DNA of 64,000 nucleotides from Pseudomonadota bacterium (lineage in GTDB: Bacteria; Desulfobacterota; Desulfobulbia; Desulfobulbales; SURF-16). A program made the position numbers and the translations under genes. Shown here in pieces: positions 1 through 64,000 of the stretch. The notes under the pieces are model-generated. The model searched no databases and had not been told where the DNA came from. It saw only the letters and a program-made list of their open reading frames with translations. The stretch covers positions 1,478 through 65,477 of the forward strand of contig JAHIVT010000091.1 of NCBI GenBank assembly GCA_018816555.1. Reading direction: 5' to 3'. How positions within the stretch are numbered: the first letter of the stretch is position 1; every line of letters begins with the position of its first letter.

Positions 1-27
1 TACTTTTTTGAATTTTGCGTTGGAAAA

Positions 28-483
28 TTATTTGTAGGTTTTTCTCAGCCGGTCCATCTCCCGGTCGGCCTCTTTTTTCTTCAGGGAATTCCTTTTGTCA
101 TAGAGGGTTTTCCCTTTGCACAAACCAAGGCCGAGTTTTGCCAACCCTTTAGTTGTAAAGTAAATCTTTATTGGTATTAAAGCAAATCCTTTTTCCTGGA
201 CCTTGCCGATGAGTTTCTTGATCTCCCGGGCAGAGAGCAGCAGCTTTCTCTCCCGCAAGGGATCCGGCGCGTCATAGGTGGCAAATGTATAGGGCGAGAT
301 ATGCACGTTGAGCAGCCATGCCTCGCCGTTTTTGATCTTCACATAGCCGTCACGCAGATTGGCCCGTCCGGCCCGCAGGGATTTCACCTCCGAGCCCAGC
401 AATACCATGCCGGCTTCCAAGATGGAATCAATCTGGTACTCGTGGTACGCCTTTTTGTTGGTTGCTACTATTTTTCCTGACAT
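28..483 (-). CDS. smpB: SsrA-binding protein SmpB
   Basis: 151-aa ORF with the full-length SmpB pattern: N-terminal [10 protein letters not shown], then [16 protein letters not shown], and a basic C-terminal tail. Confidence 0.93.
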
Positions 484-617
484 CTGAATCTTTTTTATCG
501 TAATTTTTTTCGTTACTGAACAGGTTGTTAGTCTATTAGACTGTAGTCTGTTAGGTAAAATTTCCTCTCACTTACAGACTAAACAACTACCGACTATACA
601 CCTGAAATTATTTTTCC

Positions 618-2429
618 CTATATCAATTCGGCAGATCCGGTCACCCGAATGGCCTCCTCATGGGTGGTGATGCCCCGCATCACCTTGTGCCAGGCGTCCT
701 CTTTCAGGGTGGTCATGCCCTCCCTTCTGGCAACCTTGGCGATGTCGCCGGCGCTTGCCCCCTGGCTGACCTGTTTTTTAATCTGCTCGGACATGGGGAA
801 AATCTCAAAAATCCCACAGCGGCCGATAAACCCCGTTCCCCGGCACCTGCGGCAGCCCTGGCCCCGGCGCAGTGTCAGCTGGGGCAGATCCGGCAGGGGA
901 AAACCGAAGCCCTGCAGATCAGCGGTGGGCAGGGTAAAACTTTCCACGCAATGAGGGCAGATGGTGCGCACCAGCCGCTGGGCCATGGCGCCAAGCAGGG
1001 TGGAGCAGACCAGAAAGGGCTGCACGCCGAGCTCCATCAGCCTGGTGATGGCCGACACCGCGTCATTGGTATGCAGGGTGGAAAACACCAGGTGGCCGGT
1101 CAGGGCCGCCTGGATGGCATTGGTGGCTGTTTCCAGATCGCGTATCTCGCCGATCATAATAATATCCGGGTCCTGACGCAGTATATTTCGCAAAATAGTG
1201 GCAAAGGTGACGTCGATCTGGGACTGTACGGAAATCTGGTTGAAGTCCTCATGGATCATCTCCACCGGATCTTCCACGGTGACGATATTGACCTCCGGCG
1301 AGGCAAGATTCTGCAAGGTGGAATAGAGGGTGGTTGACTTGCCGCTGCCGGTGGGGCCGGTTACCAGCATGATGCCGTGGGGAGAATCCATCATCTTCTG
1401 GTAGACGCTATAATCCCGCTCAGAAAAACCGATATCCCTGATATCCTTAAACATGATATCCGAACTAAGGATACGCATGACCGCCTTTTCGCCAAAGGCC
1501 ACCGGAATGGTTGACACCCGGATCTCCGCCTCCTTGCCGCCCCGGTCCACCTTGATACGCCCGTCCTGGGGCCGGCGTTTTTCGGCAATATCCAGCCGGG
1601 AGAGGAACTTGATGCGGGAAATGATGGCCGGATGCACCACCTTGGGAAGATCGTAAATGGTGTGGAGCACCCCGTCAATGCGCAGTCTGACCCGGCTCAC
1701 CTCCCGTTTCGGTTCAATATGGATATCGCTGGCCCGCTCATCAAAGGCATAGTTGAACAGATGTTCCACCGCGGACTTGATATTCTGGTCCGAGGAGGTG
1801 ATTTCCTTGGAAGAGGAGATCTTGACCAGCTGCTCCAGATTGCCCAGATCCACCATGGGGCCGCCCAGGTGGTTTTCCGCCGCGGAAATGGAGGACTTGA
1901 AGCCGAAAAACTCGGACAGGATCTTTTTCAGATCCGATTTTGTGCTGAGATGGGCCCGCACCTTGATCTGGTTGGCCCGTTCGATCTCTTCGAGCAGGGT
2001 GCGGTTTTCCGGTTCATTGATGGCCACCTCCAGCACGCCGTTCTTCACGGCAAAGGGCAGCAGGAGATGTTTCAAGGCAAAGGATTCCGGGATGGTCTTG
2101 GTGACCACATCCAGATCAAGTTCCAGGGGATCGAGCTTTTTAAAGGGCAGACCTAAATCATCGGCAACGGCCCGGATGATCATTTCCTCGGTGAGAAATT
2201 CGTTTTTCCGGCCCAGCAGCTCAAGGTTCAGGGAGACAATGATATCCACCAGATCAATTTCCCGGATATATTTGCGTTTCCTGCCCCGCTCCTGATCCCT
2301 GATGATACGAATCAATACCTGACGCTGCAGTTCTTTTTTGACGATAACCAGTTTCTGCTGCTCGTTGGACATCAGCCCCTGGCGCACCAATACGTCCAGC
2401 AGATAGGTTTCATTGTCCAGATATTGCAT
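618..2429 (-). CDS. Type II/IV secretion system ATPase (GspE/PilB family)
   Basis: 603 aa. Walker A GPTGSGKSTT, conserved Asp/His box region, and a C-terminal tetracysteine CPHC...CRRC typical of GspE/PilB ATPases. Confidence 0.9.
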   Translation of the reverse strand: MQYLDNETYLLDVLVRQGLMSNEQQKLVIVKKELQRQVLIRIIRDQERGRKRKYIREIDLVDIIVSLNLELLGRKNEFLTEEMIIRAVADDLGLPFKKLDPLELDLDVVTKTIPESFALKHLLLPFAVKNGVLEVAINEPENRTLLEEIERANQIKVRAHLSTKSDLKKILSEFFGFKSSISAAENHLGGPMVDLGNLEQLVKISSSKEITSSDQNIKSAVEHLFNYAFDERASDIHIEPKREVSRVRLRIDGVLHTIYDLPKVVHPAIISRIKFLSRLDIAEKRRPQDGRIKVDRGGKEAEIRVSTIPVAFGEKAVMRILSSDIMFKDIRDIGFSERDYSVYQKMMDSPHGIMLVTGPTGSGKSTTLYSTLQNLASPEVNIVTVEDPVEMIHEDFNQISVQSQIDVTFATILRNILRQDPDIIMIGEIRDLETATNAIQAALTGHLVFSTLHTNDAVSAITRLMELGVQPFLVCSTLLGAMAQRLVRTICPHCVESFTLPTADLQGFGFPLPDLPQLTLRRGQGCRRCRGTGFIGRCGIFEIFPMSEQIKKQVSQGASAGDIAKVARREGMTTLKEDAWHKVMRGITTHEEAIRVTGSAELI

Positions 2430-2620
2430 AAAAACGTTTTAAGTTTTAAGAGTTAAATGTTAGATTTGAAAATTGCAGCAGGGTGCTGTTATCAAAAGAT
2501 TGTAGGGTGCCTCTTTTCAAGGTTCCCTGTATATTAACACGTAAATCACAAGGGTATCTCTAAAAATCAGGATTTTTTCAATCCTTTTTACAGTTCCCGA
2601 AAATTTTCTCGGAGTATCAT

Positions 2621-5611
2621 ATGCTGGCACGTATTCAGGTTGGTATCAAACCTGTATTTACCGACTCGTTCGGCGAAAAGATCAGAAAAAAAATCCGGGG
2701 CGACCTGAAAATTCCGGTGGAAGCGGTCCGCACCATCAAAGTTTTCACCGTTGAGGCGGACATCAGCCAACAGGAGCTGCAGGCAGCGGCCAGCGGCCCG
2801 TTCTGCGACCCGGTTATCCAGGATTACTCTCTGGGACCTCTGGCGCTGGACTGGGATCTGGACTTTGACTGGCTGATTGAGGTTGGTTTCAGGCCGGGTG
2901 TCACGGACAACGAGGGGAGGACATCGGCCCAGGCCCTGGAACTGCTCATCGGCCGCAAGCTGAGCCGGGATGAGGCGGTGTACACCTCCTGCCAGTACCT
3001 CTTTTCCGGCAATATCAGCAAGGATGACGCGGAAACCATCGCCAGAAAAGGTCTGGCAAACGAACTGATTCAACGCTTCACCGTTGTTTCCAAGGCGGAT
3101 TTTGTCAAGGCCGGCGGTTTGAAACCCTATGCCCCCAAGGTAGTCGATAAAAGCGAGGCGAAAGTCGCGCAAATCAATCTTGACGTGTCGGATGAAGAGC
3201 TGGTGCGCATCAGCAAGGAGGGTGTGCTTGCCCTTACTTTGGAAGAAATGAAGCTCATCCGCGATTATCTGGCCCGGCCGGACATCATGGAAAGCCGCAA
3301 GGCCCAAGGCCTGAGCAGCAAGGTGACCGACGTGGAGCTTGAGGCCCTGGCCCAGACCTGGTCGGAACACTGCAAGCACAAGATCTTTTCCGGCAACATT
3401 GATTATGAAGACAGCCAAACAGGCGAAAAAACACAGTTCTCCAACCTGTTCAATACCTACATCCGCCAGCCCACCAGCGATATCCGGGCCAAGATGGGCG
3501 AAAACGACTGGTGCCTGTCCGTGTTCAAGGACAATGCCGGGGTAATCAAATTTGACGACAACTGGAATGTGGTCTTCAAGGTGGAGACCCACAACAGTCC
3601 CTCGGCCCTGGATCCCTATGGCGGAGCGCTCACCGGCATTGTCGGCGTCAACCGGGACCCCTTCGGCACCGGCATGGGAGCAAAGCTCATCTGCAACACC
3701 AACATGTTCTGTTTTGCCACTCCCTTTTACGACAAGCCGATTCAGGCCCGTCTGCTGCACCCGAAACGTATTTTCGAGGGGGTGCGGGAAGGCGTTGAGC
3801 ACGGCGGCAACAAGAGCGGCATCCCCACGGTGAACGGCTCGCTTTATTTTGACGACCGCTATGCCGGCAAGCCCCTGGTCTTCTGCGGCACGGTGGGCAT
3901 CATGCCCGCGGTGATCAACGGCAAGCCGTCCCACGAAAAAAAGGCCCTGCCCGGTGACATCATTGTCATGACCGGCGGCAGGATCGGCAAGGACGGCATC
4001 CACGGCGCCACCTTTTCCTCGGAGGAGCTCAACGAGAACTCCCCGGCCACCGCGGTGCAGATCGGCGACCCCATCACCCAGAAGAAGATGTTCGACTGTC
4101 TGCTCAAGGCGCGGGACCGGGGCCTGTACCGCTGCATCACCGACAACGGCGCCGGCGGCCTTTCCTCGTCCGTGGGCGAGATGGGAGGCGACACCAACGG
4201 CTTTGAACTCCATCTTGACAAGGCCCCGCTCAAATATACCGGCCTGCAGCCGTGGGAGATCTTTCTGTCCGAGGCCCAGGAACGCATGACCCTGGCTGTG
4301 CAGCCCGAAAAAATAGACGCTTTCCTGGCCCTGTGCCAAAAAATGGATGTGGAGGCCACGGTGCTCGGCACCTTCAGGGACTCCGGTAAATTCCACTGCC
4401 TCTACCAGGGCAAGACCGTGGCCTTTCTCGATATGGATTTTGTCCATGAAGGGCTGCCGCCCATGGAGATGAAGGCCAGATGGGAGCAGAAAACCTATGC
4501 TGAACCGAAGCTTCCCGCCGCACCAGATCTGGGTGCCGAATTAAAGGGCATGCTCGGGCAGCTCAATATCTGCAGCAAAGAGTATGTGGTCCGCCAGTAC
4601 GACCATGAGGTGCAGGGAAGCAGCATCATCAAACCGCTGACCGGCGTTGCCAACGACGGGCCAAGCGACGCGGCGGTGATACGGCCGGTGTTTGATTCCT
4701 TTGCCGGTCTGGTCATCTCCCACGGCATCTGCCCCCGCTATTCGGATATCGACACCTATCATATGGTGGCCTGCAGCGTGGATGAGGCCATCCGCAACGC
4801 CCTGGCCGTCGGCGCAAGCCTTTCGGTCATGGCCGGGCTGGATAATTTCTGCTGGTGCGACCCGATATTGTCCGACAAAACCCCGGACGGCGACTACAAG
4901 CTGGCCCAGCTGGTGCGGGCCAACCAGGCGCTGGCCCACTATGCCCGGGCCTATGGCGTGCCCTGCATTTCCGGCAAGGACAGCATGAAAAACGACTATC
5001 TGGTGGGTAAAACCAAGATCTCCATTCCGCCGACCCTGCTTTTTTCGGTTGTCGCCAGGATTGATGATGTGCGCAAAGCGGTGACCATGGACGCTAAAAA
5101 GGCGGAAGACATTGTCTATGTGCTGGGCACCACCTATGCCGAACTGGGCGCCTCGGAATATGCCGTGCGGCATGGCGCCATCGGCAACACGGTTCCCAAG
5201 GTGCGGGAAAAAGAGGCCCTGCCCCGTTATCAGTGTCTGGAAGAGGCAATTGCCCAAGGGCTGGTGGCCTCCTGTCATGACTGCTCGGACGGCGGGCTGG
5301 GGGTAACCTTGGCGGAAAGCGGTTTTGCCGGCGGCCTGGGGCTGGACATTGATCTGCGCCAGGTGCCGGCCCAGGGGATTGACCGGGATGACGTGCTGCT
5401 CTTCTCCGAATCCCAGAGCCGTTTTGTGGTAACCGTTGCCCCGGACAAGGCTGAGGCCTTTGAAAAAACCATGGCTGATACCGGCTGGGCCAGGGTGGGC
5501 ATGGTCACTGCGGAACCCAGGTTTACAGCTACCGGGCTTAACGGCAGCCCTGTCATGGCCGAAAACATGGCTGATCTCAAAAAGGCCTGGCAGGAGACCC
5601 TGGCGTTTTGA
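2621..5611 (+). CDS. purL: Phosphoribosylformylglycinamidine synthase, PurS-PurL fusion
   Basis: 996 aa. An N-terminal ~80-aa PurS-like segment is followed by a duplicated AIR-synthase-type PurL core (VETHNSPSA, ITDNGAGGLSS, HDCSDGGL). Confidence 0.9.
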   Translation: MLARIQVGIKPVFTDSFGEKIRKKIRGDLKIPVEAVRTIKVFTVEADISQQELQAAASGPFCDPVIQDYSLGPLALDWDLDFDWLIEVGFRPGVTDNEGRTSAQALELLIGRKLSRDEAVYTSCQYLFSGNISKDDAETIARKGLANELIQRFTVVSKADFVKAGGLKPYAPKVVDKSEAKVAQINLDVSDEELVRISKEGVLALTLEEMKLIRDYLARPDIMESRKAQGLSSKVTDVELEALAQTWSEHCKHKIFSGNIDYEDSQTGEKTQFSNLFNTYIRQPTSDIRAKMGENDWCLSVFKDNAGVIKFDDNWNVVFKVETHNSPSALDPYGGALTGIVGVNRDPFGTGMGAKLICNTNMFCFATPFYDKPIQARLLHPKRIFEGVREGVEHGGNKSGIPTVNGSLYFDDRYAGKPLVFCGTVGIMPAVINGKPSHEKKALPGDIIVMTGGRIGKDGIHGATFSSEELNENSPATAVQIGDPITQKKMFDCLLKARDRGLYRCITDNGAGGLSSSVGEMGGDTNGFELHLDKAPLKYTGLQPWEIFLSEAQERMTLAVQPEKIDAFLALCQKMDVEATVLGTFRDSGKFHCLYQGKTVAFLDMDFVHEGLPPMEMKARWEQKTYAEPKLPAAPDLGAELKGMLGQLNICSKEYVVRQYDHEVQGSSIIKPLTGVANDGPSDAAVIRPVFDSFAGLVISHGICPRYSDIDTYHMVACSVDEAIRNALAVGASLSVMAGLDNFCWCDPILSDKTPDGDYKLAQLVRANQALAHYARAYGVPCISGKDSMKNDYLVGKTKISIPPTLLFSVVARIDDVRKAVTMDAKKAEDIVYVLGTTYAELGASEYAVRHGAIGNTVPKVREKEALPRYQCLEEAIAQGLVASCHDCSDGGLGVTLAESGFAGGLGLDIDLRQVPAQGIDRDDVLLFSESQSRFVVTVAPDKAEAFEKTMADTGWARVGMVTAEPRFTATGLNGSPVMAENMADLKKAWQETLAF

Positions 5612-6660
5612 GCAATACCGTTTCCATTAATACCATCCAGGACGGTCAGCAGGTGGAGGGGATCTTTCTCTTAAAAGAGATGATCCGGGCCGAAACCAAG
5701 GCGGGCAAGCCCTTCCTGACGCTGAAGATCATGGATAAAACCGGGGAGCTGACCGGCCGCATCTGGGACGACGCCGACCGCTGGGAACAGGAGTGCACCC
5801 CCGGGCAGGCGGTGGCAATTTCCGGCCGAACCCAGAGCTACAAGGGCAATCTGCAGCTCATCATCAGCGAAGTACGCCGCGTGGCCGAAGGTGAGGTGGA
5901 TCTGGCCCAGTTTATTCCCTCAACCTCCGGCAATATCGAAAAAATGGCCGCGGAGCTGGAGGGCTTTGCCAGAAGCGTTGATGATGCCCTGATCAGAAAG
6001 CTGCTGCTCAAATTTTTCCATGACCAGGATTTTCTGGAGAAATTCAAACGGGCGCCCGCGGCAAAAAGCATGCACCATGCCTATTTAGGCGGCCTGCTGG
6101 AGCACACCCTGCATGTGGCAAGGCTGGCTGACAAGGTAGCCGAGCTGTATCCTTCCATCAGCCGCTCCCTGCTCATGGCCGGAGCCATCCTGCACGATGT
6201 GGGCAAGGTGGAGGAGCTTTCCGTCACCTCCAGCCTCTTTGACTACTCCGACCAGGGCAGACTCATGGGCCACATGGTGATCGGGGTGGAGATGGTCCAG
6301 GAAAAAATCAGCAGGATCAAAGAGTTCCCGGCCGATATGGCCATGAAGATCAAACATCTCATCCTCAGCCATCATGGCAGATATGAATTTGGTGCGCCGA
6401 CCCTGCCCATGCTGCACGAGGCCTTTGTCCTCAACTTCCTCGATGATCTGGATGCTAAAATCAATTATGTGGAACGGCTGAGCGCCCAGGTTCCAGAGGA
6501 CCACTATCAATGGAGCGAATACCAGCGCAACCTGGAGCGGTTTCTCTTTCTGTCCGGCCACTCCGCCCAAAGACAGGAAGAGGAAGCCATGCCCGCAAAA
6601 AAGAAAAAAACATCAGCTGAACAGGACGTCAGACAACCGGGCCTCTTTGATGTCATATAA
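5608..6660 (+). CDS. OB-fold/HD-domain 3'-5' exoribonuclease (YhaM-like)
   Basis: N-terminal OB-fold-like region, then HD motifs (HHAYLGGLLEHTL, ILHDVGK, SHHG). TTG start overlaps the purL stop, so the start is uncertain. Confidence 0.72.
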   Translation: MSNTVSINTIQDGQQVEGIFLLKEMIRAETKAGKPFLTLKIMDKTGELTGRIWDDADRWEQECTPGQAVAISGRTQSYKGNLQLIISEVRRVAEGEVDLAQFIPSTSGNIEKMAAELEGFARSVDDALIRKLLLKFFHDQDFLEKFKRAPAAKSMHHAYLGGLLEHTLHVARLADKVAELYPSISRSLLMAGAILHDVGKVEELSVTSSLFDYSDQGRLMGHMVIGVEMVQEKISRIKEFPADMAMKIKHLILSHHGRYEFGAPTLPMLHEAFVLNFLDDLDAKINYVERLSAQVPEDHYQWSEYQRNLERFLFLSGHSAQRQEEEAMPAKKKKTSAEQDVRQPGLFDVI

Positions 6661-6699
6661 CAGGAACCCTTTTCCTGTTTACAATTGTACTCTCCCCCC

Positions 6700-7698
6700 A
6701 TGCTAATATCGTTTCAGTCAGTCATAGGACAACCCAAGGCAAAACAGTTTCTGACCGGCTCCTTTCAGCGGCAGAAAACAGCTCATGCCTACCTGTTCCG
6801 GGGCCCGGCAGGGGTGGGCAAAAAAACATGCGCACTGGCCTTTGCCGCCCTGATCAACTGCTTGGCTCCGGTCAACGGTGATGTGTGCGGCCGCTGTTCT
6901 TCCTGCCTGAAATACCATTCCGGCAACCATCCGGACCTGCTGAAAATCGAGCCCCAGGGAACAACAAGCGCCCTGAAGATCGATCAGATCAGGGAGCTGA
7001 AAAAAACACTGATTTATCCGCCCTTTGAGGCCCGCTTCCGGGTGGTGCTCATTCAGGACATCCACCTTACCATGCGCAGAAAAGAGGTGACAAACAGCCT
7101 GCTGAAAACCCTGGAAGAACCGCCGGCCGACACCGTCTTCATCCTCACCGGCGATGAGGCGGGGGACATTCTGCCCACCATTTTGTCACGCTGCCAGATT
7201 GTTCCCTTCTACTCGCTCCCGTATGAACAGGTCACCCAGGCCTTGATGATCCATGACCATATCGAAGAGCAGACCGCGGCATCGCTTGCCGCTATTAGCG
7301 AGGGCAGTCTGGGCCGGGCGCGCCTTCTTTATCAGGAGAAGCTCCTGCCGCTGCGCCGGGAGATTATTGAAAGTATACTTGCCCTGGCGCCGGGGACACC
7401 GGACGCGGTGCAGGCTGTTTTTCAGCTGGCGGAAAAGGCCGGGGATACCAAAGATAACCTGGATGAGCTGCTGGATCTCATCACCAGCTGGATCCGGGAC
7501 ATCATGCTGGCCCACCGAGGCCTCAGCGACAGGATAATCAACAGTGATCTGCGTTCCCTGCTGCCGGCAGCCTGCCACAGATGGGACCATGAAGAACTAT
7601 CCGACAAACTGCAGCGCATCTCCCTGGCCCGCCGACAGCTTCTGCACAACTGCAATAGGACCCTGGTGTGCGAAGTCCTTTTCTTTGGGCTCCTTTGA
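6700..7698 (+). CDS. holB: DNA polymerase III subunit delta prime
   Basis: AHAYLFRGPAGVGKKT P-loop-like motif, zinc module CGRCSSC, and SRC motif (LSRCQ). ATG at 6700 is preferred over the TTG at 6685 in the ORF track. Confidence 0.85.
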   Translation: MLISFQSVIGQPKAKQFLTGSFQRQKTAHAYLFRGPAGVGKKTCALAFAALINCLAPVNGDVCGRCSSCLKYHSGNHPDLLKIEPQGTTSALKIDQIRELKKTLIYPPFEARFRVVLIQDIHLTMRRKEVTNSLLKTLEEPPADTVFILTGDEAGDILPTILSRCQIVPFYSLPYEQVTQALMIHDHIEEQTAASLAAISEGSLGRARLLYQEKLLPLRREIIESILALAPGTPDAVQAVFQLAEKAGDTKDNLDELLDLITSWIRDIMLAHRGLSDRIINSDLRSLLPAACHRWDHEELSDKLQRISLARRQLLHNCNRTLVCEVLFFGLL

Positions 7699-7773
7699 TG
7701 TTATATTAAACGTTTGGCATATGCGCCCATGGGTAACCATATATAAAAATTCAGAGTAAAAAAATAATTTTCT

Positions 7774-8703
7774 ATGGAACAGGACCAGACAACAGAGCCG
7801 GAAAGGATGGAGAAAATTTATAAGATTCGCTACCGGACGAACGAGCATATTTTTTCCGCCTCTTCCCAGATAACGAATCTCAAAACCGGCGAAGAGGTGA
7901 TGATCCAGACCGACCACGGTTCGGAACCGGCCAGAGTGACCGGGCTGGGGCCTCTGCTGGATCCTGCGGCCGAGCACCCCATCAAGACCGCCTATAGTGT
8001 GCAGCGTCGTTGCACCAGAGATGAAATAGAAAAATACGAGCGGCTCATGGAACGAGAGCAGGAAGCCTTTTTGTTCTGCCAGAAACAGATTGAAAAACAA
8101 GAGCTCTCCATGAAACTGATCCGGGTGGAACGCTATTTCAACGGCAGCAAGATCATCTTCTATTTTACCGCTGAAAACCGGGTGGACTTCCGTCAGCTGG
8201 TCAAGGACCTGGTACAGGAATTCCGGACCAGGGTGGAAATGCGGCAGATCGGCGTGCGCCATGAAACCAAAATGGTCGGGGGCCTGGGTTGTTGCGGACT
8301 GGAACTTTGCTGCGCCTCCTATATCAATAATTTTGCCCCTGTTTCCATCAAGATGGCCAAGGAGCAGAATCTGCCCTTAAATCCTGTAAAGATTTCCGGC
8401 ATCTGCAACCGGCTTCTCTGCTGCCTCACCTATGAGTATTCCACCTACCGCGACATCAAGAAAGAGATGCCCCGGCCCGGCAAAAAGCTGACCATTGAGG
8501 GCAAGAACTACAAAGTGATCCAGCAGAGCGTACTCGAGGAAACGGTAACGGTGATTGACCAGGATACTCCCGATCCACCCCGGGTTCTGACCCGCAAAGA
8601 GTGGGAAACCGTTACCCAGAAAATTGCCCGACCGCTTAAACCCGGTCGGCCGCGCAAAAAAATGCCGGGTAAAACCGATAAAAAAGAAAAAAACTCCGAA
8701 TAA
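7774..8703 (+). CDS. PSP1 domain protein (RicT/YaaT-like)
   Basis: PSP1 C-terminal pattern with Cys-rich GLGCCGLELCCASY and CNRLLCCLTYE. Its position after holB matches the common holB-yaaT arrangement. Confidence 0.8.
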   Translation: MEQDQTTEPERMEKIYKIRYRTNEHIFSASSQITNLKTGEEVMIQTDHGSEPARVTGLGPLLDPAAEHPIKTAYSVQRRCTRDEIEKYERLMEREQEAFLFCQKQIEKQELSMKLIRVERYFNGSKIIFYFTAENRVDFRQLVKDLVQEFRTRVEMRQIGVRHETKMVGGLGCCGLELCCASYINNFAPVSIKMAKEQNLPLNPVKISGICNRLLCCLTYEYSTYRDIKKEMPRPGKKLTIEGKNYKVIQQSVLEETVTVIDQDTPDPPRVLTRKEWETVTQKIARPLKPGRPRKKMPGKTDKKEKNSE

Positions 8704-10637
8704 TGGATACGATGAACACCTATATCACCACCCCGATTTTTTACGTCAACGCCCAGCCCCACCTGGGGCATGCCTTTACCACCATTGTCGCGGACACCTA
8801 CTGCCGTTACCGCAGGCTCTGCGGTGACGAGGTGATGTTTCAGACCGGCACTGATGAGCATGGCGACAAGATCGGACAGGCGGCCCAGGCAGCCGGGGTT
8901 TCTCCCCGGGAGTATGTCGACCGTATCAGCCATATGTTCCGGGACACCTGGCCCCTGCTGGAAATAGAGCCGGACAATTTCATCCGCACCACCGACCCCG
9001 TCCACATCAAGACCGTGCAGGACATCCTGCAACAGGTTTATGACCAGGGAGACATCTATTTCAGCGAATATTCCGGACTCTACTGCCGGGGCTGCGAACG
9101 CTTTCTCACCGAAAAGGAGTTGGTGGACGGCAAATGCCCGGACCATCAGCAGGCACCGGAAGCGATCAGCGAGCAGAACTATTTTTTCCGAATGAGCAAG
9201 TACCAGCAGTGGCTCATTGATCACATCAACAACCATCCGGAGTTCATCACACCCGAGCGCTACCGCAACGAGGTGCTCTCCTTTCTGAAGGAGCCCCTGG
9301 AAGACCTGTGCATCTCCCGGCCCACCAGCCGGCTGACCTGGGGCATTCCGCTGCCCTTTGATGACCGCTTTGTCACCTATGTCTGGTTCGATGCCCTCAT
9401 CAACTATCTGACCGGCATCGGCTATCCCAATGGCGGGAATTTTTCCCGGGACTGGGCCGTGGCCGAGCATATCATTGCCAAGGACATTCTCAAACCCCAT
9501 GCCATTTACTGGCCCACCATGCTCTGCTCCATCGGCCTGAAGCCTTATAAGAAACTGCACGTCCACGGCTATTGGAACATCGGTGAGACTAAGATGAGCA
9601 AAAGCCTGGGCAATGTTGTCCGGCCGGCTGAAATGGTTGAGGCATATGGCGTGGACACGGTGCGCTATTTTCTGCTGCGGGAAATGTCCTTCGGCCTTGA
9701 TTCAAGTTACTCGACAGATGCGCTGCTCATGCGCCAGAACTCGGACCTGGCCAATGATCTGGGCAACCTCTTCAGCCGTTCGCTGACCATGGTGGCCAAG
9801 TTTGCCGCCAGCCGGGTGCCTGCTCCCGGAACCCCGACAGAAACCGACCGGGAACTCCGCGATACCGCCATGGCCATGCTTGACACCTATCGCCGGGAAA
9901 TGGACAACTTTGCCTTTAACCGCGCCCTGGCCTCGGTCTGGGAGGTCATCAGCCGGGCCAACAAGTATATTGTGGAAAACGCCCCCTGGGATCTGGCCAA
10001 GGATGCAGACAAAAAGGAAAGGCTTGACACGGTTTTTTATTATCTGCTGGAAACCCTGCGCCTTATTTCCCTGACCATTGCGCCGGTCATGCCGACAACG
10101 GCTAGTAAAATGCGCCAGGCCCTTGGCCTTGAGGGCACTGCAGATCTGACCACCCAGGCGGTCTGGGGACTGCTTGCGCCCCAGAGTGTCATCACCCTGG
10201 CCGAGGCGCTGTTTCCGCGGCTGGACACCGGAAAAAAGAAAAAACTAAACGAACCGGCCCAGACCGGAGAGAAAACAAAAAAGAACATGACCACAACAGA
10301 AAATTCTGAAGACGAAAACCTGATCTCCTTTGATGAATTTAAAAAAATTGATTTGCGGGTGGCCGAGGTGGTGGCAGCCGAGAAAATCAAAAAATCAGAC
10401 CGGCTGCTGAAACTCACGGTAATGGCGCCGGAGGAAAGAACCATTGTTGCCGGTATCGCCGAATTTTACGAACCTGAGCAGGTGGTGGGAAAGCAGGTAA
10501 TCATTGTCGCCAATCTCAAACCGACCAAATTAATGGGAGTCGCCTCCCATGGCATGGTTTTAGCTATCAAAGATCAGGGTTCGCTTTTTCTTTCCGCGGT
10601 TTCCTCCCAGGTCACTCCAGGCAGCAAGGTGTCCTGA
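8703..10637 (+). CDS. metG: Methionine--tRNA ligase
   Basis: Class I aaRS motifs PHLGHAFT (HIGH-type) and KMSKS. C-terminal Trbp111/EMAP-like tRNA-binding domain. 644 aa. Confidence 0.95.
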   Translation: MDTMNTYITTPIFYVNAQPHLGHAFTTIVADTYCRYRRLCGDEVMFQTGTDEHGDKIGQAAQAAGVSPREYVDRISHMFRDTWPLLEIEPDNFIRTTDPVHIKTVQDILQQVYDQGDIYFSEYSGLYCRGCERFLTEKELVDGKCPDHQQAPEAISEQNYFFRMSKYQQWLIDHINNHPEFITPERYRNEVLSFLKEPLEDLCISRPTSRLTWGIPLPFDDRFVTYVWFDALINYLTGIGYPNGGNFSRDWAVAEHIIAKDILKPHAIYWPTMLCSIGLKPYKKLHVHGYWNIGETKMSKSLGNVVRPAEMVEAYGVDTVRYFLLREMSFGLDSSYSTDALLMRQNSDLANDLGNLFSRSLTMVAKFAASRVPAPGTPTETDRELRDTAMAMLDTYRREMDNFAFNRALASVWEVISRANKYIVENAPWDLAKDADKKERLDTVFYYLLETLRLISLTIAPVMPTTASKMRQALGLEGTADLTTQAVWGLLAPQSVITLAEALFPRLDTGKKKKLNEPAQTGEKTKKNMTTTENSEDENLISFDEFKKIDLRVAEVVAAEKIKKSDRLLKLTVMAPEERTIVAGIAEFYEPEQVVGKQVIIVANLKPTKLMGVASHGMVLAIKDQGSLFLSAVSSQVTPGSKVS

Positions 10638-10641
10638 ACAG

Positions 10642-11394
10642 GTGGTAAAAGTTAACAAGCAGCCGAGGACTAAAAATTTTTGCGACTTTCTTCAGCTCAT
10701 TGAGGAAGAGGCCGCTCGCTTTTCTGTGGAACTGATCCCGATTGCCGAAGAGACCGGCACCGGCCCCCAGGCCCTTCTGGTTCTGGACAGCACCCTTTCA
10801 GCAAAAAGAAAGGGAGAACTGGCAAAGCCCTTAGTCACCCAGACCTCCCCAACAACAGAGAGAGCGCAGCATATTGCCCTGCCGGCCAGAGCAGACGCGC
10901 TGGCCGGGGCGGAGTTTTTTAAAGACTGTGTCCATGCAGAGCTGGCCCGGGTAAAAAAAAGCAGGCTGCCCTGTTCTCTGCTGCTGATCAGAATTGACGA
11001 AAATAATGAAGACAGGGGCTTGCTCAATAAAGCTGCTGCAACCGTAGAGATAGCCATAGAGTGCAACCATCACCTCGCCCATTTTGACCACGCCACCCTG
11101 GCCCTGCTTCTTCCCGGGCTGAACCGTAACAGGGCATTGCGCCAGGCCTGCGCCATTCATCAATCCCTCTCGGCAGAAATCACTGCCAGGGTGAAAATAG
11201 GACTGGCAGTCTGTATGGCCCGCACAGTGCCCGCAGCAGAAGAATTTATGGAAATGGCGTTTAATGAATTACAAAAGGCGGAACATGAAGCAGGCGATAT
11301 TTTTTACTCCTCCCCCAATCAGGATGATGACTCATGCCAGGTAACCGCAGAAGAACGGGCTCAGCTTTTCAGCTTTCTGAACCGAGGGAAATAA
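10642..11394 (+). CDS. Hypothetical protein with degenerate GGDEF-like domain
   Basis: 250-aa ORF with a GTG start. The second half resembles the GGDEF fold (LLLIRIDENNE, LAHFDHATLALLLPG, KIGLAVC) but lacks the GGDEF signature. Confidence 0.5.
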   Translation: MVKVNKQPRTKNFCDFLQLIEEEAARFSVELIPIAEETGTGPQALLVLDSTLSAKRKGELAKPLVTQTSPTTERAQHIALPARADALAGAEFFKDCVHAELARVKKSRLPCSLLLIRIDENNEDRGLLNKAAATVEIAIECNHHLAHFDHATLALLLPGLNRNRALRQACAIHQSLSAEITARVKIGLAVCMARTVPAAEEFMEMAFNELQKAEHEAGDIFYSSPNQDDDSCQVTAEERAQLFSFLNRGK

Positions 11395-11401
11395 GAGTAA
11401 T

Positions 11402-12154
11402 ATGATGGACAATAACCAAAAACCGCAGATTATCTGCATCAGCAGCGGCAAAGGCGGGGTGGGCAAAACCTCTTTTACCATCAACCTGGCCGCCGCCCTT
11501 TCGACAAAATCCCGTAAGGTCCTGCTTATTGACGGCGATCTGGGTCTTGCCAACGTTGATGTCATGCTCGGTTTAAATGTCAAGCACACCCTGCAGGAAA
11601 CCGTGGAAGAGGGGAGAGACCCCCTGGAGATTCTGGTGGAGATCATGCCGGGATTCTTTGTACTGCCGGCCAGTTCAGGTGTGCCGGAAATGGCCAGTCT
11701 CTCTTACGAGGAGCAGGCATTTCTCATGGACAGCCTTGAACAGATCATCGGCAACTTTGACTTTGTGCTGGTGGACACTGCCGCAGGAGTGGGCGAGTCG
11801 GTGCTGTGGTTCAACAACTGGGCGGGTAAAAACATCACCATTCTCTCGCCGGATCCCACGGCCATGACCGATGCCTATGCCTTGATCAAGATCATGAATA
11901 CCCGTTATAATAAAAAAGAATTCCACCTCATTATCAACAATGTGAAAAGCAAGAAAGAAGCCCAGGAGGTATTTGTCAACATGAGCACCGTGCTGGAGAA
12001 TTTCCTGGGGGTAAAACCCTGCTACCAGGGGGCGATTCCGCAGGACAGCGCTGTTTCCATGGCAGTGCGCAAACAGAAACCCTTTATCATTGCCCAGCCG
12101 AAAGCACGGGCGAGCCTGGCTGTGATGGAAATCTGCAACAAAATACTTTCTTGA
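11402..12154 (+). CDS. MinD/ParA-family P-loop ATPase
   Basis: Deviant Walker A SSGKGGVGKTS and Walker B FVLVDTAAG. 250 aa. Confidence 0.85.
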   Translation: MMDNNQKPQIICISSGKGGVGKTSFTINLAAALSTKSRKVLLIDGDLGLANVDVMLGLNVKHTLQETVEEGRDPLEILVEIMPGFFVLPASSGVPEMASLSYEEQAFLMDSLEQIIGNFDFVLVDTAAGVGESVLWFNNWAGKNITILSPDPTAMTDAYALIKIMNTRYNKKEFHLIINNVKSKKEAQEVFVNMSTVLENFLGVKPCYQGAIPQDSAVSMAVRKQKPFIIAQPKARASLAVMEICNKILS

Positions 12155-12217
12155 CGTGTCTCCTTCGCAAAATCATTCTATAATAATTACACTCCATTTT
12201 CACAAAGGAGAAAAATC

Positions 12218-12520
12218 ATGTTTGTAATCGGCAACTTTATCAGCGCCCTGGCTAACCTCATTAACTTTGTGCTGGGCGCCTACATGTGGGTCATCGTCGG
12301 ACGGGCGATTATTTCCTGGGTTAATCCGGATCCCTATAACCCCATAGTCCGCTTTCTTTATGACATCACCGAACCCGTGCTTTCCCGAATCCGGCGGGTT
12401 ATCCCTTTTGCATCCGGGGCGGGAATCGATTTTTCGCCAATGATCCTGATTCTTGTCATTCTTTTTTTACAGAGTTTTGTTGTGCCCACCCTGCATGGTA
12501 TTGCCCGGTCATTTGGTTGA
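12218..12520 (+). CDS. yggT: YggT family membrane protein
   Basis: 100 aa and 2-TM. Typical YggT pattern (RAIISWV.PD..NP....L...TEP.L.P.RR.IP). Lies in a divIVA neighbourhood. Confidence 0.8.
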   Translation: MFVIGNFISALANLINFVLGAYMWVIVGRAIISWVNPDPYNPIVRFLYDITEPVLSRIRRVIPFASGAGIDFSPMILILVILFLQSFVVPTLHGIARSFG

Positions 12521-12566
12521 TTGCGGCCTTTATCATGATTTACGAAATTGAAGGAGAGTACCTACT

Positions 12567-13388
12567 ATGTCGCTGACAGCTGAAGATATACAGACCAAGC
12601 AGTTTCATGTCCGTTTCCGAGGCTTTGATATTGAAGAAGTTGACACCTTTCTGGAGCGCATTGCGGAAAATTTTGTCCTGCTCAACGCTGAAAAAAAAGA
12701 GCTGAAAGATAAGGTCGAGAAACTGGAGATGGAAATCAATGAATTTTACTCCCAGGAAAAGACCTTTCAGCATGCCATCATCTCGGCCCAGAGAATTACC
12801 GATGAAATGCAGGAAAAAAGCAGGCAGGAGGCCAATTCCAGACGTGTACGCGTGCAGGAGGAAATAGACCGACTGCGGCAGCAAAGCATAGATGAAATTG
12901 AGCGGTTGCGGAAACAAAGCACAGAGGAAAAAGAGTCCCTTGCGCAGGAAATTGCAGTGCTCCAGGAAAACAAGAGCAAGGTCAAAGAGGAGCTGCGCAC
13001 TTATCTGCAGAGCTATCTGACCTGGCTGGACCGGGATATTTCCCTGGCGGAAAACACCCCGCTTTCCCTGCTGCAGTCTGATATCATGGATGACGGGCAG
13101 CCAACGGTTGCCGACGCGGCAGAGGTTGAGGTTGATGGTATGTATGAAAAGATAAACCTTCCCGATGACCCGCACCCTGTCGAAATGGAAGGGATGGCTT
13201 CGGCTCTGCAGGAGAATGACTCCGGCGAACCTGATGAAGAGGAGGATGGGGAGAGACTCACCATCCCGGACCTCGAAGGGGATATGCTTTTTTCCCTGGA
13301 AGACCCCCTTGATGAAGATGAAGAAAAGGAGCCGCGGCCGGATAGAGGACTGGACGAAGAATTTTTCCACGACATAAAATTAAAATGA
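12567..13388 (+). CDS. divIVA: DivIVA domain protein
   Basis: N-terminal [30 protein letters not shown] is the DivIVA signature, followed by coiled-coil and an acidic tail. Confidence 0.87.
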
Positions 13389-13681
13389 GCTTTCTCCGCG
13401 AGGTTGCGGACAATTCGGTTTCACTGGATCTGTACATTCAGCCCAAGGCATCAAAAAATAGTATCTGCGGTCTGCACGGGGATGAGCTGAAACTTGCCAT
13501 CACCGCTCCTCCGGTGGACGGCAAGGCCAACAAGGCGGTTATCGATTTTCTTGCCAAGCTTTTCGGGGTGGCGAAATCTTCCGTCAGCATCATGAGCGGG
13601 CAGCAGAGTCGCCACAAACGCTGTATGGTCCAAGGGGTCACCTTCCAAGAGGCCAGCAGGGTTGTGAATGGTTTTTTTTAA
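13385..13681 (+). CDS. DUF167 (YggU) family protein
   Basis: 98 aa. Pattern V.PKASKN.I.G...[18 protein letters not shown]. Confidence 0.8.
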
Positions 13682-13706
13682 TTTCCGTCAGCATGCAGGG
13701 TAAACC

Positions 13707-14201
13707 ATGATCACCAGAATCGGCATTCTTTCCGACACGCACCTGATCAGACCGGACGAGCATTTCCGGCAACTAGTGGACCTCTGTTTTGCTGACGTCC
13801 CCATTATTCTCCATGCCGGAGATCTGACCGATTTAAGTGTGCTTAATGCCTTCAAGGGCAGGGAAGTCCATGCCGTTCATGGCAATATGTGCCACTGCTC
13901 ATGCCGCAAGATGCTGCCTGCTAAAAAAATCATTCACATCGCCGGATTTGATATCGGGCTGATCCATGGCATGGGGGTGAACCATCACATGGAAGATCAC
14001 CTGATGCGGGAATTCGACCATGCGGACTGCATCGTTTTCGGCCATACCCATCGGCCGGTCTGCCACCGTCTCTACGAAACCCTGTTTATCAATCCGGGCA
14101 GTTTCCTGGGGTCCGGCCGCTATGGCGCACCCGGCACCTATGCCATCCTGGAGGCCGGTGAGACCATCACAGGACAAATCCTGGAAGTTCCACGGTTCTA
14201 A
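13707..14201 (+). CDS. Metallophosphoesterase, YfcE/MJ0936 family
   Basis: Motifs ILSDTH, HAGD, HGN and GHTH in the canonical order. 164 aa. Confidence 0.85.
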   Translation: MITRIGILSDTHLIRPDEHFRQLVDLCFADVPIILHAGDLTDLSVLNAFKGREVHAVHGNMCHCSCRKMLPAKKIIHIAGFDIGLIHGMGVNHHMEDHLMREFDHADCIVFGHTHRPVCHRLYETLFINPGSFLGSGRYGAPGTYAILEAGETITGQILEVPRF

Positions 14202-14209
14202 GGTGAGCA

Positions 14210-14719
14210 ATGGAAAACCTCTGGACCCCATGGCGGATGGATTACATTCTGGGCAAGCAAGGTCGTGAACCGGGCTGCATTTTTGACCGGAAACCGGAGC
14301 TGACCCACGATAAAGAGGAGCTTATTCTGTACCGCGGCCAAAATGCCGTGATACTGCTCAACCGCTTTCCCTATGCCAACGGCCATCTGCTGATTGCCCC
14401 GGCCCGCCATGTGGGCGAGCTGCATGATCTTACCCCGGTTGAAGCGGCAAGCCTGATGGAGCATATCCGCCACAGTGTGGAAATCTTAAAAAAACACCTG
14501 CGGCCGGACGGCTTTAACATCGGGCTCAATATCGGTTCAGTGGCGGGCGCAGGCCTTGCCGACCATCTCCATTTTCACGTAATTCCCCGCTGGCACGGGG
14601 ACCATAACTTTATGACCGTGATTGGTGAAATACGCACCATTCCCCAGCATATTGACGAGACCTTTGCCATGCTGCTGCCCGATTTCCTGAAACTTCTGCA
14701 AGACATCAACCATGAATAA
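14210..14719 (+). CDS. HIT family hydrolase
   Basis: Histidine triad HLHFHVIPR. 169 aa. Confidence 0.87.
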   Translation: MENLWTPWRMDYILGKQGREPGCIFDRKPELTHDKEELILYRGQNAVILLNRFPYANGHLLIAPARHVGELHDLTPVEAASLMEHIRHSVEILKKHLRPDGFNIGLNIGSVAGAGLADHLHFHVIPRWHGDHNFMTVIGEIRTIPQHIDETFAMLLPDFLKLLQDINHE

Positions 14720-17390
14720 CGCGCTTAAAATAACGCCCATGCTTCAACAGTACCTTGAAATCAAGGAGCAGCACCAGGATGCCATCCTTTTTTACCGGCT
14801 GGGCGATTTTTACGAAATGTTCTTTGATGACGCCGTCACCGCCTCCCGGGTGCTGGGCATTACCCTCACCAGCCGCAGCGGCAAAGACGCCGACAACAAA
14901 ATCCCTCTCTGCGGTGTTCCCTATCATGCAGCCTCTTCCTACCTGGCCAAGCTGGTCAACAACGGTTTCCGGGTGGCCATCTGTGAACAGGTGGAAGACC
15001 CGAAAGAGGCAAAAGGGGTGGTCAAACGGGAAGTGGTTCGAGTCATCAGTCCCGGCGTGGTGACGGAAGAACAGGTCCTTGACGAAAAATCAAACCGTTA
15101 TGTTGCCGCCGTCTTCCTGCGGGAAAAATGGGGTGTCAGCCTGCTTGATCTTTCCACCGGCGAGTTTCTGGTGGCTGAATACCGGGAATCAGCGGAAATA
15201 ATTGATGAACTCAACCGCCTGGCCCCGTCCGAGCTGCTGATTGCCGATCAGCAGGCCGATGCCGTCAAGACAATTGTCGAGCAGATGCTGCCCCTCTGCC
15301 AGACAAGCCGGCCTGTTTCCATCTTTCACCGGGAAAATGCCAGGGAAACCCTGCTTGAACACTTTCATACCACGAATCTCGCCGGTTTCGGCTGTGAGCA
15401 TCTGGATGAAGGCATGTGCGCGGCAGGCGCCCTGCTGCACTACATCCGGGAAACCCAGAAAACGGATCTTTCCCATATCGAGCGCATTGTCCTGCTGGAG
15501 CGCGACAATGTGCTGCTGATTGACGATTCTTCCCGGCGCAATCTTGAACTTATCCAGACCATCATTGGCGCCAACCGGGAGGGTTCGCTGCTCGCCACCA
15601 TCGATATGACCCGTACACCCATGGGGGCAAGGATGCTTAAAAAAAACCTGCTCTTTCCCCTGCGCGACCTTGAAGAAATAAACAACAGGCTCGACACGGT
15701 GGCCTTTCTAGTTGGTGAAAAAGTCCCTACCGTCACCCCTCTTTCCGTGGTGGCGGCAGGAACGGGCAGTTTTTCCGTGGTCAAGGGCGAAGGGCTGCGG
15801 GCCAAATTGCGGGATATCCTCTCCGGCGTCTATGACCTTGAACGGTTGAACAGCCGGGTGGTGCTGGGCACGGCCAACGGACGGGACCTGACAACCCTCA
15901 AGCAGTCCCTGGCCCTGCTGCCTGAGTTGCAGCTCCTTGCCTCCCTGACCAGGGGAATTCTCTGTGAAGAGAGCCACAGTCTCGATCTGCTGGCCGATAT
16001 CCATGAGCTGCTCAACCAGGCGGTGCGGGAAGACTGCCCGGTTACCCTGCGGGAAGGCAAGCTCATTAAAGCGGGCTATCACCAGGAACTCGATGAGCTG
16101 GTCTCCATCATGACCGACGGCAAAAAACACATCCTGGGTCTGGAGGAAAAAGAGCGGCAACGCACCGGTATTGCCAAACTGAAAATCGGCTTTAACAAGG
16201 TATTCGGCTACTTCATCGAGGTGAGCAAAGGCCAGCTTGCCAACGTGCCGGATGATTTTATCCGCAAGCAGACCCTGGTCAACGCCGAACGCTTCATCAC
16301 CCCGGAACTCAAAGAATTTGAAAGCAAGGTTCTCGGCGCGGAAGAAAAGAGAGTCGAGCTTGAGTATCAGCTTTTCGGCCAGGTAAGGGAACAGGTTGCC
16401 GCGGCCAGCTCCCGCATCATCCGGGCCGCCTCCTTCATCGCGCGGGTGGATTTTTTCACAAGTCTGGCCGAAGCTGCACGGCGTTACAATTATATCCGGC
16501 CCCAGGTCGATGACGGTGAGGAGATTGTCATCAAGGAAGGGCGCCACCCGGTGATCGAACGGTCGCTTCCGGCCGGCCGCTTTGTCCCCAATGACATCCT
16601 GCTTGACCAGACCGGTCAGGAGGTGCTGATCATCACCGGCCCCAATATGGCCGGCAAATCCACCGTGCTAAGGCAAACGGCTCTGATTGTCCTGATGTGC
16701 CAGATGGGCAGCTTTGTGCCGGCTGCCCAGGCGCATATCGGCATTGTGGACCGGATCTTCACCCGGGTTGGGGCCATGGATGATCTGCGTCGGGGCCAGT
16801 CAACCTTTATGGTGGAAATGAATGAAACGGCCAACATTTTAAACAATGTCACGGAAAAGAGCCTGGTGGTGCTGGATGAAATCGGCCGAGGCACCAGCAC
16901 CTTTGACGGACTGGCCATTGCCTGGGCCGTGACCGAGGAACTGGTGAACAAAAACAACAAAGGGGTGAAGACCATTTTCGCCACCCATTATCATGAGTTG
17001 ACCGAGCTGGCCCTCACCCATAACCGGATAAAAAACTTCAACATCGCCGTGCGGGAGTGGGACGACAGCATCATCTTCCTGCACAAGCTGCTGCCGGGCG
17101 GGACCAGCAAAAGCTACGGCATCCAGGTGGCGGCCCTGGCCGGGGTGCCCAGGCGCGTGGTGGAGCGGGCCCATGAACTGCTGCACAACATTGAAAAGGG
17201 TGAACTCAACAGCGACGGCAGGCCACGGATCGCCCCGGGCAAAAAAACAAAGGCAAAGCACCCGAGCCAGCTCAATCTCTTTGTGGAAGAGGATGACCCC
17301 CTCAGAAATAAGATCAAAAATATCGATCCGGACCGTTTAACCCCAATTGAAGCTCTTCATTTGCTCTATGAGCTGAAAAATGCGACGTAA
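14712..17390 (+). CDS. mutS: DNA mismatch repair protein MutS
   Basis: 892 aa. N-terminal TPMLQQYLEIK...GDFYE mismatch-binding motif, Walker A GPNMAGKST, and C-terminal HTH/dimerisation region. Confidence 0.97.
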   Translation: MNNALKITPMLQQYLEIKEQHQDAILFYRLGDFYEMFFDDAVTASRVLGITLTSRSGKDADNKIPLCGVPYHAASSYLAKLVNNGFRVAICEQVEDPKEAKGVVKREVVRVISPGVVTEEQVLDEKSNRYVAAVFLREKWGVSLLDLSTGEFLVAEYRESAEIIDELNRLAPSELLIADQQADAVKTIVEQMLPLCQTSRPVSIFHRENARETLLEHFHTTNLAGFGCEHLDEGMCAAGALLHYIRETQKTDLSHIERIVLLERDNVLLIDDSSRRNLELIQTIIGANREGSLLATIDMTRTPMGARMLKKNLLFPLRDLEEINNRLDTVAFLVGEKVPTVTPLSVVAAGTGSFSVVKGEGLRAKLRDILSGVYDLERLNSRVVLGTANGRDLTTLKQSLALLPELQLLASLTRGILCEESHSLDLLADIHELLNQAVREDCPVTLREGKLIKAGYHQELDELVSIMTDGKKHILGLEEKERQRTGIAKLKIGFNKVFGYFIEVSKGQLANVPDDFIRKQTLVNAERFITPELKEFESKVLGAEEKRVELEYQLFGQVREQVAAASSRIIRAASFIARVDFFTSLAEAARRYNYIRPQVDDGEEIVIKEGRHPVIERSLPAGRFVPNDILLDQTGQEVLIITGPNMAGKSTVLRQTALIVLMCQMGSFVPAAQAHIGIVDRIFTRVGAMDDLRRGQSTFMVEMNETANILNNVTEKSLVVLDEIGRGTSTFDGLAIAWAVTEELVNKNNKGVKTIFATHYHELTELALTHNRIKNFNIAVREWDDSIIFLHKLLPGGTSKSYGIQVAALAGVPRRVVERAHELLHNIEKGELNSDGRPRIAPGKKTKAKHPSQLNLFVEEDDPLRNKIKNIDPDRLTPIEALHLLYELKNAT

Positions 17391-19041
17391 CTTCTTTATT
17401 TTTCTTTCAATCATCATTTTTCTGCTTATCATTCCTTCTTATCCGGGTAAGGCATGGGCGGAATCACGGGTGCCGGACCTTATCGGCAAACGCTTTGACC
17501 TGGCAACTTACCGATATAACAACCTCTCCTTCAACCAGGGGGAAAAAAGCCGCGACCGCTGGCTGAATTGTGTCAAATCCCTGCGTATGGAGTATCACCG
17601 TGATCCCGGTCATGCCAAGGCGCCGTTTGCCCTGTTCATGCTTGGCCGGATTTATGAGGATATGTACAGCCGTTTCCATGATCCCCGCGACCTCACCGAA
17701 GCAGCCGGCTACTATGAAGACCTTGCTTTGATTTTCCCAAAAGACAATCTGGCCGATGATGCCCTGCTTAACCTGGGCACTATCTGCCTGGAAAAGAAGA
17801 GTAACGGTAAAAAAGCCGAAACAATATTTGCCCGGATCATTGCCGTTTACCCTGATGGCGACATGGCCGGGTCAGCGGCACTCATGCTGCGCCGGATGAA
17901 AAACGGTCACGAGCCGCCCAGCCAACCGGCGGTGGTCAGCGCAAAGAAAGAGGAACAGCCGACAAAGGAGCAGCTCGCTGATCTGCCCATGGCCGTTCTC
18001 AGCCAACCCATCCGCTTCTGGTCTACGAAAAACTATACCAGAGTGGTCGTTGAACCATCCTTTCCCGTGCAATTCAAAGAGAACTTTCTCAAGGCTGACG
18101 GTGATCTGCCCCGGCGGCTCTATATCGATCTTTTTAACAGCCGCATCGCCCCGACCTTTCAGAATGCCATCCCGATACAAGACGGCCTGCTCAAGCAGGT
18201 GCGGGGCGCCCAGTTTGACAAAACCACGGTGCGGGTGGTGCTTGATACCGAATCAGTTGAAGACTACAAGATTTTCACCCTGGAAGACCCCTTCCGGGTG
18301 GTCATTGACGTTACCGGCATCAGGCTGAAGCCGCAAACCCCGCAAAAACTCCCCACCCTGGCCGAGCAGTTCGGTCTGGGCGTGAAAACCATTGTCATCG
18401 ACCCGGGACACGGAGGAAAGGACCCTGGAGCACTCGGCATAAACGGTCTGCAGGAAAAGGATGTAGTGCTTAAGGTGGCAAAAAAGGTGGCAGCCATCCT
18501 GGAAAAGGAGACCGCCTATAAAGTCCTGTTGACCAGGGATCGGGATGTGTTCATTCCCCTGGAAGAACGGACCGCCATTGCCAACACCAAGGAGGCGGAT
18601 CTCTTTGTGTCAATCCACGCCAATTCCGCCCCGAACATCCATGCCAATGGGGTGGAAACCTATTTTCTCAGCCTGGCCACCAGCCGTGAAGAAATGCAGG
18701 CAGCGGCCCGGGAAAATGCCGCCTCCGCGAGCCAGATCAGTGATCTGCAGAAGATCCTGCAGGATCTGATGCAAAACAGCAAGATTGAGGAATCAGCCAG
18801 ATTGGCCGGCAGTGTTCAGGGTGAACTGGTGAATGGTTTAGCCGTAAAAAACCTCGGGGTGAAAAAAGCCCCCTTTATCGTCCTGATCGGCGCTCAGATG
18901 CCGGCCATCCTCACGGAAATAGCCTTTTTAAGCAACAAGGACGAGGTACGCCGCCTGCAGGATGACCGTTATCTTGAGGCCATTGCCCGCTATATCGCCG
19001 CCGGCGTCCGGCAATATGCGGCAAAGCTCAATGGCTTGTAG
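17380..19041 (+). CDS. N-acetylmuramoyl-L-alanine amidase (AmiC-type) with N-terminal TPR-like and AMIN-like regions
   Basis: Signal/TM segment, then TPR/YbgF-like region. Amidase_3 motifs VIDPGHGGKDPGA, SIHAN and ETYF. Confidence 0.85.
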   Translation: MRRNFFIFLSIIIFLLIIPSYPGKAWAESRVPDLIGKRFDLATYRYNNLSFNQGEKSRDRWLNCVKSLRMEYHRDPGHAKAPFALFMLGRIYEDMYSRFHDPRDLTEAAGYYEDLALIFPKDNLADDALLNLGTICLEKKSNGKKAETIFARIIAVYPDGDMAGSAALMLRRMKNGHEPPSQPAVVSAKKEEQPTKEQLADLPMAVLSQPIRFWSTKNYTRVVVEPSFPVQFKENFLKADGDLPRRLYIDLFNSRIAPTFQNAIPIQDGLLKQVRGAQFDKTTVRVVLDTESVEDYKIFTLEDPFRVVIDVTGIRLKPQTPQKLPTLAEQFGLGVKTIVIDPGHGGKDPGALGINGLQEKDVVLKVAKKVAAILEKETAYKVLLTRDRDVFIPLEERTAIANTKEADLFVSIHANSAPNIHANGVETYFLSLATSREEMQAAARENAASASQISDLQKILQDLMQNSKIEESARLAGSVQGELVNGLAVKNLGVKKAPFIVLIGAQMPAILTEIAFLSNKDEVRRLQDDRYLEAIARYIAAGVRQYAAKLNGL

Positions 19042-19064
19042 CTACCCCATGGCGACAGGGTCAG

Positions 19065-19817
19065 TTACCAGTTTTTCGCCACCCTGGCCAGGGTGAGAAC
19101 ATCCACCTGGGCTGCTCCTGCCTGTTTCAAGGCCCGGGCGCATTCATTTACCGTGGTGCCGGTGGTGAACACGTCATCCACCAGCACGATCTTTTTTCCG
19201 TAAACATCCGCCTCCTTTTGCACCAGAAAGGCATCCCGCATATTCTTGCGCCGCGATGAGCCATCCAGTCCTGTCTGGGAAATGGTATCACGCCGGCGTT
19301 TTAATGCTGTTTTCTTTATTTTCTCTTTCTCCTCCGGATAAAAGGCCCTGGCAAGAAGCAGGGACTGATTAAAACCGCGCTGGCGCAAGCGGTTGCTGTG
19401 CAAGGGAACAGGGATAATAGAGTCAGGAATTACCAGATCACGGCATGGACTGCATTGCTCTTTGAACTTGCTAAATGTCTTAAGCGCCGCCTTTCTGCCG
19501 CCGAATTTGAGTCCCAGAATAGCTTTTGCCGCTGTGTCATTATATACAAACACAGAACGAGCCCTGGTGAAATTCCAGCTTTTTTTCAGACAGAGTGCGC
19601 AGAGATGATTTTCCCCGGATGAAAACAGGATACCGCAGCAAGGGCAATAAGGTTCGTTGATAAATTTTATTTTCACCAGACAGCTGTCACAGAAAAGGAT
19701 GAAGGAATGCTGCAGTGATATACCGCAGCCCAAACAGCTGGGGGGAAAGCAGAGATCTGCCAGGGCCTCAAAAGTGCGCATCACATTCTCTGATATTTTT
19801 CTAAACATTGAATTCAT
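19065..19817 (-). CDS. comF: ComF family phosphoribosyltransferase-like protein
   Basis: N-terminal Cys-rich zinc-finger pairs and C-terminal PRTase motif VLVDDVFTTGTT. Confidence 0.85.
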   Translation of the reverse strand: MNSMFRKISENVMRTFEALADLCFPPSCLGCGISLQHSFILFCDSCLVKIKFINEPYCPCCGILFSSGENHLCALCLKKSWNFTRARSVFVYNDTAAKAILGLKFGGRKAALKTFSKFKEQCSPCRDLVIPDSIIPVPLHSNRLRQRGFNQSLLLARAFYPEEKEKIKKTALKRRRDTISQTGLDGSSRRKNMRDAFLVQKEADVYGKKIVLVDDVFTTGTTVNECARALKQAGAAQVDVLTLARVAKNW

Positions 19818-19890
19818 CAGGGCAACATGTTAATTATTATCTTTACCAGACATATTTTTTCTTCCCCGAGGTAAAAGGATAAGAATAATA

Positions 19891-20046
19891 ATGAAATCCG
19901 TTTTATATGCCATTATAGCCATTGCGGCTGCCATTTTTTTCATAAAGAAAATAAGAAAAAGCAGCAACTGCACCCCTTGACTGATCATTTACGGATCCAT
20001 AGGTGTGGGTCTTGCTATCTATTTTCTGCTCAGCAGATTTCTTTAA
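19891..20046 (+). CDS. Candidate small two-TM membrane peptide with in-frame UGA (possible CxxU selenopeptide), or a 29-aa peptide ending at 19980
   Basis: ATG is preceded by AAAGGA. Reading MKSVLYAIIAIAAAIFFIKKIRKSSNCTP-TGA-LIIYGSIGVGLAIYFLLSRFL-TAA: both halves are hydrophobic and in frame. There is no homology support. Confidence 0.2.
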
Positions 20047-20103
20047 AATGTATAAAAATCCTTTTCAATATTGCACCTTTTTTTCAGAGATAGCTGACAT
20101 AAC

Positions 20104-21225
20104 ATGAAGGTAAAAAACTCTCACTACCGTACCATCTGGCCCGATGCCGAAGATAACACCATCATCAAGATAATTGATCAACGCCTTCTTCCCCACCGCT
20201 TTATCATCGAAGAGCTGCGCACGGTGGACGATTTCTGCCTGGCCATCCGGGATATGCATGTGAGGGGCGCCGGCCTGATCGGGGCAACCGCAGGCTATGC
20301 CATGTATTGCGCCGCCCTTGCCGCTCCCCAGGGAGAAGCTGACTCCTATTTCAAGGAGGCCGCGCAAAGGCTGGTTGCCACCCGACCCACGGCCAAAAAT
20401 CTCGCCTGGGCGGTGGAAAGGCAGCTCTCGCAAATCAGCCCGGAAAAAGACAGGGAAGGACGCATCAAAAAATCCTTTCAGGTGGCCTGCGAGATCGCCG
20501 ACGAGGATGCCTCCTTTTGTCAACAAATCGGAGAACACGGGCTGAAACTTATTGCTGCAATCAGCAAAAAAAAAGGAGGAAAGCCGATCAATATTCTCAC
20601 CCACTGCAATGCCGGCTGGCTGGCCTTTGTCGATTACGGTTCAGCCACGGCGCCGATATATGCGGCCCATCACACCGGCATCAAGGTCCATGTGTATGTG
20701 GATGAGACAAGACCGTGGCTGCAGGGTGCCCGACTGACAGCCTGGGAGCTCAAAGAAGAAGGGGTTCCCCATACCCTGATCGCCGACAACACCGGCGGCC
20801 ATCTCATGCAGCACGGCATGGTGGACATGGTCATTGTCGGCACGGACCGCACCACCTATACCGGTGATGTGGCCAACAAAATCGGCACCTATCTTAAGGC
20901 CCTTGCCGCCAAAGACAACAACATCCCCTTTTACGTGGCCCTGCCATCCTCCACCTTTGACTGGGAGATTGAAGACGGCCTCCGCCAGATCCCCATTGAA
21001 GAACGCTCCGGCGATGAGGTGAATTACGTCACCGGCCTGACCCGGGACAAAAAGATTGAAACGGTTCTGGTGCCGCCGGAACATACCCGATCGGTGAATT
21101 TCGGCTTTGACGTCACGCCGGCCAGGCTTGTGACCGCTCTCATCACCGAACGGGGGGTGGTTGCGGCTGACCGGGATGAAATTTTACGGATGTTTCCGGA
21201 GAAAAAGGAAAGCAAGAACTCCTGA
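20104..21225 (+). CDS. mtnA: S-methyl-5-thioribose-1-phosphate isomerase (eIF-2B family)
   Basis: 373 aa. Family motifs VRGAG.IG, ILTHCNAG and VIVGTDR. Confidence 0.88.
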   Translation: MKVKNSHYRTIWPDAEDNTIIKIIDQRLLPHRFIIEELRTVDDFCLAIRDMHVRGAGLIGATAGYAMYCAALAAPQGEADSYFKEAAQRLVATRPTAKNLAWAVERQLSQISPEKDREGRIKKSFQVACEIADEDASFCQQIGEHGLKLIAAISKKKGGKPINILTHCNAGWLAFVDYGSATAPIYAAHHTGIKVHVYVDETRPWLQGARLTAWELKEEGVPHTLIADNTGGHLMQHGMVDMVIVGTDRTTYTGDVANKIGTYLKALAAKDNNIPFYVALPSSTFDWEIEDGLRQIPIEERSGDEVNYVTGLTRDKKIETVLVPPEHTRSVNFGFDVTPARLVTALITERGVVAADRDEILRMFPEKKESKNS

Positions 21226-21286
21226 AGTCGTAAAGTAATTTAAATGAATTATGCCACCATCTCAGATTCAGGCCTGTTACCAGTTT

Positions 21287-21407
21287 GAGTGCCTAAAATA
21301 CTTAAAGTGCCTAAAGTTAGAGGAGTTATCTGATCAGAAAGTACCGCAACTTCAAGTATTTTATACCCTCAAGGGGCACAAGGGCATTTCAAGTACTTTA
21401 GGCACTC
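21287..21407. repeat. 121-bp AT-rich element bounded by 17-bp inverted repeats (1 mismatch)
   Basis: GAGTGCCTAAAATACTT (21287-21303) pairs with AAGTACTTTAGGCACTC (21391-21407). An extra direct copy GTGCCTAAAGT lies at 21307-21317. Located between convergent genes. Confidence 0.6.
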
Positions 21408-21465
21408 TTCTCGAACACCAATTTAAGTATCAAAAGTAAATCTGCCAATATCAGGTTGTCTGAAA

Positions 21466-22581
21466 TTAAAGGCTTGTGATTACCCGGTCATGAAACAGGG
21501 GTCTGAACTGTCTTATCAGATTGTTCTCCCGGGAAGGGTGTACCCGGTTGGTCAGCAGCACCATCACCAGTTGCCGCTGCGGATCGATCCAGAAAGAGGT
21601 GCCGGTGAAGCCCAGATGGCCGACACTGTCTCGGCTGATAAAGCTGCCGGCGGATGAACCGATCGGTGAAGGGGTATCAAAGCCCAGAGCCCAGGAGCTT
21701 CCGCTTACCATATCCTGCCGCTTAAAAAATTCTCTGAGCAGTTCGCCCGAGAAAAGGGGATGAGAGGCTTGGTCCTGCCAGACCTCGAGCAGAAAGGATG
21801 CCAGAAAGAGTACACTGTCAATGGCCCCGAACAGACCTGCCTGCCCTGATACCCCTCCCACCGCATAGGTGTTATCGTCATGCACCTCCCCTGCCAGCAC
21901 CTTACCCCGCCATGGACAGTTTTCCGTGGCGGCAAAATCCTCTTTATCTTTTTGCAGGGGATTAAAGACAATCGTGTCCCCCAGCCCCAGAGGGGCCATT
22001 ACCTTTTCCCTGACAAAGATGTCTAGCGGTAAGCCTGACTGAATCTCAACGATCATTCCCAGCAGAATAAAGCCTAAATCACTGTACAGGGCTTTGCTGC
22101 CCACCGGCCAACAGAGTTCATCCGCCAAAATGAGGCTAAGAAGAGTATTTTTTCTCTCCTGTTCGGCAACAGTTACGAGTTGTTGATAAAAAGGATGGTG
22201 ATCGGCCAGGCCGGAACAGTGATTGAGCAGATGGCGCAGGGTAATATTTTTTTTATCAGGCGGCACATCCCGCCGCAGAAGCGAAGGCAGGGACTCATCC
22301 AGATGTATCTTCTTTGACTGCACCAGACAGATGAGAGCAAGGGTTGTGGCAAAAGGTTTGGTCAATGAGGCAAGGTCAAACAGGGTCTCTTTTCGCAGTA
22401 TTTTTTGCCTGGGGAAAAGAGAGGAATGGCCCCAGACGGCTGAGAAAGACTTTTTCAGTGGGCCGCAGTTTACAGATACACCAACAGCCGCACCGGGAAA
22501 AACCTTGCCCCTGATGGCATCATTGATAAGCGGATCTAAATTTTCATATAAGCCGGCAGCAAAAGAACCATCATCCTTCAA
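21466..22581 (-). CDS. Serine hydrolase (beta-lactamase/PBP-like family)
   Basis: SxxK motif (ASLTKPF), a downstream YSD/YxN-like motif, and HLGFTG near the C-terminus. Overlaps the mreB stop by 4 nt. Confidence 0.8.
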   Translation of the reverse strand: MKDDGSFAAGLYENLDPLINDAIRGKVFPGAAVGVSVNCGPLKKSFSAVWGHSSLFPRQKILRKETLFDLASLTKPFATTLALICLVQSKKIHLDESLPSLLRRDVPPDKKNITLRHLLNHCSGLADHHPFYQQLVTVAEQERKNTLLSLILADELCWPVGSKALYSDLGFILLGMIVEIQSGLPLDIFVREKVMAPLGLGDTIVFNPLQKDKEDFAATENCPWRGKVLAGEVHDDNTYAVGGVSGQAGLFGAIDSVLFLASFLLEVWQDQASHPLFSGELLREFFKRQDMVSGSSWALGFDTPSPIGSSAGSFISRDSVGHLGFTGTSFWIDPQRQLVMVLLTNRVHPSRENNLIRQFRPLFHDRVITSL

Positions 22582-23597
22582 TTGATAAAAACCTTTTTGT
22601 AATCCTTCAGGTTTTCCAGGGCAATGCCGCTGCCCATGGCAATAGCCAGCAGCGGATCCTGGGTCAGGTGACAGGGAATTTTTGTTGTCTCTTCTATGAG
22701 GGTATTTAAGCCGCGCAGCAGTGAACCGCCACCGGCCATATAAATACCATCTTCATAAATATCCGTCACCAGTTCGGTGGGAGTTTTGTCCAGGGCCCTT
22801 CGCACTGAATCGACGATGGCATTTACCGGCTCCTGCATGGCAATTCTTATTTCCTGGGGCGTTAAGGTAACCTCCTTCGGAGTGCTGGTGATGGCGTTTT
22901 TGCCAATAAGGGTATAAGGTTCCAGTGTTGGGATATCGATGGCCGACCCGGCTGCTATCTTGCACTTTTCAGCGGTGTTTTCACCTATATAAATCTTATG
23001 ATTGTTAAAGAGATGACGGATGATCGCGTCATTGAGTTCGTCTCCTGCCACCCGCAATGATTCACAATAGGCCACAGACGACATGGTAATGACGGCAACC
23101 TCCGATGTGCCGCCCCCGATGTCTATGATCATCCTTCCCTTGTTCTGGAAAACATCAAGTCCTGAGCCGATGGCGGCGGCCATCGGTTCTTCAATAAGAT
23201 ACACCTTGCCGCAACCCACCTGTTCCGCTGCCTCAATAACCGCCTTTTTTTCTACCTGGGTTATGCCGGTGGGTACACAGATAACCACTGACGGCTTAAA
23301 AAAACGGCTCATTCTCTGAATTTTCAGAAAAAAACTTCTTATCATGGCCTGGGTGATGACAAAATCGGCTATCACACCATCTTTCAATGGTCGAATGGCG
23401 CTGATATGCTGGGGTGTTCTTCCCAGATATTTTTTTGCCGCCGCTCCCACAGCCAGAATTTCTTTTGTATAGGTATTATAAGCCACCACCGAAGGCTCAT
23501 TCAGCACTATACCAGATCCCTTTAAAAAGATTAGGGTGTTGGCTGTGCCGAGATCCATTGCCATGTTTTTTGAAAACAACGCGGGAAATATACTCAT
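22578..23597 (-). CDS. mreB: Rod shape-determining protein MreB
   Basis: Actin-fold motifs DLGTANT, EPMAAAIG and DIGGGTSE. 339 aa. Confidence 0.93.
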   Translation of the reverse strand: MSIFPALFSKNMAMDLGTANTLIFLKGSGIVLNEPSVVAYNTYTKEILAVGAAAKKYLGRTPQHISAIRPLKDGVIADFVITQAMIRSFFLKIQRMSRFFKPSVVICVPTGITQVEKKAVIEAAEQVGCGKVYLIEEPMAAAIGSGLDVFQNKGRMIIDIGGGTSEVAVITMSSVAYCESLRVAGDELNDAIIRHLFNNHKIYIGENTAEKCKIAAGSAIDIPTLEPYTLIGKNAITSTPKEVTLTPQEIRIAMQEPVNAIVDSVRRALDKTPTELVTDIYEDGIYMAGGGSLLRGLNTLIEETTKIPCHLTQDPLLAIAMGSGIALENLKDYKKVFIN

Positions 23598-24535
23598 TTT
23601 TTGTTAAGATATTCCTTAAAGAAAAGGTTGCTGAGAAGAGTCATGGTCTTTTTTTCTTTGGCAATCCACTTTTCATTGGCTTTTTTTACAAAAGCCAATG
23701 CACCTGCCTTTTTATTTTTTTTGGAAATAAGCGGCAGACACAAAAAATTTGTTACATTTTCAAAAGGTTCCTCTTTATTAACAATAAAGGATTTTTCGCT
23801 TCTGCTTAATTTTTCTAAAAAGAGCTCTTTTTTATTTTTTAATACCCAACCCATCAAACCGTATTGATCAAAATAATCATACGATAACTCTTTATAAATA
23901 CTTTTATTATTTATTTTGCAGGTAAAATATACAATTTTCTCTTCATAAACAAAAACAACCGCTTCCAGATAAATTATTGCAACCAGTAACTCTAAAAATT
24001 CCTTGGCAAATTCATTCTTGTCCTTGGTATGGACAATTATTTCATTGGCATTGAGTGATAAAGTCAAAAGATTGTCCAATATATTTTTTTCATTTATCTC
24101 TTTTTCTGCATTGATTATTGAGACCAAAACCTGAGCCATCTGCTTCAAAATTTTTTCCTTTTCTTCGGTGAAAACATAGCTTTTTTTGCTGTCAACACAG
24201 AGCACCCCATGATTTTCAGGCAAGGGGATGGCTACCAACGATTTTATATCTTCATCCTTTTCATAAAATTTCAGCGTGGTTGCATCTCTTTTATCGAAAT
24301 AACTGGCCAGTACCGATTTCTGTTCCCTGAAAACCCAACCAATAATACCTTCTCCGTTCAGCACCTTACAGTCCTTTTTAATATTCCGGCTGAGTGAATG
24401 ATAATAATAAAGAATTACCCCCTCGGCATCACTGTCATCAGCTAAAAAAAGACTGGTTGTATACGACTCCATGGTGTTGGAAATCAGTTCGATAAATTCG
24501 TATATCCGGGGCATTGCTTTCATAGGAAAAGACAC
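23594..24535 (-). CDS. Tandem GAF-like domain protein (function unknown)
   Basis: 313 aa and strongly AT-rich. Both halves show the GAF pattern (GEGIIGWV...LVAIPL..., then GLMGWV...FLCLPL...). Overlaps the mreB start by 4 nt, suggesting an operon. Confidence 0.6.
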   Translation of the reverse strand: MSFPMKAMPRIYEFIELISNTMESYTTSLFLADDSDAEGVILYYYHSLSRNIKKDCKVLNGEGIIGWVFREQKSVLASYFDKRDATTLKFYEKDEDIKSLVAIPLPENHGVLCVDSKKSYVFTEEKEKILKQMAQVLVSIINAEKEINEKNILDNLLTLSLNANEIIVHTKDKNEFAKEFLELLVAIIYLEAVVFVYEEKIVYFTCKINNKSIYKELSYDYFDQYGLMGWVLKNKKELFLEKLSRSEKSFIVNKEEPFENVTNFLCLPLISKKNKKAGALAFVKKANEKWIAKEKKTMTLLSNLFFKEYLNKK

Positions 24536-24939
24536 TCTAAAAATTAAAAGATTAACTGTCTAATTTTATTATTATTTTTTATGTATTGGTACAAATATGT
24601 TGAGCATACTATTATTATTGAATTTTTCTCGTTTTTAAACTATAGTTTTGACACGTAACATTTTGTTTTTCAGAGTAAATTATTAGGTTAACCGACACTT
24701 TTTTGGGTAAGGTGTTTATTTTGTTTTGATAACATGTTGAAAACTTTTTTCCCTTATTTTTTTCACCTTTTTTCAAAACTCTATTTTTATTAAAATAAAT
24801 AATAAAATTAGATCTTTACGTTAGTTTCTAACATTATAACAGATTTAATAATAATAGAATAAATTTTAATATATATCTTATTTTTTATACTTCCCCGGTT
24901 AAAAAACATCTCCGTCAGCCAAACAAAAAAGGATTTACC

Positions 24940-26070
24940 ATGTCTCTTATTCTTAATATCGCCAGAGAAGATTTTATATATGCTCTTTCCTCCATGCAGA
25001 ATGTTACTGGAAAACCAGGTACGATTGCTATTTTGGGAAATGTTCTTCTTCGCAGTGCTAACGATTCGCTTGAACTGACAGGGACAGACCTGGAAGTCGG
25101 TATCCGACAGATAATACCGGCAGAGATACTTTCCCAGGGATCCATCACCCTGCCTTCAAAAAAACTTTTTGAAATAGTGAGGGAATCCAACTCAGCGCAT
25201 ATTTATATCGAGGAGATAGAAAATAACTGGGTAAAAATAAAGGCGGATTCAAGTGATTACAATCTGGCAGGAATGGCGAGTGATGAATTCCCCTCTTTTC
25301 CTGAACACAAAGAAGAATCCCTTATCGAAATAGATGCCGAGAATATAAAAGATCTTATTGAAAAAACGATTTTTTCCGTCGCCTTGGACACGGAAAGTAA
25401 TTTTACCCTGACAGGAATCCTGGTAGAAAAAGAAATAAAGGAAGATAAAAGATATCTGCGTATGGTATCCTCTGACGGTCACCGACTCTCTCTGATGAAA
25501 AAAGAGGTGAAAGGTGATATTTCTCTGTTTAATCTTGATAAAACCACCATTATTCCCAGAAAAGGGGTCCAGGAAATAAAAAAATTCTGTGAACACCATG
25601 AAACCCTTTTTATTGGATTTGAAGAAAAACAAGTAGTTATCAAGGGCGATCACGCCATTCTCATCATCCGTCTCATGAACGGTGATTTTCCTGATTTCCG
25701 CAATCTTCTGCAGATAATCAACAAAGAAAAATTCATAGAAATCAATAGACTCGTTCTGCTGAATGCCATGCGGCGCATGAATCTTTTTACCGAAGACAGA
25801 TTCAATGTCGTCAAATGCCATATTGAAGATAATGAAATAAAATTAAGTTCCCAGAGTATGGATTTAGGAAATGCCCAGGAAGTTCATCCTGTCAAGTACA
25901 CGGGAGATTCAATAAAACTCGGATTTAACGGCAAATACTTCATTGATACCCTGCAGGTTATGACATGTGAAGAAGTCAAACTTTTTATTGAGGGGAAAGA
26001 CAGACCTTGTCTTGTCTACTCTGAAAATGAACCTGATTTTATCAGCATTATTATGCCCATGGAAATTTGA
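24940..26070 (+). CDS. dnaN: DNA polymerase III beta sliding clamp
   Basis: 376 aa, the length of a three-domain clamp. Family-typical N-terminus and C-terminal ...IIMPMEI ending. Followed by gyrB. Confidence 0.92.
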   Translation: MSLILNIAREDFIYALSSMQNVTGKPGTIAILGNVLLRSANDSLELTGTDLEVGIRQIIPAEILSQGSITLPSKKLFEIVRESNSAHIYIEEIENNWVKIKADSSDYNLAGMASDEFPSFPEHKEESLIEIDAENIKDLIEKTIFSVALDTESNFTLTGILVEKEIKEDKRYLRMVSSDGHRLSLMKKEVKGDISLFNLDKTTIIPRKGVQEIKKFCEHHETLFIGFEEKQVVIKGDHAILIIRLMNGDFPDFRNLLQIINKEKFIEINRLVLLNAMRRMNLFTEDRFNVVKCHIEDNEIKLSSQSMDLGNAQEVHPVKYTGDSIKLGFNGKYFIDTLQVMTCEEVKLFIEGKDRPCLVYSENEPDFISIIMPMEI

Positions 26071-26197
26071 TTATTCATACCTTCCCATGCGGTGAATCAT
26101 GAAAAACTCCGGATAAACCGGAGTAAAAAGTTTAATAAACCAGTTTAAAAGTATGTATCCTTTGAATTTTTTTATTATTTCAACGGATTACACGTAA

Positions 26198-28618
<2,421 letters not shown>

Positions 28619-28806
28619 TGGTTTTCAGGCAATTTCACCAGACATCGCCGGGTATAAGCTTATTCGTCAAAGAAGCGCTTTTATATCAGGCAAGAGGCTC
28701 AATATTAAATAAAAAAGATTTTTTGCGCTTGAAGTGTGCAATTTGTATCAATGGGTAAGGGAAACACTTGGAGCTTCAATACTAATATTTTTGTAAAGCG
28801 ATATTT

Positions 28807-31299
28807 ATGACTGAAAACGAGCAAGTTTTATCACCGACCATTTCCATAGAAAAAGAGCTGAAAAAATCCTATCTCGATTATGCCATGAGCGTCATCATAG
28901 GAAGGGCCCTGCCTGATGTACGGGACGGGCTCAAACCCGTTCATCGCCGCTCTCTTTTTGCCATGCGGGAACTGAGCAATTATCATAACCGCCCCTATCT
29001 GAAATCAGCCAGAATCGTCGGTGATATCATCGGTAAATTTCACCCCCATGGTGATACGGCTGCCTACGATACCATTGTCAGGATGGCCCAGGATTTTTCC
29101 ATGCGTTATCCCCTGGTGGACGGCCAGGGAAACTTTGGTTCCGTTGATGGTGATTCCCCGGCGGCCATGCGTTATACCGAGGCCAGGATGACCAAGTTGG
29201 ATCAGGAAATAATTGCTGATCTGGAAAAAGAAACGGTTGATTTTATCCCGAACTACGATAATTCCTTGGCTGAACCGGTAGTCTTTCCGACCAAAATACC
29301 CAACCTGCTGACAAATGGCTCTTCCGGTATAGCCGTCGGTATGGCGACCAATATCCCGCCGCATAATCTCAATGAGATTATGGATGGGATCATTGCCATG
29401 ATAGATGACCCGCATATTACGGTGAATGGCCTGATGGAGCATATTACCGGGCCGGATTTTCCCACCGGCGGTTTTATCTGCGGCAGGGCCGGCATACGGG
29501 AGGCCTATGAAACCGGACGCGGCTCTGTTTTAATGCGGGCGAGAAGCCATATAGAAAAAAGCAAAAAGATAAATCGCGAATCCATTATTATTGATGAAAT
29601 TCCCTATCAGCAGAACAAGGCAAGACTTGTGGAGAAAATTGCCTTGTTGATCAAGGAAAAAAAGATTGAATCAATTGGCGAGATACGTGATGAGTCAGAC
29701 CGCCACGGCATGCGCATCGTTCTTGAGTTGAAAAAAGATGAGTTTGCCGATGTGGTGCTCAATCAGCTCTACAAGATGACCCCGCTGCAGAAGAGCTTCG
29801 GCATCATATTCTTGAGTATTGTCAATTCCCGGCCGGAAGTTCTTAACCTCAAACAGATGCTGGAGCACTTTATCCAGCACAGAAAAACTGTGGTTTACCG
29901 GCGTACGGATTTTGATCTGAAAAAAGCCGAGGCCAGGGCCCATGTACTGGAAGGACTGACAGTAGCCATCAACAACATGGATGAGGTCGTGGCCCTTATC
30001 CGGGCATCGGCAAATCCGTCGGAAGCCCGCTTGGGACTCATGGAGAGGTTTAATCTCTCCGAGATACAGGCCCAGTCCATCCTTGATATGCGGCTGCAGA
30101 AACTGACAGGGCTGGAACGGGAAAAAATTATCAGCGAACTTAACGAACTGCTGGAAAAAATAGCAGTGTATAAACAAATTTTAACTGATGAAACCCTTGT
30201 CATGAAGATTATCCGGGATGAGTCTCTGGAAATCAAACAACTCTATGGAGATGAACGGCGGACAGAGATCATTGACGCCCCGGATGAGATTCTGCCGGAA
30301 GACATGATCCAGACGGAAGACATGGTGGTAACCGTCACCCATGGCGGCTATATCAAGCGAAATTCCGTTGATCTGTACCGTTCCCAGCGGCGCGGCGGCA
30401 AGGGCATCAAGGGTATCACCGCGGTTGAAGAGGATTTTGTCAACAATCTCTATCTTGCCTCAACCCATGATACCTTCCTATTTTTCACCAACCATGGCAA
30501 AGTTTTCTGGCGTAAGGTTTATGAAATTCCCCTGGCCAGCCGTATTGCCCGAGGCAAGGCCATCGTCAATCTGCTTGAGCTGTCCGAAAATGAGCAGGTG
30601 GCCGCCATTCTGCCGGTTACGAGCTTTGATTGCACCGACAGAGAATGCTATATTCTGATGGTCACCAAAAAGGGTGTGGTGAAGAAAACGGTTATTTCCG
30701 AATTCGCCAGACCGATGCGCAAAGGAAAAATAGCGCTGACCATCAGGGAAGACGATGAAATTATCAGTGCCGCCATTACCAACGGCACAAGTCAGATTCT
30801 TCTGGTATCCCACAAGGGCATGGCTATTCGTTTTAATGAAGATGACGTGAGGAGCATGGGCAGAACAGCCGCCGGCGTGCGCGGCATCAAGCTGGCCAAA
30901 AATGACCATGTGGTGGCCGCAGTGGTCATTGACAGCGATGATTCCATTCTGGTGGTCACGGAAAACGGCTTTGGTAAGAGAAGTCCGGTGGAAGAGTACA
31001 GGCTGATAAAAAGAGGCGGCAAGGGTGTCTATGCCATCAAGCCCAGTGAACGAAACGGCAACATCATCGGCGCCTGCCAGATTACCAAGGAAGATGAGAT
31101 CATGCTCATCACCGATCAGGGCAAAATCATCAGGATGGATATGAGCGCAGTCAGGGTTATCGGTCGAGCCACCCAGGGTGTGACGCTGTTTAATCTGGAA
31201 TCGGGTGAAAAGGTGGTGGCCATGGATATGGTCCCTGCCACCGATGCCGTGGATGAAGATGATGAAGATGGAGAGGAAACGGAAGATCAGAGTTCATGA
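28807..31299 (+). CDS. gyrA: DNA gyrase subunit A
   Basis: HPHGDTAAYDT, catalytic-Tyr segment AAMRYTEARM, C-terminal beta-pinwheel repeats and an acidic tail. 830 aa. Confidence 0.97.
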   Translation: MTENEQVLSPTISIEKELKKSYLDYAMSVIIGRALPDVRDGLKPVHRRSLFAMRELSNYHNRPYLKSARIVGDIIGKFHPHGDTAAYDTIVRMAQDFSMRYPLVDGQGNFGSVDGDSPAAMRYTEARMTKLDQEIIADLEKETVDFIPNYDNSLAEPVVFPTKIPNLLTNGSSGIAVGMATNIPPHNLNEIMDGIIAMIDDPHITVNGLMEHITGPDFPTGGFICGRAGIREAYETGRGSVLMRARSHIEKSKKINRESIIIDEIPYQQNKARLVEKIALLIKEKKIESIGEIRDESDRHGMRIVLELKKDEFADVVLNQLYKMTPLQKSFGIIFLSIVNSRPEVLNLKQMLEHFIQHRKTVVYRRTDFDLKKAEARAHVLEGLTVAINNMDEVVALIRASANPSEARLGLMERFNLSEIQAQSILDMRLQKLTGLEREKIISELNELLEKIAVYKQILTDETLVMKIIRDESLEIKQLYGDERRTEIIDAPDEILPEDMIQTEDMVVTVTHGGYIKRNSVDLYRSQRRGGKGIKGITAVEEDFVNNLYLASTHDTFLFFTNHGKVFWRKVYEIPLASRIARGKAIVNLLELSENEQVAAILPVTSFDCTDRECYILMVTKKGVVKKTVISEFARPMRKGKIALTIREDDEIISAAITNGTSQILLVSHKGMAIRFNEDDVRSMGRTAAGVRGIKLAKNDHVVAAVVIDSDDSILVVTENGFGKRSPVEEYRLIKRGGKGVYAIKPSERNGNIIGACQITKEDEIMLITDQGKIIRMDMSAVRVIGRATQGVTLFNLESGEKVVAMDMVPATDAVDEDDEDGEETEDQSS

Positions 31300-32321
31300 G
31301 CTTACTGCACGAACAATTCATAGCGGTGATCGGGGCGGGAAGCTGGGGTACCGCCCTGGCAAAGCTGCTCGGCGATAAGGGTCACAGGGTCCATTTATGG
31401 GCCCATCGGCCGGAGCGGGTCGATGCCATCAACCGGGAGCGGGAAAATAAAAAATATCTTCCCGGCTTTACCTTAAATGAAAAGGTACAAGCCTCTTCGA
31501 CCCTTAAAGAGGTAATCAGCGGCAAAAAATTTATTCTCATGGTGGTTCCTTCCCATGTTTTTCGCGCTGTTTTCCAGCAGCTTGTCCCTTTTCTCGGCAA
31601 AGAATGCATCGTGGTTTCCGCCACCAAGGGCATAGAAAACGACAGTCTGATGACCATGAGCCAGGTAATGGAAGACGAACTCGGTAGAAACGGCATAAAT
31701 GCCGAGATCGGCGTTCTCACCGGGCCGTCCTTTGCCAAGGAGGTGGCAGCCGGTATTCCCACCGCCGTCACGGTGGCGGCCCGGAAAAAGGAGGTGGCGG
31801 CCCGGATTCAGGATATCTTTTTCACCGAGAGGTTTCGGGTTTATGCCAGCACAGATCTGATCGGCCAGGAACTCGGAGCGGCACTGAAAAATATCGTGGC
31901 CATTGCCGCGGGTATCAGTGACGGGCTGGGTTACGGCACCAATACCAGAGCCGCTCTGATCACCAGGGGGCTCGCCGAAATAACCCGGCTGGGAGTGAAG
32001 ATGGGGGCAAATCCTCTGACCTTTTCGGGGCTGGGCGGTATGGGTGATCTTGTTCTCACCTGCACGGGGGATTTAAGCCGCAACAGAACGGTGGGACTAA
32101 AACTGGGCCAGGGTAAAAAGCTGCAGACCATTCTTGCTGAGATGGAAATGGTGGCCGAAGGGGTGAAGACTACCAGATCCGCCTGGAAGCTTGCCCGGCG
32201 GGAAGGGGTTGATATGCCGATTCTCGAGCAGATCTATAAGGTGCTTTACGAGGATAAACCATGCCAGCAGGCCGTGATGTCACTGCTGACCAGGGATCAG
32301 AAAGAGGAGATGGAATATTAA
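31296..32321 (+). CDS. gpsA: NAD(P)H-dependent glycerol-3-phosphate dehydrogenase
   Basis: Rossmann motif GAGSWGTALA and family motifs KGIE and GDL.LTC....SRN. 341 aa. Confidence 0.93.
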   Translation: MSLLHEQFIAVIGAGSWGTALAKLLGDKGHRVHLWAHRPERVDAINRERENKKYLPGFTLNEKVQASSTLKEVISGKKFILMVVPSHVFRAVFQQLVPFLGKECIVVSATKGIENDSLMTMSQVMEDELGRNGINAEIGVLTGPSFAKEVAAGIPTAVTVAARKKEVAARIQDIFFTERFRVYASTDLIGQELGAALKNIVAIAAGISDGLGYGTNTRAALITRGLAEITRLGVKMGANPLTFSGLGGMGDLVLTCTGDLSRNRTVGLKLGQGKKLQTILAEMEMVAEGVKTTRSAWKLARREGVDMPILEQIYKVLYEDKPCQQAVMSLLTRDQKEEMEY

Positions 32322-32365
32322 GCAGGAGCGGTTTGGGTAAGGGAGGTTCGCGAAACGCCCCTACA

Positions 32366-33205
32366 TTACGCTTTCCCCCATTTCTTCTTTAAGGCAATAA
32401 TGAAGAAGTAGACCATGCCGGCCATGATGATGATGGTGGCTCCTGCCGGAAAATCCAGTTGATAACTGATAGCCAGTCCGCCGGTTGTACACAGCAGGCA
32501 GAGACATATCGCGGTCACCATCATATGCCAGAGCCGCGTGACCAGCAAACCGGCCCCGGCGGCGGGCAGGGTCAGCATGGCCACCACCATGACAATACCC
32601 ACCACCTGCACCAGCAGCACCACCGTGAGGGCGATCATCAGCAGAAGCAGAAGATCGAACAGCTCAACCCTGATGCCGCTGATTCTGGCAAACTCTTCGT
32701 CAAAACAGACGGAAATCAGTTTGTTGTAAAAGACAAGAACCACTCCGACAATGATCAGATCAAGTATGCCGATGAGAAGAAGATCCCTTTGCGAAACCAT
32801 CAGGATATCGCCGAACAGATAACTCATCAGATCTTCGTTGTACCCGCCGGTCCTGCTGATAAAAAAAATACCGACCGCCATGCCGATGGACCAGATGGCG
32901 CTCAGTACAGTATCTTCCCGCTGGCTGCTGTGGTGTTTGACCATGGCAATGAGGAATGCCGCAAGCAGTGCTGCGGCCACAGCTCCCTGCAAGGGGGTGA
33001 CGGGAAAGGCGTATTCCTTCTGCAGGAAGCGGGCGGCCCCCATACCGCCAAGGGTGCAATGGGCAATGGCGCCGGCAATATAGGTTATGCGACGCACCGT
33101 CACATAGGAGCCGATGATGCCGCAGGAAATGGAGGTCAGAAGTCCTGCAATCAGGGCGTATTGCAGAAAGGAATATGTTTGCAAGTCTCTTAAAAATTGA
33201 CCCAT
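32366..33205 (-). CDS. Metal (Zn/Mn-type) ABC transporter permease, ABC-3 family
   Basis: 279 aa, multi-TM, with ZnuB/MntB-like sequence. Overlaps the upstream ATPase gene. Confidence 0.87.
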   Translation of the reverse strand: MGQFLRDLQTYSFLQYALIAGLLTSISCGIIGSYVTVRRITYIAGAIAHCTLGGMGAARFLQKEYAFPVTPLQGAVAAALLAAFLIAMVKHHSSQREDTVLSAIWSIGMAVGIFFISRTGGYNEDLMSYLFGDILMVSQRDLLLIGILDLIIVGVVLVFYNKLISVCFDEEFARISGIRVELFDLLLLLMIALTVVLLVQVVGIVMVVAMLTLPAAGAGLLVTRLWHMMVTAICLCLLCTTGGLAISYQLDFPAGATIIIMAGMVYFFIIALKKKWGKA

Positions 33206-33951
33206 GTATGCCCTTTTTCGGAACAGCGGTGGTCATGGCGCACCATGGCCAGATCGGTGCCGTAAATTTCCTGAATATTTTTTCCGTCAATTTCACTGGT
33301 TGGATGGATATGCACCATGCGGTTGACGCAAACCACGGAACCGACATATTTGGAAACGAAACCCACATCATGGGAAACGACGATTATAGTCAGTTTTTCG
33401 TTTAATTTTCTGAGCAGGTTATAAATATTCTGTTCGGCAAAACTGTCCACATTGGCTGTGGGCTCATCAAAGAAAAGCAGCTCCGCCGATGAGGCCAGGG
33501 CTCTGGCAATCAGGGTGCGCTGGCGCTGACCGCCGGACAGATCGGCAAAGGCTGTTTGGTGCTTGTGGTACAGATCAACATCCTTGAGAGCTTGTGCCGC
33601 AAACTCCCGGTCATCTTTGCTGAATGGCCCCCCCCATGATTTGCCGACCCGGCCCATCATAACCACATCGAGGACGGAAACAGGAAAAAGCGGATCAAAA
33701 AGTCGCTGCTGGGGAACATAGCCGATACGGTGCGAGGACTTTTCCGGTGACTTGCCTAAAACGGTTATCGAACCCTTGTCAGGTTTGAGGAGTCCGAGCA
33801 TGAGGCGCAGCAGGGTGGTTTTCCCGCCGCCGTTGGGGCCGACCACGCCGATCATCTCCCGTTCCTTGATGTTGAAGGAGACATCTTCCAGAACGGAAAG
33901 GCTGCCGAAGGAAAAACTCATATTTTGTACATCAATGACGGATTTTTTCAT
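33190..33951 (-). CDS. Metal ABC transporter ATP-binding protein
   Basis: Walker A GPNGGGKTT, signature LSGGQRQR, Walker B LLFFDEP and H-loop. Confidence 0.9.
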   Translation of the reverse strand: MKKSVIDVQNMSFSFGSLSVLEDVSFNIKEREMIGVVGPNGGGKTTLLRLMLGLLKPDKGSITVLGKSPEKSSHRIGYVPQQRLFDPLFPVSVLDVVMMGRVGKSWGGPFSKDDREFAAQALKDVDLYHKHQTAFADLSGGQRQRTLIARALASSAELLFFDEPTANVDSFAEQNIYNLLRKLNEKLTIIVVSHDVGFVSKYVGSVVCVNRMVHIHPTSEIDGKNIQEIYGTDLAMVRHDHRCSEKGHTWVNF

Positions 33952-34274
33952 AAGGAATCAATTTTAACCACAAAATTAGCCGGACACCAAGCAGTTTATC
34001 GTTGTTAAAGAGGCGGTGGTCTGATTTAATTATATTTATTCTGGAGAGAGTGATGGACGGTTGAAAAAGAGTCCATGCCACTCAATGCAGAAGTTATCCC
34101 TTTGAAGCGTCACCGATTTTTGGTGCCTGAAACATTTCAGGCATCATCAATAGTTGCCGGTCTCGCAAAAAACCGCTCGACCGCCGGACAGTGCATGATG
34201 CTCTTTGATTTATCGTCACGATAATCCGGCACCAGGACTTTATACGAATCAATCAATAATTCATCCAGGCAAAA

Positions 34275-35324
34275 ATGGCATCTGAAAAAAAAATAAAATT
34301 GACAGGCACGGTCAAGGCCGCTGGTTGAGCGGCCAAAATAAGTCCGGGGGACCTGGACCAGATACTGTGCGGGCTTGATCTGCCCACCGATCCTAATCTG
34401 ATCGTGGGCGCCGAAGGCTGTGACGATGCCGGTGTATACCGGTTGACGGATGAGTGCGCCCTGATTCAGACGGTTGATTTTTTTACGCCCATTGTCGATG
34501 ATCCGTACCGTTTTGGCCAGATTACCGCAGCCAATGCCTTAAGCGATGTCTATGCCATGGGCGGCAAACCGCTGCTGGCCATGAATATTGTCGCCTTTCC
34601 ACTGGGCGAGATGGATAAGTCCGTATTAAAGGATATTCTGCGGGGTGGCCTGGAAAAGATCAAGGAGGCCGGCGCCCTGCTGGTGGGCGGGCACAGTATT
34701 GAAGACAAAGAGCTTAAATATGGTCTTTCCGTCACCGGCGTGGTGCACCCGGACCGGGTCATGCTCAATTCCGGGGCACAACCGGGGGATAAACTCCTGC
34801 TCACCAAACCGCTGGGTACGGGAATTCTCTCCACCGCCATCAAGGGAGGGCTTGCCGGCGAGGAACTGGAAAAGGTCATCACGGAATGCATGATCACCTT
34901 GAACCGGGTTGCCGGCGATGCCATGGCTGAGGTGGGGGCGCATGGCTGCACCGACATTACCGGATTCGGCCTCATCGGGCATCTTTTTGAGATGGCCCAC
35001 GCCTCAAAGGTTTCCATCACTGTTGACACCGCTGCCGTGCCGCTGCTGCCGCAAACCCATGACTTTGCCTCCATGGGTATTATCCCGGAAGGGGCCTATA
35101 AGAATAAAAAGTTTTATGAGAAATGGGTCACCAATCATCTGGCCGAGCTTGATCCGCTGGAGATGATTCTCTATGACCCCCAGACTTCGGGCGGTCTGCT
35201 TATCGCCGCTTCCCCCGAGCAGATCGCCGCCATGGAAAAAAAGATCAGAGCCGCATCTTCTCTGCAGTGCGCCGTAATCGGTACGGTTCAGGAAGGGGAG
35301 GCGGGCACGATCATTCTGGTTTAG
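34275..35324 (+). CDS. selD: Selenide, water dikinase SelD, selenocysteine-containing (UGA at 34326-34328)
   Basis: The ORF track starts at an internal GTG (34404). Reading from ATG 34275 in the same frame gives MASEKKIKLTGTVKAAG-U-AAKISPGDLDQIL..., the conserved SelD N-terminal glycine-rich loop. TGA sits at the position of the catalytic Cys/Sec. The extended length of 349 codons is typical for SelD. Confidence 0.88.
34326..34328 (+). other. In-frame UGA recoding site (selenocysteine) in selD
   Basis: TGA lies in frame between a homologous N-terminal leader and the rest of SelD. A short GC hairpin (GTCC-GGG-GGAC, 34342-34352) lies 14 nt downstream as a possible weak SECIS core. Confidence 0.8.
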
Positions 35325-35348
35325 TTTGTGGACACCTTTATCACTCAA

Positions 35349-35711
35349 TCACGACCCCTTTGTTTCCGCCCAGCGTCTAATCTCCTTTACTATCCGCTCA
35401 GGATCAGGAGCGTTGCTCAGCATTATTTTTTTGAATAATTCGTAGTACCTGATTTGAATAAAATCAAATTGGCAGCCAATCCCGTCAGCATTAGAATGAA
35501 TGACCCTGCAGGTAAATTCAACCTGCCCCAACAGTGTAAGACTAATATATTCATCAGGCAGCACTAGCGGTATATGATCAAGCTTGATAAAAGCGCCCGC
35601 AAAACTTAAATTCAGTGTATGACCTCCCAGCACCAATTCACGACGAGGTAGCTCTAATTTCACCTTAAAATTCAGAGGAAGTCGAAGATGTTTTCTACAC
35701 TCTTTTCTCAT
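35349..35711 (-). CDS. PilZ domain protein
   Basis: 120 aa with RxxxR (RKHLR) and (D/N)xSxxG (NLSFAG) c-di-GMP-binding motifs at the expected spacing. AT-rich. Confidence 0.75.
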   Translation of the reverse strand: MRKECRKHLRLPLNFKVKLELPRRELVLGGHTLNLSFAGAFIKLDHIPLVLPDEYISLTLLGQVEFTCRVIHSNADGIGCQFDFIQIRYYELFKKIMLSNAPDPERIVKEIRRWAETKGS

Positions 35712-35799
35712 AATTTATTACTATACAATTTAGGGAGATAGTTTGTTACGTACAGTAGTAATATAACGTTTTGAACTGTTTGGAATATTCAGATATTTG

Positions 35800-35823
35800 A
35801 TGTGGCAATCTCAAGGGCTGAAC
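35800..35823. repeat. 24-nt perfect direct repeat, copy 1 (ATGTGGCAATCTCAAGGGCTGAAC)
   Basis: Identical to 39519-39542. Homology extends leftward (56 of 76 positions by hand count) and stops abruptly at ...GAAC. Confidence 0.9.
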
Positions 35824-35903
35824 GTCTTGGTCGGTGGCGCGCCTGGTGCTTGCCCGCCTAGGCCACCCGACCTCTTCGCGTCCACTGTACTAAATTGTTA
35901 GCC
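35817..35903 (-). repeat. attC-like imperfect palindrome downstream of the cyclase-like gene
   Basis: On the gene strand: GGCTAAC ... GTCGGGTGGC-loop-GCCACCGAC ... GTTCAGC. The stem has one bulged base. The spacing of the left core is asymmetric. Confidence 0.4.
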
Positions 35904-35912
35904 GATTATTTA

Positions 35913-36938
35913 TTATTTCCCGAAAAAGTGCGGCAAATCCATATCCAACTTAAACCTTAGTGATAAAAAAGGATAATCAGTAATTTTTGACTTTTTATTC
36001 ACATCTTCAAGTAATGGCGTTGAAGAGTTCAATGAATTAAGTACCTGTTTTTCAAGTTCGTCGTTCTCTGAGTGTTTAAAATTTTCATACTCCTGAAATA
36101 ATTGAAGGTTTGATAAAACAGAGGTGTTTAGTCGTCTGAATGTGTGACGTTTTTTCATAATGTCCATTTCTATGGAGGAAGAAACAGACCAAGTGCTGCG
36201 AGGAGGTATAGTCTCTTTGTGTCGGTATTCGTATGGCGTTACAAGTGACGACTTAGTATTAACGAATTTAGAAAACCCTAAGATCGCATAGGCTGGCTGG
36301 CAGTATGAAATGGCCACGGCAATATCATCTTCGACATAAAGGTGATTTCCTTTTATTCCAGCTGAACTCCCTTTTGTTTCAGCTTCGTATGCAGTTGAAA
36401 TCGAAAAGTTTGCAGAAAAAAAATCGTCTTTTCCTTTTCTTGTATTAAAGCATTTTCGTAATCCTGATGCGACAACAGTGCGACACCCTGGGAAGCTTTT
36501 CTCAAACTCACATGCATTAATGTATTTATGTATTCTTGCAACAAGTCCAAGGAACTTAGCTACATTACCACCAGCGTCAGCTACAGTTCCAGAAGGGTCA
36601 GACTTCCCATCCTGTTTAGATATTTCTCGCAATTGCTCAATTGAAAAACCACCACTTAAACGAGTTTGCCCTATTGGGGGGGCAAGATTCTCAATATCGA
36701 TTCCAAGAAAAAGTGCATCATTAAAACGGAAGTATTCAAGCCCGTTCGGGTATAGTTGAGGGTACTCGTTTTTTTCATTCTCAAATAGCTGAATGGCTTT
36801 CTCCAAAGAGTTAAGCCTTTCTATTGCTTGGCCGCCAGTTTCCGTTCTTATGTCACAATTTGCAACCATAATATGGTTTGAGAACCCAAGGAGATCTATC
36901 TGAGCTGCGCAAGACCATCGTACATCTGGATTAATCAC
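35913..36938 (-). CDS. Orphan protein with nucleotidyl-cyclase/GGDEF-like palm motifs and a ~120-aa C-terminal extension
   Basis: 341 aa. The ordered motifs AAQIDLLGFSN (first metal Asp), FRFNDALFLGI (second Asp), helix AKFLGLVARIHKYI, CRTVVASGL and FFSANFSISTAYEAE mimic the class III cyclase / GGDEF / mCpol fold. Assigned by eye only. Confidence 0.5.
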   Translation of the reverse strand: MINPDVRWSCAAQIDLLGFSNHIMVANCDIRTETGGQAIERLNSLEKAIQLFENEKNEYPQLYPNGLEYFRFNDALFLGIDIENLAPPIGQTRLSGGFSIEQLREISKQDGKSDPSGTVADAGGNVAKFLGLVARIHKYINACEFEKSFPGCRTVVASGLRKCFNTRKGKDDFFSANFSISTAYEAETKGSSAGIKGNHLYVEDDIAVAISYCQPAYAILGFSKFVNTKSSLVTPYEYRHKETIPPRSTWSVSSSIEMDIMKKRHTFRRLNTSVLSNLQLFQEYENFKHSENDELEKQVLNSLNSSTPLLEDVNKKSKITDYPFLSLRFKLDMDLPHFFGK

Positions 36939-36951
36939 TTTTTTTCTCCTA

Positions 36952-37050
36952 GGCTAACATGAAAATCAGCAGTTTATCCGGTGCATTTTCTGGTTGAAGT
37001 TTAGTATCTTGGCCCTGGGATTCCTCTTCCGTCTTCCGTCGCAGTTATTT
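36952..37050 (-). repeat. attC-like element between the Mrr-nuclease gene and the cyclase-like gene
   Basis: On the gene strand: AAATAAC (overlapping the TAA stop) ... CTTCAAC-CAGAAAATG-loop-ATTTTCAT-GTTAGCC. The terminal GTTAGCC is the exact complement of GGCTAAC at the far end of the next gene. Confidence 0.4.
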
Positions 37051-37932
37051 ACTTGAAATTGCATTAAAATAATCAAGTATAGAGTTGTGGTGTATTAATT
37101 CGACGCCGTTCGCCAACGCCAGATCACAGGCCGACCTCGTAAAAGACGAATTTGATATAACAACAGCATAATCGGTTTTGTAATACCCTCTTGCTGCAAT
37201 GATTTCTTGCACTGCTTTGTTGCCAACAGGGGTATTGTAATATTTTGTTTGTATGGCGACCGACACACCATCATTGCGTGTAGCCATGACATCAAGCCCT
37301 TGGTCTCCACTTGCTTTAGATACTTCAGCGTTCCATCCATTGGCGTAATCATTTATAGTTTTTGCCACAGCATGTTCATATTCAACTCCATTGTTTACTA
37401 ACTCAAATGAAAATGCATCTGTATTATCATTCTTAATGCGTTGGGTTAGTTCGTTATCTATGGAGTTAAACAATAAAGGGAATATGCCTTGATCGTAAAA
37501 TATCTGGCTGTTGTACATACGCCAAAAATCATCTTTATCTTTCTCGCTAACATGCGTGATACGCCATAGGGAATGTTTTAATTTTTCGTTTAACAACGGA
37601 ACTGCTATATTTGTAACAACTTTCGACAAATTGTTATTAAACTTGTCTCTGTTTTCAATCCCGTATCCATCCGTTTGGACGCCTATATGATAGTCTTTCT
37701 TTAATTGAGCATAGTGCCTATCTATTGTCATGGTGGCTATGGCCATGATGTAATTTGATATAAAAATATTATCCCATTTTAGATTTTCTTTATCGTTAAC
37801 GATTCTGTTGACTCCTTCATCGATTACTGCATGTTCAATTGATCCTTCAAAATCGTTTGAATATATGTTAGCAAGCTCAGCCAACAATTCTTGCCGATTG
37901 TTTTTTTTGTTGCCAAAGAATGAAAAGACCAT
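37045..37932 (-). CDS. Protein with unknown N-terminal domain fused to an Mrr-type (PD-(D/E)xK) restriction endonuclease domain
   Basis: 295 aa. The C-terminal ~115 aa match the Mrr_cat pattern (GVEYEHAVA...GDQGLDV...VAIQTKYY...VQEI....GYY..DYAVVISNSSFT..A..LA..NGVELI). The N-terminal ~180 aa have no recognised motif. Confidence 0.7.
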   Translation of the reverse strand: MVFSFFGNKKNNRQELLAELANIYSNDFEGSIEHAVIDEGVNRIVNDKENLKWDNIFISNYIMAIATMTIDRHYAQLKKDYHIGVQTDGYGIENRDKFNNNLSKVVTNIAVPLLNEKLKHSLWRITHVSEKDKDDFWRMYNSQIFYDQGIFPLLFNSIDNELTQRIKNDNTDAFSFELVNNGVEYEHAVAKTINDYANGWNAEVSKASGDQGLDVMATRNDGVSVAIQTKYYNTPVGNKAVQEIIAARGYYKTDYAVVISNSSFTRSACDLALANGVELIHHNSILDYFNAISSK

Positions 37933-37968
37933 CTGTTTGATCCTCCGTATCTATAGACAGTGGGTGGC

Positions 37969-38026
37969 GAATAACGTGGCCTTCAGTAGCGAGCGAAGCG
38001 TGTCGGACTGAAAGGCATGGTTGGGC
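37969..38026 (-). repeat. attC-like 58-nt imperfect palindrome
   Basis: On the gene strand: GCCCAAC-CATG-CCTTTCAGT-loop-ACTGAAGG-CCAC-GTTATTC. The left core matches RYYYAAC exactly, and the stem has bulged bases. Confidence 0.5.
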
Positions 38027-38084
38027 GAAATTATTTTCATTCGTTGTCTTCTTTGCTTACCACATTATTGCCATGATCTTTATG

Positions 38085-38318
38085 TTAATCTTTGTCTTGC
38101 GAGTTCTTGCCAGGAAATAAATTTGGGAAATCAAGCACTATATAGATCAAGGCCGGAACTAAAAGAAATAACCACCCGAGCGTTCGTAACAAATTCGGGT
38201 ATTCCGGAGAGCTTTCTAATAATAGATAGTCAGGGGCGTATATCCTATCCAGTATACTCAATATTGCACCTATGATGGTTAAAGTAGCCGCGATTAATTT
38301 TAGATCCCTTTTGCTCAC
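38085..38318 (-). CDS. Small two-TM membrane protein (hypothetical)
   Basis: 77 aa with two hydrophobic helices (LIAATLTIIGAILSIL and LGWLFLLVPALIYIVL). Sits in the cassette-like context. Confidence 0.5.
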   Translation of the reverse strand: MSKRDLKLIAATLTIIGAILSILDRIYAPDYLLLESSPEYPNLLRTLGWLFLLVPALIYIVLDFPNLFPGKNSQDKD

Positions 38319-38343
38319 TGTAATTCTCTTATTTTAGTTCTTT

Positions 38344-38403
38344 GCGCCCAAATGCCTGACAGCGTCAGCACCCCCGCGCCCCTTACCGTCGCCTAAATTG
38401 ACT
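38344..38403 (-). repeat. GC-rich imperfect palindrome, weak attC-like
   Basis: On the plus strand: GCGC-CCAAA-TGCCTGAC-AGC-GTCAGCA-CCCCC-GCGC. The gene-strand TTTGGGC is complementary to the GCCCAA of the next downstream element. Confidence 0.3.
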
Positions 38404-38415
38404 TGATATGCATCC

Positions 38416-39126
38416 TCATTTAATTGGTGCTGTGCAAAATTCAATAAAACCTTTTCCTAAAGGAGAAACTCTGTTTCCAAGTAGGTGTAAACCTTGACCG
38501 GATGTCATTGTGTTGAAAATAGTTTTATCTGTGCTTATTAAGCCATAGCGGTACAGATCGCCAAAAGCTGATTCAATCACTTCTAACTTGATTCCAGGTA
38601 TAGCAATCGGGAAGAAGTCTGAAAATCCACCTCTAATTTTTTCTTGGGGAATGTTGTTTTCGTTAAGATAGTCACTGGGTTTTGCCATGAATTTCAACAT
38701 TCTTACATGTAGAACAGATAATGTATTGACTAAATTAAGAAAATATTGCTTTTCATCCTCCGACAGGTTCGAACCGATAGCAGAGTTGATTAAAATCCCT
38801 CGGAAAGCCTCAATTTTTTCTCTTTGATAATTATCAGCCACTCCTCTGAAGCAATTCTCAAATATGTATGCGAATTCATCAGTTTGAAGCTGCGTTTCGT
38901 TTACCTGATCTTGGAGTTTATCCAGGTCTTGAGCAATCTTTTCGGCGAACTGTTCAAGGCGTTGGAATTTTGAAGATGGTATATAATCGCTCATGAGCGA
39001 TGCAATTCCACCGCAGAACGGAGCCGTTGCTAACCCTGCTTTGATTATATTTACAAGGTGTTCAGTCGCACCCGATGCAGCAGCTTTTTTAATTTTCTGA
39101 ATCAGAGCATTCGTTTCTTCTGGCAT
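38416..39126 (-). CDS. Hypothetical protein (orphan, mainly helical)
   Basis: 236-aa ORF with plausible composition. N-terminal Gly/Ala-rich amphipathic segment (GLATAPFCGGIASLMS). No catalytic motif recognised. Confidence 0.6.
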   Translation of the reverse strand: MPEETNALIQKIKKAAASGATEHLVNIIKAGLATAPFCGGIASLMSDYIPSSKFQRLEQFAEKIAQDLDKLQDQVNETQLQTDEFAYIFENCFRGVADNYQREKIEAFRGILINSAIGSNLSEDEKQYFLNLVNTLSVLHVRMLKFMAKPSDYLNENNIPQEKIRGGFSDFFPIAIPGIKLEVIESAFGDLYRYGLISTDKTIFNTMTSGQGLHLLGNRVSPLGKGFIEFCTAPIK

Positions 39127-39179
39127 AGCATTTTCCTATTTCTATAATGCCTATCGAAATATGAGTTTTTACGGCGCGT

Positions 39180-39220
39180 AGCCAACGTAAAAAACCTGTT
39201 GGACTGAACCGCTGAAGCGG
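39180..39220 (-). repeat. Short core-like palindromes (AGCCAAC..GTTGGAC, CTGAAC, CCGC-TGAA-GCGG)
   Basis: On the gene strand: GTCCAAC (exact RYYYAAC) - 11 nt - GTTGGCT, preceded by GGTTCAG. This is too short for a canonical attC. Confidence 0.3.
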
Positions 39221-39518
39221 GCCTCATACCCTTATCATTAATATAGGAGTTTTTACTCAGATATTCCCTTGTTAACGAAAAGAAGTAGCACTTTTGAGAG
39301 GAGGTGACAAGCAGGAATAACTGCAAATGATCCGGTTTGTTTTTCTTCAGCTTTTTTGCTGTCTAAAATGTATCTTTTACGACCCACCTTAGTTGAGATT
39401 TGTCATGGCAAGGAATACGCCTGACAACATTACCGCAAGTTAACATAATTCCTGATTCTTCGAGGGACGAACAGTAGATCTAATAATCTGAGAATAGTTT
39501 GATTTTTTCAGATGTTCT

Positions 39519-39542
39519 ATGTGGCAATCTCAAGGGCTGAAC
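39519..39542. repeat. 24-nt perfect direct repeat, copy 2
   Basis: Identical to 35800-35823, lying 3719 bp away. Confidence 0.9.
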
Positions 39543-39588
39543 AAGCCGCATAAGCAGCGCTGCCAGGAAGCTTGTGCGGTTGTTGGGG
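39536..39588 (-). repeat. attC-like 53-nt imperfect palindrome
   Basis: On the gene strand: CCCCAAC-AACCGCACAAGC-14 nt loop-GCTTATGCGG(C)TT-GTTCAGC. A 15-bp stem with one extrahelical base and one G-U pair. Confidence 0.45.
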
Positions 39589-39620
39589 GGATTTTATAAT
39601 TTAATGGACATCCCTATCCT

Positions 39621-39650
39621 CCTGAATCCGTGATACCTCACGGATTCAGG
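39621..39650. other. Perfect 13-bp stem hairpin (CCTGAATCCGTGA-TACC-TCACGGATTCAGG)
   Basis: Seen directly. Lies 50 nt beyond the stop of the PEP-CTERM gene. No clear U-tract follows on the gene strand. Confidence 0.5.
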
Positions 39651-39699
39651 ATATTTTGATGAAGCTTTATTAATTCCTCATTGAAGCCAAGTCCAAATA

Positions 39700-40431
39700 T
39701 TATTTATTGGTTTTCATCATTTTTGATCTACGAACAGCAAACATACTTCCTAAGCCGGAAAAGAGTAGTACTACGCTAGCAGGTAGGGGAACCGGATTAA
39801 CTGCAACACCAAAAAGTCCTGCATTATTGCTGTATGGATCACCAATATCCGGGTGCTGGATACTAAAACGAAATGTTTGTGATGCATCACTCTGGATATT
39901 TAACTGCAAAAGGTAAAAAGTGGCATCATCTTCCCAATAGCTGATATTACCTGTAGTAGTACCATCGGCCAGGGTGGCTTGATAACTAGCATCTCCAACA
40001 TACCCTGCTGACATCCAAATTGTCATTTGTGTTAGACCTGCTGGCAGAAGAATATCGACTGCAGGTTTATCGTATTGGTAGCCGGAATGATCACCAGGAA
40101 AGGGGGCTGAAGAAGTTGGCAATGCACCGTCTACGTATGTGAAATATGGATAATTAGCTGTAAAAAAATCTATTGATGTTCCCCCAGGAACAGTGGAAAC
40201 AAGTGTTGTTGTATTACCGCTGCCGGTAGTGGATATCATATTTCCACCAGTTTTCTCATTAATACCTACTATAGCCCAGTCGAGTTGACCATATGAAGTA
40301 ACATCGAAACTTGAGCCATATGATATTTGATGCAATGTATACTGATTAATGGAACTCGCGCTAGATGTAGATGCTCCACACAAAACGGTTACTAATAAGA
40401 TCACAACCCATACTATTTTTTCCATTTTCAT
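39700..40431 (-). CDS. PEP-CTERM sorting-domain secreted protein
   Basis: Start reassigned to ATG 40431, preceded by AAGGAGG at 6-nt spacing. Has a signal peptide. The C-terminal VPLPASVVLLFSGLGSMFAVRRSK is a PEP-CTERM-type anchor. Confidence 0.8.
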   Translation of the reverse strand: MKMEKIVWVVILLVTVLCGASTSSASSINQYTLHQISYGSSFDVTSYGQLDWAIVGINEKTGGNMISTTGSGNTTTLVSTVPGGTSIDFFTANYPYFTYVDGALPTSSAPFPGDHSGYQYDKPAVDILLPAGLTQMTIWMSAGYVGDASYQATLADGTTTGNISYWEDDATFYLLQLNIQSDASQTFRFSIQHPDIGDPYSNNAGLFGVAVNPVPLPASVVLLFSGLGSMFAVRRSKMMKTNK

Positions 40432-41281
40432 AAAATCCTCCTTTTTAATTAAAGTTAAAATTTGGTTCACTCTATATGGTGTTTACCTCCTTAACAGGCT
40501 TTCGAAAAAGTCTGACATTTACTATTTTTTATGGAAAGGATACTAAGTGGATGGTCGTAACTGTCTGAATTTACGTAAAGCAGAAACTGAGAACTGGTCG
40601 TTTTTATTGCTGAAAATCGTTTTTCAACATCCTGTTAACAAAGTCAGTAGGCCGGTTGGCGCCGCGCGCAGCGGGCGCCACCTAATTATTATCTCGCGCA
40701 TGGTTTTTCCGCCGATTCCCTTCGCTGGTTATGGGCTGTTTGCGATAAAACGTAGGCGATTTTATCATTATCTCGCAAGCCAAGCTTGATAACGATAAAT
40801 ATTCAATATTAAACGTGAAATAATTTCCCGGTGACCATGCTGCCGCTAGGATTCCGTTTCCCCCTAAAAACAGAAAAGCCGAGCTACCTCAATATTCAAG
40901 GCAACCCGGCTAACTTGTTAAAGTTCCGTGGCTTTCTGTCCCCACTTCACAATGGGTTTAGCTTTATCTATTACTCCATCCTAACAGACCCATACAAAGT
41001 AATATTTGTTTTGTAAATAGGGTAATTTGTCGCACCTTTTGACAGTTAAAAATGGCAAGAGGTTCAGATTGGCAATCTTTATCTTGGAAAGAGCACGACA
41101 ACTTGAGATGTTTCCTGAATTTCTTAAGATTGCCGCAGAGTATACGTAACAAAAAAAATCCGGTGGGACCGATTCATGCCCTCCCATGGATAACACTCAC
41201 CAGAGACAACATATTTCCAAACTATACGTATTCCAGGCTAATATCGAATGAATGTTGCAAAATATTGCAACATCGAAGGGA

Positions 41282-42523
41282 TCACTTGCCTCGATGATCG
41301 GCAAAGGGTGTATACAGGGGATCGCCGATCAGCACCATCTTCCAGGAGAGGTGAGGCAGGCTGAAAAAATAGCTCTCCACCAGATTTTTTCCGCCCAGGA
41401 GAAAGGCAAAAAAGAGATCCGGCGGCGGAAAGGCGTTCACGTAAGGTTCCCCCACCGGGCCGATGGTGGCGGCCGCCCCTTTTTCCAGCATCCTCTTGCA
41501 CCAGACCTGGCTTCCTTCCTTTTTCAGCGTGCTGCATTCGCTGCTGGCGATATGATAGCCCACTGCCCCTTTCTGCCAACTGAAGGCGTCAATGTATTTG
41601 GCCAGGCTGTACCAGCCGCAGTAGAGTGCGGCATCGCGCGTAACGCCCGGTTGAAACAGGGCGCTTTGTTCATCAACAACCACATTACTCATCCTGCCAC
41701 TCTTTCTGACAACCTCTGCGGCACGATGAATGGCCCGGTCATACCAGGCGTAGCTGTTCACCTGCTTCAGGCCGGGATCCGGCCAACGGGCATCAAAAAA
41801 GGCATCGCCGCGCAAGCCCTCCTTTTCTGCTGACAGGGCATCAGTGATCATCTTTCGGACAAGCTCCGGGCTTGAGCCGTCAAGCCGACTCACCATGAGC
41901 ACATCCTCTTTAGCGAAGGGCAGAAATTCGTCATGCAGATCCCGATAATAGGGGTTCGGCAGCCAGTGGGCCAGGGGATGGGTCTGCAATACCAGGGTCA
42001 GTTCGGAATCCACCGCGGCCCGCATGTCATTTACTTTGGTGTAATAGGATATCTGATTTTTAATATCGCTGATCTTGCCGCTTAACGAATCAAGCATGGA
42101 TTCGTCTTTGCCGTGATCAAGCGACAGGGTGATTTCCTCTATATTTTTCGATAACTGGGCAATGGTTTCGCTTCCCTGGTCGGAAAGGGCCGGGGTGCTG
42201 ATTTTCAGCGGTACCCCGTACATGGTCACCAGACAGCGGATAGTATTTTGGGGGGAATGCTGGTTGAGAAAAGAGAGGACGGGCGCGGCTATGAGATTGT
42301 CATAATCGCTGCGTTGGCAATCTTCCGCCGGATTCATGTTGATGGTGATGAGATTTGCGGAGGGGATGCGGCGCTGGTCCATATAGAATCTGGCCAGGCT
42401 GATGCTCTCCGGCTCCTGTTTGTTGGCAATAACGGCTATTTCATCGGCGGTGAGGCCATAGCCAGGCATAGCTGTCAAGACGATGGCGCCCAGCAGCATG
42501 ATACAGGAGAGCAAGGTGGCCAA
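41282..42523 (-). CDS. Secreted hypothetical protein (resembles the TIGR03790 conserved hypothetical family)
   Basis: 413 aa with a signal peptide. N-terminal LTADEIAVIANKQEPESISLARFYMDQRRIP. The family assignment is from memory only. Confidence 0.55.
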   Translation of the reverse strand: MATLLSCIMLLGAIVLTAMPGYGLTADEIAVIANKQEPESISLARFYMDQRRIPSANLITINMNPAEDCQRSDYDNLIAAPVLSFLNQHSPQNTIRCLVTMYGVPLKISTPALSDQGSETIAQLSKNIEEITLSLDHGKDESMLDSLSGKISDIKNQISYYTKVNDMRAAVDSELTLVLQTHPLAHWLPNPYYRDLHDEFLPFAKEDVLMVSRLDGSSPELVRKMITDALSAEKEGLRGDAFFDARWPDPGLKQVNSYAWYDRAIHRAAEVVRKSGRMSNVVVDEQSALFQPGVTRDAALYCGWYSLAKYIDAFSWQKGAVGYHIASSECSTLKKEGSQVWCKRMLEKGAAATIGPVGEPYVNAFPPPDLFFAFLLGGKNLVESYFFSLPHLSWKMVLIGDPLYTPFADHRGK

Positions 42524-42528
42524 GGATG

Positions 42529-43845
42529 CTACCTCCTGGCGGCGAGAACGATATCGATTATGCTATCAAGGAAAAGGTAACGGCCAATGACAAAAAAGAT
42601 GATTGCCAGAAACGCTGCGGCCGGCACGGTAATCAGCCATGATGCGAAGATCTTTTTGGCCACCGACTTGTTGATGCCGCCATGTCCGCGGGCCAGGCCG
42701 ATGCCCATGATGGCTCCCACCAGGGTGTGGGTAGTGGAAACAGGCAGGCTGAGCCGGCTGCAGATGAGCACGGTGACGGAGGCGGCAATATCGGCCGCCA
42801 CGCCGCGGGATGGGGTGATCTCGGTAATTTTGGTGCCCACCGTGGCCATGACCTTGTAGCCGAAGGTGGCGAGACCGAAGACAATACCTGCGCCTCCCAT
42901 GAAAAGTATGGGAAGGGGCACGCCGACCTTCATCTGCACGGTGCCGTGTTTGATGATATCGACGATGGCGGCAAAAGGACCTATGGCGTTGGCCACATCA
43001 TTTGCCCCATGGGCAAAGGCCACGGAACAGGAGCTGACAATGACCAGCGGCACAAAGATCTTTTCCACCTCTTCAAGCTGTTTGGCAATGGACAGGGTTT
43101 CCTTGCCCCGCAGGTGGCGGCTGATCCATATTTTTGCGATAACGGAGCAAATCAGGCCGAGGACCACGGAGATGATGATGGAGGTGGTACCGGTGAGCCA
43201 GGTTAAACCGCTGATGATATGATTGAGGCCCTTGTAAATGGTGGCCAGGGTATTGACAAAGACTACAAAAAACACAATGGGAGGGGCATATGTTTTTGCC
43301 GCCTCAGCCGGTTTTTCCCGTCCTAGGATGAAGGTGCTGATAAATTTAAAGAGACTAAAGGCCAATATGCCGCCAACCAGCGGAGAAATAAACCAGCTGG
43401 CCACGATCTGGCCCATCTTGTGCCAGTTGACGGAGTTCCAGCCGGCGGCAACAACACCGAAACCCGCTACAGCGCCGACAATGGCATGGGTAGTGGAAAC
43501 GGGCATGCCCACCCAGGTGGCGAAGTGCAGCCAGAAGGCGGCGCAGAGCAGGGCTGCGGTCATGCCGATAATGAGCAGGGCGGCGGCTTCACCCTCACGC
43601 AAAGCCGGCAGGGCTGCTAACATGTTCGGGTCGACTATTCCCTTACGGATGGTTTCCGTTACACTGGAACCGACCAGCACCGCTCCGGAAAACTCGCAGA
43701 TGCCTGCCAGGATAATCGCCTTTTTGATGGACAGGGATTGCGAGCCCACGGCGCTGGCCATGGAGTTGGCCACATCGTTGGCACCAATCGTCCAGGCCAT
43801 GTAAAAACCGATGAGACCCGTGAAGATGATAATGACAACATCCAT
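42529..43845 (-). CDS. Inorganic phosphate transporter, PiT (PHO4) family
   Basis: 438 aa, multi-TM, with the duplicated GANDVAN signature (GANDVANSM and GANDVANAI). Confidence 0.92.
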   Translation of the reverse strand: MDVVIIIFTGLIGFYMAWTIGANDVANSMASAVGSQSLSIKKAIILAGICEFSGAVLVGSSVTETIRKGIVDPNMLAALPALREGEAAALLIIGMTAALLCAAFWLHFATWVGMPVSTTHAIVGAVAGFGVVAAGWNSVNWHKMGQIVASWFISPLVGGILAFSLFKFISTFILGREKPAEAAKTYAPPIVFFVVFVNTLATIYKGLNHIISGLTWLTGTTSIIISVVLGLICSVIAKIWISRHLRGKETLSIAKQLEEVEKIFVPLVIVSSCSVAFAHGANDVANAIGPFAAIVDIIKHGTVQMKVGVPLPILFMGGAGIVFGLATFGYKVMATVGTKITEITPSRGVAADIAASVTVLICSRLSLPVSTTHTLVGAIMGIGLARGHGGINKSVAKKIFASWLITVPAAAFLAIIFFVIGRYLFLDSIIDIVLAARR

Positions 43846-43909
43846 GCTTCTTAAACCCTTATTATATGAGAAAACCCGTTAAATGGGTCGGTGGAAAAGG
43901 AACTGCCTG

Positions 43910-44581
43910 TTATTTAACAATCATTGCCCGTAAAAAGTCGCCCGCGTTTTCGGCTTCATTGGCAATGGCGCCGATCTTCAGCAACATTTTTTCGTAGAAG
44001 ATGATATCAATGGTGCCGATCTTGCCTTCCAGTTTATAAATATCGATGCTTAACGAGCGGGCCAGTTTGTCGGCCTTCCACTCCTCTTCACCAAGACCTT
44101 TGATGAGGGAGAGAACCTGACGGGCCTCGGCGCCGCCGAAGGAGGCTTCGGCCAGGTTTTTGATTTCAACGGCAGCGGTGAGGAGACTGCCGCTTACCTG
44201 AAACATCTGGTCAACCAGATCAAAAAATTTATCCTGTACATGGGGATGCAGTTTGGTCTGGCGGATGCGGAGAATAATGGCAAAGTCCTGGGCGTAGTCA
44301 GCCATTTTTTCCTGACATTCGAGAAAACCGTCCAGTTCCTCACGGTCCACCGGCAGGAAAAAACGGCGGGGGAGATCCTCCCGGATCTGGTGTTTGATAA
44401 GGTCAGCCTCGTATTCGAGCTTGGAGACCTTATTTTGCAGTTCATGGATGAGCTCATAGTTTTCATAGATCAGGGCCTCCATGAGCGGCTTGATCATTTC
44501 CAGGCACTCATGGACCTTTTTTGCATGCTCGACAATTGGGCCGAAGGGGGATTTTTTGAAGAGATTTGTGATGATTGCCAT
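43910..44581 (-). CDS. DUF47/TIGR00153 (PhoU-like) PiT accessory protein
   Basis: 223-aa helical protein directly upstream of the PiT gene in the same orientation, which is the canonical pairing. Confidence 0.82.
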   Translation of the reverse strand: MAIITNLFKKSPFGPIVEHAKKVHECLEMIKPLMEALIYENYELIHELQNKVSKLEYEADLIKHQIREDLPRRFFLPVDREELDGFLECQEKMADYAQDFAIILRIRQTKLHPHVQDKFFDLVDQMFQVSGSLLTAAVEIKNLAEASFGGAEARQVLSLIKGLGEEEWKADKLARSLSIDIYKLEGKIGTIDIIFYEKMLLKIGAIANEAENAGDFLRAMIVK

Positions 44582-44707
44582 GGTTGTATCTCCTAACGAT
44601 TATCGAAAAATCTATCAATTTGATAAAAAAAAGAACAAAAATAATGTATTATGCGGGCTTAGTGCAGGAATTGCAGATGCTAATTTTTAAGTTGCGGACA
44701 ACCTATC

Positions 44708-46006
44708 ATGAAATACTTAAAAAATCCAAAAAATCAAACAGATTTCTCTCTCCCTGTTTATGGCGGCTTTCTTCAGATCAATGTGCTGTCTGGGGCGCCG
44801 GATAAAAATCTGGCCAGGGTGCAGGAGCTTCTCGCCAGGCTTGCCCCTCCGCCAGGAGCGATTGTGGTGCTGCCGGAACTCTGGTCAGCCGGTTTTTTTT
44901 ATGAAGAGCTTGCCGCCCAGGCGGCGGTGACCGGCGACATGCTTGCTGCTCTGGCAGAGCTTGCCGCCCGTTATCAGATATGCCTGGCCGGGTCGCTGCC
45001 GGAGAAAAGGGTTGCCCAGGACAGGGTGAGTTACTGCAACACGCTGTATTTCACCGGGCCTGATGGCGTGCTGGGCACCTATCGCAAGCAGCAGCTCTTT
45101 GCCCCCATTGAGGAAGACCGCCATTTTCAGCCGGGTGACACTCCACTGCCGGTTCGGACCCCTTGGGGCCTCCTGGGCGGGCTGGTATGTTTTGATCTGC
45201 GTTTTCCGGAACTTGCCAGGGGCCAGCTGGCCCAGGGCGCTAAGGTGCTGGTGGTGAGCGCCCAATGGCCTGCGGTAAGAAAAGAACACTGGCGCATTCT
45301 GCTTCAGGCCAGGGCCATAGAAAACCAGGCCTTTGTCATTGCCTGCAACCGTTGCGGCACAACCGGCGACACGCTTTTTGCCGGCCATTCCATGGTCGTT
45401 GCCCCGGATGGGGTGGTCCTGGCCGAGGCGGGGGAGGGAGAGGAGTGCGGCGGTGCAGGGCTTGACCGGTCACTTATAACTGATGTCAGATCCGCATTTC
45501 AGACCGCAGGCAGAACCCCTTACCGTTTTCAGGATCAGGACAAAATTTGCGAACAGCACAGGCTGCCGGAGAAAATTGCCTGTTATCGGGAGGCGGGCGG
45601 AAAAATGGTTTTTACCAACGGCTGCTTTGATATTCTGCACGAAGGCCACGTCACCTATCTGGAAGCGGCCCGGCGGGAAGGGGACTATCTGGTGGTCGGT
45701 TTAAACAGTGATGAATCGATCCGGGCCATCAAGGGGCCTGACCGGCCGGTGAACAGTGAAACGAGCAGAGCCCGTCTGCTTGCCGCCCTGGGTTGCGTTG
45801 ACCATGTGGTTCTGTTCGGCGAGGAAACCCCCCACCGGCTCATTACCGCCCTTATGCCCGATGTGCTGATCAAAGGAGCGGACTGGCCGGTGGAGCAGAT
45901 TGTCGGGGCAAAAGAGGTGCTGGCAGCCGGCGGGGAGGTGAAAACCATTGAGCTGGTCGGCGATTTTTCCACCACCGGCCTGATCAAGAAAATCAGAAAG
46001 CTGTAG
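44708..46006 (+). CDS. Fusion protein: carbon-nitrogen hydrolase (nitrilase superfamily) + D-beta-D-heptose-1-phosphate adenylyltransferase (RfaE domain II-like)
   Basis: The N-terminal region carries the E-K-C triad context (VVLPELW, YRKQQLF, VCFDLRFPE). The C-terminal region carries the cytidylyltransferase motif FTNGCFDILHEGHVTYL and GLNSD.S. Confidence 0.8.
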   Translation: MKYLKNPKNQTDFSLPVYGGFLQINVLSGAPDKNLARVQELLARLAPPPGAIVVLPELWSAGFFYEELAAQAAVTGDMLAALAELAARYQICLAGSLPEKRVAQDRVSYCNTLYFTGPDGVLGTYRKQQLFAPIEEDRHFQPGDTPLPVRTPWGLLGGLVCFDLRFPELARGQLAQGAKVLVVSAQWPAVRKEHWRILLQARAIENQAFVIACNRCGTTGDTLFAGHSMVVAPDGVVLAEAGEGEECGGAGLDRSLITDVRSAFQTAGRTPYRFQDQDKICEQHRLPEKIACYREAGGKMVFTNGCFDILHEGHVTYLEAARREGDYLVVGLNSDESIRAIKGPDRPVNSETSRARLLAALGCVDHVVLFGEETPHRLITALMPDVLIKGADWPVEQIVGAKEVLAAGGEVKTIELVGDFSTTGLIKKIRKL

Positions 46007-46172
46007 CTGGGGTGTTAGATCAATCCCTTCTGCCTCAAAATTCTGGTGATGTCAGGAATTCTGAGGTTGATAATTATTTTTTCTTTGCAAAACAAAATTA
46101 TCGATGTATGCTTACAATTCGATGAACTAAAAAAAGAGCAAAGAAAATGATGATAAATGAGGAGGGACAAGT

Positions 46173-46832
46173 ATGAAGAAGAAATTAGCAGTGTTGGCCG
46201 TGGGTGTAGCCATCAGCCTATTCGCCGCCCAGGCGGCAACTGCCGCGGTGGTCACTATCGATTCATTTACAACCTCCAACGATCTTTTTGGGTTGTCATA
46301 CAGTGAGTATAACTCCGGGACCACCACTTTCTATCTGGATGTAAGCGCCTTTGTGGCCGAGGCCCAGTCCATAACGGGAACCCCTTCTCTGGACAGAAAG
46401 TTTGATACCATTTCTTTCAAACTTCTGGCCGCCCCGAATGAACGCATAACAAAAATCAGCTATGCGGAGGCTCTCGAAACCAGTGTCTCGTACACCGATG
46501 GTATTGCTTTTACCGCATCCACCGGATCCGCTGTGATAAACAATATCAGCAACGGGCTAGGAGAATATATTTACATGTCAACGGGAACTTCGGCTTCCTT
46601 TTCGATGTCGACCAGCTACGATGTTCCCGGTATGGAGAACGAGGTGGATGTAAGTATCACCAATGATATCCTGGCCTTCGCCTTTGGCGACAATGCCAAT
46701 GCCAGGGTGCAGAAACAGTACGCCATGATGGAAGTGAAATCTTCTGCCGTTCCCATCCCTGCCACCCTGTGGCTCTTCGGCAGCGCCATCACCGGGCTTG
46801 CTGCCTTGAGACGTAAAGGTCAGCAAGCCTGA
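46173..46832 (+). CDS. PEP-CTERM sorting-domain secreted protein
   Basis: Signal peptide. The C-terminal VPIPATLWLFGSAITGLAALRRKG is a PEP-CTERM-type anchor. Confidence 0.8.
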   Translation: MKKKLAVLAVGVAISLFAAQAATAAVVTIDSFTTSNDLFGLSYSEYNSGTTTFYLDVSAFVAEAQSITGTPSLDRKFDTISFKLLAAPNERITKISYAEALETSVSYTDGIAFTASTGSAVINNISNGLGEYIYMSTGTSASFSMSTSYDVPGMENEVDVSITNDILAFAFGDNANARVQKQYAMMEVKSSAVPIPATLWLFGSAITGLAALRRKGQQA

Positions 46833-46856
46833 GCAGACACCTTCGCACTTTGAAAT

Positions 46857-46890
46857 AAAAAAACCACGCCTTTAAAGGCGTGGTTTTTTT
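46857..46890. terminator. Bidirectional Rho-independent terminator within a 52-nt perfect palindrome (46848-46899)
   Basis: A7-CCACGCC-TTTAAA-GGCGTGG-T7, located between convergent genes. Confidence 0.85.
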
Positions 46891-46912
46891 ATTTCAAAGT
46901 AGGGAAAAGGGG

Positions 46913-47416
46913 TCACCCATTATCCTCGCAGCAAAGATCCTGCCAGCCCTCGGCCAGGTCTTCGCTGCAGAGGCCCAGTTCTCGGGCAAACTCACCCAGG
47001 GTCTGCCCGCTGCAGTTGATGCAGGAACTCTCACCATACCGCACAGCACTGATCTCCTGCTCCAGGAAAGCCACCAGGGCTGCGGCAACCTTGCTGCGCA
47101 CATGGTCGATAGCCAGATTTTCCGCCTCGGCAAAAAGCTTCATGCGCTGCCAGTTGATGGCGCTTCTTTTCATTCCGCGATAGATGCTTTTTTTTCTGTT
47201 CTCCGGCTGCAGGTCACGGAGAATGATGGTCTGATAGCGGTTGATGACCGCCTTTTTCAGGGGGAGGTGGTCTTGTTGTTCCAGGAAAAGGCCCGGTCCC
47301 TCCGGGTCTCTGCACAAAAAGTACAGGGAGCCGTGCATGGCCACCTCCGGCATCTCGCCGCCGGCATCCTCAATAATGAAAACCTCATCCTCCAGATACA
47401 TTTCCTTGCTGCTCAT
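46913..47416 (-). CDS. Hypothetical protein
   Basis: 167-aa ORF with natural composition, ending just after the bidirectional terminator. Preferred over the overlapping plus-strand 235-aa ORF, which looks like an antisense artefact. Confidence 0.5.
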   Translation of the reverse strand: MSSKEMYLEDEVFIIEDAGGEMPEVAMHGSLYFLCRDPEGPGLFLEQQDHLPLKKAVINRYQTIILRDLQPENRKKSIYRGMKRSAINWQRMKLFAEAENLAIDHVRSKVAAALVAFLEQEISAVRYGESSCINCSGQTLGEFARELGLCSEDLAEGWQDLCCEDNG

Positions 47417-47820
47417 CGGTCATTCTTTGGCGTAAAAAGTCACTTTGAATTCATGCACGCACTGTGCGGGCAGCTTACATGTCTGGTGGGCTGTATAGCA
47501 TGTAACCGTTGTCTGATCCAGGGCTTATTCTCTTTTTTTTCAGGCGCCGGGGAGAATCGTTCAACAGCCGGTAAAATAAAAGGGTAATGTTTCCGGCGAC
47601 ATGTTGAGTCCCTGTTTATTGGCATTTTCGTTAACATTTTACAAACGATGATGCCCTGTTCATTTTTTATTAAAGGTACTGGCTGGTTATACCGATGTTT
47701 GATTTTACAGGAAAAGAAAAGCGCCGTCCAGGAATGATTCTCAGATACTGATTATCATTGAGCGGACAGGAGTGTGTTTTCTGTTTTCCCATCCGGACAA
47801 CAATTGATAAGGATAACCAT

Positions 47821-48489
47821 ATGTCTCAGGTAAAATCACTGCTGCTGTTTTCTGTTTTTTCCCTGTTTGTTTTTTGTGGGCAGGCAAAGTCATTTCAGTC
47901 TAACGAGGCGGGGATGACACCGGCCTACCTTGAACCGGAAAGATTCCGCGTCTCAGTCGATGCCGAGAAAGGCGAGGCGTATGAGCTGAGGCACAAGATT
48001 CAGTGCATGGCGGAAGACCTGGTCATGACCCTTGAGGACCCGGATCCCCTGAACGGTACCCTGGCTGACGGACTCGTGGTCACCACCTTTGTCGATATCA
48101 ACAATCTCTACAGAACATCATCATTCGGCCGCTATGTGGCCGGACAGCTGATGAATGAAATGCAGCGTTATTCCTATCAGGTCATTGAGATGCGGAAGAA
48201 TCTCAGTGTGGTGGTGCAGGAGAAAAGAGGCGAATTCGGCCTGTCCCGCAACCCGGAGGAGATCCCTTCTTCCCATGAGGCCGGCGCCATGCTCACCGGC
48301 ACTTATCTGGTGGGGGAGAGGGAAATTATCGTCAACGCCAGCATTGTTGATAACCGGAGGGGCGAATTGCTGTCCAGCGCTACGGTTATTTTCCCGCGCA
48401 ATTCCCTGGGCAGCCTGATGCTGCAGGACACCGCTGCTGCCAAAAAGCAATCGGCCGGGGTGATTTACATGAAAAAACTTGAAATGTGA
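47821..48489 (+). CDS. FlgO-like outer-membrane/lipoprotein family protein
   Basis: Start moved to ATG 47821, preceded by AAGGA. Has a signal peptide. Core pattern VVTTFVDINNL..TSSFGRY...QL...M....Y.VIEMR...GEFGLSR...TGTY......I.VNASIVD matches the FlgO family. Confidence 0.65.
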   Translation: MSQVKSLLLFSVFSLFVFCGQAKSFQSNEAGMTPAYLEPERFRVSVDAEKGEAYELRHKIQCMAEDLVMTLEDPDPLNGTLADGLVVTTFVDINNLYRTSSFGRYVAGQLMNEMQRYSYQVIEMRKNLSVVVQEKRGEFGLSRNPEEIPSSHEAGAMLTGTYLVGEREIIVNASIVDNRRGELLSSATVIFPRNSLGSLMLQDTAAAKKQSAGVIYMKKLEM

Positions 48490-48547
48490 TATGAAAACCT
48501 ATGTACTTTAAAATGTACAGTTTGCATTTATACAAAGGGGGAAACAG

Positions 48548-49399
48548 ATGAAGGCAATCAAGATAAAAGTGGCGGTGTGCGCGGCTCTGGTGGCGTTTAT
48601 GAACTTTGCAACTGCCGGCTGCGCCCCTGCCGGTGACATGGCCGGCCAGCAGGAGACGGCAATGGCCCCCCAGCCCAGTGCCACGGTTACGGAAGGCCAG
48701 ATAGTAATGCCTGCCCAGCCGACTTCGACCTTGCCGGAAAGCCAACCGGCGATGACCGAAAGCAAAGCTGCCTTCCCCAACGCCTATCTCAAGATTGATG
48801 AAAATACCCAGGGCATGCCGGAAACCAGTAAGATGCCCACAAATCCCGAACCCCGCTACCGGATTTATCAATACATGCCGGAAAGCTCCCGTTCCCAGGC
48901 AACGGAAAGCCAGCTCTCCGATATTTCCAAAGAAGTGGCCGGCAAGGTCTATTACGAGCTGAAAGAGGACGGAGAAAAGAACTATTCCGCCCGGGTTGCT
49001 GTTGTTGCAGCCGTCCCTTTGTCTGATCTCAAGCGCGATACGGAGTTCGGCCGGGTAATGGCCGAGTATCTGCTGACCGACCTGGCTGACCGGGGGCTCA
49101 AGGTGACTGAACTGCGCCTGGGCAAGGAGATCAACATTATTGCCCAGACCGGTGAATTTATTTTGACCCAGAATATCGGTGAACTCGCCAATATTGCTCC
49201 CGAGCTTGATTATGTGGTGGTGTCGACCTTCAGCAATACCCGAAAAACCTTGATCATCCAGGGAAGAATGGTGAGCCTGCAGGATGGGCTGGTAAAATCA
49301 TCCTGGCGCTATACCATGCCTTTAACCAGGGATCTGCTTGCCTTTTTTCAGGCAGGAGATCAGCCATTGACCATTGCTGTCAGGGGAATAAACAACTAA
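48548..49399 (+). CDS. Lipoprotein with FlgO-like C-terminal domain
   Basis: Lipobox ATAGC. The C-terminal VAVVAAVPLSDL...EFGRV.AEYL.TDLADRGLKVTELR...GEFILT...VVVSTFS......IQGRMVS is paralogous to the preceding gene. Confidence 0.65.
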   Translation: MKAIKIKVAVCAALVAFMNFATAGCAPAGDMAGQQETAMAPQPSATVTEGQIVMPAQPTSTLPESQPAMTESKAAFPNAYLKIDENTQGMPETSKMPTNPEPRYRIYQYMPESSRSQATESQLSDISKEVAGKVYYELKEDGEKNYSARVAVVAAVPLSDLKRDTEFGRVMAEYLLTDLADRGLKVTELRLGKEINIIAQTGEFILTQNIGELANIAPELDYVVVSTFSNTRKTLIIQGRMVSLQDGLVKSSWRYTMPLTRDLLAFFQAGDQPLTIAVRGINN

Positions 49400-49415
49400 C
49401 TGCCGGGCCGGGAGT

Positions 49416-49970
49416 ATGATCAATATGAAGACATTGCACAAAAAACTGTTGGGATTTGCTGCAGCACTGCTGTCCTTGCCTTTGCTGTCTCCGCCTCTTG
49501 TTCCATCGCTGTGGGCCATGGATGAAGCAGCTGGGGACATTATTGTCCGGGACGATTATGCAAAACGGATCAGCTACCATCGCTATTCCAATCTGGCTGA
49601 ACTTGTTACCCTGATATGTGATGATGCCAGCGGGGTTTTCCAGGGTTTTTACGGGGCGGAAGCGGTGGAGGTGTCACCGTTTGCCGTGGTCAGCGATTAC
49701 AAGGTCCATAAAATGACCATGATCGGCATCACCCTGGCGGATCAGATGGCCGCCATGATCAACCGTGAACCGGGGGCAACCTACCTGGCAGAAAATAAAT
49801 ACACCCAGAAAATGGAAGGTGTCATCGAGGAGATGGATGGTTATCTGCGGGTTCATATTAGCGGCAGAAATCTTCGCGGTGAGGGGCGGTCCTATGTGGT
49901 GAATGTGGAGATGTCTGAACCTATCTACAGGTTTTTACATTCGTATGTTGAAAGTTATAAAAATAACTGA
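49416..49970 (+). CDS. Secreted hypothetical protein (divergent FlgO-like)
   Basis: 184 aa with a signal peptide. Weak resemblance to the two preceding genes (VSPFAVVSDY...IGITLADQMAAMI). Confidence 0.5.
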   Translation: MINMKTLHKKLLGFAAALLSLPLLSPPLVPSLWAMDEAAGDIIVRDDYAKRISYHRYSNLAELVTLICDDASGVFQGFYGAEAVEVSPFAVVSDYKVHKMTMIGITLADQMAAMINREPGATYLAENKYTQKMEGVIEEMDGYLRVHISGRNLRGEGRSYVVNVEMSEPIYRFLHSYVESYKNN

Positions 49971-49984
49971 CAAAGGGTCTGGCC

Positions 49985-52087
49985 ATGGCGGACGAAAAAC
50001 AGACAACCTCTGATCTTGATGACTGGCTCGAAGATCTGGACGATTCTGAGGAATTTTCCGGTGAACTTGATCAGGAGAACATTGATGCCCTGCTGAGTGG
50101 CGGCTTAGAATCCGGCGATGTTGAACCGGATGCACAAGAGGCGTCGGCAGACAATGCTTCGGTGGAGCTTGATCAGGCCAATATCGACGCCCTGCTCGGC
50201 GGGGACCAGGATATTGAGAAGAAAGAACCGGCACCGGTGGAAGCTGCCGCTCAGGATGATGCCTTGGTGGAGCTTGATCAGGCCAACATCGATGCCCTGC
50301 TCGGCGGCAGCGGGGATGACGAACCGGCCGAAGCCCCTGATGATAATGTCTCTCTGGAGCTTGACCAGGCCAACATTGATGCCCTGCTCGGCGGTTTGGA
50401 GGAAAGCCCCGGCCAACAGGCTGCTGCCCCTGCGGAACAGGAGGAGGACGTCAGCGATGAACTGGACCAGGCCAATATAGACCTTCTTTTAGGGGCTGAT
50501 GATGACGATTCTCCCCAGTCCGGCGATTTGGGAGAGCTTGATCAGGACAATATTGACGCGCTCCTGCGCGGTGCTGACAAACAGGAAAAAGAGCCTGTTG
50601 CCGGTGACTTCCTGGCAGCCAGCCCAGCCGGAGAGGTTGGTCTTGGCGAAGGGCTGGATGTGGATCAGGATGAAATTGATCAGCTTTTTTCAGGGCTTGA
50701 CGATGATGAGGCTGAAGAGCCGTTCCCGTCCGAGGAGATGGATCTTGCCGATGTGCTGGAGGGCGATGACGATTTTCTGGAGGTGGGCAATGCCGAACAG
50801 GCAAATAATACCGCCTCCGGAGAAACAACAGTGGCCGGTGACATTATTGATGATATGAACCATGAAATACATGCCCATGACCAGGGAACAGGCGGCTTTC
50901 TCCCCTTTCTGCCTGAGTCGATCAACAGGACCGTTGTTGGGGCTGTAGCCGTCTGCCTCGTCCTGGTCATTGTGTCCGGCCTGTTTTTTTTCCGGTCCGG
51001 CAGTAAAAAAGAGCCGGCGATTCCCATACAGAATGGCGAACCGGTGGCGCAGGTGGAGGAGCCGGCACCGCCGCCTGAGGGAGTCAATAATGTTCCGGTG
51101 GTCGGTGACAGCCTGTATGCCATGCCGGAAACCGGAGGGGAAGTACCTGTAACCCTCGTTGCCAAGGATGATGACGGCGATACGATCACCTATGAAGTGA
51201 CCACCCCGCCCCTGTATGGCCGTCTGTCCGGCGATGCGCCTTCGCTGGTTTATCTGCCGAATAACGATTTCCCGGGGGAGGATCGCTTCGAGTACAAGGC
51301 CACGGACGGAAAAGAGAGCAGCGCCCTGGCCAAGGTGATTATTACCGGGCCGAATCTGGCCAAGCTGGCGGAGGAAAAAGAAAAGCAGCGGGCAGAGGCG
51401 GCGAAGATCCCTCTACAGCCAAGCAGGCCTAAGGTCCATGTCAAAAATAAGACCTTTGATACGGCAAGTACCGATAAGGTGACTATAGACATGGCGCGTA
51501 TCTGGCGTGAGGCAAATCACAGTCCCTTCACTGCCAAGATCTATGTCGAAATTGACGATTCCCACCTGAAGGGCAGCCTGAGCAAAGTTGACAATGGCAG
51601 GTACGTCTACCGTCCGGATCCTGACTATAGCGGCAAGGATGTTCTCCAATACCGTTTTAAGCAGGGAGGACTGAGCTCCGACCCGGGCAAGGTGACCATG
51701 CTGGTCAGTCGTGGCGATCTGCCCCCTGATATACGCCTCGGTGAAATGGCCGGCGGCTATATGGTCGGTGAAACCGTGCGCATTGATGCAAGCCCCACCA
51801 GGGACGAGGCCAGAGGCAAGCTGAGTTTCCGCTGGGAGCAGATATCCGGGGTACCGGTGCAGATTAAAAAGAACAATGAGGAAGGATCCGTTATTACCTT
51901 TGCCGTGCCGTCCTCCTTTTATACCTCAGCTGAGCCCGGACCCGTGCTGCGGGTTACGGCAGTGGATGCCGCAGGCCAAAGTGACTCCAGGGATATCAAG
52001 GTGCGGACCATCTCCCGCCGTAATTCGGCACTGTGGGGTATGGCGGATAATGAGGCGTCTCAGGGCAACAGGGTGAGGGTACGCTAG
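49985..52087 (+). CDS. Single-pass membrane protein: acidic cytoplasmic region with 7 LDQxNIDALLGG repeats, TM helix, extracytoplasmic Ig/cadherin-like domains
   Basis: 700 aa. Repeats are listed in the repeat feature. TM helix VVGAVAVCLVLVIVSGLFFF. C-terminal segments resemble cadherin/VCBS-type domains (VTLVAKDDDGDTITYEV...YLPNNDFPGEDRFEYKATDG). Confidence 0.8.
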   Translation: MADEKQTTSDLDDWLEDLDDSEEFSGELDQENIDALLSGGLESGDVEPDAQEASADNASVELDQANIDALLGGDQDIEKKEPAPVEAAAQDDALVELDQANIDALLGGSGDDEPAEAPDDNVSLELDQANIDALLGGLEESPGQQAAAPAEQEEDVSDELDQANIDLLLGADDDDSPQSGDLGELDQDNIDALLRGADKQEKEPVAGDFLAASPAGEVGLGEGLDVDQDEIDQLFSGLDDDEAEEPFPSEEMDLADVLEGDDDFLEVGNAEQANNTASGETTVAGDIIDDMNHEIHAHDQGTGGFLPFLPESINRTVVGAVAVCLVLVIVSGLFFFRSGSKKEPAIPIQNGEPVAQVEEPAPPPEGVNNVPVVGDSLYAMPETGGEVPVTLVAKDDDGDTITYEVTTPPLYGRLSGDAPSLVYLPNNDFPGEDRFEYKATDGKESSALAKVIITGPNLAKLAEEKEKQRAEAAKIPLQPSRPKVHVKNKTFDTASTDKVTIDMARIWREANHSPFTAKIYVEIDDSHLKGSLSKVDNGRYVYRPDPDYSGKDVLQYRFKQGGLSSDPGKVTMLVSRGDLPPDIRLGEMAGGYMVGETVRIDASPTRDEARGKLSFRWEQISGVPVQIKKNNEEGSVITFAVPSSFYTSAEPGPVLRVTAVDAAGQSDSRDIKVRTISRRNSALWGMADNEASQGNRVRVR
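50063..50698 (+). repeat. Seven in-frame tandem repeats encoding (V/L)ELDQ(A/E/D)NIDALLGG separated by acidic linkers
   Basis: Peptide copies ELDQENIDALLSG, ELDQANIDALLGG (x3), ELDQANIDLLLGA, ELDQDNIDALLRG and VDQDEIDQLFSG. The nucleotide-level repeat GAGCTTGATCAGGCCAA(C/T)ATCGA(C/T)GCCCTGCTCGGCGG is visible. Confidence 0.9.
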
Positions 52088-52097
52088 CAAACGGCTT

Positions 52098-52751
52098 CTA
52101 CCAGCGGCTTTTCAGGGCTGCCACCGTCTCCCGGTAGTCGCCGGAGAAAACCGCGGAACCGGCCACAAAGATATTGGCTCCGGCGGCGGAGATGGCACTG
52201 ATGGTATCAGGACTTACTCCGCCGTCAATTTCAATGCCTGTCTTCAGACCGAGCTCGTCGATGCGCGCCTTCAAGGCGCGTATTTTATCCAGGGTGGAGG
52301 GAATGAAGGACTGGCCGCCGAAGCCCGGATTGACACTCATCAGCATCACCAGATCAACATCTTCGAGGATGTAGTCAAGGGTTGACAGCGAGGTGGCGGG
52401 GTTCAGCACAACCCCGGCCTTTTTACCGAGCTTTTTGATGTGCTGGATGGTGCGGTGCAGATGGGTGCAGGCCTCAACATGGACGGTGATCCAGTCCGCT
52501 CCGGCGTCGGCAAAGGCATCAAGGTAGCGATCGGCATCACTGATCATCAGATGCACGTCCAGCGGGTGCCGGCAGATTTTCCGCACCGCCGACACCACCA
52601 GCGGCCCGATGGTGATATTGGGCACAAAATGGCCGTCCATGACGTCCACATGGATGACATCGGCGCCGGCCTTGATCACGTCTGTAATTTCTTCCCCCAG
52701 TCGGGCAAAATCGGCGGAAAGGATCGAGGGGGCAAGCATTTTCTTCTGCAT
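52098..52751 (-). CDS. rpe: Ribulose-phosphate 3-epimerase
   Basis: 217 aa. Motifs PSILSADF, HVDVMDGHFVPN and VNPGFGGQ. Confidence 0.95.
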   Translation of the reverse strand: MQKKMLAPSILSADFARLGEEITDVIKAGADVIHVDVMDGHFVPNITIGPLVVSAVRKICRHPLDVHLMISDADRYLDAFADAGADWITVHVEACTHLHRTIQHIKKLGKKAGVVLNPATSLSTLDYILEDVDLVMLMSVNPGFGGQSFIPSTLDKIRALKARIDELGLKTGIEIDGGVSPDTISAISAAGANIFVAGSAVFSGDYRETVAALKSRW

Positions 52752-52801
52752 GAAAATAATTCCTTGTTCAAGCGCTCAAGCGTTTAAGCGTTGGAACGTT
52801 C

Positions 52802-55465
52802 TTATTTAGCTCCGACGGTGACCATGACATAATGGTCGGGCTGTATGTAGCGGCGGGCCACCTCAAGCACCCTCTGTCCGTCAATTTTGTCAATCTCATC
52901 GATGTAACGGTTGCCGTAATCCTGTCCCAGGCCGTACGTCTCGTTCAAGCCCATTTCCATGGCCTGGGCTCCATGGGTTTGCAGCCCCAGCTCATACTGG
53001 CTGATCAGCAGATTTTTGGCCTTGGTCAGTTCCTCGTCACTCACCTTTTCCTCCTGGATCAGATAGAGTTCTTTCCACAGCGCCTTAATTACTTCATCTC
53101 TTTTGTCAGGGCTGGTGCCGATATAAATGCCGAACGAGCCCGTCTCAAGCCCGAACAGGCCGAAGGCGGAAAGGTTGTAGGCCAGGCTCTGCTTGTCGCG
53201 CAGCTCGTTGAAGAGCCTGCCGCTCTGGCCGCTTAAGACGGTCTCGATGATTTCCAGGGGATATCTGTCTTCGCTGGACAGTGGTACGCCGAGAAAACCG
53301 ATGACGATATGCACCTGTTCCTTGTCCCGTTCCACCGAGAAGAATTCCGGGCGGGCCGGGGGGGGCGGGGGTAGGAAATTTTCCTGTACCATATCGTTGT
53401 TTGCTGCCGGGTTGGCCCAGCCGCCGAAATATTTATCCACCAGCTCCTGGACCTCGCCGGCCTTGACATCACCGGCAACCGCCAGCACCATCTTTTCCGG
53501 AATGGCGTGCTCTTTGTAGATTTTTTTCAGATTGACCGTGGTGAAGTTTTTGATGGCCGTTTCCGAACCGGAGTTATTCAGGGCATATGGGTGTCCCTGA
53601 AAGAGCAGGCGGTTAAATTCCCTGAAGCTCAGCGAGGGCAGTGAATCATCCTGCTGCTTGAGCTGGGCCAGGAGTTCCGGTCGGATTTTTTCCGCCTCCG
53701 CCTCATCAAAGGCCGGGGTGATGATAATGTCCCGGAAGAGTCTGAGGCCGTCGTCAAAAAAACGGGCCAGAAAATCCGCCTTGAGGCCGAAGGTGTTCTT
53801 ACCGTTGAAGCCGGAGACGGAGCCTGCCATTTCGGCTATCGTCAGGGCAAGCTCCCGGGAGGACAGCTTTTCGGTGCCGGTGGGCTGCAGCTCGCTGATA
53901 AAGGCAAATGCGCCGTTGGTGGCTTCGGTTTCACTGCGCAGGCCGCCGGGAAAGATGGCCCGCATGGAAACGGTGGGGATGCTGTGGTCCTCCCGCACCA
54001 GCAGGGTGATGCCGTTTGTCAGTTGGAAACGGTGCACGTCATTGAGGTAGGAGTTGGTAATCAAAGAGGGGGGCACACTGTTTTTGGCAGCCTCTTCCGC
54101 CTTGGCGATGATCTGGACAAACATCTCGAGGTTGAGCTCCATGGTGGCATCCAGGGGCAGCAGACAGCCGGCGGAGATGTTTCTGGTGGTAAAATATTTT
54201 TGGGCAACGCGCATGACGTCGTCAGCACTTACCGTACGAACCTTGGTCAGGTATTCGTCCTCCCGCGGATCACCGGTGAGAAATTCAAAAGATCCCAGGG
54301 TGCGGGCCTGCCCCTCAGCCCGTTCCAGGTTGAAGACAAAGTCGCTTTCCAGGTTGCGTTTCACCCGGTTGAGCTCTCCCTCGCTGACCCGCAGGTATTT
54401 GAGTCGGAAAAATTCTTCCAGCATCGCCTCCATGGCTTCGGGAAGTTTGGCGGCATCAAGGGTAGCGGTGGCCTCCATCAGCCCTTTGTCCTTAGGGGTA
54501 AAGGCTGCGGCGCTGACCCGATAGACCAGTCGCTTTTCATTGCGCAGTTCATTAAAGAGCCGGGATGCCTCACCCTGGCCGAGTATGGCGGCAATGACAT
54601 CGAGCACCGGGGTGTCTGAATGGACAAAGGGCGTAACGGGAAAGGCCAGGGCCAGATGGGTCTGGTTGATGTCGCCTTTCTGCTGGAAAAAGCGGGGAGC
54701 ATCCTGGTCCGTTTCCTGGGGCAGGGGGGGCTGAACATGATCGCCCTCTTCAATGTCTCCCATGAGATTCTTCACCGCGCTCAGAACATCGGCGTAGCGC
54801 ACGTCGCCCACCACCACCACGGTGAAGTTCTCGGCATGATAATGGTCTTGCATATACTTGAGAATATCTTCCCTGGTAAAGCCCGTGACGCTCTCAACCG
54901 TGCCGATGATCGGCAGCCGGTAGGGATGGACGGTGTAGGCCGTGGTCATCAGCTGCTCGAAGAGCTTGGTCTCCGGCCTGTCGTTGCGCATGCGGATCTC
55001 TTCCAGAATCACCTTTTTTTCCCGTTCCAGCTCTTCAGGGTCAAATGTTGAGTGGCGCAGGGCTTCATTGAGCACATCCAGGCCCCTTTCCCAGAAACGA
55101 GCGGAGAGGGTGGCATGGTACACCGTGTATTCATAGGAGGTATAGGCATTGATGCGGCCGCCGACCTCTTCGATGTCGCCGGCGATTCTGCCCAGTCCCC
55201 TGGTGGGGGTTCCCTTGAAGATCATGTGTTCGATCAGGTGGGTGATACCTGCTTCGTTTGTGTCTTCGTAAATGCTGCCGGCCTTCACCCAGATCTGTAC
55301 GGTGGCGACCTTGGTCCCCGGCGTCTCTTTGACAAGGACCGTCAGTTTATTGGGGAGTGTTTCCTTGTAAAGATGTGATGAAAGTTCTTTGGCACTGGTT
55401 GTATGTGTTGTCATAGTGATGGCAGTAAGTAGTAAAATCAGTAAAAAGAAAGGTCGTAATTTCAT
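52802..55465 (-). CDS. M16 family (pitrilysin-like) zinc peptidase, double-unit
   Basis: 887 aa with a signal peptide. Inverted zinc motif HLIEHMIFKG (HxxEH) in the first unit. The second M16 unit lacks the motif. Confidence 0.9.
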   Translation of the reverse strand: MKLRPFFLLILLLTAITMTTHTTSAKELSSHLYKETLPNKLTVLVKETPGTKVATVQIWVKAGSIYEDTNEAGITHLIEHMIFKGTPTRGLGRIAGDIEEVGGRINAYTSYEYTVYHATLSARFWERGLDVLNEALRHSTFDPEELEREKKVILEEIRMRNDRPETKLFEQLMTTAYTVHPYRLPIIGTVESVTGFTREDILKYMQDHYHAENFTVVVVGDVRYADVLSAVKNLMGDIEEGDHVQPPLPQETDQDAPRFFQQKGDINQTHLALAFPVTPFVHSDTPVLDVIAAILGQGEASRLFNELRNEKRLVYRVSAAAFTPKDKGLMEATATLDAAKLPEAMEAMLEEFFRLKYLRVSEGELNRVKRNLESDFVFNLERAEGQARTLGSFEFLTGDPREDEYLTKVRTVSADDVMRVAQKYFTTRNISAGCLLPLDATMELNLEMFVQIIAKAEEAAKNSVPPSLITNSYLNDVHRFQLTNGITLLVREDHSIPTVSMRAIFPGGLRSETEATNGAFAFISELQPTGTEKLSSRELALTIAEMAGSVSGFNGKNTFGLKADFLARFFDDGLRLFRDIIITPAFDEAEAEKIRPELLAQLKQQDDSLPSLSFREFNRLLFQGHPYALNNSGSETAIKNFTTVNLKKIYKEHAIPEKMVLAVAGDVKAGEVQELVDKYFGGWANPAANNDMVQENFLPPPPPARPEFFSVERDKEQVHIVIGFLGVPLSSEDRYPLEIIETVLSGQSGRLFNELRDKQSLAYNLSAFGLFGLETGSFGIYIGTSPDKRDEVIKALWKELYLIQEEKVSDEELTKAKNLLISQYELGLQTHGAQAMEMGLNETYGLGQDYGNRYIDEIDKIDGQRVLEVARRYIQPDHYVMVTVGAK

Positions 55466-55479
55466 GGGAGCTGTCCACG

Positions 55480-56274
55480 TTACACGTTAGATTCGTTTTT
55501 TACGTTAAAATAGAGAATTAATCCAGCACAAATCATTACAGCGCTTAAAAGCTGTCCCCGGGTGATAAATCCTGCCAGAAAGCCGATCTGGGCGTCCGGC
55601 TGGCGGAAGAACTCGCTGAAGATACGGAAAAAGCCGTAGAACACGAGAAAGGCGGCAAGCATGGTGCCGTGGGCCCAGCGGCGTCGGTATTTCTCGGTTT
55701 TCAGCCGCCAGAGAATGACAAACAGCACTACCCCCTCCAGCAGGGCCTCATACAGTTGGGAAGGATGACGGGCAAGAGGTCCGGCCCCCGGGAAAACCAT
55801 GGCCCAGGGCACGTCGCTTACCCGGCCGAACAGTTCGGCATTGATGAAATTGCCGAGGCGGCCCAAACCTAATCCAACAGGAGTCGTTACTACGTAGATG
55901 TCTGCCGTCTCCAGAAAGTTCAGCCCTTTTTTGCGGCAGTAGAGATAGCCGGCCAGCACCAGGGCGATGACGGCGCCATGAAAGGACATGCCGCCATGCC
56001 AGGTTGCGAAGATTTCCAGCGGATGCTCCAGGTAATAGGGAAAATTATAAAAAAAGACATAACCCAACCTGCCGCCCAGCACCAGGCTGATGATCAGCAC
56101 AAAGTTGAGGTTTTCAAATTCAACGGCCAGTTTTTGAAGCCGAAATTTGCTTATCTGATGGCGAACCAGAAAGTAGGAGCCGCAGAAACCAAGAACATAC
56201 ATCAGGCCGTACCAGCGCACCTGCAGCGGCCCCAGTTTGAATAAAACAGGATCTATTTTCGGAAAAGAAAGCAT
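55480..56274 (-). CDS. lgt: Prolipoprotein diacylglyceryl transferase
   Basis: 264 aa, multi-TM. Motifs RWYGLMY, GGRLGY, HGGMSFHGA and GR.GNFIN.EL.GR. Confidence 0.93.
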   Translation of the reverse strand: MLSFPKIDPVLFKLGPLQVRWYGLMYVLGFCGSYFLVRHQISKFRLQKLAVEFENLNFVLIISLVLGGRLGYVFFYNFPYYLEHPLEIFATWHGGMSFHGAVIALVLAGYLYCRKKGLNFLETADIYVVTTPVGLGLGRLGNFINAELFGRVSDVPWAMVFPGAGPLARHPSQLYEALLEGVVLFVILWRLKTEKYRRRWAHGTMLAAFLVFYGFFRIFSEFFRQPDAQIGFLAGFITRGQLLSAVMICAGLILYFNVKNESNV

Positions 56275-56767
56275 ACGGCCATTAAACCTGAGAAATTTTG
56301 CTTGTCAAGTGATTGCGTGAGGTGGAACTGAGATGAGTGGTTGTTGATATTGAAAAAAATTCCCTCCTTCCTTAAATTTCTTTTCATTTTTTCCGTAAAT
56401 GAATATCATTTCAATGAAAAGATAGTTTTTCCGTCTGTAATCACAGGGTATTTCTCCTGTTCCATTTCAGCCCTTATATGCTGAGGGTTTTGCCATGGGG
56501 AACTGCTCCGTCCCCTCATTGATCGCCTCTGCTGCACAGCGGTCTGCTGCGGGTTTTCCCTGCAAAACAAAGCTTTTATTAATATGCCAGGGTTCCCGCG
56601 AATTTTTTCTTTGGGCAATATCTTCAGTGATGCAGGGGTATTTTTTGGCGGTAGAGAAGCATCTGCAGAAAATGAACTTGGCCGCGGCCGTTTTTGCAGG
56701 GTGTAACCGATGTCAAGGCAATCGATCCAAACGGCAGGAAGAAAGTAATCATTGATTTGATAAGCCT

Positions 56768-59700
56768 ATGAAAGCGAAAAAAATATTTACCAAAACAACC
56801 GCAAGTATCATCGCCAGTACTTTGGTTATCATTGCCATCATCTATGTGTCCTATCTGTCCCATGAGAATTTCAGGACAACCGTTGTTTCCCAGATGGAGC
56901 AGCAGTTGCAGGCAACCAATGAAGCAACTGCCAGGGGAATGGAAGAATACCTTGCCGAGCACCTTGAAATCCTTAAAGCCTTTGCCAGAGATCCCTATCT
57001 GCAACAAAGAATTATTGATCAGTCAGCTACGGGGCAAATGTTGGAAGGTGAATATTGCCCCATTGAAAATTTTTATAAAATCCACAGAAGCGAGATTTAT
57101 GGGCTCACCGTCTTTGATGCCAAGGGTGTTTTACTGCACAGTCATCCGCCCGTGGAGAACGGTGTCGGACTCAGTCACGCTGGTAAGGCGGACATTGCCT
57201 ATGTGATCAATGAGCACCGCGCGCACATCAGCGCAACGTTTTTAAACGACCGGGGCAATCTCTCTATTTCCGTGTCAGAGCCGATCTTCGCCCGGGAGAA
57301 CTTTATAGGTATAGTCAGGTGGGTGATTGAAATTGATACCCTCGCCAGGCGTTTTATCACCCCGATCAAGGTCGGCCGCAACGGCTTTGCCTGGATGTTT
57401 GATGATCAGCATACAATTCTATCCTATCCGCGCAGAGAGTTTGTCGGCATTACTGTGTTGGATGTCATCAGAAGAATGCACGTGGAAAGAGGAGAAATTT
57501 TTAACGAAAACAGGACAAAAGAGCATATCAAAGAGGAGCATGATTATCTGAACCGGGTGGAAACAGAACAACAGGGAACCGGCATCTACACGAATTGCCT
57601 CACAGACCAGAATGACCTGGTCGCCTTCTGGCGGATTCCCATTGGCCAGGCACACTGGAACCTGATATTGACCCTGCCCTACGCGGAAATTGCCGGCCCG
57701 ATCAACCGGCATGCCAGAAATACCACCCTGCTGGCAGGGCTGTTGGTGCTCTTTCTGGGAACCGGCGGGGGCATGCTGTTCAGGAGTCAGAAACGACAGG
57801 CTGAGCTTGAAATAGAAGCCAGGTATCTGCAGGAGATCGCCAGCGGAGCAGAGGCCCTGCGGGAGAGTGAGCAGAAACTGTCCGGCGTGATTGAGTCGGT
57901 GCCGGATTACATGTGCATGGTGGATCAGCAGTTCAACATTGTCTGGGTCAACGAAAATTCCGAGTCTGTTTTCGGGGCGGATATCATCGGCAGGAAGTGC
58001 TTTGCCGTTTATCAGGGACGGAGTGAGGTGTGTGCTCCATGTATCGTCAATCAATGTTTTTATGACGGCAGAATCCACGAATTTGAAACGGAAATCGCCA
58101 TCAACGGCAGGCCGACGAATTTCTGGTGTATCGCCAATGTTGCCGCACGGGATGAACATGGCAAGCCGAAGATGGTGGTGGAGCTGCTGCGCGATGTCAC
58201 GCACCGCAAACGGGCCGAATTGGAAGTCAAGGCGAGTGAGGAGCGATACCGCAAACTCTTTGAAGAGGCCCGGGACGGCATATTTCTCGCTGAGGTGGAA
58301 ACCGGTATCATTGTTGACTGCAACCAGGAGGCCGCCAGGCTGGTGGGCAGAGAGAAATACGAATTAATCGGCCAACACCAGACAATCCTGCACTCTCCGG
58401 ATCGCATTACCGATACTTTTTCTCAAACCTTCAAAGCTCATATCGCGGACAGTGAGGGAAGGATTCTGGAAGAGGAGATTATCACCAGCAGCGGTGCAAT
58501 AAAGATCGTTGCCATCAAGGCCAGCCTGCTTAATATCGGCGGCAAAAAGTATCTGCAGGGCATGTTTCGCGACATCACCGAACTCAAACGGGCGGAGGAG
58601 AAGCTGCGGGAGAGCGAGAAAAATCACCGGGAAATCCTGGATGCCATGGGAGACTGGATCCATGTGGTGGACCAGGATCTGAAAATCGTCATGTGCAACT
58701 CCGCCTTTATGCGCATGAACAGGGAGTTGGGACTGGCCGAGGAAGTGATCGGCCGCACTCCCATGGAAATTTTTCCGTTTCTACCGGGAAAAATTGTCGA
58801 TGAATACCGCTGGGTCTTTGACAATAATAAGGTCCTGGTCACCCAGGAAAGCTCAAAAATCGGCGACAGGGAATTTGTCACCGAATCCCGCAAGATACCT
58901 CTGGTGGAAGACGGCAGGGTTGTCCGGGTGATTTCGCTTATCCGTGATATGACCGAGCAGAAGCGTTTCGAGGTGCAGTTCTATCAAGCGCAGAAAATGG
59001 AGTCCATCGGCACCCTGGCAGGAGGCGTGGCCCATGACTTTAATAATCTGCTGATGGGTATCCAGGGCAGAAATTCTCTGATGCTGATGGATCTCGATTC
59101 CGCTCATCCGCACTATGGACATTTAAAGGTGATCGAAAGTATTGTCTGGCGGGCGGCGGAGTTGACCAAGCAGCTTCTCGGTTTTGCCAGGGGAGGGAAA
59201 TATGAGGTTAAACCTGTCAATTTGAATGAAATTATCAAGGTGCAGAATCATCTGTTCGGCCGCACCAAGAAAGAGATCACCATTCATGAAAAATATGCAA
59301 AGGATCTCTGGACCGTGGAAGCCGATCAGGGGCAGATCGAGCAGGTGATGTTGAATCTGTACATCAATGCCTGGCAGGCCATGCCCAATGGCGGTGATCT
59401 TTTTGTGCAGACGGAAAATGTCGCCTTAGATGAAGAGTACCTGCGGCCCTATGCCGTGAAGCCCGGCAACTATGTCAAGATATCGGTGACCGATACCGGA
59501 GTGGGCATCGATGAAGCCATTCAGCAGAAGATATTTGACCCGTTCTTTACCACCAAGGAAATGGGCAGAGGAACAGGATTAGGTCTGGCCTCGGTATATG
59601 GCATTATCAAGAATCATGGCGGGATCATCAATGTTTACAGTGTCAAAGGGCACGGTACCACCTTCAACATCTATCTGCTGGCCTCGGGGAAGGATGTTGT

Positions 59701-60118
59701 TGAGGAAAAGAAGCTGTCAAATGAGGTGTTGCCAGGAGATGGGACTGTGCTGCTTGTTGATGATGAGCAGTTGATCATCGATGTCGGCACCGAGATCCTC
59801 AAGAGCCTGGGATATGAGGTGTTAACCGCCCGCAGCGGAAAAGAGGCGCTGGATATATACTCTAACAACCGGGACAGGATCGACATTGTCCTGTTGGATC
59901 TGGTCATGCCCGGCATGAGCGGTGGTGACACCTTCGCCGGATTAAAAGAAATGAATCCTGATGTACGGGTTCTTCTTTCCAGCGGCTACAGCATTAATGG
60001 TCAGGCTTCCTTCTTGCTGAAGAAGGGCTGCAACGGATTTATTCAAAAACCTTATAATATGAAAGATCTATCCCAGAAAATTCATGAAATTCTGACAAGG
60101 GAGCCTCTTGCAAAATGA
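56768..60118 (+). CDS. Hybrid sensor histidine kinase (Cache-like sensor, multiple PAS, HisKA-HATPase, receiver)
   Basis: 1116 aa. N-terminal TM, periplasmic Cache-like region and a second TM, then three PAS-like modules. H-box [12 protein letters not shown] boxes ([22 protein letters not shown]), and receiver VLLVDDE...DLVMPGMSG. Confidence 0.9.
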
Positions 60119-60277
60119 ACATCTACTCCGATCGGCTAAAAATATCCTGTGCGGCGTCTTCCTGGTGAAATCGTCCTCAACGGAGCACTGCTACGCTTCC
60201 GGGCGGTTTCATAACTCATCCTTGCACAGAAAATTTTTCTCTCGATCTCGCTACGACGTTCATTTTGCAAGAGGCTC
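60101..60277. mobile_element. MITE-like element: perfect 20-bp terminal inverted repeats flanked by AAGG direct repeats
   Basis: GAGCCTCTTGCAAAATGAAC (60101-60120) is the exact reverse complement of 60258-60277. AAGG lies immediately outside both ends (60097-60100 and 60278-81). The element supplies the last 5 codons and the stop of the kinase. Confidence 0.45.
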
Positions 60278-60889
60278 AAGGGAAAAGATGTAAAAATTGA
60301 ATCCGGGTTGGTAAAGGACCGCTGACCAGTCTGTCTGCCAAGCCACCACCGTCCCCTTTCCTTTTCTGTTTGGCGGCCGTTCCTGCCGCCTGTATCTGCA
60401 GGGAGTCATTTTTGTTCCCGGTTAGGGCGGAAATCCTCCCCTGTTTCGCCGCTCTTCCGCCGGTAGCGTCATATCCAGGGCGGTAACGAGTTTTTCCCTG
60501 ATTGGGCTGCTGGAGAAAAACAGGATAAAAGGGGAATGTAGTTTTTGACAGTCCTCTCACCCCATGTTAAATAATTTGCCCATGCCTCGACGAGCTCGGT
60601 CAGTCCTGTAAGATTCCCACGTCCTCTTTTTTGACTGTATCGATTTATGCCCCTTGAGGGTAAAAAACCCTCTCGACAGCCGTACAGTGCATGATAAGTT
60701 TTTGATTTGTCGTCACAAAAATTCGGTGCCGGGACAGGGGCATAAATACGAAGCCATCAATGTCAACGCGGCCGTATCCTGCAGGTGGTCTCTGCCGGGG
60801 ATAAAGACTTTCACGGTGATCCGGATTATCCGGTTTTGCCGGGCAAATGAGAGGCGTGGTGTGGTAATAAAGAGGAAGGTTTGAGGAAA

Positions 60890-62335
60890 ATGACAAACAA
60901 GTTGCATGTTGATCTCTTCATTAACGGCCAATGGCTCAAGGCCATATCCGGGGAAAAAATCGAGATTGTCAATCCAGCCACGGAAGAGGTGGTGGCCACT
61001 GCCTGTCAGGCCGGCCGGGCTGATACGGAGATGGCCATTGACGCTGCCCGGCAGGGACTGGCAATCTGGCGCAATGTGTCGCCCTGGGAGCGATCAGCGG
61101 TGCTGAGGAAGGCGGCCCGCCTGCTGGAGGAGAGAGCGGCGGACATCGCCAGACGGGTGGTGCTCGATTGCGGCAAGCCCCTTACCCAGTCATTGGGCGA
61201 GGTGAAGAGCGCGGTGGAGATCATTGACTGGTTTGCTGATGAGGCCCGCCGGATTTATGGCGAGGTGCTGGTCGGCAGAAGCATGCATAACAGACTGCAT
61301 ACTCTCTATGAACCCGTGGGTGTTGCCGCTGGCTTTACGGCCTTTAATTTTCCCATTGTCCTGCCGTCCCGCAAAATTGCCGCAGCCCTGGCTGCCGGCT
61401 GTTCGATCATCTGCCGGCCGGCTGAAGAGGGTTCGGCCTGCGCCGCCGAGCTGGTCAGGTGTTTTATCGATGCCGGGTTGCCTGCCGGGGTTATCAATCT
61501 TCTTACCGGTCGGCCGGAGGAAATTTCCGACACTATCCTGGCCAGTCCGGTTGTCAGAAAAATCAGTTTTACCGGGTCCGTGGGAGTGGGCCAGCAGCTT
61601 ATCCGCCGGGCGGCCGACACGGTGAAAAAGGTGACCATGGAACTGGGTGGGCATGCGCCGGTCATTGTCCATGCCGATGCTGATCCCGAGAAGGTGGCTG
61701 CCGGTGCGGTGGTGGCCAAGTTCCGCAATAACGGGCAGGTATGTGTGTCGCCGACCCGTTTTTTTGTCCACCATTCCCATGGAGAGCGGTTCACCAAGGC
61801 CCTGGTCCAGGCAACCGCCAGGATGAAGATCGGCAATGGCATGGACCCGGCGGTGGACATCGGCCCGCTGATCAACGGCCGTCGTTTGCAGGCCATGGAG
61901 CAGATGGTGGAAAAAACGGTTATGGAGGGCGGCACCGTGGTATTCGGCGGCAAACGGCCGGCAGGGCTCAACAAAGGATATTTTTTTGAGCCGACCATCA
62001 TCACCAACGTCAGGGATGACATGACCGTCATGCAGCATGAACCCTTCGGGCCGCTGGCGCTGATTACGGGCTTTGCCACCCTGGAAGAGGTGGTGGAACG
62101 GGCCAATGCCGTGGATTACGGGCTGGCGAGTTATGTTTTTACCAATTCCCTGCAGCTGGCGCACCAGACCGTGTCTGCCTTGCAAGCCGGCATTGTCACA
62201 GTAAATGGCTGGTCGGGCAGTCTGGCGGAAATGCCGTTCGGCGGGGTGAAATATTCGGGCTACGGCCGTGAAGGAGGCTCGCAGGGCATCTTCGAATATC
62301 TTGATGTGAAATTTTTCAACCTTAATTTCGACTGA
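60890..62335 (+). CDS. NAD(P)-dependent aldehyde dehydrogenase (succinate-semialdehyde dehydrogenase-like)
   Basis: ATG 60890 is preceded by GAGGAA. ALDH motifs FTGS..VG, ELGGHAP (catalytic Glu) and GQVCVSPTR (catalytic Cys). Confidence 0.88.
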   Translation: MTNKLHVDLFINGQWLKAISGEKIEIVNPATEEVVATACQAGRADTEMAIDAARQGLAIWRNVSPWERSAVLRKAARLLEERAADIARRVVLDCGKPLTQSLGEVKSAVEIIDWFADEARRIYGEVLVGRSMHNRLHTLYEPVGVAAGFTAFNFPIVLPSRKIAAALAAGCSIICRPAEEGSACAAELVRCFIDAGLPAGVINLLTGRPEEISDTILASPVVRKISFTGSVGVGQQLIRRAADTVKKVTMELGGHAPVIVHADADPEKVAAGAVVAKFRNNGQVCVSPTRFFVHHSHGERFTKALVQATARMKIGNGMDPAVDIGPLINGRRLQAMEQMVEKTVMEGGTVVFGGKRPAGLNKGYFFEPTIITNVRDDMTVMQHEPFGPLALITGFATLEEVVERANAVDYGLASYVFTNSLQLAHQTVSALQAGIVTVNGWSGSLAEMPFGGVKYSGYGREGGSQGIFEYLDVKFFNLNFD

Positions 62336-62412
62336 TTGCCCGTCTGGACGGAAGCCGCTGCCAGGAAAAGACGGCTCCTGTTGCCAATGCGCAGCGTTTC
62401 GGGGGAAGACTG

Positions 62413-63516
62413 GTGTTCGGCGTTGTTCTTCTTTTTCTCATCACGGTGATGCACGTGTACGTTTTCTGGCGCGGCGCCTCGGTGCCGCTGCTGCAACGTC
62501 ATGTGCCCCGCAGGTTCCTCTTTGCGGCAGGCGCGCTTCTCTGGCTGGGTTTTTTCTGCGGCCGTGTTATCGGTCATCAAGGCACGGGCGCCTTTGCCCG
62601 GGCGCTTGAACTGTTCGGCATGAACTGGATGGCCATCCTTTTCCTGCTCTTCGTCGCGCTGCTGGCCATGGATCTGCTCACCGGTTTCGGTTTTCTCCTG
62701 CCTGGGCTGGCGCCTTCCCTGCGGGGCCTGGCCCTGGTCATTGGCGCACTGCTGTCCCTGGTCGCCCTTATCCAAGGCCTGCGGCCGCCGGTGGTGCAGA
62801 GCTATGATGTCTCCCTTGCCGGTCTCCCCCGGGAGATGGAAGGCAAGACAGTGGTCGCCATGTCTGATCTGCACCTGGGTTCCCTGCTCGGGCCGGAGTG
62901 GCTGGCGGCCCGTGTCAATCAGGTCCGGGAACTGCAGCCCGACTGCGTGGTCCTGCTTGGCGATCTTTTTGAGGGACACGGTCGGCCCCAGGGGGAACTG
63001 TTGCCGGTGTTGCGCCGGCTTGCCGCGCCGTTGGGCGTCTGGGTCGTGCCAGGCAATCACGAGTTCCACAATGGCAACAATACCGCCCTGTCCCTGGTCC
63101 GGGAGGCCGGTTATCATCTGCTGCGCAACAACTGGGTCGAAGTGCGGCCGGGTTTTCTGCTGGCCGGGGTGGATGATCTCACTGCTGCCCGCCGCTCCGG
63201 CCGGAAAGACGATCTCCTGGCCAAGGCGCTGGCAGACCGGCCGGCGGGCGCCACCATCCTCCTGTCCCATACCCCGTGGCAGGCCGAGCAGGCGGCCCGG
63301 GCCGGGGTGGGGCTGATGCTTTCCGGCCATACCCACGGCGGCCAGATCTGGCCTTTCGGCTATCTGGTCAAACGTTTCTATCCGCTGCTTGCCGGCCGCT
63401 ATGAGGTGGACGCTATGACGGTCATCGTCTGCCGCGGCACCGGCACCTGGGGACCGCGCATGCGCCTCTGGCGCCCCGGTGAGATTGTCCGGGTCAGGCT
63501 GCACCGGGCGGAATAA
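62413..63516 (+). CDS. Membrane-anchored metallophosphoesterase (YkuE-like)
   Basis: N-terminal TM helices, then SDLHLG, LLGDLFEG, PGNHE, LLSHTP and SGHTHGGQ motifs. GTG start. Confidence 0.85.
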   Translation: MFGVVLLFLITVMHVYVFWRGASVPLLQRHVPRRFLFAAGALLWLGFFCGRVIGHQGTGAFARALELFGMNWMAILFLLFVALLAMDLLTGFGFLLPGLAPSLRGLALVIGALLSLVALIQGLRPPVVQSYDVSLAGLPREMEGKTVVAMSDLHLGSLLGPEWLAARVNQVRELQPDCVVLLGDLFEGHGRPQGELLPVLRRLAAPLGVWVVPGNHEFHNGNNTALSLVREAGYHLLRNNWVEVRPGFLLAGVDDLTAARRSGRKDDLLAKALADRPAGATILLSHTPWQAEQAARAGVGLMLSGHTHGGQIWPFGYLVKRFYPLLAGRYEVDAMTVIVCRGTGTWGPRMRLWRPGEIVRVRLHRAE

Positions 63517-63557
63517 GTCGCGCGATTTATAAACAATATCGAGAGGTTGTCTGCAAG

Positions 63558-64000
63558 ATGCCACAAGCCGGTGATCACGGTAAGCCACCCAGCCATGCCT
63601 GGACCTTAGTGGACAGCACCCGGGTGCCGGGTGACGGCGGAGAGCTGCGGCTTTACCGGCATGAGGGGGAGTTTGCCATCCGGGTGGACGATGATGAACT
63701 GATGAACAGCCAGGTCCATGGTTCGGAAGATGCCCTGGCCGAACTGGCCTGTAGCCGGGTTAGTGACCGGCCTCAGCCCCGGGTGTTGATCGGCGGGCTG
63801 GGGATGGGGTATACCCTGGCCGCCGCCCTGCAGGTTCTCGGGCCTGAGGCCAGGGTGGTGGTGGCTGAACTGGTGCCGGCGGTGGTGGCATGGAACCGGG
63901 GTCCCCTGGCGGTGCTTGCCGGCCATCCTCTGGATGACAGCCGGGTTAGGGTGCGGGAGGTGGATGTGCGCAAGGTCATGCAGGCGGACAGAAGTGGTTT
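63558..64000 (+). CDS. Spermidine synthase-like SAM-dependent transferase (5' partial, runs off the window)
   Basis: Open frame from ATG 63558 to the window end, and absent from the ORF track because there is no stop. Translation MPQAGDH...ELRLYRHEGEFAIRVDDDELMNSQVHGSE..LA......PRVLIGGLGMGYTL fits the spermine/spermidine-synthase-like family. Confidence 0.6.
   Translation, partial: MPQAGDHGKPPSHAWTLVDSTRVPGDGGELRLYRHEGEFAIRVDDDELMNSQVHGSEDALAELACSRVSDRPQPRVLIGGLGMGYTLAAALQVLGPEARVVVAELVPAVVAWNRGPLAVLAGHPLDDSRVRVREVDVRKVMQADRSG

Follow-up and report, generated by a model that had tools for sequence, protein, structure and literature searches.

A small, partly eroded integron cassette array without a nearby integrase in the chromosome of an uncultured bacterium

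A 4-kb stretch within the 64-kb window (the whole stretch of DNA that was analysed, 64,000 nucleotides) is very probably a chromosomal cluster of integron gene cassettes without a nearby integron integrase, i.e., a CALIN (cluster of attC sites lacking integron-integrase; 5 attC sites per CALIN on average; Cury et al. 2016, PMC4889954). The array is a real, small and partly eroded example of this known kind of element. With it, an integrase-less cassette array of small size is on record from the chromosome of an uncultured bacterium, and stages of attC decay (truncated, shortened, and intact) are seen side by side in one array. It also adds three widespread uncharacterised families, i.e., 341-aa cyclase-like, 236-aa Abi-alpha-like and Mrr-domain proteins, to the integron cassettes worth anti-phage testing. 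As a find it is sound but ordinary, and it leaves knowledge of integrons unchanged. The first-pass annotation had proposed an integrase-less, integron-type (CALIN-like) cassette array, which was borne out by attC matches, homologs in attC contexts, and the lack of an integrase.

Genomic setting of the array

The array is held in a low-GC island (38–45% GC, versus ~53% outside) between selD and a phosphate-transporter operon. The genes flanking the island are housekeeping genes, and the dnaN-gyrB-gyrA region is ~11 kb from the array. The neighboring PEP-CTERM and PilZ genes are low in GC as well, indicating that the foreign block exceeds the cassettes. Upstream of the array is a VPLPA-CTERM protein gene under riboswitch control. 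At its distal end lies a PilZ-domain gene (35349–35711; PF07238, 1e-10) with a low GC content like that of the array, whose stop side is separated by 24 nt from the convergent selD stop; no attC follows the PilZ gene. The array features and the PilZ gene are on the minus strand (hereafter, gene strand), and the ORF list supports the earlier claim of single ORFs in one orientation. No T-run terminators were seen on the gene strand between the ORFs. Among the eight contigs carrying window proteins, the seven others that overlap the array were all 100% identical, and no locus variants (empty site or different cassette order) were detected among them.

Integrase search

No tyrosine recombinase was found in the 64-kb window. 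Searching the 64 kb with IntI1 (tblastn) returned nothing at E ≤ 1, the tyrosine-recombinase box II and LGH..Y catalytic motifs had no match in the six frames of the window, and PF00589 or any other Pfam integrase was absent from the 20 ORFs profiled. On both sides of the array, at least 22 kb proved free of any intI pseudogene. These three approaches (tblastn, six-frame motif scan, and Pfam) agree with the first-pass annotation that neither side has an intI-like ORF. The array thus has no integron-integrase gene nearby, as expected of a CALIN, and with no intI in the window it is not a complete integron, in which intI, attI, and Pc adjoin the array.

Three spacers contain model-supported attC sites

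A cassette consists of a promoterless ORF followed by an attC, the bottom strand of which folds into an imperfect hairpin. The integron integrase cuts the folded attC at AA|C (G|TT on the gene strand), and a cassette's opening bases therefore come from its own attC. We built attC covariance models trained solely on sites external to the window, i.e., R2 from 16 environmental attCs, and its successor R3, the final model, from 29 sites. As a control, R2 recovered nine class-1 attCs at 27–51 bits, with no spurious match at E < 0.01. The models are home-made rather than IntegronFinder's, and their calibration was shortened, so the E-values are rough.

R3 was run without filters on both strands of the window (128 kb searched). 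It ranked 35816–35903 first, 37969–38026 second, and 36952–36999 third, all on the minus strand and in consecutive spacers, and all remaining matches in the window scored ≤11 bits. One site only had an E-value below 0.001, and the third was at E 0.27. When sequence and structure are scored together, the three sites exceed chance as attC-type sites, since an independently trained model placed them as its top three matches across 128 kb. As bare palindromes, the sites are not above chance: their DNA folding z-scores were just −0.6 to −2.4, not better than shuffled sequence, and a simple scan for AAC...GTT plus a stem gave 20 matches in the window versus ~9 in shuffles.

A bottom-strand fold with an R box, an unpaired spacer, an L box, and extrahelical bases on the '' arm was obtained at the three model-supported sites. 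Their extra bases belong to the bottom strand's 3' ('') arm, which is also where known attCs have them. The first-pass annotation had described a heptamer-bounded palindrome in each spacer and had suggested a covariance search and a fold check. The heptamers are all present on the minus strand, and our own model gave matches on the right strand and in spacers; only the three sites scored as attCs, with the fold check failing at 38343–38411 and 39536–39588, and 2–3 of the 6 junctions were not recognisable as attCs. The covariance model thus identified at least two attC sites, located on the same strand at 35.9, 37.0, and 38.0 kb and separated by under 4 kb (the CALIN distance threshold of PMC4889954).

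Cyclase-like cassette

The best match of both R2 (22.3 bits) and R3 (25.0 bits, E 9e-4) is the 88-nt attC of the cyclase-like cassette (35816–35903), bounded by R'' GGCTAAC (35897–35903) and R' GTTCAGC[C] (GTTCAGC at 35817–35823). The 5' half of this site can be aligned with attCs from homologous cassettes. In the bottom-strand fold the R boxes are paired and two extrahelical T are on the 3' arm, and two A-C mismatches of the top strand correspond to G-T pairs on the bottom strand.

The cassette ORF (35913–36938) encodes a 341-aa protein without a match in Pfam, NCBIfam, or PADLOC. Its AF2 model (pLDDT 78, pTM 0.83) has a predicted class III nucleotide-cyclase-like fold, with Foldseek matches including CyaC (1wc3, E 1.7e-5) and the Pycsar cyclases 8jsf and 8jsz, and conserved acidic residues D15 and D74 are in the DLLGFS and FNDALF motifs. 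We detected 98 homologs of the gene in differing neighborhoods, every locus having other neighbors, and the family is present in at least four phyla. Elsewhere the gene sits within canonical attC arrays with the same ends: the cassette starts with GTTAGCC in L009, L017, L029, L032, and L036, and an attC beginning with GGCTAAC follows the gene in L009, L017, L029, L032, L035, and L036, both as in the window. Those attCs score 27–55 bits. The start of the cassette is complementary to its own R'' at 7/7 positions, a match conserved in at least five homologous cassettes. The unit from 36957 to 35816 is clearly still in cassette format, ending in an attC.

Complementarity between a cassette start and its own inverse core had been claimed for three cassettes. 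It held for the cyclase-like one, and not for the nuclease and two-TM cassettes under objective boundaries, as detailed below.

Mrr-like nuclease cassette and two-TM ORF

The nuclease cassette ORF (37045–37932) encodes a 295-aa protein with a C-terminal Mrr_cat restriction-endonuclease domain (PF04471, 2.6e-17), and PADLOC matched it to the Mrr-like nuclease parts of ZorD, PDC-S02, and a type IV REase. In L052, a 47% homolog is followed by GCCCAAC AAAAAGGTCAAGCCGAC, the 5' half of an attC. In the window, the cassette ends in a short attC of 48 nt (36952–36999; R'' CTTCAAC, 36993–36999; R' GTTAGCC, 36952–36958), which was the second or third best match in the window at 11.5, 13.4, and 14.9 bits (the last by R3, E 0.27). 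This site is probably decayed: the L'' motif AAAATGCACCGGA is kept and two L-box pairs are broken, and it is shorter than any functional attC known to us. Its R'' lacks complementarity to the start of the cassette (3/7 with the model-defined CTTCAAC). The 6/7 match proposed earlier had taken AAATAAC (37044–37050) as the end of the cassette, where the model places R'' at CTTCAAC instead. The unit from 37968 to 36952 is clearly still in cassette format, ending in an attC.

The second best site of R3 (37969–38026; 20.1 bits, E 0.014; 9.1 bits with R1) is a 58-nt attC with R'' GCCCAAC (38020–38026), R' GTTATTC (37969–37975), a 9-bp L box, and one extrahelical base on the '' arm. Between it and the truncated attC described below is a putative 77-aa ORF (38085–38318) with two predicted hydrophobic helices and no family match in Pfam or PADLOC. 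The ORF has an attC downstream, but its start as a cassette is not definable. The first-pass annotation had it begin after T-TTGGGC; by homology TTTGGGC falls within the upstream cassette's truncated attC, and the core match is therefore unusable as a boundary.

Abi-alpha-like cassette and truncated attC

The fourth cassette ORF (38416–39126) encodes a 236-aa protein with weak similarity to Abi_alpha (PF14337, E 0.0037, below the cut-off); three of its database homologs carry PF14337. It has 370 homologs at 60–92% identity. An 81% homolog is among the cassettes of a complete integron (L060) that encodes LexA and then IntI (TIGR02249, 362 bits versus a cut-off of 265) ahead of them. Homologous sequence shared with L060, L064, and L067 starts at G[A/T]TA[T/G]GC. 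The spacer after the gene contains, as its sole attC content, a 3'-truncated attC (38343–38411) that retains R'' GCATATC, L'', and the greater part of the variable region and has lost L' and R'. This remnant gave no match with R3, and aligns base for base with the attCs of the homologous cassettes in L064 and L067 (43.1 and 39.7 bits) up to ...TTTGGGCGC, then diverges. The cassette has kept its conserved start and lost the 3' third of its attC.

The cassette starts with GATAGGC, which is complementary to its R'' GCATATC at 6/7 positions with a GAT/ATC core, a fourth case of complementarity that the earlier annotation had missed.

For three of the four ORFs, homologs elsewhere are associated with attCs, in one case within a complete integron adjoining IntI. 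The same ORF-plus-attC units occur in other arrays with different neighbors, including beside IntI.

Upstream junctions and terminal direct repeat

The junction upstream of the 236-aa cassette (39149–39204) consists of the homology-defined start GATAGGC (39149–39155), preceded by a hairpin (GTTTTTTACG/CGTAAAAAC) and GTCCAAC. It is possibly a degenerate attC; R3 scored 39180–39204 at just 9.6 bits, from the R boxes alone. The following segment (39205–39535) lacks ORFs longer than 74 aa and does not resemble PilZ, and its first 36 nt repeat the sequence after the last attC. Next is a palindrome (39536–39588; CCCCAAC, 39582–39588; GTTCAGC, 39536–39542) with a 10+5 bp stem and one bulge on the ' arm, the other arm from the attC norm, and without a spacer. 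R3 gave no gene-strand match there and 7.6 bits on the opposite strand. There is thus no support for this 39.58-kb palindrome as an attC. The upstream junctions at 39.2 and 39.58 kb are degenerate or not attCs at all.

A repeat search identified a direct repeat at the array ends, with one copy at 39507–39542 (GTTCAGCCCTTGAGATTGCCACAT...) and the other at 35788–35823, where it overlaps with R' of the final attC and continues toward the PilZ gene. The copies are 33/36 identical, 24 of them exact, and each starts exactly at GTT; the 24-mer has two occurrences only in the window.

Possible origins of the array

The array would have been assembled by an IntI whose gene lies elsewhere in the genome or has since been lost, and it may now be eroding. 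An integrase in trans could mobilise no more than the units flanked by the 38.0-, 37.0-, and 35.9-kb sites, and expression of the cassettes would have to come via read-through from upstream transcription. A possible, if unlikely, alternative is that an integrase in trans put the cassettes straight into the chromosome, using a secondary, non-att GTT site (attG-type), without an integron ever having been at the locus. The lack of an intI pseudogene within at least 22 kb each side, the housekeeping flanks, the distal end without an attC after PilZ, and the start of both 36-nt repeat copies exactly at GTT are consistent with such an insertion. That cassettes can insert outside att sites has been shown (bioRxiv 10.1101/2022.09.11.507474), and such insertion is one origin of CALINs according to Cury et al. 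(PMC4889954); both reports count in favor of this alternative. However, a 36-nt duplication is not a product of conservative site-specific recombination, the upstream junction at 39536–39588 is itself palindromic rather than plain chromosomal DNA, and the low GC shared by the PEP-CTERM and PilZ genes points to a foreign block larger than the cassettes.

The cassette reading was also weighed against explanations in which the hairpins have no relation to integrons. An ordinary horizontally acquired defence island, with terminators or chance palindromes as hairpins and coincidental AAC/GTT heptamers, would account for the low GC, the nuclease and Abi-like content, the weak folding z-scores, a naive stem scan barely above shuffles, and the two junctions unrecognised by the attC model. 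It is largely refuted and very improbable, as the top three model matches in 128 kb fall in three consecutive gene-strand spacers, the same genes elsewhere are single-gene units with the same ends in canonical attC arrays and beside IntI, and the ORFs are not separated by T-run terminators on the gene strand. A genome-wide REP/MITE-like family unrelated to gene boundaries, suggested solely by the sites being imperfect palindromes in intergenic DNA, is hardly credible. The sites do not resemble each other, no comparable match to the attC model turned up across the remaining 58 kb of the window, and the end 24-mer occurs only twice; repeat searches of the window showed no such family, and the check for related palindromes outside the island, proposed in the first-pass annotation, found none within the window.

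Comparison with known systems

The array resembles published CALINs (PMC4889954) in its small size, with two or more attC sites spaced <4 kb on a single strand, in its co-oriented cassette ORFs, mostly of unknown function, and in the absence of an intI or intI pseudogene nearby. It differs in that the sites were called by a home-made covariance model, not IntegronFinder's, and in its eroded junctions (one 3'-truncated attC, one 48-nt attC, and two unrecognisable sites). With sedentary chromosomal integron arrays (L060, with LexA and IntI) it shares cassette families (the 236-aa gene, 81%), the cassette format, and canonical R''-L''...L'-R' attCs with extrahelical bases, whereas the window array has no integrase, attI, or Pc promoter, and its attCs are unlike one another. 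Large sedentary arrays usually have homogeneous attCs.

The cargo (nuclease, Abi-like, and cyclase-like) would be of anti-phage type, and the genes are likely of the phage-defence type. Phage-defence genes occur as integron cassettes ("Mobile Integrons Encode Phage Defense Systems", bioRxiv 10.1101/2024.07.02.601719), and the putative defence genes here are likewise compact single-gene units with nuclease, Abi-like, and nucleotide-cyclase-like folds. Unlike those cassettes, the candidates here are based on sequence or fold, the Mrr domain alone matching PADLOC models, as a domain only. The predicted fold of the 341-aa protein matches those of CyaC, Cya2, and the Pycsar cytidylate and uridylate cyclases, but at 9–14% identity and TM ~0.5–0.6 on the target, and with an extra C-terminal part of 140 residues. 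In contrast to Pycsar, no locus has an adjacent effector gene, and the protein has no Pfam or PADLOC match.

A possible second type of array sharing the cyclase-like gene

On a further, improbable reading, the cyclase-like cassette may belong both to canonical integrons and to co-oriented gene arrays of a second kind, which occur in AT-rich metagenomic contigs (L010, L021–L028, and L030–L033). The arrays of these contigs contain no canonical attC; each gene junction has a conserved element of another kind, an imperfect hairpin and then GGTCAATAATTCGGTAAC|TTTT, after which the homology breaks. Should the hairpin-GGTCAATAATTCGGTAAC element serve as the recombination site for a separate cassette system, or for a highly divergent class of integron, the window array would be one end of gene flow between two cassette systems, and its cyclase-like, Mrr-like, and Abi-like genes would then represent portable defence modules of one gene each. 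A group II intron starts ~45 nt after one copy of the hairpin-GGTCAATAATTCGGTAAC|TTTT element.

A gene-cassette array in a low-GC island

The GC content was 38–45% at ~35.3–41 kb, compared with ~53% around it, and this low-GC island holds the array. All of its genes are encoded on the minus strand. A gene for a VPLPA/PEP-CTERM sorting-signal protein (39700–40470, minus strand) lies just upstream, followed on the same strand by an ORF-less stretch of 330 nt and by ORFs of 236 aa (38416–39126; weak Abi_alpha match), 77 aa (38085–38318; two helices), 295 aa (37045–37932; Mrr_cat nuclease domain) and 341 aa (35913–36938; without a family match). A PilZ gene (35349–35711) closes the array, with the stop of the convergent selD 24 nt from its end; the PilZ protein of the window was not on record in a database look-up.

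The spacers had been read as integron-like in the first-pass annotation, and every heptamer that it quoted was found in place. Taken as bare palindromes, the sites were no more than chance. Single-strand DNA folding gave z scores of only −0.6 to −2.4 and was uninformative as a test, and a naive scan for AAC...GTT plus an adjacent stem returned 20 sites in the window versus ~9 in shuffles, too unspecific for a detector. Because both were near background, the structural observation weighs little alone, and the sites were therefore tested on sequence and structure jointly, together with comparative evidence.

Covariance models detect attC sites in three consecutive spacers

Rfam gave no attC family match in the window, the sole find being a c-di-GMP riboswitch, so we built covariance models from external sites, with training sites exclusively from outside the window. 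R1, the initial model, drew on 10 GC-rich attCs of three metagenomic arrays and proved too narrow: it scored window sites at 11.5 and 9.1 bits and missed the one at 35816–35903 (hereafter, site 1). Two widening rounds cured this, giving R2 (16 sites detected with R1) and R3 (29 sites, 20 environmental and 9 from class-1 integrons on plasmids). In a control on 30 kb of sequence, R2, which had no class-1 site in training, retrieved nine class-1 attCs at 27–51 bits and made no false match at E < 0.01.

R3 was searched against the whole window on both strands (128 kb) with filters off. The best matches, all on the minus strand, were 35816–35903 (25.0 bits, E 9e-4), 37969–38026 (20.1 bits, E 0.014) and 36952–36999 (14.9 bits, E 0.27); these models are home-built and differ from IntegronFinder's, and their E-values are rough. 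All remaining matches in the window were ≤11 bits. The top three of 128 kb thus occupy three consecutive spacers, each on the gene strand and ~360 nt together, and a simple inference puts the chance of their falling so at about 1e-8. In each of the three sites, folding and direct reading showed the unpaired extra bases in the 3' ('') arm of the bottom strand; site 1 also has two A-C mismatches on the top strand whose bottom-strand counterparts pair as G-T.

The cyclase-like cassette recurs among different neighbors

The 341-aa protein had 98 database homologs, found in MAGs of Desulfobacteraceae, Bipolaricaulota, Thermotogae and Vicingus. The neighbors differed at each homolog locus, and the sole common gene was the cyclase-like one. 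GTTAGCC precedes the gene in five of these metagenomic loci (L009, L017, L029, L032 and L036), and GGCTAAC with a canonical attC occurs a few bases past the stop in the same five and in L035. The ends of the window cassette match those of the homologs (GTTAGCC at 36952–36958, GGCTAAC at 35897–35903), and the 5' half of site 1 aligns with the attCs of homologous cassettes. L009 is a textbook array in which each cassette start is complementary to the R'' box of its own attC.

The earlier label "cyclase-like" held at the level of fold, to which its support is confined: with the AF2 model (pLDDT 78), Foldseek retrieved CyaC at E 1.7e-5 and Pycsar cyclases too, and the protein is predicted to fold like a class III nucleotide cyclase.

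A conserved operon was considered for the 236/345-aa gene pair of L010 and ruled out, since the 236-aa proteins are unrelated. A truncated tyrosine recombinase adjoins an IS91-family transposase in a Desulfobacteraceae MAG whose homologous cassette stands after hisD (L008, 7476–8308; L005, 14103–14935; both minus strand). The best NCBIfam match of this 251-aa fragment is integron integrase, far under the cut-off (87.9 versus 265 bits). The fragment is a possible intI remnant and was discounted as evidence, as was a Xer-like recombinase near the homologous cassette in L015.

Truncated and divergent cassette ends

The 236-aa family had 370 close homologs. The complete integron in L060 (LexA, IntI, then cassettes) carries an 81% homolog as its fourth cassette, with IntI scoring 362 bits for TIGR02249 (cut-off 265), and the attCs of the homologous cassettes in L064 and L067 scored 40–43 bits. 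The window spacer aligns with the latter from R'' GCATATC (38405–38411) over ~65 nt, and the alignment breaks where L' and R' are expected; the spacer after the 236-aa gene is therefore a 3'-truncated attC. By this homology, T-TTGGGC, previously proposed as the start of the cassette with the 77-aa two-TM ORF, falls in the variable region of the truncated site and was abandoned. Upstream of the 236-aa gene, inter-locus homology begins at G[A/T]TA[T/G]GC, which is GATAGGC in the window (39149–39155) and complementary to the R'' of the same cassette at 6/7 positions. A hairpin with GTCCAAC just upstream of this start reached only 9.6 bits with R3. Members of this family in the window, L060, L064 and L067 have ATC/GAT where canonical R''/R' have AAC/GTT (GCATATC ... 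GATATGC), and L064 has GTTATGC at the cassette start.

For the Mrr cassette (295-aa ORF), the model placed R'' at CTTCAAC instead of AAATAAC, the core originally assigned, and the "own core" rule therefore fails here. Its attC is only 48 nt long, with two L-box pairs broken. In L052 the Mrr homolog is preceded by an 82-aa gene, which was rejected as a counterpart of the 77-aa ORF because the two are unrelated.

The palindrome at 39.58 kb, also taken for an attC at first, had no gene-strand match with R3. Copies of a 36-nt direct repeat start exactly at the GTT of this palindrome and at that of the last attC (33/36 identical, 24 exact). An integron crossover would fall at that GTT. The repeat suggests that the starts of two cassettes are related, that of the ORF-less segment and that of PilZ, and it may record insertion of a cassette block or a duplication. 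A wider relationship between the ORF-less segment and the PilZ cassette was rejected since only the first 36 nt are shared (up to 76 nt at 74%), and the two showed no protein similarity.

An array without an integrase

A tblastn search with IntI1 gave nothing at E ≤ 1 in the 64-kb window, the recombinase motif was absent from its six frames, and PF00589 had no match among 20 scanned ORFs, in agreement with the initial report of no integrase. A CALIN is defined as two or more attC sites that share a strand, are spaced <4 kb and lack a nearby intI, and most CALINs likewise have no intI pseudogene in the vicinity (PMC4889954). With three attC matches on one strand and no integrase in 64 kb, the array is a CALIN by this published definition (PMC4889954), and the initial CALIN-like reading stands. 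The locus combines the cassette format, attC-type sites and cassette families common to real integrons with no integrase in the window, and we conclude that this CALIN is genuine, small and partly fossil.

The array may have been assembled by an IntI that acted in trans or has been lost since. It would be eroding at present, and its remaining excisability would be restricted to the units between the sites at 38.0, 37.0 and 35.9 kb. Because promoter and terminator scans of the locus gave shuffle level only, we infer that the array genes may be expressed via read-through. Eight other contigs held window proteins, all 100% identical to the window and seven of them overlapping the array; no empty site and no altered order of cassettes turned up among them. 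Defense genes have been reported in integron cassettes, and the predicted cyclase-like, Mrr-type nuclease and Abi-alpha-like cargo of the window resembles them (bioRxiv 10.1101/2024.07.02.601719).

AT-rich arrays with another junction element

A cyclase-like homolog is also present in AT-rich co-oriented arrays from which canonical attC is absent (L021–L028, L030, L033 and L010). Every junction there has an imperfect hairpin (CCCATTTTCTTAGA...TAGGGAA) and then a conserved core, GGTCAATAATTCGGTAAC|TTTT, past which homology breaks. This element has 27 distinct copies in 10 loci, including eight in L026 and those at 9727–9830, 11098–11157, 12305–12353 and 13387–13487 of L010, and it could represent a divergent type of attC or belong to another cassette system. 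A group II intron (RF02005, 70.8 bits) starts ~45 nt past one copy, and L010 contains a tandem glycine riboswitch (RF00504, 58.8 and 47.3 bits; 772–1013).

Genomic setting

The c-di-GMP-I-GGC riboswitch found by Rfam (40896–40971, minus strand), with a terminator-like hairpin (40877–40911), controls the VPLPA/PEP-CTERM gene. A c-di-GMP riboswitch lies upstream of the array and a gene for PilZ, a c-di-GMP receptor domain, at its end; a GGDEF gene is located 3' of the homologous cassette in L005. Directly 3' of the PEP-CTERM gene is an inverted repeat with 14 bp perfectly matched around a 4-nt loop (39620–39651, z −6.2), whose T-run on the plus strand would stop transcription arriving from the opposite direction. 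The island is flanked on the pit/phoU side by a 413-aa TIGR03790-family protein (1e-86; 41282–42523, minus strand; no Pfam match). A GC minimum (31%) and the cumulative GC-skew minimum lie at 24000–25000, immediately upstream of dnaN (24940–26070), which is followed by gyrB (26207–28618) and an 830-aa ORF that is probably gyrA (28807–31299). This region is probably the replication origin, ~11 kb from the cassette array.

Follow-up and report, generated by a model that had tools for sequence, protein, structure and literature searches.

The locus and its Mrr-type nuclease

The window, meaning the whole stretch of 64,000 nt that was analysed, carries two neighbouring genes on one strand with a gap of 106 nt between them. 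Both open reading frames are as outlined in the preliminary description:

35913..36938, minus strand: ORF of 341 aa from the ORF list, with a GTG start and a GGAG ribosome-binding site 8 nt upstream
37045..37932, minus strand: ORF of 295 aa, an Mrr nuclease that carries a helical domain at its N-terminus

Two domains were distinguished in the 295-aa protein, and the C-terminal one is indeed the clear Mrr-type nuclease that had been proposed at first reading:

37072..37383, minus strand: Mrr_cat PD-(D/E)xK nuclease domain, residues 184-287 (Pfam PF04471, E 2.6e-17)
37429..37905, minus strand: all-alpha N-terminal domain, residues 10-168, predicted as six helices (pLDDT >90) with no other elements

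The Mrr_cat match scored 63.4 bits against a cut-off of 21, and the residues D214, Q228 and K230 (Q228-x-K230) are invariant in the 31 sequences of the nuclease alignment. Foldseek matched this domain to MspJI, AF1548 and NucS/EndoMS, and the PADLOC matches of the protein were the nuclease part of ZorD and mREase_IV. The likeness to Mrr and type IV restriction endonucleases (PF04471; MspJI, AspBHI) lies in the C-terminal PD-(D/E)xK domain with its D...Q-x-K catalytic residues, whereas the N-terminus is a predicted helical bundle, where E. coli Mrr has a winged helix and MspJI an SRA-like domain.

As also noted at the outset, the N-terminal part shows no CARF, SAVED or cNMP-binding domain, its predicted fold being a different one, an all-helical bundle. 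It contains a conserved D-x-YG...W motif that is common to many small Mrr-family proteins, Y90 is at least 90% conserved, and relatives of this Mrr_cat fusion have an N-terminal TM helix. For the N-terminal domain itself the Foldseek search found no PDB fold match; the low-rmsd matches of the protein covered about 80-150 columns and were to nuclease-type domains, and the Cdn1, Card1 and VC1899 entries aligned to the model at an rmsd of 15-30 Å. The helical domain would most likely control or target DNA cleavage, with the protein serving as a type IV restriction enzyme or an abortive nuclease.

Fold and conservation of the 341-aa protein

No match to the 341-aa protein was found in Pfam, NCBIfam, PADLOC or PHROG, and every one of its 98 close homologues is labelled 'hypothetical'. 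The protein is a member of a conserved family that is unnamed in any library and that comprises 267 clusters at 50% identity (E<=1e-3) in a representative library of 1.84 billion proteins. The family is rare and patchy, with members in 8 of 185,579 species genomes and in at least five phyla. The following features were assigned to the protein:

36126..36926, minus strand: predicted class III nucleotidyl-cyclase (CHD) fold domain, residues 5-271, with two inserted loops (AF2 and Foldseek)
36879..36899, minus strand: IDLLGFS, residues 14-20, with candidates for the first metal Asp (D15) and the phosphate-binding G-F-S loop
36702..36728, minus strand: RFNDALFLG, residues 71-79, with D74 in the hairpin of strands 2 and 3 as candidate for the second metal Asp
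36459..36485, minus strand: CRTVVASGL, residues 152-160, R-x5-G strand with candidate phosphate-binding Arg R153
36378..36422, minus strand: FFSANFSISTAYEAE, residues 173-187, N177 as helix N-cap and candidate counterpart of the cyclase Asn
35916..36125, minus strand: helical C-terminal extension, residues 272-341, with helices at 272-338 in the AF2 model and a length that varies in the family

The preliminary description had seen in this protein the palm common to class III cyclases, GGDEF enzymes and minimal CRISPR polymerases. The AF2 model (pLDDT 88.5, pTM 0.89) predicted a palm fold, not a non-palm one, and the Foldseek search of the PDB pointed to class III cyclases. The best 41 matches were all class III-type cyclases, Pycsar cyclases among them, with a best E-value of 1e-5, a probability of 1.0 for nearly all and TM scores of 0.55-0.63 on the target. 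The leading entries were 3et6, 1wc4, 2w01 and 4ni2, and the Pycsar cyclases 8jsf and 8jsz were also in the list. The E-values of class III-type cyclases were better than those of all other palm enzymes by 3-4 orders of magnitude. Panoptes mCpol (OptS, 9MNR/9PD0), the Cas10 palm and GGDEF belong to the same broad palm superfamily, and mCpol is likewise a minimal stand-alone generator of a nucleotide signal; yet these enzymes matched the model much more weakly, at E 0.02-0.5, compared with 1e-5 for the class III cyclases. In addition, the GGDD/GGDEF hairpin motif of these enzymes is replaced by R-F-N-D in the 341-aa protein, which also has no conserved effector partner. In the BFVD structure search the top match was a CHASE2-type sensor protein, with a diguanylate cyclase also among the top matches. 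The palm assignment was thus refined to a class III cyclase fold, of which the catalytic Arg is missing.

The class III palm fold predicted for the protein is visible through structure prediction, and no sequence-level homology is detectable. Guanylate_cyc gave no match at E<=10 in 80 family members or in 20 distant or long relatives, and no other Pfam family matched any of them. A PDB sequence profile search with the family found no cyclase, and hhalign against five PDB cyclase sequences gave probabilities below 1%. The only stretch that hhalign aligned with a cyclase was IDLLGFS, placed over sDLRGFT, and the match was not significant.

The four motifs quoted in the preliminary description are present and are not due to chance, since they hold the most conserved positions of the family and lie at the metal- and phosphate-binding places of the fold. 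IDLLGFS is at least 90% conserved and sits at the C-terminal end of strand 6-16 in the model. D74, placed between strands 68-72 and 75-82, is the sole fully invariant column among the 40 most diverse family members. In an alignment of 80 sequences the invariant columns are N73, D74, P150, G151 and N177, and those conserved at 90% or more are D15-S20, R71, R153, T154, G159, D172, S175 and S179. The CRTVVASGL motif corresponds to strand 152-162 of the model and reappears as PG[ACG]R[TS] in distant short relatives; N177 precedes helix 178-193, and LQANxAFxxAY is kept by distant relatives. D15, at the end of strand 1, and D74 make up a candidate two-metal site in the model. N177 is a candidate equivalent of the cyclase Asn by position only: the residue four places further on is S, T or A in all members examined, and Arg is absent there.

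The tail of 120 aa that had been left unassigned proved to be shorter, about 70 aa (272-341), as residues 200-271 still look like cyclase domain, with its last strands and a helix. This is based on the predicted secondary structure and on Foldseek alignments covering 270-285 columns. In longer family members (434-459 aa) the extra C-terminal region had no Pfam domain, and no fused effector domain was recognised.

Compared with class III cyclases (PF00211; CyaC 1WC0, Cya2 2W01, soluble guanylate cyclase 3ET6/4NI2), the predicted fold and the order of strands and helices are the same. Both have one Asp where strand 1 ends, within a D-x-x-G-F-[ST] loop, and another in the hairpin of strands 2 and 3, together with the R-x5-G strand and an Asn opening the next helix. 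On the other hand, the 341-aa protein has no Arg four residues after this Asn and no detectable sequence homology; its two Asp residues are 59 residues apart (about 44 in class III cyclases), and it has inserted loops at 84-118 and 229-248, the 70-aa helical C-terminal extension and additional invariant residues (R31, R41, E55, R135, H137). It also differs in having no attached sensor or transmembrane domain. As both acidic positions, the G-F-S loop and the R-x5-G strand are kept across very divergent members, a metal- and NTP-dependent chemistry can be argued for the family. We infer that the D-L-L-G-F-S loop and R153 may bind an NTP, that D15 and D74 may coordinate two metal ions, and that nucleotidyl chemistry of the cyclase kind could follow, as cyclisation or as transfer. 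By analogy with class III cyclases it would probably act as a homodimer.

Cassette boundaries and gene neighbourhoods

As a cassette we considered a single ORF with a 5′ R′ box (GTTRRRY) and, on its 3′ side, an attC opening with a complementary R″ box (RYYYAAC). Four elements around the two genes relate to this organisation:

36952..36958, minus strand: R′ box GTTAGCC, 5′ limit of the cassette with the 341-aa gene, 20 nt ahead of its start codon
35817..35903, minus strand: attC-like site that ends the 341-aa cassette, with R″ GGCTAAC at 35897-35903 and R′ GTTCAGC at 35817-35823
36952..36999, minus strand: weak hairpin (CTTCAAC...GTTAGCC) in the intergenic gap, putatively a degenerate attC belonging to the Mrr cassette
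37969..38026, minus strand: attC site on the upstream side of the Mrr cassette, whose 5′ limit it forms, with R″ GCCCAAC and R′ GTTATTC

The 341-aa gene is, as in an integron cassette, a single ORF between complementary boxes: R′ GTTAGCC is the exact reverse complement of R″ GGCTAAC after its stop codon. Such an exact R′/R″ complement around a single gene was seen at 7 of 45 loci, with three different box sequences, vs. 0.6% of shuffles. The GTTAGCCC-RBS-start junction recurs after unrelated upstream DNA at L020, L032, L035, L039 and L067, and GGCTAAC with the first half of attC after the stop is common to homologous cassettes. In the attC of the 341-aa cassette the inner 11-bp stem folds and the outer arms pair poorly. 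The hairpin at 37969-38026, formed by CCTTTCAGT and ACTGAAGG, has a folding energy of -8.3 kcal/mol (z -2.0), and another attC-type site, at 39536-39588, folds with z about -2. In the hairpin between the genes (36952-36999) AAC pairs with GTT and the inner stem is imperfect; with -3.8 to -4.4 kcal/mol and z -1.2 to -1.4 it is not significant alone. Our home-made attC scans (forced AAC/GTT pairing plus MFE, and arm-duplex energy) were nonspecific, calling sites in GC-rich coding DNA as often as in the island, and a strict search for clean attC hairpins across loci yielded 8 heterogeneous sites, too few for a covariance model.

The island that contains these cassettes has a GC content of 38-41%, compared with 50-56% in the flanks, a low value that marks it as foreign in origin. 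A tblastn search with three tyrosine recombinases found no integrase across the 64 kb window, so the island resembles an attC cluster lacking an integrase. The ORFs at its borders had no Pfam match. Promoter and terminator scans gave counts no higher than in shuffled sequence, and no convincing terminator was found between the two genes.

Gene neighbourhoods were compared at 60 loci with a 341-aa homologue and over about 40 independent contexts. A search of these 60 loci with the Mrr profile gave a match in L059 only, and an Mrr neighbour of any kind was present in 2 of the approximately 40 independent contexts. No recurrent partner family was found among 111 neighbours of about 38 non-redundant loci, where IstB (4) and integrase (3) were the commonest families. 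At the nearest independent relatives, L066 (75% identity) and L067 (72%), the match to the window is confined to the coding sequence; the neighbours differ and include no Mrr protein. Conversely, four full-length homologues of the nuclease (P0100, P0103, P0105 and P0106) have no cyclase-like neighbour. P0106 and P0083 agree in the length of their longest contig, 14,556 nt, but a co-occurrence hinted at by this was dropped, as the contigs are different ones. In L059, a distant homologue of 31% identity has a protein of about 300 aa with a C-terminal Mrr_cat domain directly upstream; however, an attC lies between the two genes, and no similarity was detectable between the N-terminal domains of the window and L059 Mrr proteins.

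Family members are found in low-GC or mobile surroundings, where integrases, IS elements and genes of the restriction and Abi types occur. The gene stands alone between clpB and rimK in two Flavobacterium species, with a duplicated hairpin of 37-46 nt on both sides. The family always moves as a one-gene mobile unit. A metallophosphoesterase was considered as a partner and set aside: it adjoins the gene in one AT-rich clade, with the repeated intergenic motif of that clade in between, it flips between the upstream and the downstream side, and other clade members have none. A 248-aa neighbour in L029/L030 was likewise set aside as a relative, having FFDILGFGS and NFSDS motifs, yet going undetected by the family profile (E<=1e-3).

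The generator-effector pair that the preliminary description had put forward is therefore not borne out: the homologues almost never adjoin each other, occurring together at one other locus only (L059), a cassette boundary lies between the genes, and the N-terminal domain of the nuclease is all-alpha. Its own caveat of two independent cassettes was the correct reading, in view of the boundary boxes, the attC in L059 and the missing recurrent partner. As the 341-aa and 295-aa genes appear to lie in separate mobile cassettes and, L059 apart, were not found together elsewhere, they very probably do not form a signalling pair.

Interpretation of the locus

We favour as probable an arrangement of two independent single-gene integron-type cassettes, one for a cyclase-fold protein and one for a stand-alone Mrr endonuclease, with no partnership between them. 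They would be direct neighbours in a cassette cluster of low GC content, for which the window contains no integrase. The member of the unnamed family, with residues 5-271 in the predicted class III nucleotidyl-cyclase fold, would be encoded by cassette 1 (about 36957 to 35823) and would work with no dedicated partner beside it. The stand-alone Mrr-type PD-(D/E)xK endonuclease would be encoded by cassette 2 (about 37974 to 36958).

It is fairly unlikely, but deserves mention, that the 341-aa family is a conflict module needing only its own gene, a lone cyclase-fold enzyme spread as a solo cassette over at least five phyla. When triggered, such an enzyme would make a nucleotide signal or a toxic nucleotide, or drain the NTP pool, with no effector gene being required. 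Its routes of spread would be integron arrays, other cassette-like arrays and one-gene insertions. Any role in phage defence, like the product that the 341-aa protein may form, is something that we infer.

That the protein has a cyclase palm but is no cyclase appears unlikely. It would then bind NTPs as a sensor or pseudo-enzyme, or act in the manner of a nucleotidyltransferase or polymerase and form a product other than a 3′,5′-cyclic mononucleotide. The missing class III catalytic Arg points this way, as do the five additional invariant residues, which have no counterpart in cyclase motifs, the absence of profile-level similarity to cyclases and the weaker structural matches of the palm to mCpol and GGDEF enzymes. 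Against this, very divergent members retain both acidic positions as well as the G-F-S loop and R-x5-G, and the E-values favour class III-type cyclases over other palms.

We consider it very unlikely that the cyclase-fold gene belongs to ordinary host signalling and not to conflict, feeding, for example, a downstream PilZ protein. A PilZ gene (35349-35711) with intact RxxxR and NxSxxG motifs does lie 200 nt downstream, and a GGDEF protein follows the homologue in Desulfobacteraceae MAG loci. PilZ was nevertheless rejected as a conserved partner of the 341-aa gene, as it adjoins the homologue at no other locus, and the rare, patchy distribution, the mobile contexts and the cassette organisation also argue against this reading.

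It is highly improbable that the locus is a new two-gene signalling defence system, in which a nucleotide signal from the 341-aa protein would be perceived by the helical domain of the Mrr nuclease: the adjacency on one strand with no convincing terminator in the 106-nt gap, the weak intergenic hairpin, which means that the genes may move and be transcribed together here, the upstream Mrr_cat protein in L059 and the generator-beside-effector layout that is the rule in Pycsar (PMC11224242) speak for it, but the scarcity of Mrr neighbours, the dissimilar N-terminal domains and the intervening attC in L059, the other neighbours of the 72-75% identity relatives, the four nuclease relatives without a cyclase, the all-alpha domain recurring in many small Mrr proteins with no cyclase neighbour and the lack of a low-rmsd PDB match for this domain (Cdn1, Card1 and VC1899 being as distant as given above) all weigh against it.

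Known systems with such a layout were compared as well. Pycsar is defined by a cyclase beside a cNMP-binding TIR or TM effector (PMC11224242). The cyclase fold of PycC (8JSF, 8JSZ, 6YII; PycTIR/PycTM effectors) appeared at Foldseek ranks 21, 35 and 39 for the 341-aa model, and small size and mobile or defence-type DNA are shared; however, canonical purine cyclases scored better than PycC. The 341-aa protein had no PADLOC Pycsar match, and no TIR or cNMP-binding family was among the commonest of the 111 neighbours. For a CBASS- or type III CRISPR-like pair, no SAVED, CARF or known sensor was found in the nuclease, and the pairing is absent in the homologues.

The proposed new signalling pair is thus not upheld, and a false lead is avoided. 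What stays, beside the two probable independent cassettes, is a conserved unnamed family of about 270 clusters at 50% identity with a cyclase fold revealed by structure prediction alone. This family is modestly interesting: should its members prove to be active enzymes, the superfamily of class III cyclases would gain a branch invisible to sequence profiles, and the question is raised of what role a cyclase moving alone, without a receptor gene, would have.

Single-gene defence modules, Mrr_cat fusions among them, have been described in integron cassettes (Darracq et al., bioRxiv 10.1101/2024.07.02.601686), such as Epona (Mrr_cat and TM) and Belisama (Abi-alpha-like). No cyclase-fold cassette is mentioned in that study, in which the word 'cyclase' occurs 0 times (bioRxiv 10.1101/2024.07.02.601686). 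By description, the organisation of those anti-phage cassettes, with one short gene per cassette and attC boundaries, is shared by the locus analysed here, whereas the window differs from those integrons in having no integrase. The locus would represent a non-Vibrio example of an integrase-less cassette cluster stocking nuclease-type and Abi-type single-gene modules. The island also carries an Abi_alpha-like protein of 236 aa; this protein and the Mrr_cat fusion, whose relatives have a TM helix, resemble the Belisama and Epona types, respectively, by description only.

Genomic setting and conservation of the 341-aa protein

The cyclase-fold gene and its nuclease neighbour are separated by 106 nt:

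35913-36938, minus strand, 341-aa ORF with a GTG start
37045-37932, minus strand, 295-aa ORF, Mrr_cat fusion

Both are housed in a low-GC island (~35.7-41.0 kb; GC 38-41% vs. 50-56% on either flank). Next to the island are selD and a PilZ gene at one edge and, at the opposite edge, a gene for a PHO4-family phosphate transporter. The opposite-strand ORFs at both genes are short and overlap the 341-aa and 295-aa ORFs.

The 341-aa protein gave zero matches in Pfam, NCBIfam, PADLOC and PHROGs. A search of a 5.8-billion-protein index returned 98 homologues (E down to 1e-33), each labelled 'hypothetical', and a profile search of 1.84 billion representatives gave 267 clusters at E<=1e-3, including shorter relatives (244-315 aa) that keep four motifs: DLLG[FY]G, ND[AGS], PG[ACG]R[TS] and LQANxAFxxAY. 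The protein represents a real, conserved family despite having no library name. The family is rare and patchy, occurring in 8 of 185,579 species genomes (Desulfobacteraceae, Bipolaricaulota, Thermotogae, two Flavobacterium species, other Bacteroidota and Balneolales). In the family alignment N73, D74, P150, G151 and N177 are invariant, and conservation is at least 90% at D15-S20, R71, R153, T154 and G159; over the 40 most diverse members, D74 alone is still invariant. The motifs singled out in the preliminary description coincide with these most conserved positions.

Members of the 60-75% clade (window 36936-36958; homologue loci L003, L020, L024-L033 and L067) start with TTG or GTG after GGAGGA-TGAATAA, and this conserved non-ATG start may keep translation low.

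Predicted folds of the two proteins

An AlphaFold2 model of the 341-aa protein, built on 80 sequences, was confident (pLDDT 88.5, pTM 0.89). In Foldseek comparison with the PDB, the top 41 matches were all class III-type cyclases, with guanylate and adenylate cyclases ranked first (best E 1e-5, probability 1.0, TM ~0.6 on the target) and the Pycsar pyrimidine cyclases 8JSF and 8JSZ among them, while mCpol (E 0.02) and GGDEF (E >0.2) fell far below; at the level of the model, the palm fold proposed earlier was borne out. The best match in a viral structure library was a CHASE2-type sensor protein. In the secondary structure of the model, strand 1 has D15 at its C-terminal end, the strand 2-3 hairpin contains D74, R153 begins the next long strand and N177 caps the following helix, which places these conserved residues at class III cyclase positions. 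For the comparison of residue positions with cyclase motifs we relied on established knowledge and aligned real cyclase sequences: LYVEDD is equivalent to the cyclase strand and helix at 'ILVSE', and the counterpart of the IxLFGKxYxFRxLN hairpin is 'vxlKGkxxpvxvyrl'. Because residues 200-271 are still part of the cyclase-fold domain, only ~70 residues (272-341, helical) make up a true extension; the unassigned tail described previously exists, but not at the 120 aa first assigned to it.

The likeness to class III cyclases is one of fold and not of sequence. No link between the family and cyclases was found by family-profile, PDB-sequence and distant-relative searches, hhalign gave a probability of <1% with a single local match setting IDLLGFS over the cyclase motif sDLRGFT, and the catalytic Arg present in cyclases four residues past the Asn is missing. 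Since the sequence-profile test failed and this Arg is missing, we file the family as a divergent new variant, not a member, of class III cyclases, although by its predicted fold it would work like one.

By definition, a Pycsar cyclase has a cNMP-binding TIR or TM effector next to it (PMC11224242). There is no such neighbour here, and a Pycsar identity was rejected.

The C-terminal half of the 295-aa protein is an Mrr_cat nuclease (E 2.6e-17) with D214, Q228 and K230 invariant in the Mrr nuclease alignment, and Foldseek aligns it with MspJI, AF1548 and NucS nuclease domains. Residues 10-168 are confidently predicted as a six-helix bundle. None of the low-rmsd PDB matches of the model extended past the nuclease-type domain, and Cdn1, Card1 and VC1899 entries appeared only at rmsd 15-30 Å. 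The helical region carries a D-x-YG...W motif common to many small Mrr-family proteins, several of which start in a transmembrane helix. Such an N-terminal helix is found in the nearest relative of the Mrr fusion (P0100, L062 222-1169; 55% identity) and in many more distant relatives, and is absent from the window copy and P0101.

Cassette boundaries and linkage of the two genes

GTTAGCC, 20 nt before the GTG start of the 341-aa gene, and GGCTAAC, 9 nt past its stop, are exact reverse complements, as for the R'/R'' boxes of an integron attC boundary. Such an exact 7-mer pair around the single family gene was present in 7 of 45 testable loci vs. 0.6% of shuffles, with three box sequences (GTTAGCC, GTTATGT and GTTAGGC). 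In L020, L032, L035, L039 and L067 the DNA ahead of the junction GTTAGCCC-GGAGGA-start consists of unrelated attC sites and genes. Past the stop codon, homologous cassettes have GGCTAAC and the initial half of the attC in common. The 5′ boundary of the Mrr gene is its own attC hairpin (37969-38026, z -2.0). The site between the two genes forms only a weak hairpin (z ~-1.3), so this boundary rests on R'/R'' logic and cross-locus comparison, not on folding. The exact R'/R'' pair and the junction after unrelated DNA uphold the earlier caveat that the genes may be independent cassettes. No integrase was found in the 64-kb window.

The preliminary description had proposed that the two proteins form a signalling pair. 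Among 60 loci with a 341-aa homologue, collected for a neighbour survey, the Mrr profile matched one, L059, where the protein encoded upstream carries Mrr_cat at its C terminus, its N-terminal domain has no similarity to that of the window, and a clear attC separates it from the homologue. Reciprocally, no cyclase-like neighbour stood beside four full-length relatives of the nuclease. The 111 neighbours from ~38 non-redundant loci contained only two recurring families, IS21 IstB (4) and tyrosine recombinase (3); they include housekeeping genes (urocanase, clpB, rimK, hisD) as well as restriction, Abi, DndB-like, HEPN and HNH genes. The two nearest relatives that are independent of the window (75% and 72% identity) are like it only in the CDS and have other neighbours; L068, identical in sequence to the window, was not counted as independent. 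Conserved linkage was found in neither direction, and a signalling pair is not supported.

Most likely, the 341-aa protein would bind an NTP and two metal ions and catalyse a reaction of cyclase type, with no partner gene dedicated to it. The Mrr protein would most likely be a stand-alone nuclease, controlled or targeted by its helical domain. Integron cassettes are known to stock defence modules of one gene each, Mrr_cat fusions and Abi-alpha-like proteins among them (bioRxiv 10.1101/2024.07.02.601686). The setting of both genes fits this use; a defence role for either would be putative.

The two copies of a 76-nt direct repeat (35748-35823 and 39467-39542; 74% identical) each start precisely at the R' box GTTCAGCCC of an attC-like site, and the 3.7 kb between them contain four genes (236 aa, 77 aa, Mrr and cyclase-fold). 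The core of the repeat, CTTGAGATTGCCACA, is found again, inverted, at the upstream edge of the island (41058-41078 and 41123-41154). The repeat could mark a multi-cassette unit or be a recombinase or regulator binding site.

One-gene units outside integrons and further observations

Outside integrons the family gene is still a one-gene unit. In Flavobacterium palustre (L015 7923-9073) and F. pokkalii (L017 7914-9075) the homologue lies between clpB and rimK. A 37-46-nt hairpin is repeated in direct orientation on its two sides, at a spacing of 1114-1116 nt, and the arrangement resembles the insertion of a single gene; the shorter L017 copy (309 aa) may be truncated. In an AT-rich clade (L025-L030, L036) copies of the 13-nt motif AATAATTYGGTAA stand after almost all genes in same-strand arrays, six of them in L029 (3419-12449), which suggests a cassette-like array whose repeat is unlike canonical attC boxes.

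Homologues within this AT-rich clade are 80-100% identical. Here a calcineurin-like metallophosphoesterase of 354 aa adjoins the cyclase-fold gene on either side (downstream in L028, L029, L030 and L036, upstream in L033/L034). Its copies are 62-100% identical between contigs and absent from other clade members; the adjacency could reflect shared ancestry or a cyclase-phosphodiesterase association. In Desulfobacteraceae MAG loci L003-L006 (8139-9137) the homologue and its attC-like site precede a gene for a GGDEF protein of 327-332 aa, in the vicinity of an IS91-type transposase and a tyrosine recombinase.

In the window, a 120-aa PilZ protein (35349-35711, minus strand) with intact c-di-GMP-binding motifs (RxxxR and NxSxxG) is encoded directly downstream of the cyclase-fold cassette, within the lower-GC zone; no other homologue locus has a PilZ neighbour. 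The 236-aa protein (38416-39126, minus strand) matches PHROG 26838 (E 4e-12) and, below the cut-off, Abi_alpha (E 0.004). A 77-aa hydrophobic protein (38085-38318, minus strand) comes after it with no clear attC between them, and the two genes may form a two-gene cassette of abortive-infection type. At 39620-39651 a perfect inverted repeat (14 bp, 4-nt loop) directly follows a gene for a 256-aa PEP-CTERM-like protein and is itself followed by a plus-strand T-rich tail. Finally, dnaN, gyrB and gyrA (24940-31299) are 5-10 kb away from the island, alongside a stretch of 31-39% GC (23000-25000) that may be a replication origin; the cassette cluster would therefore be origin-proximal.
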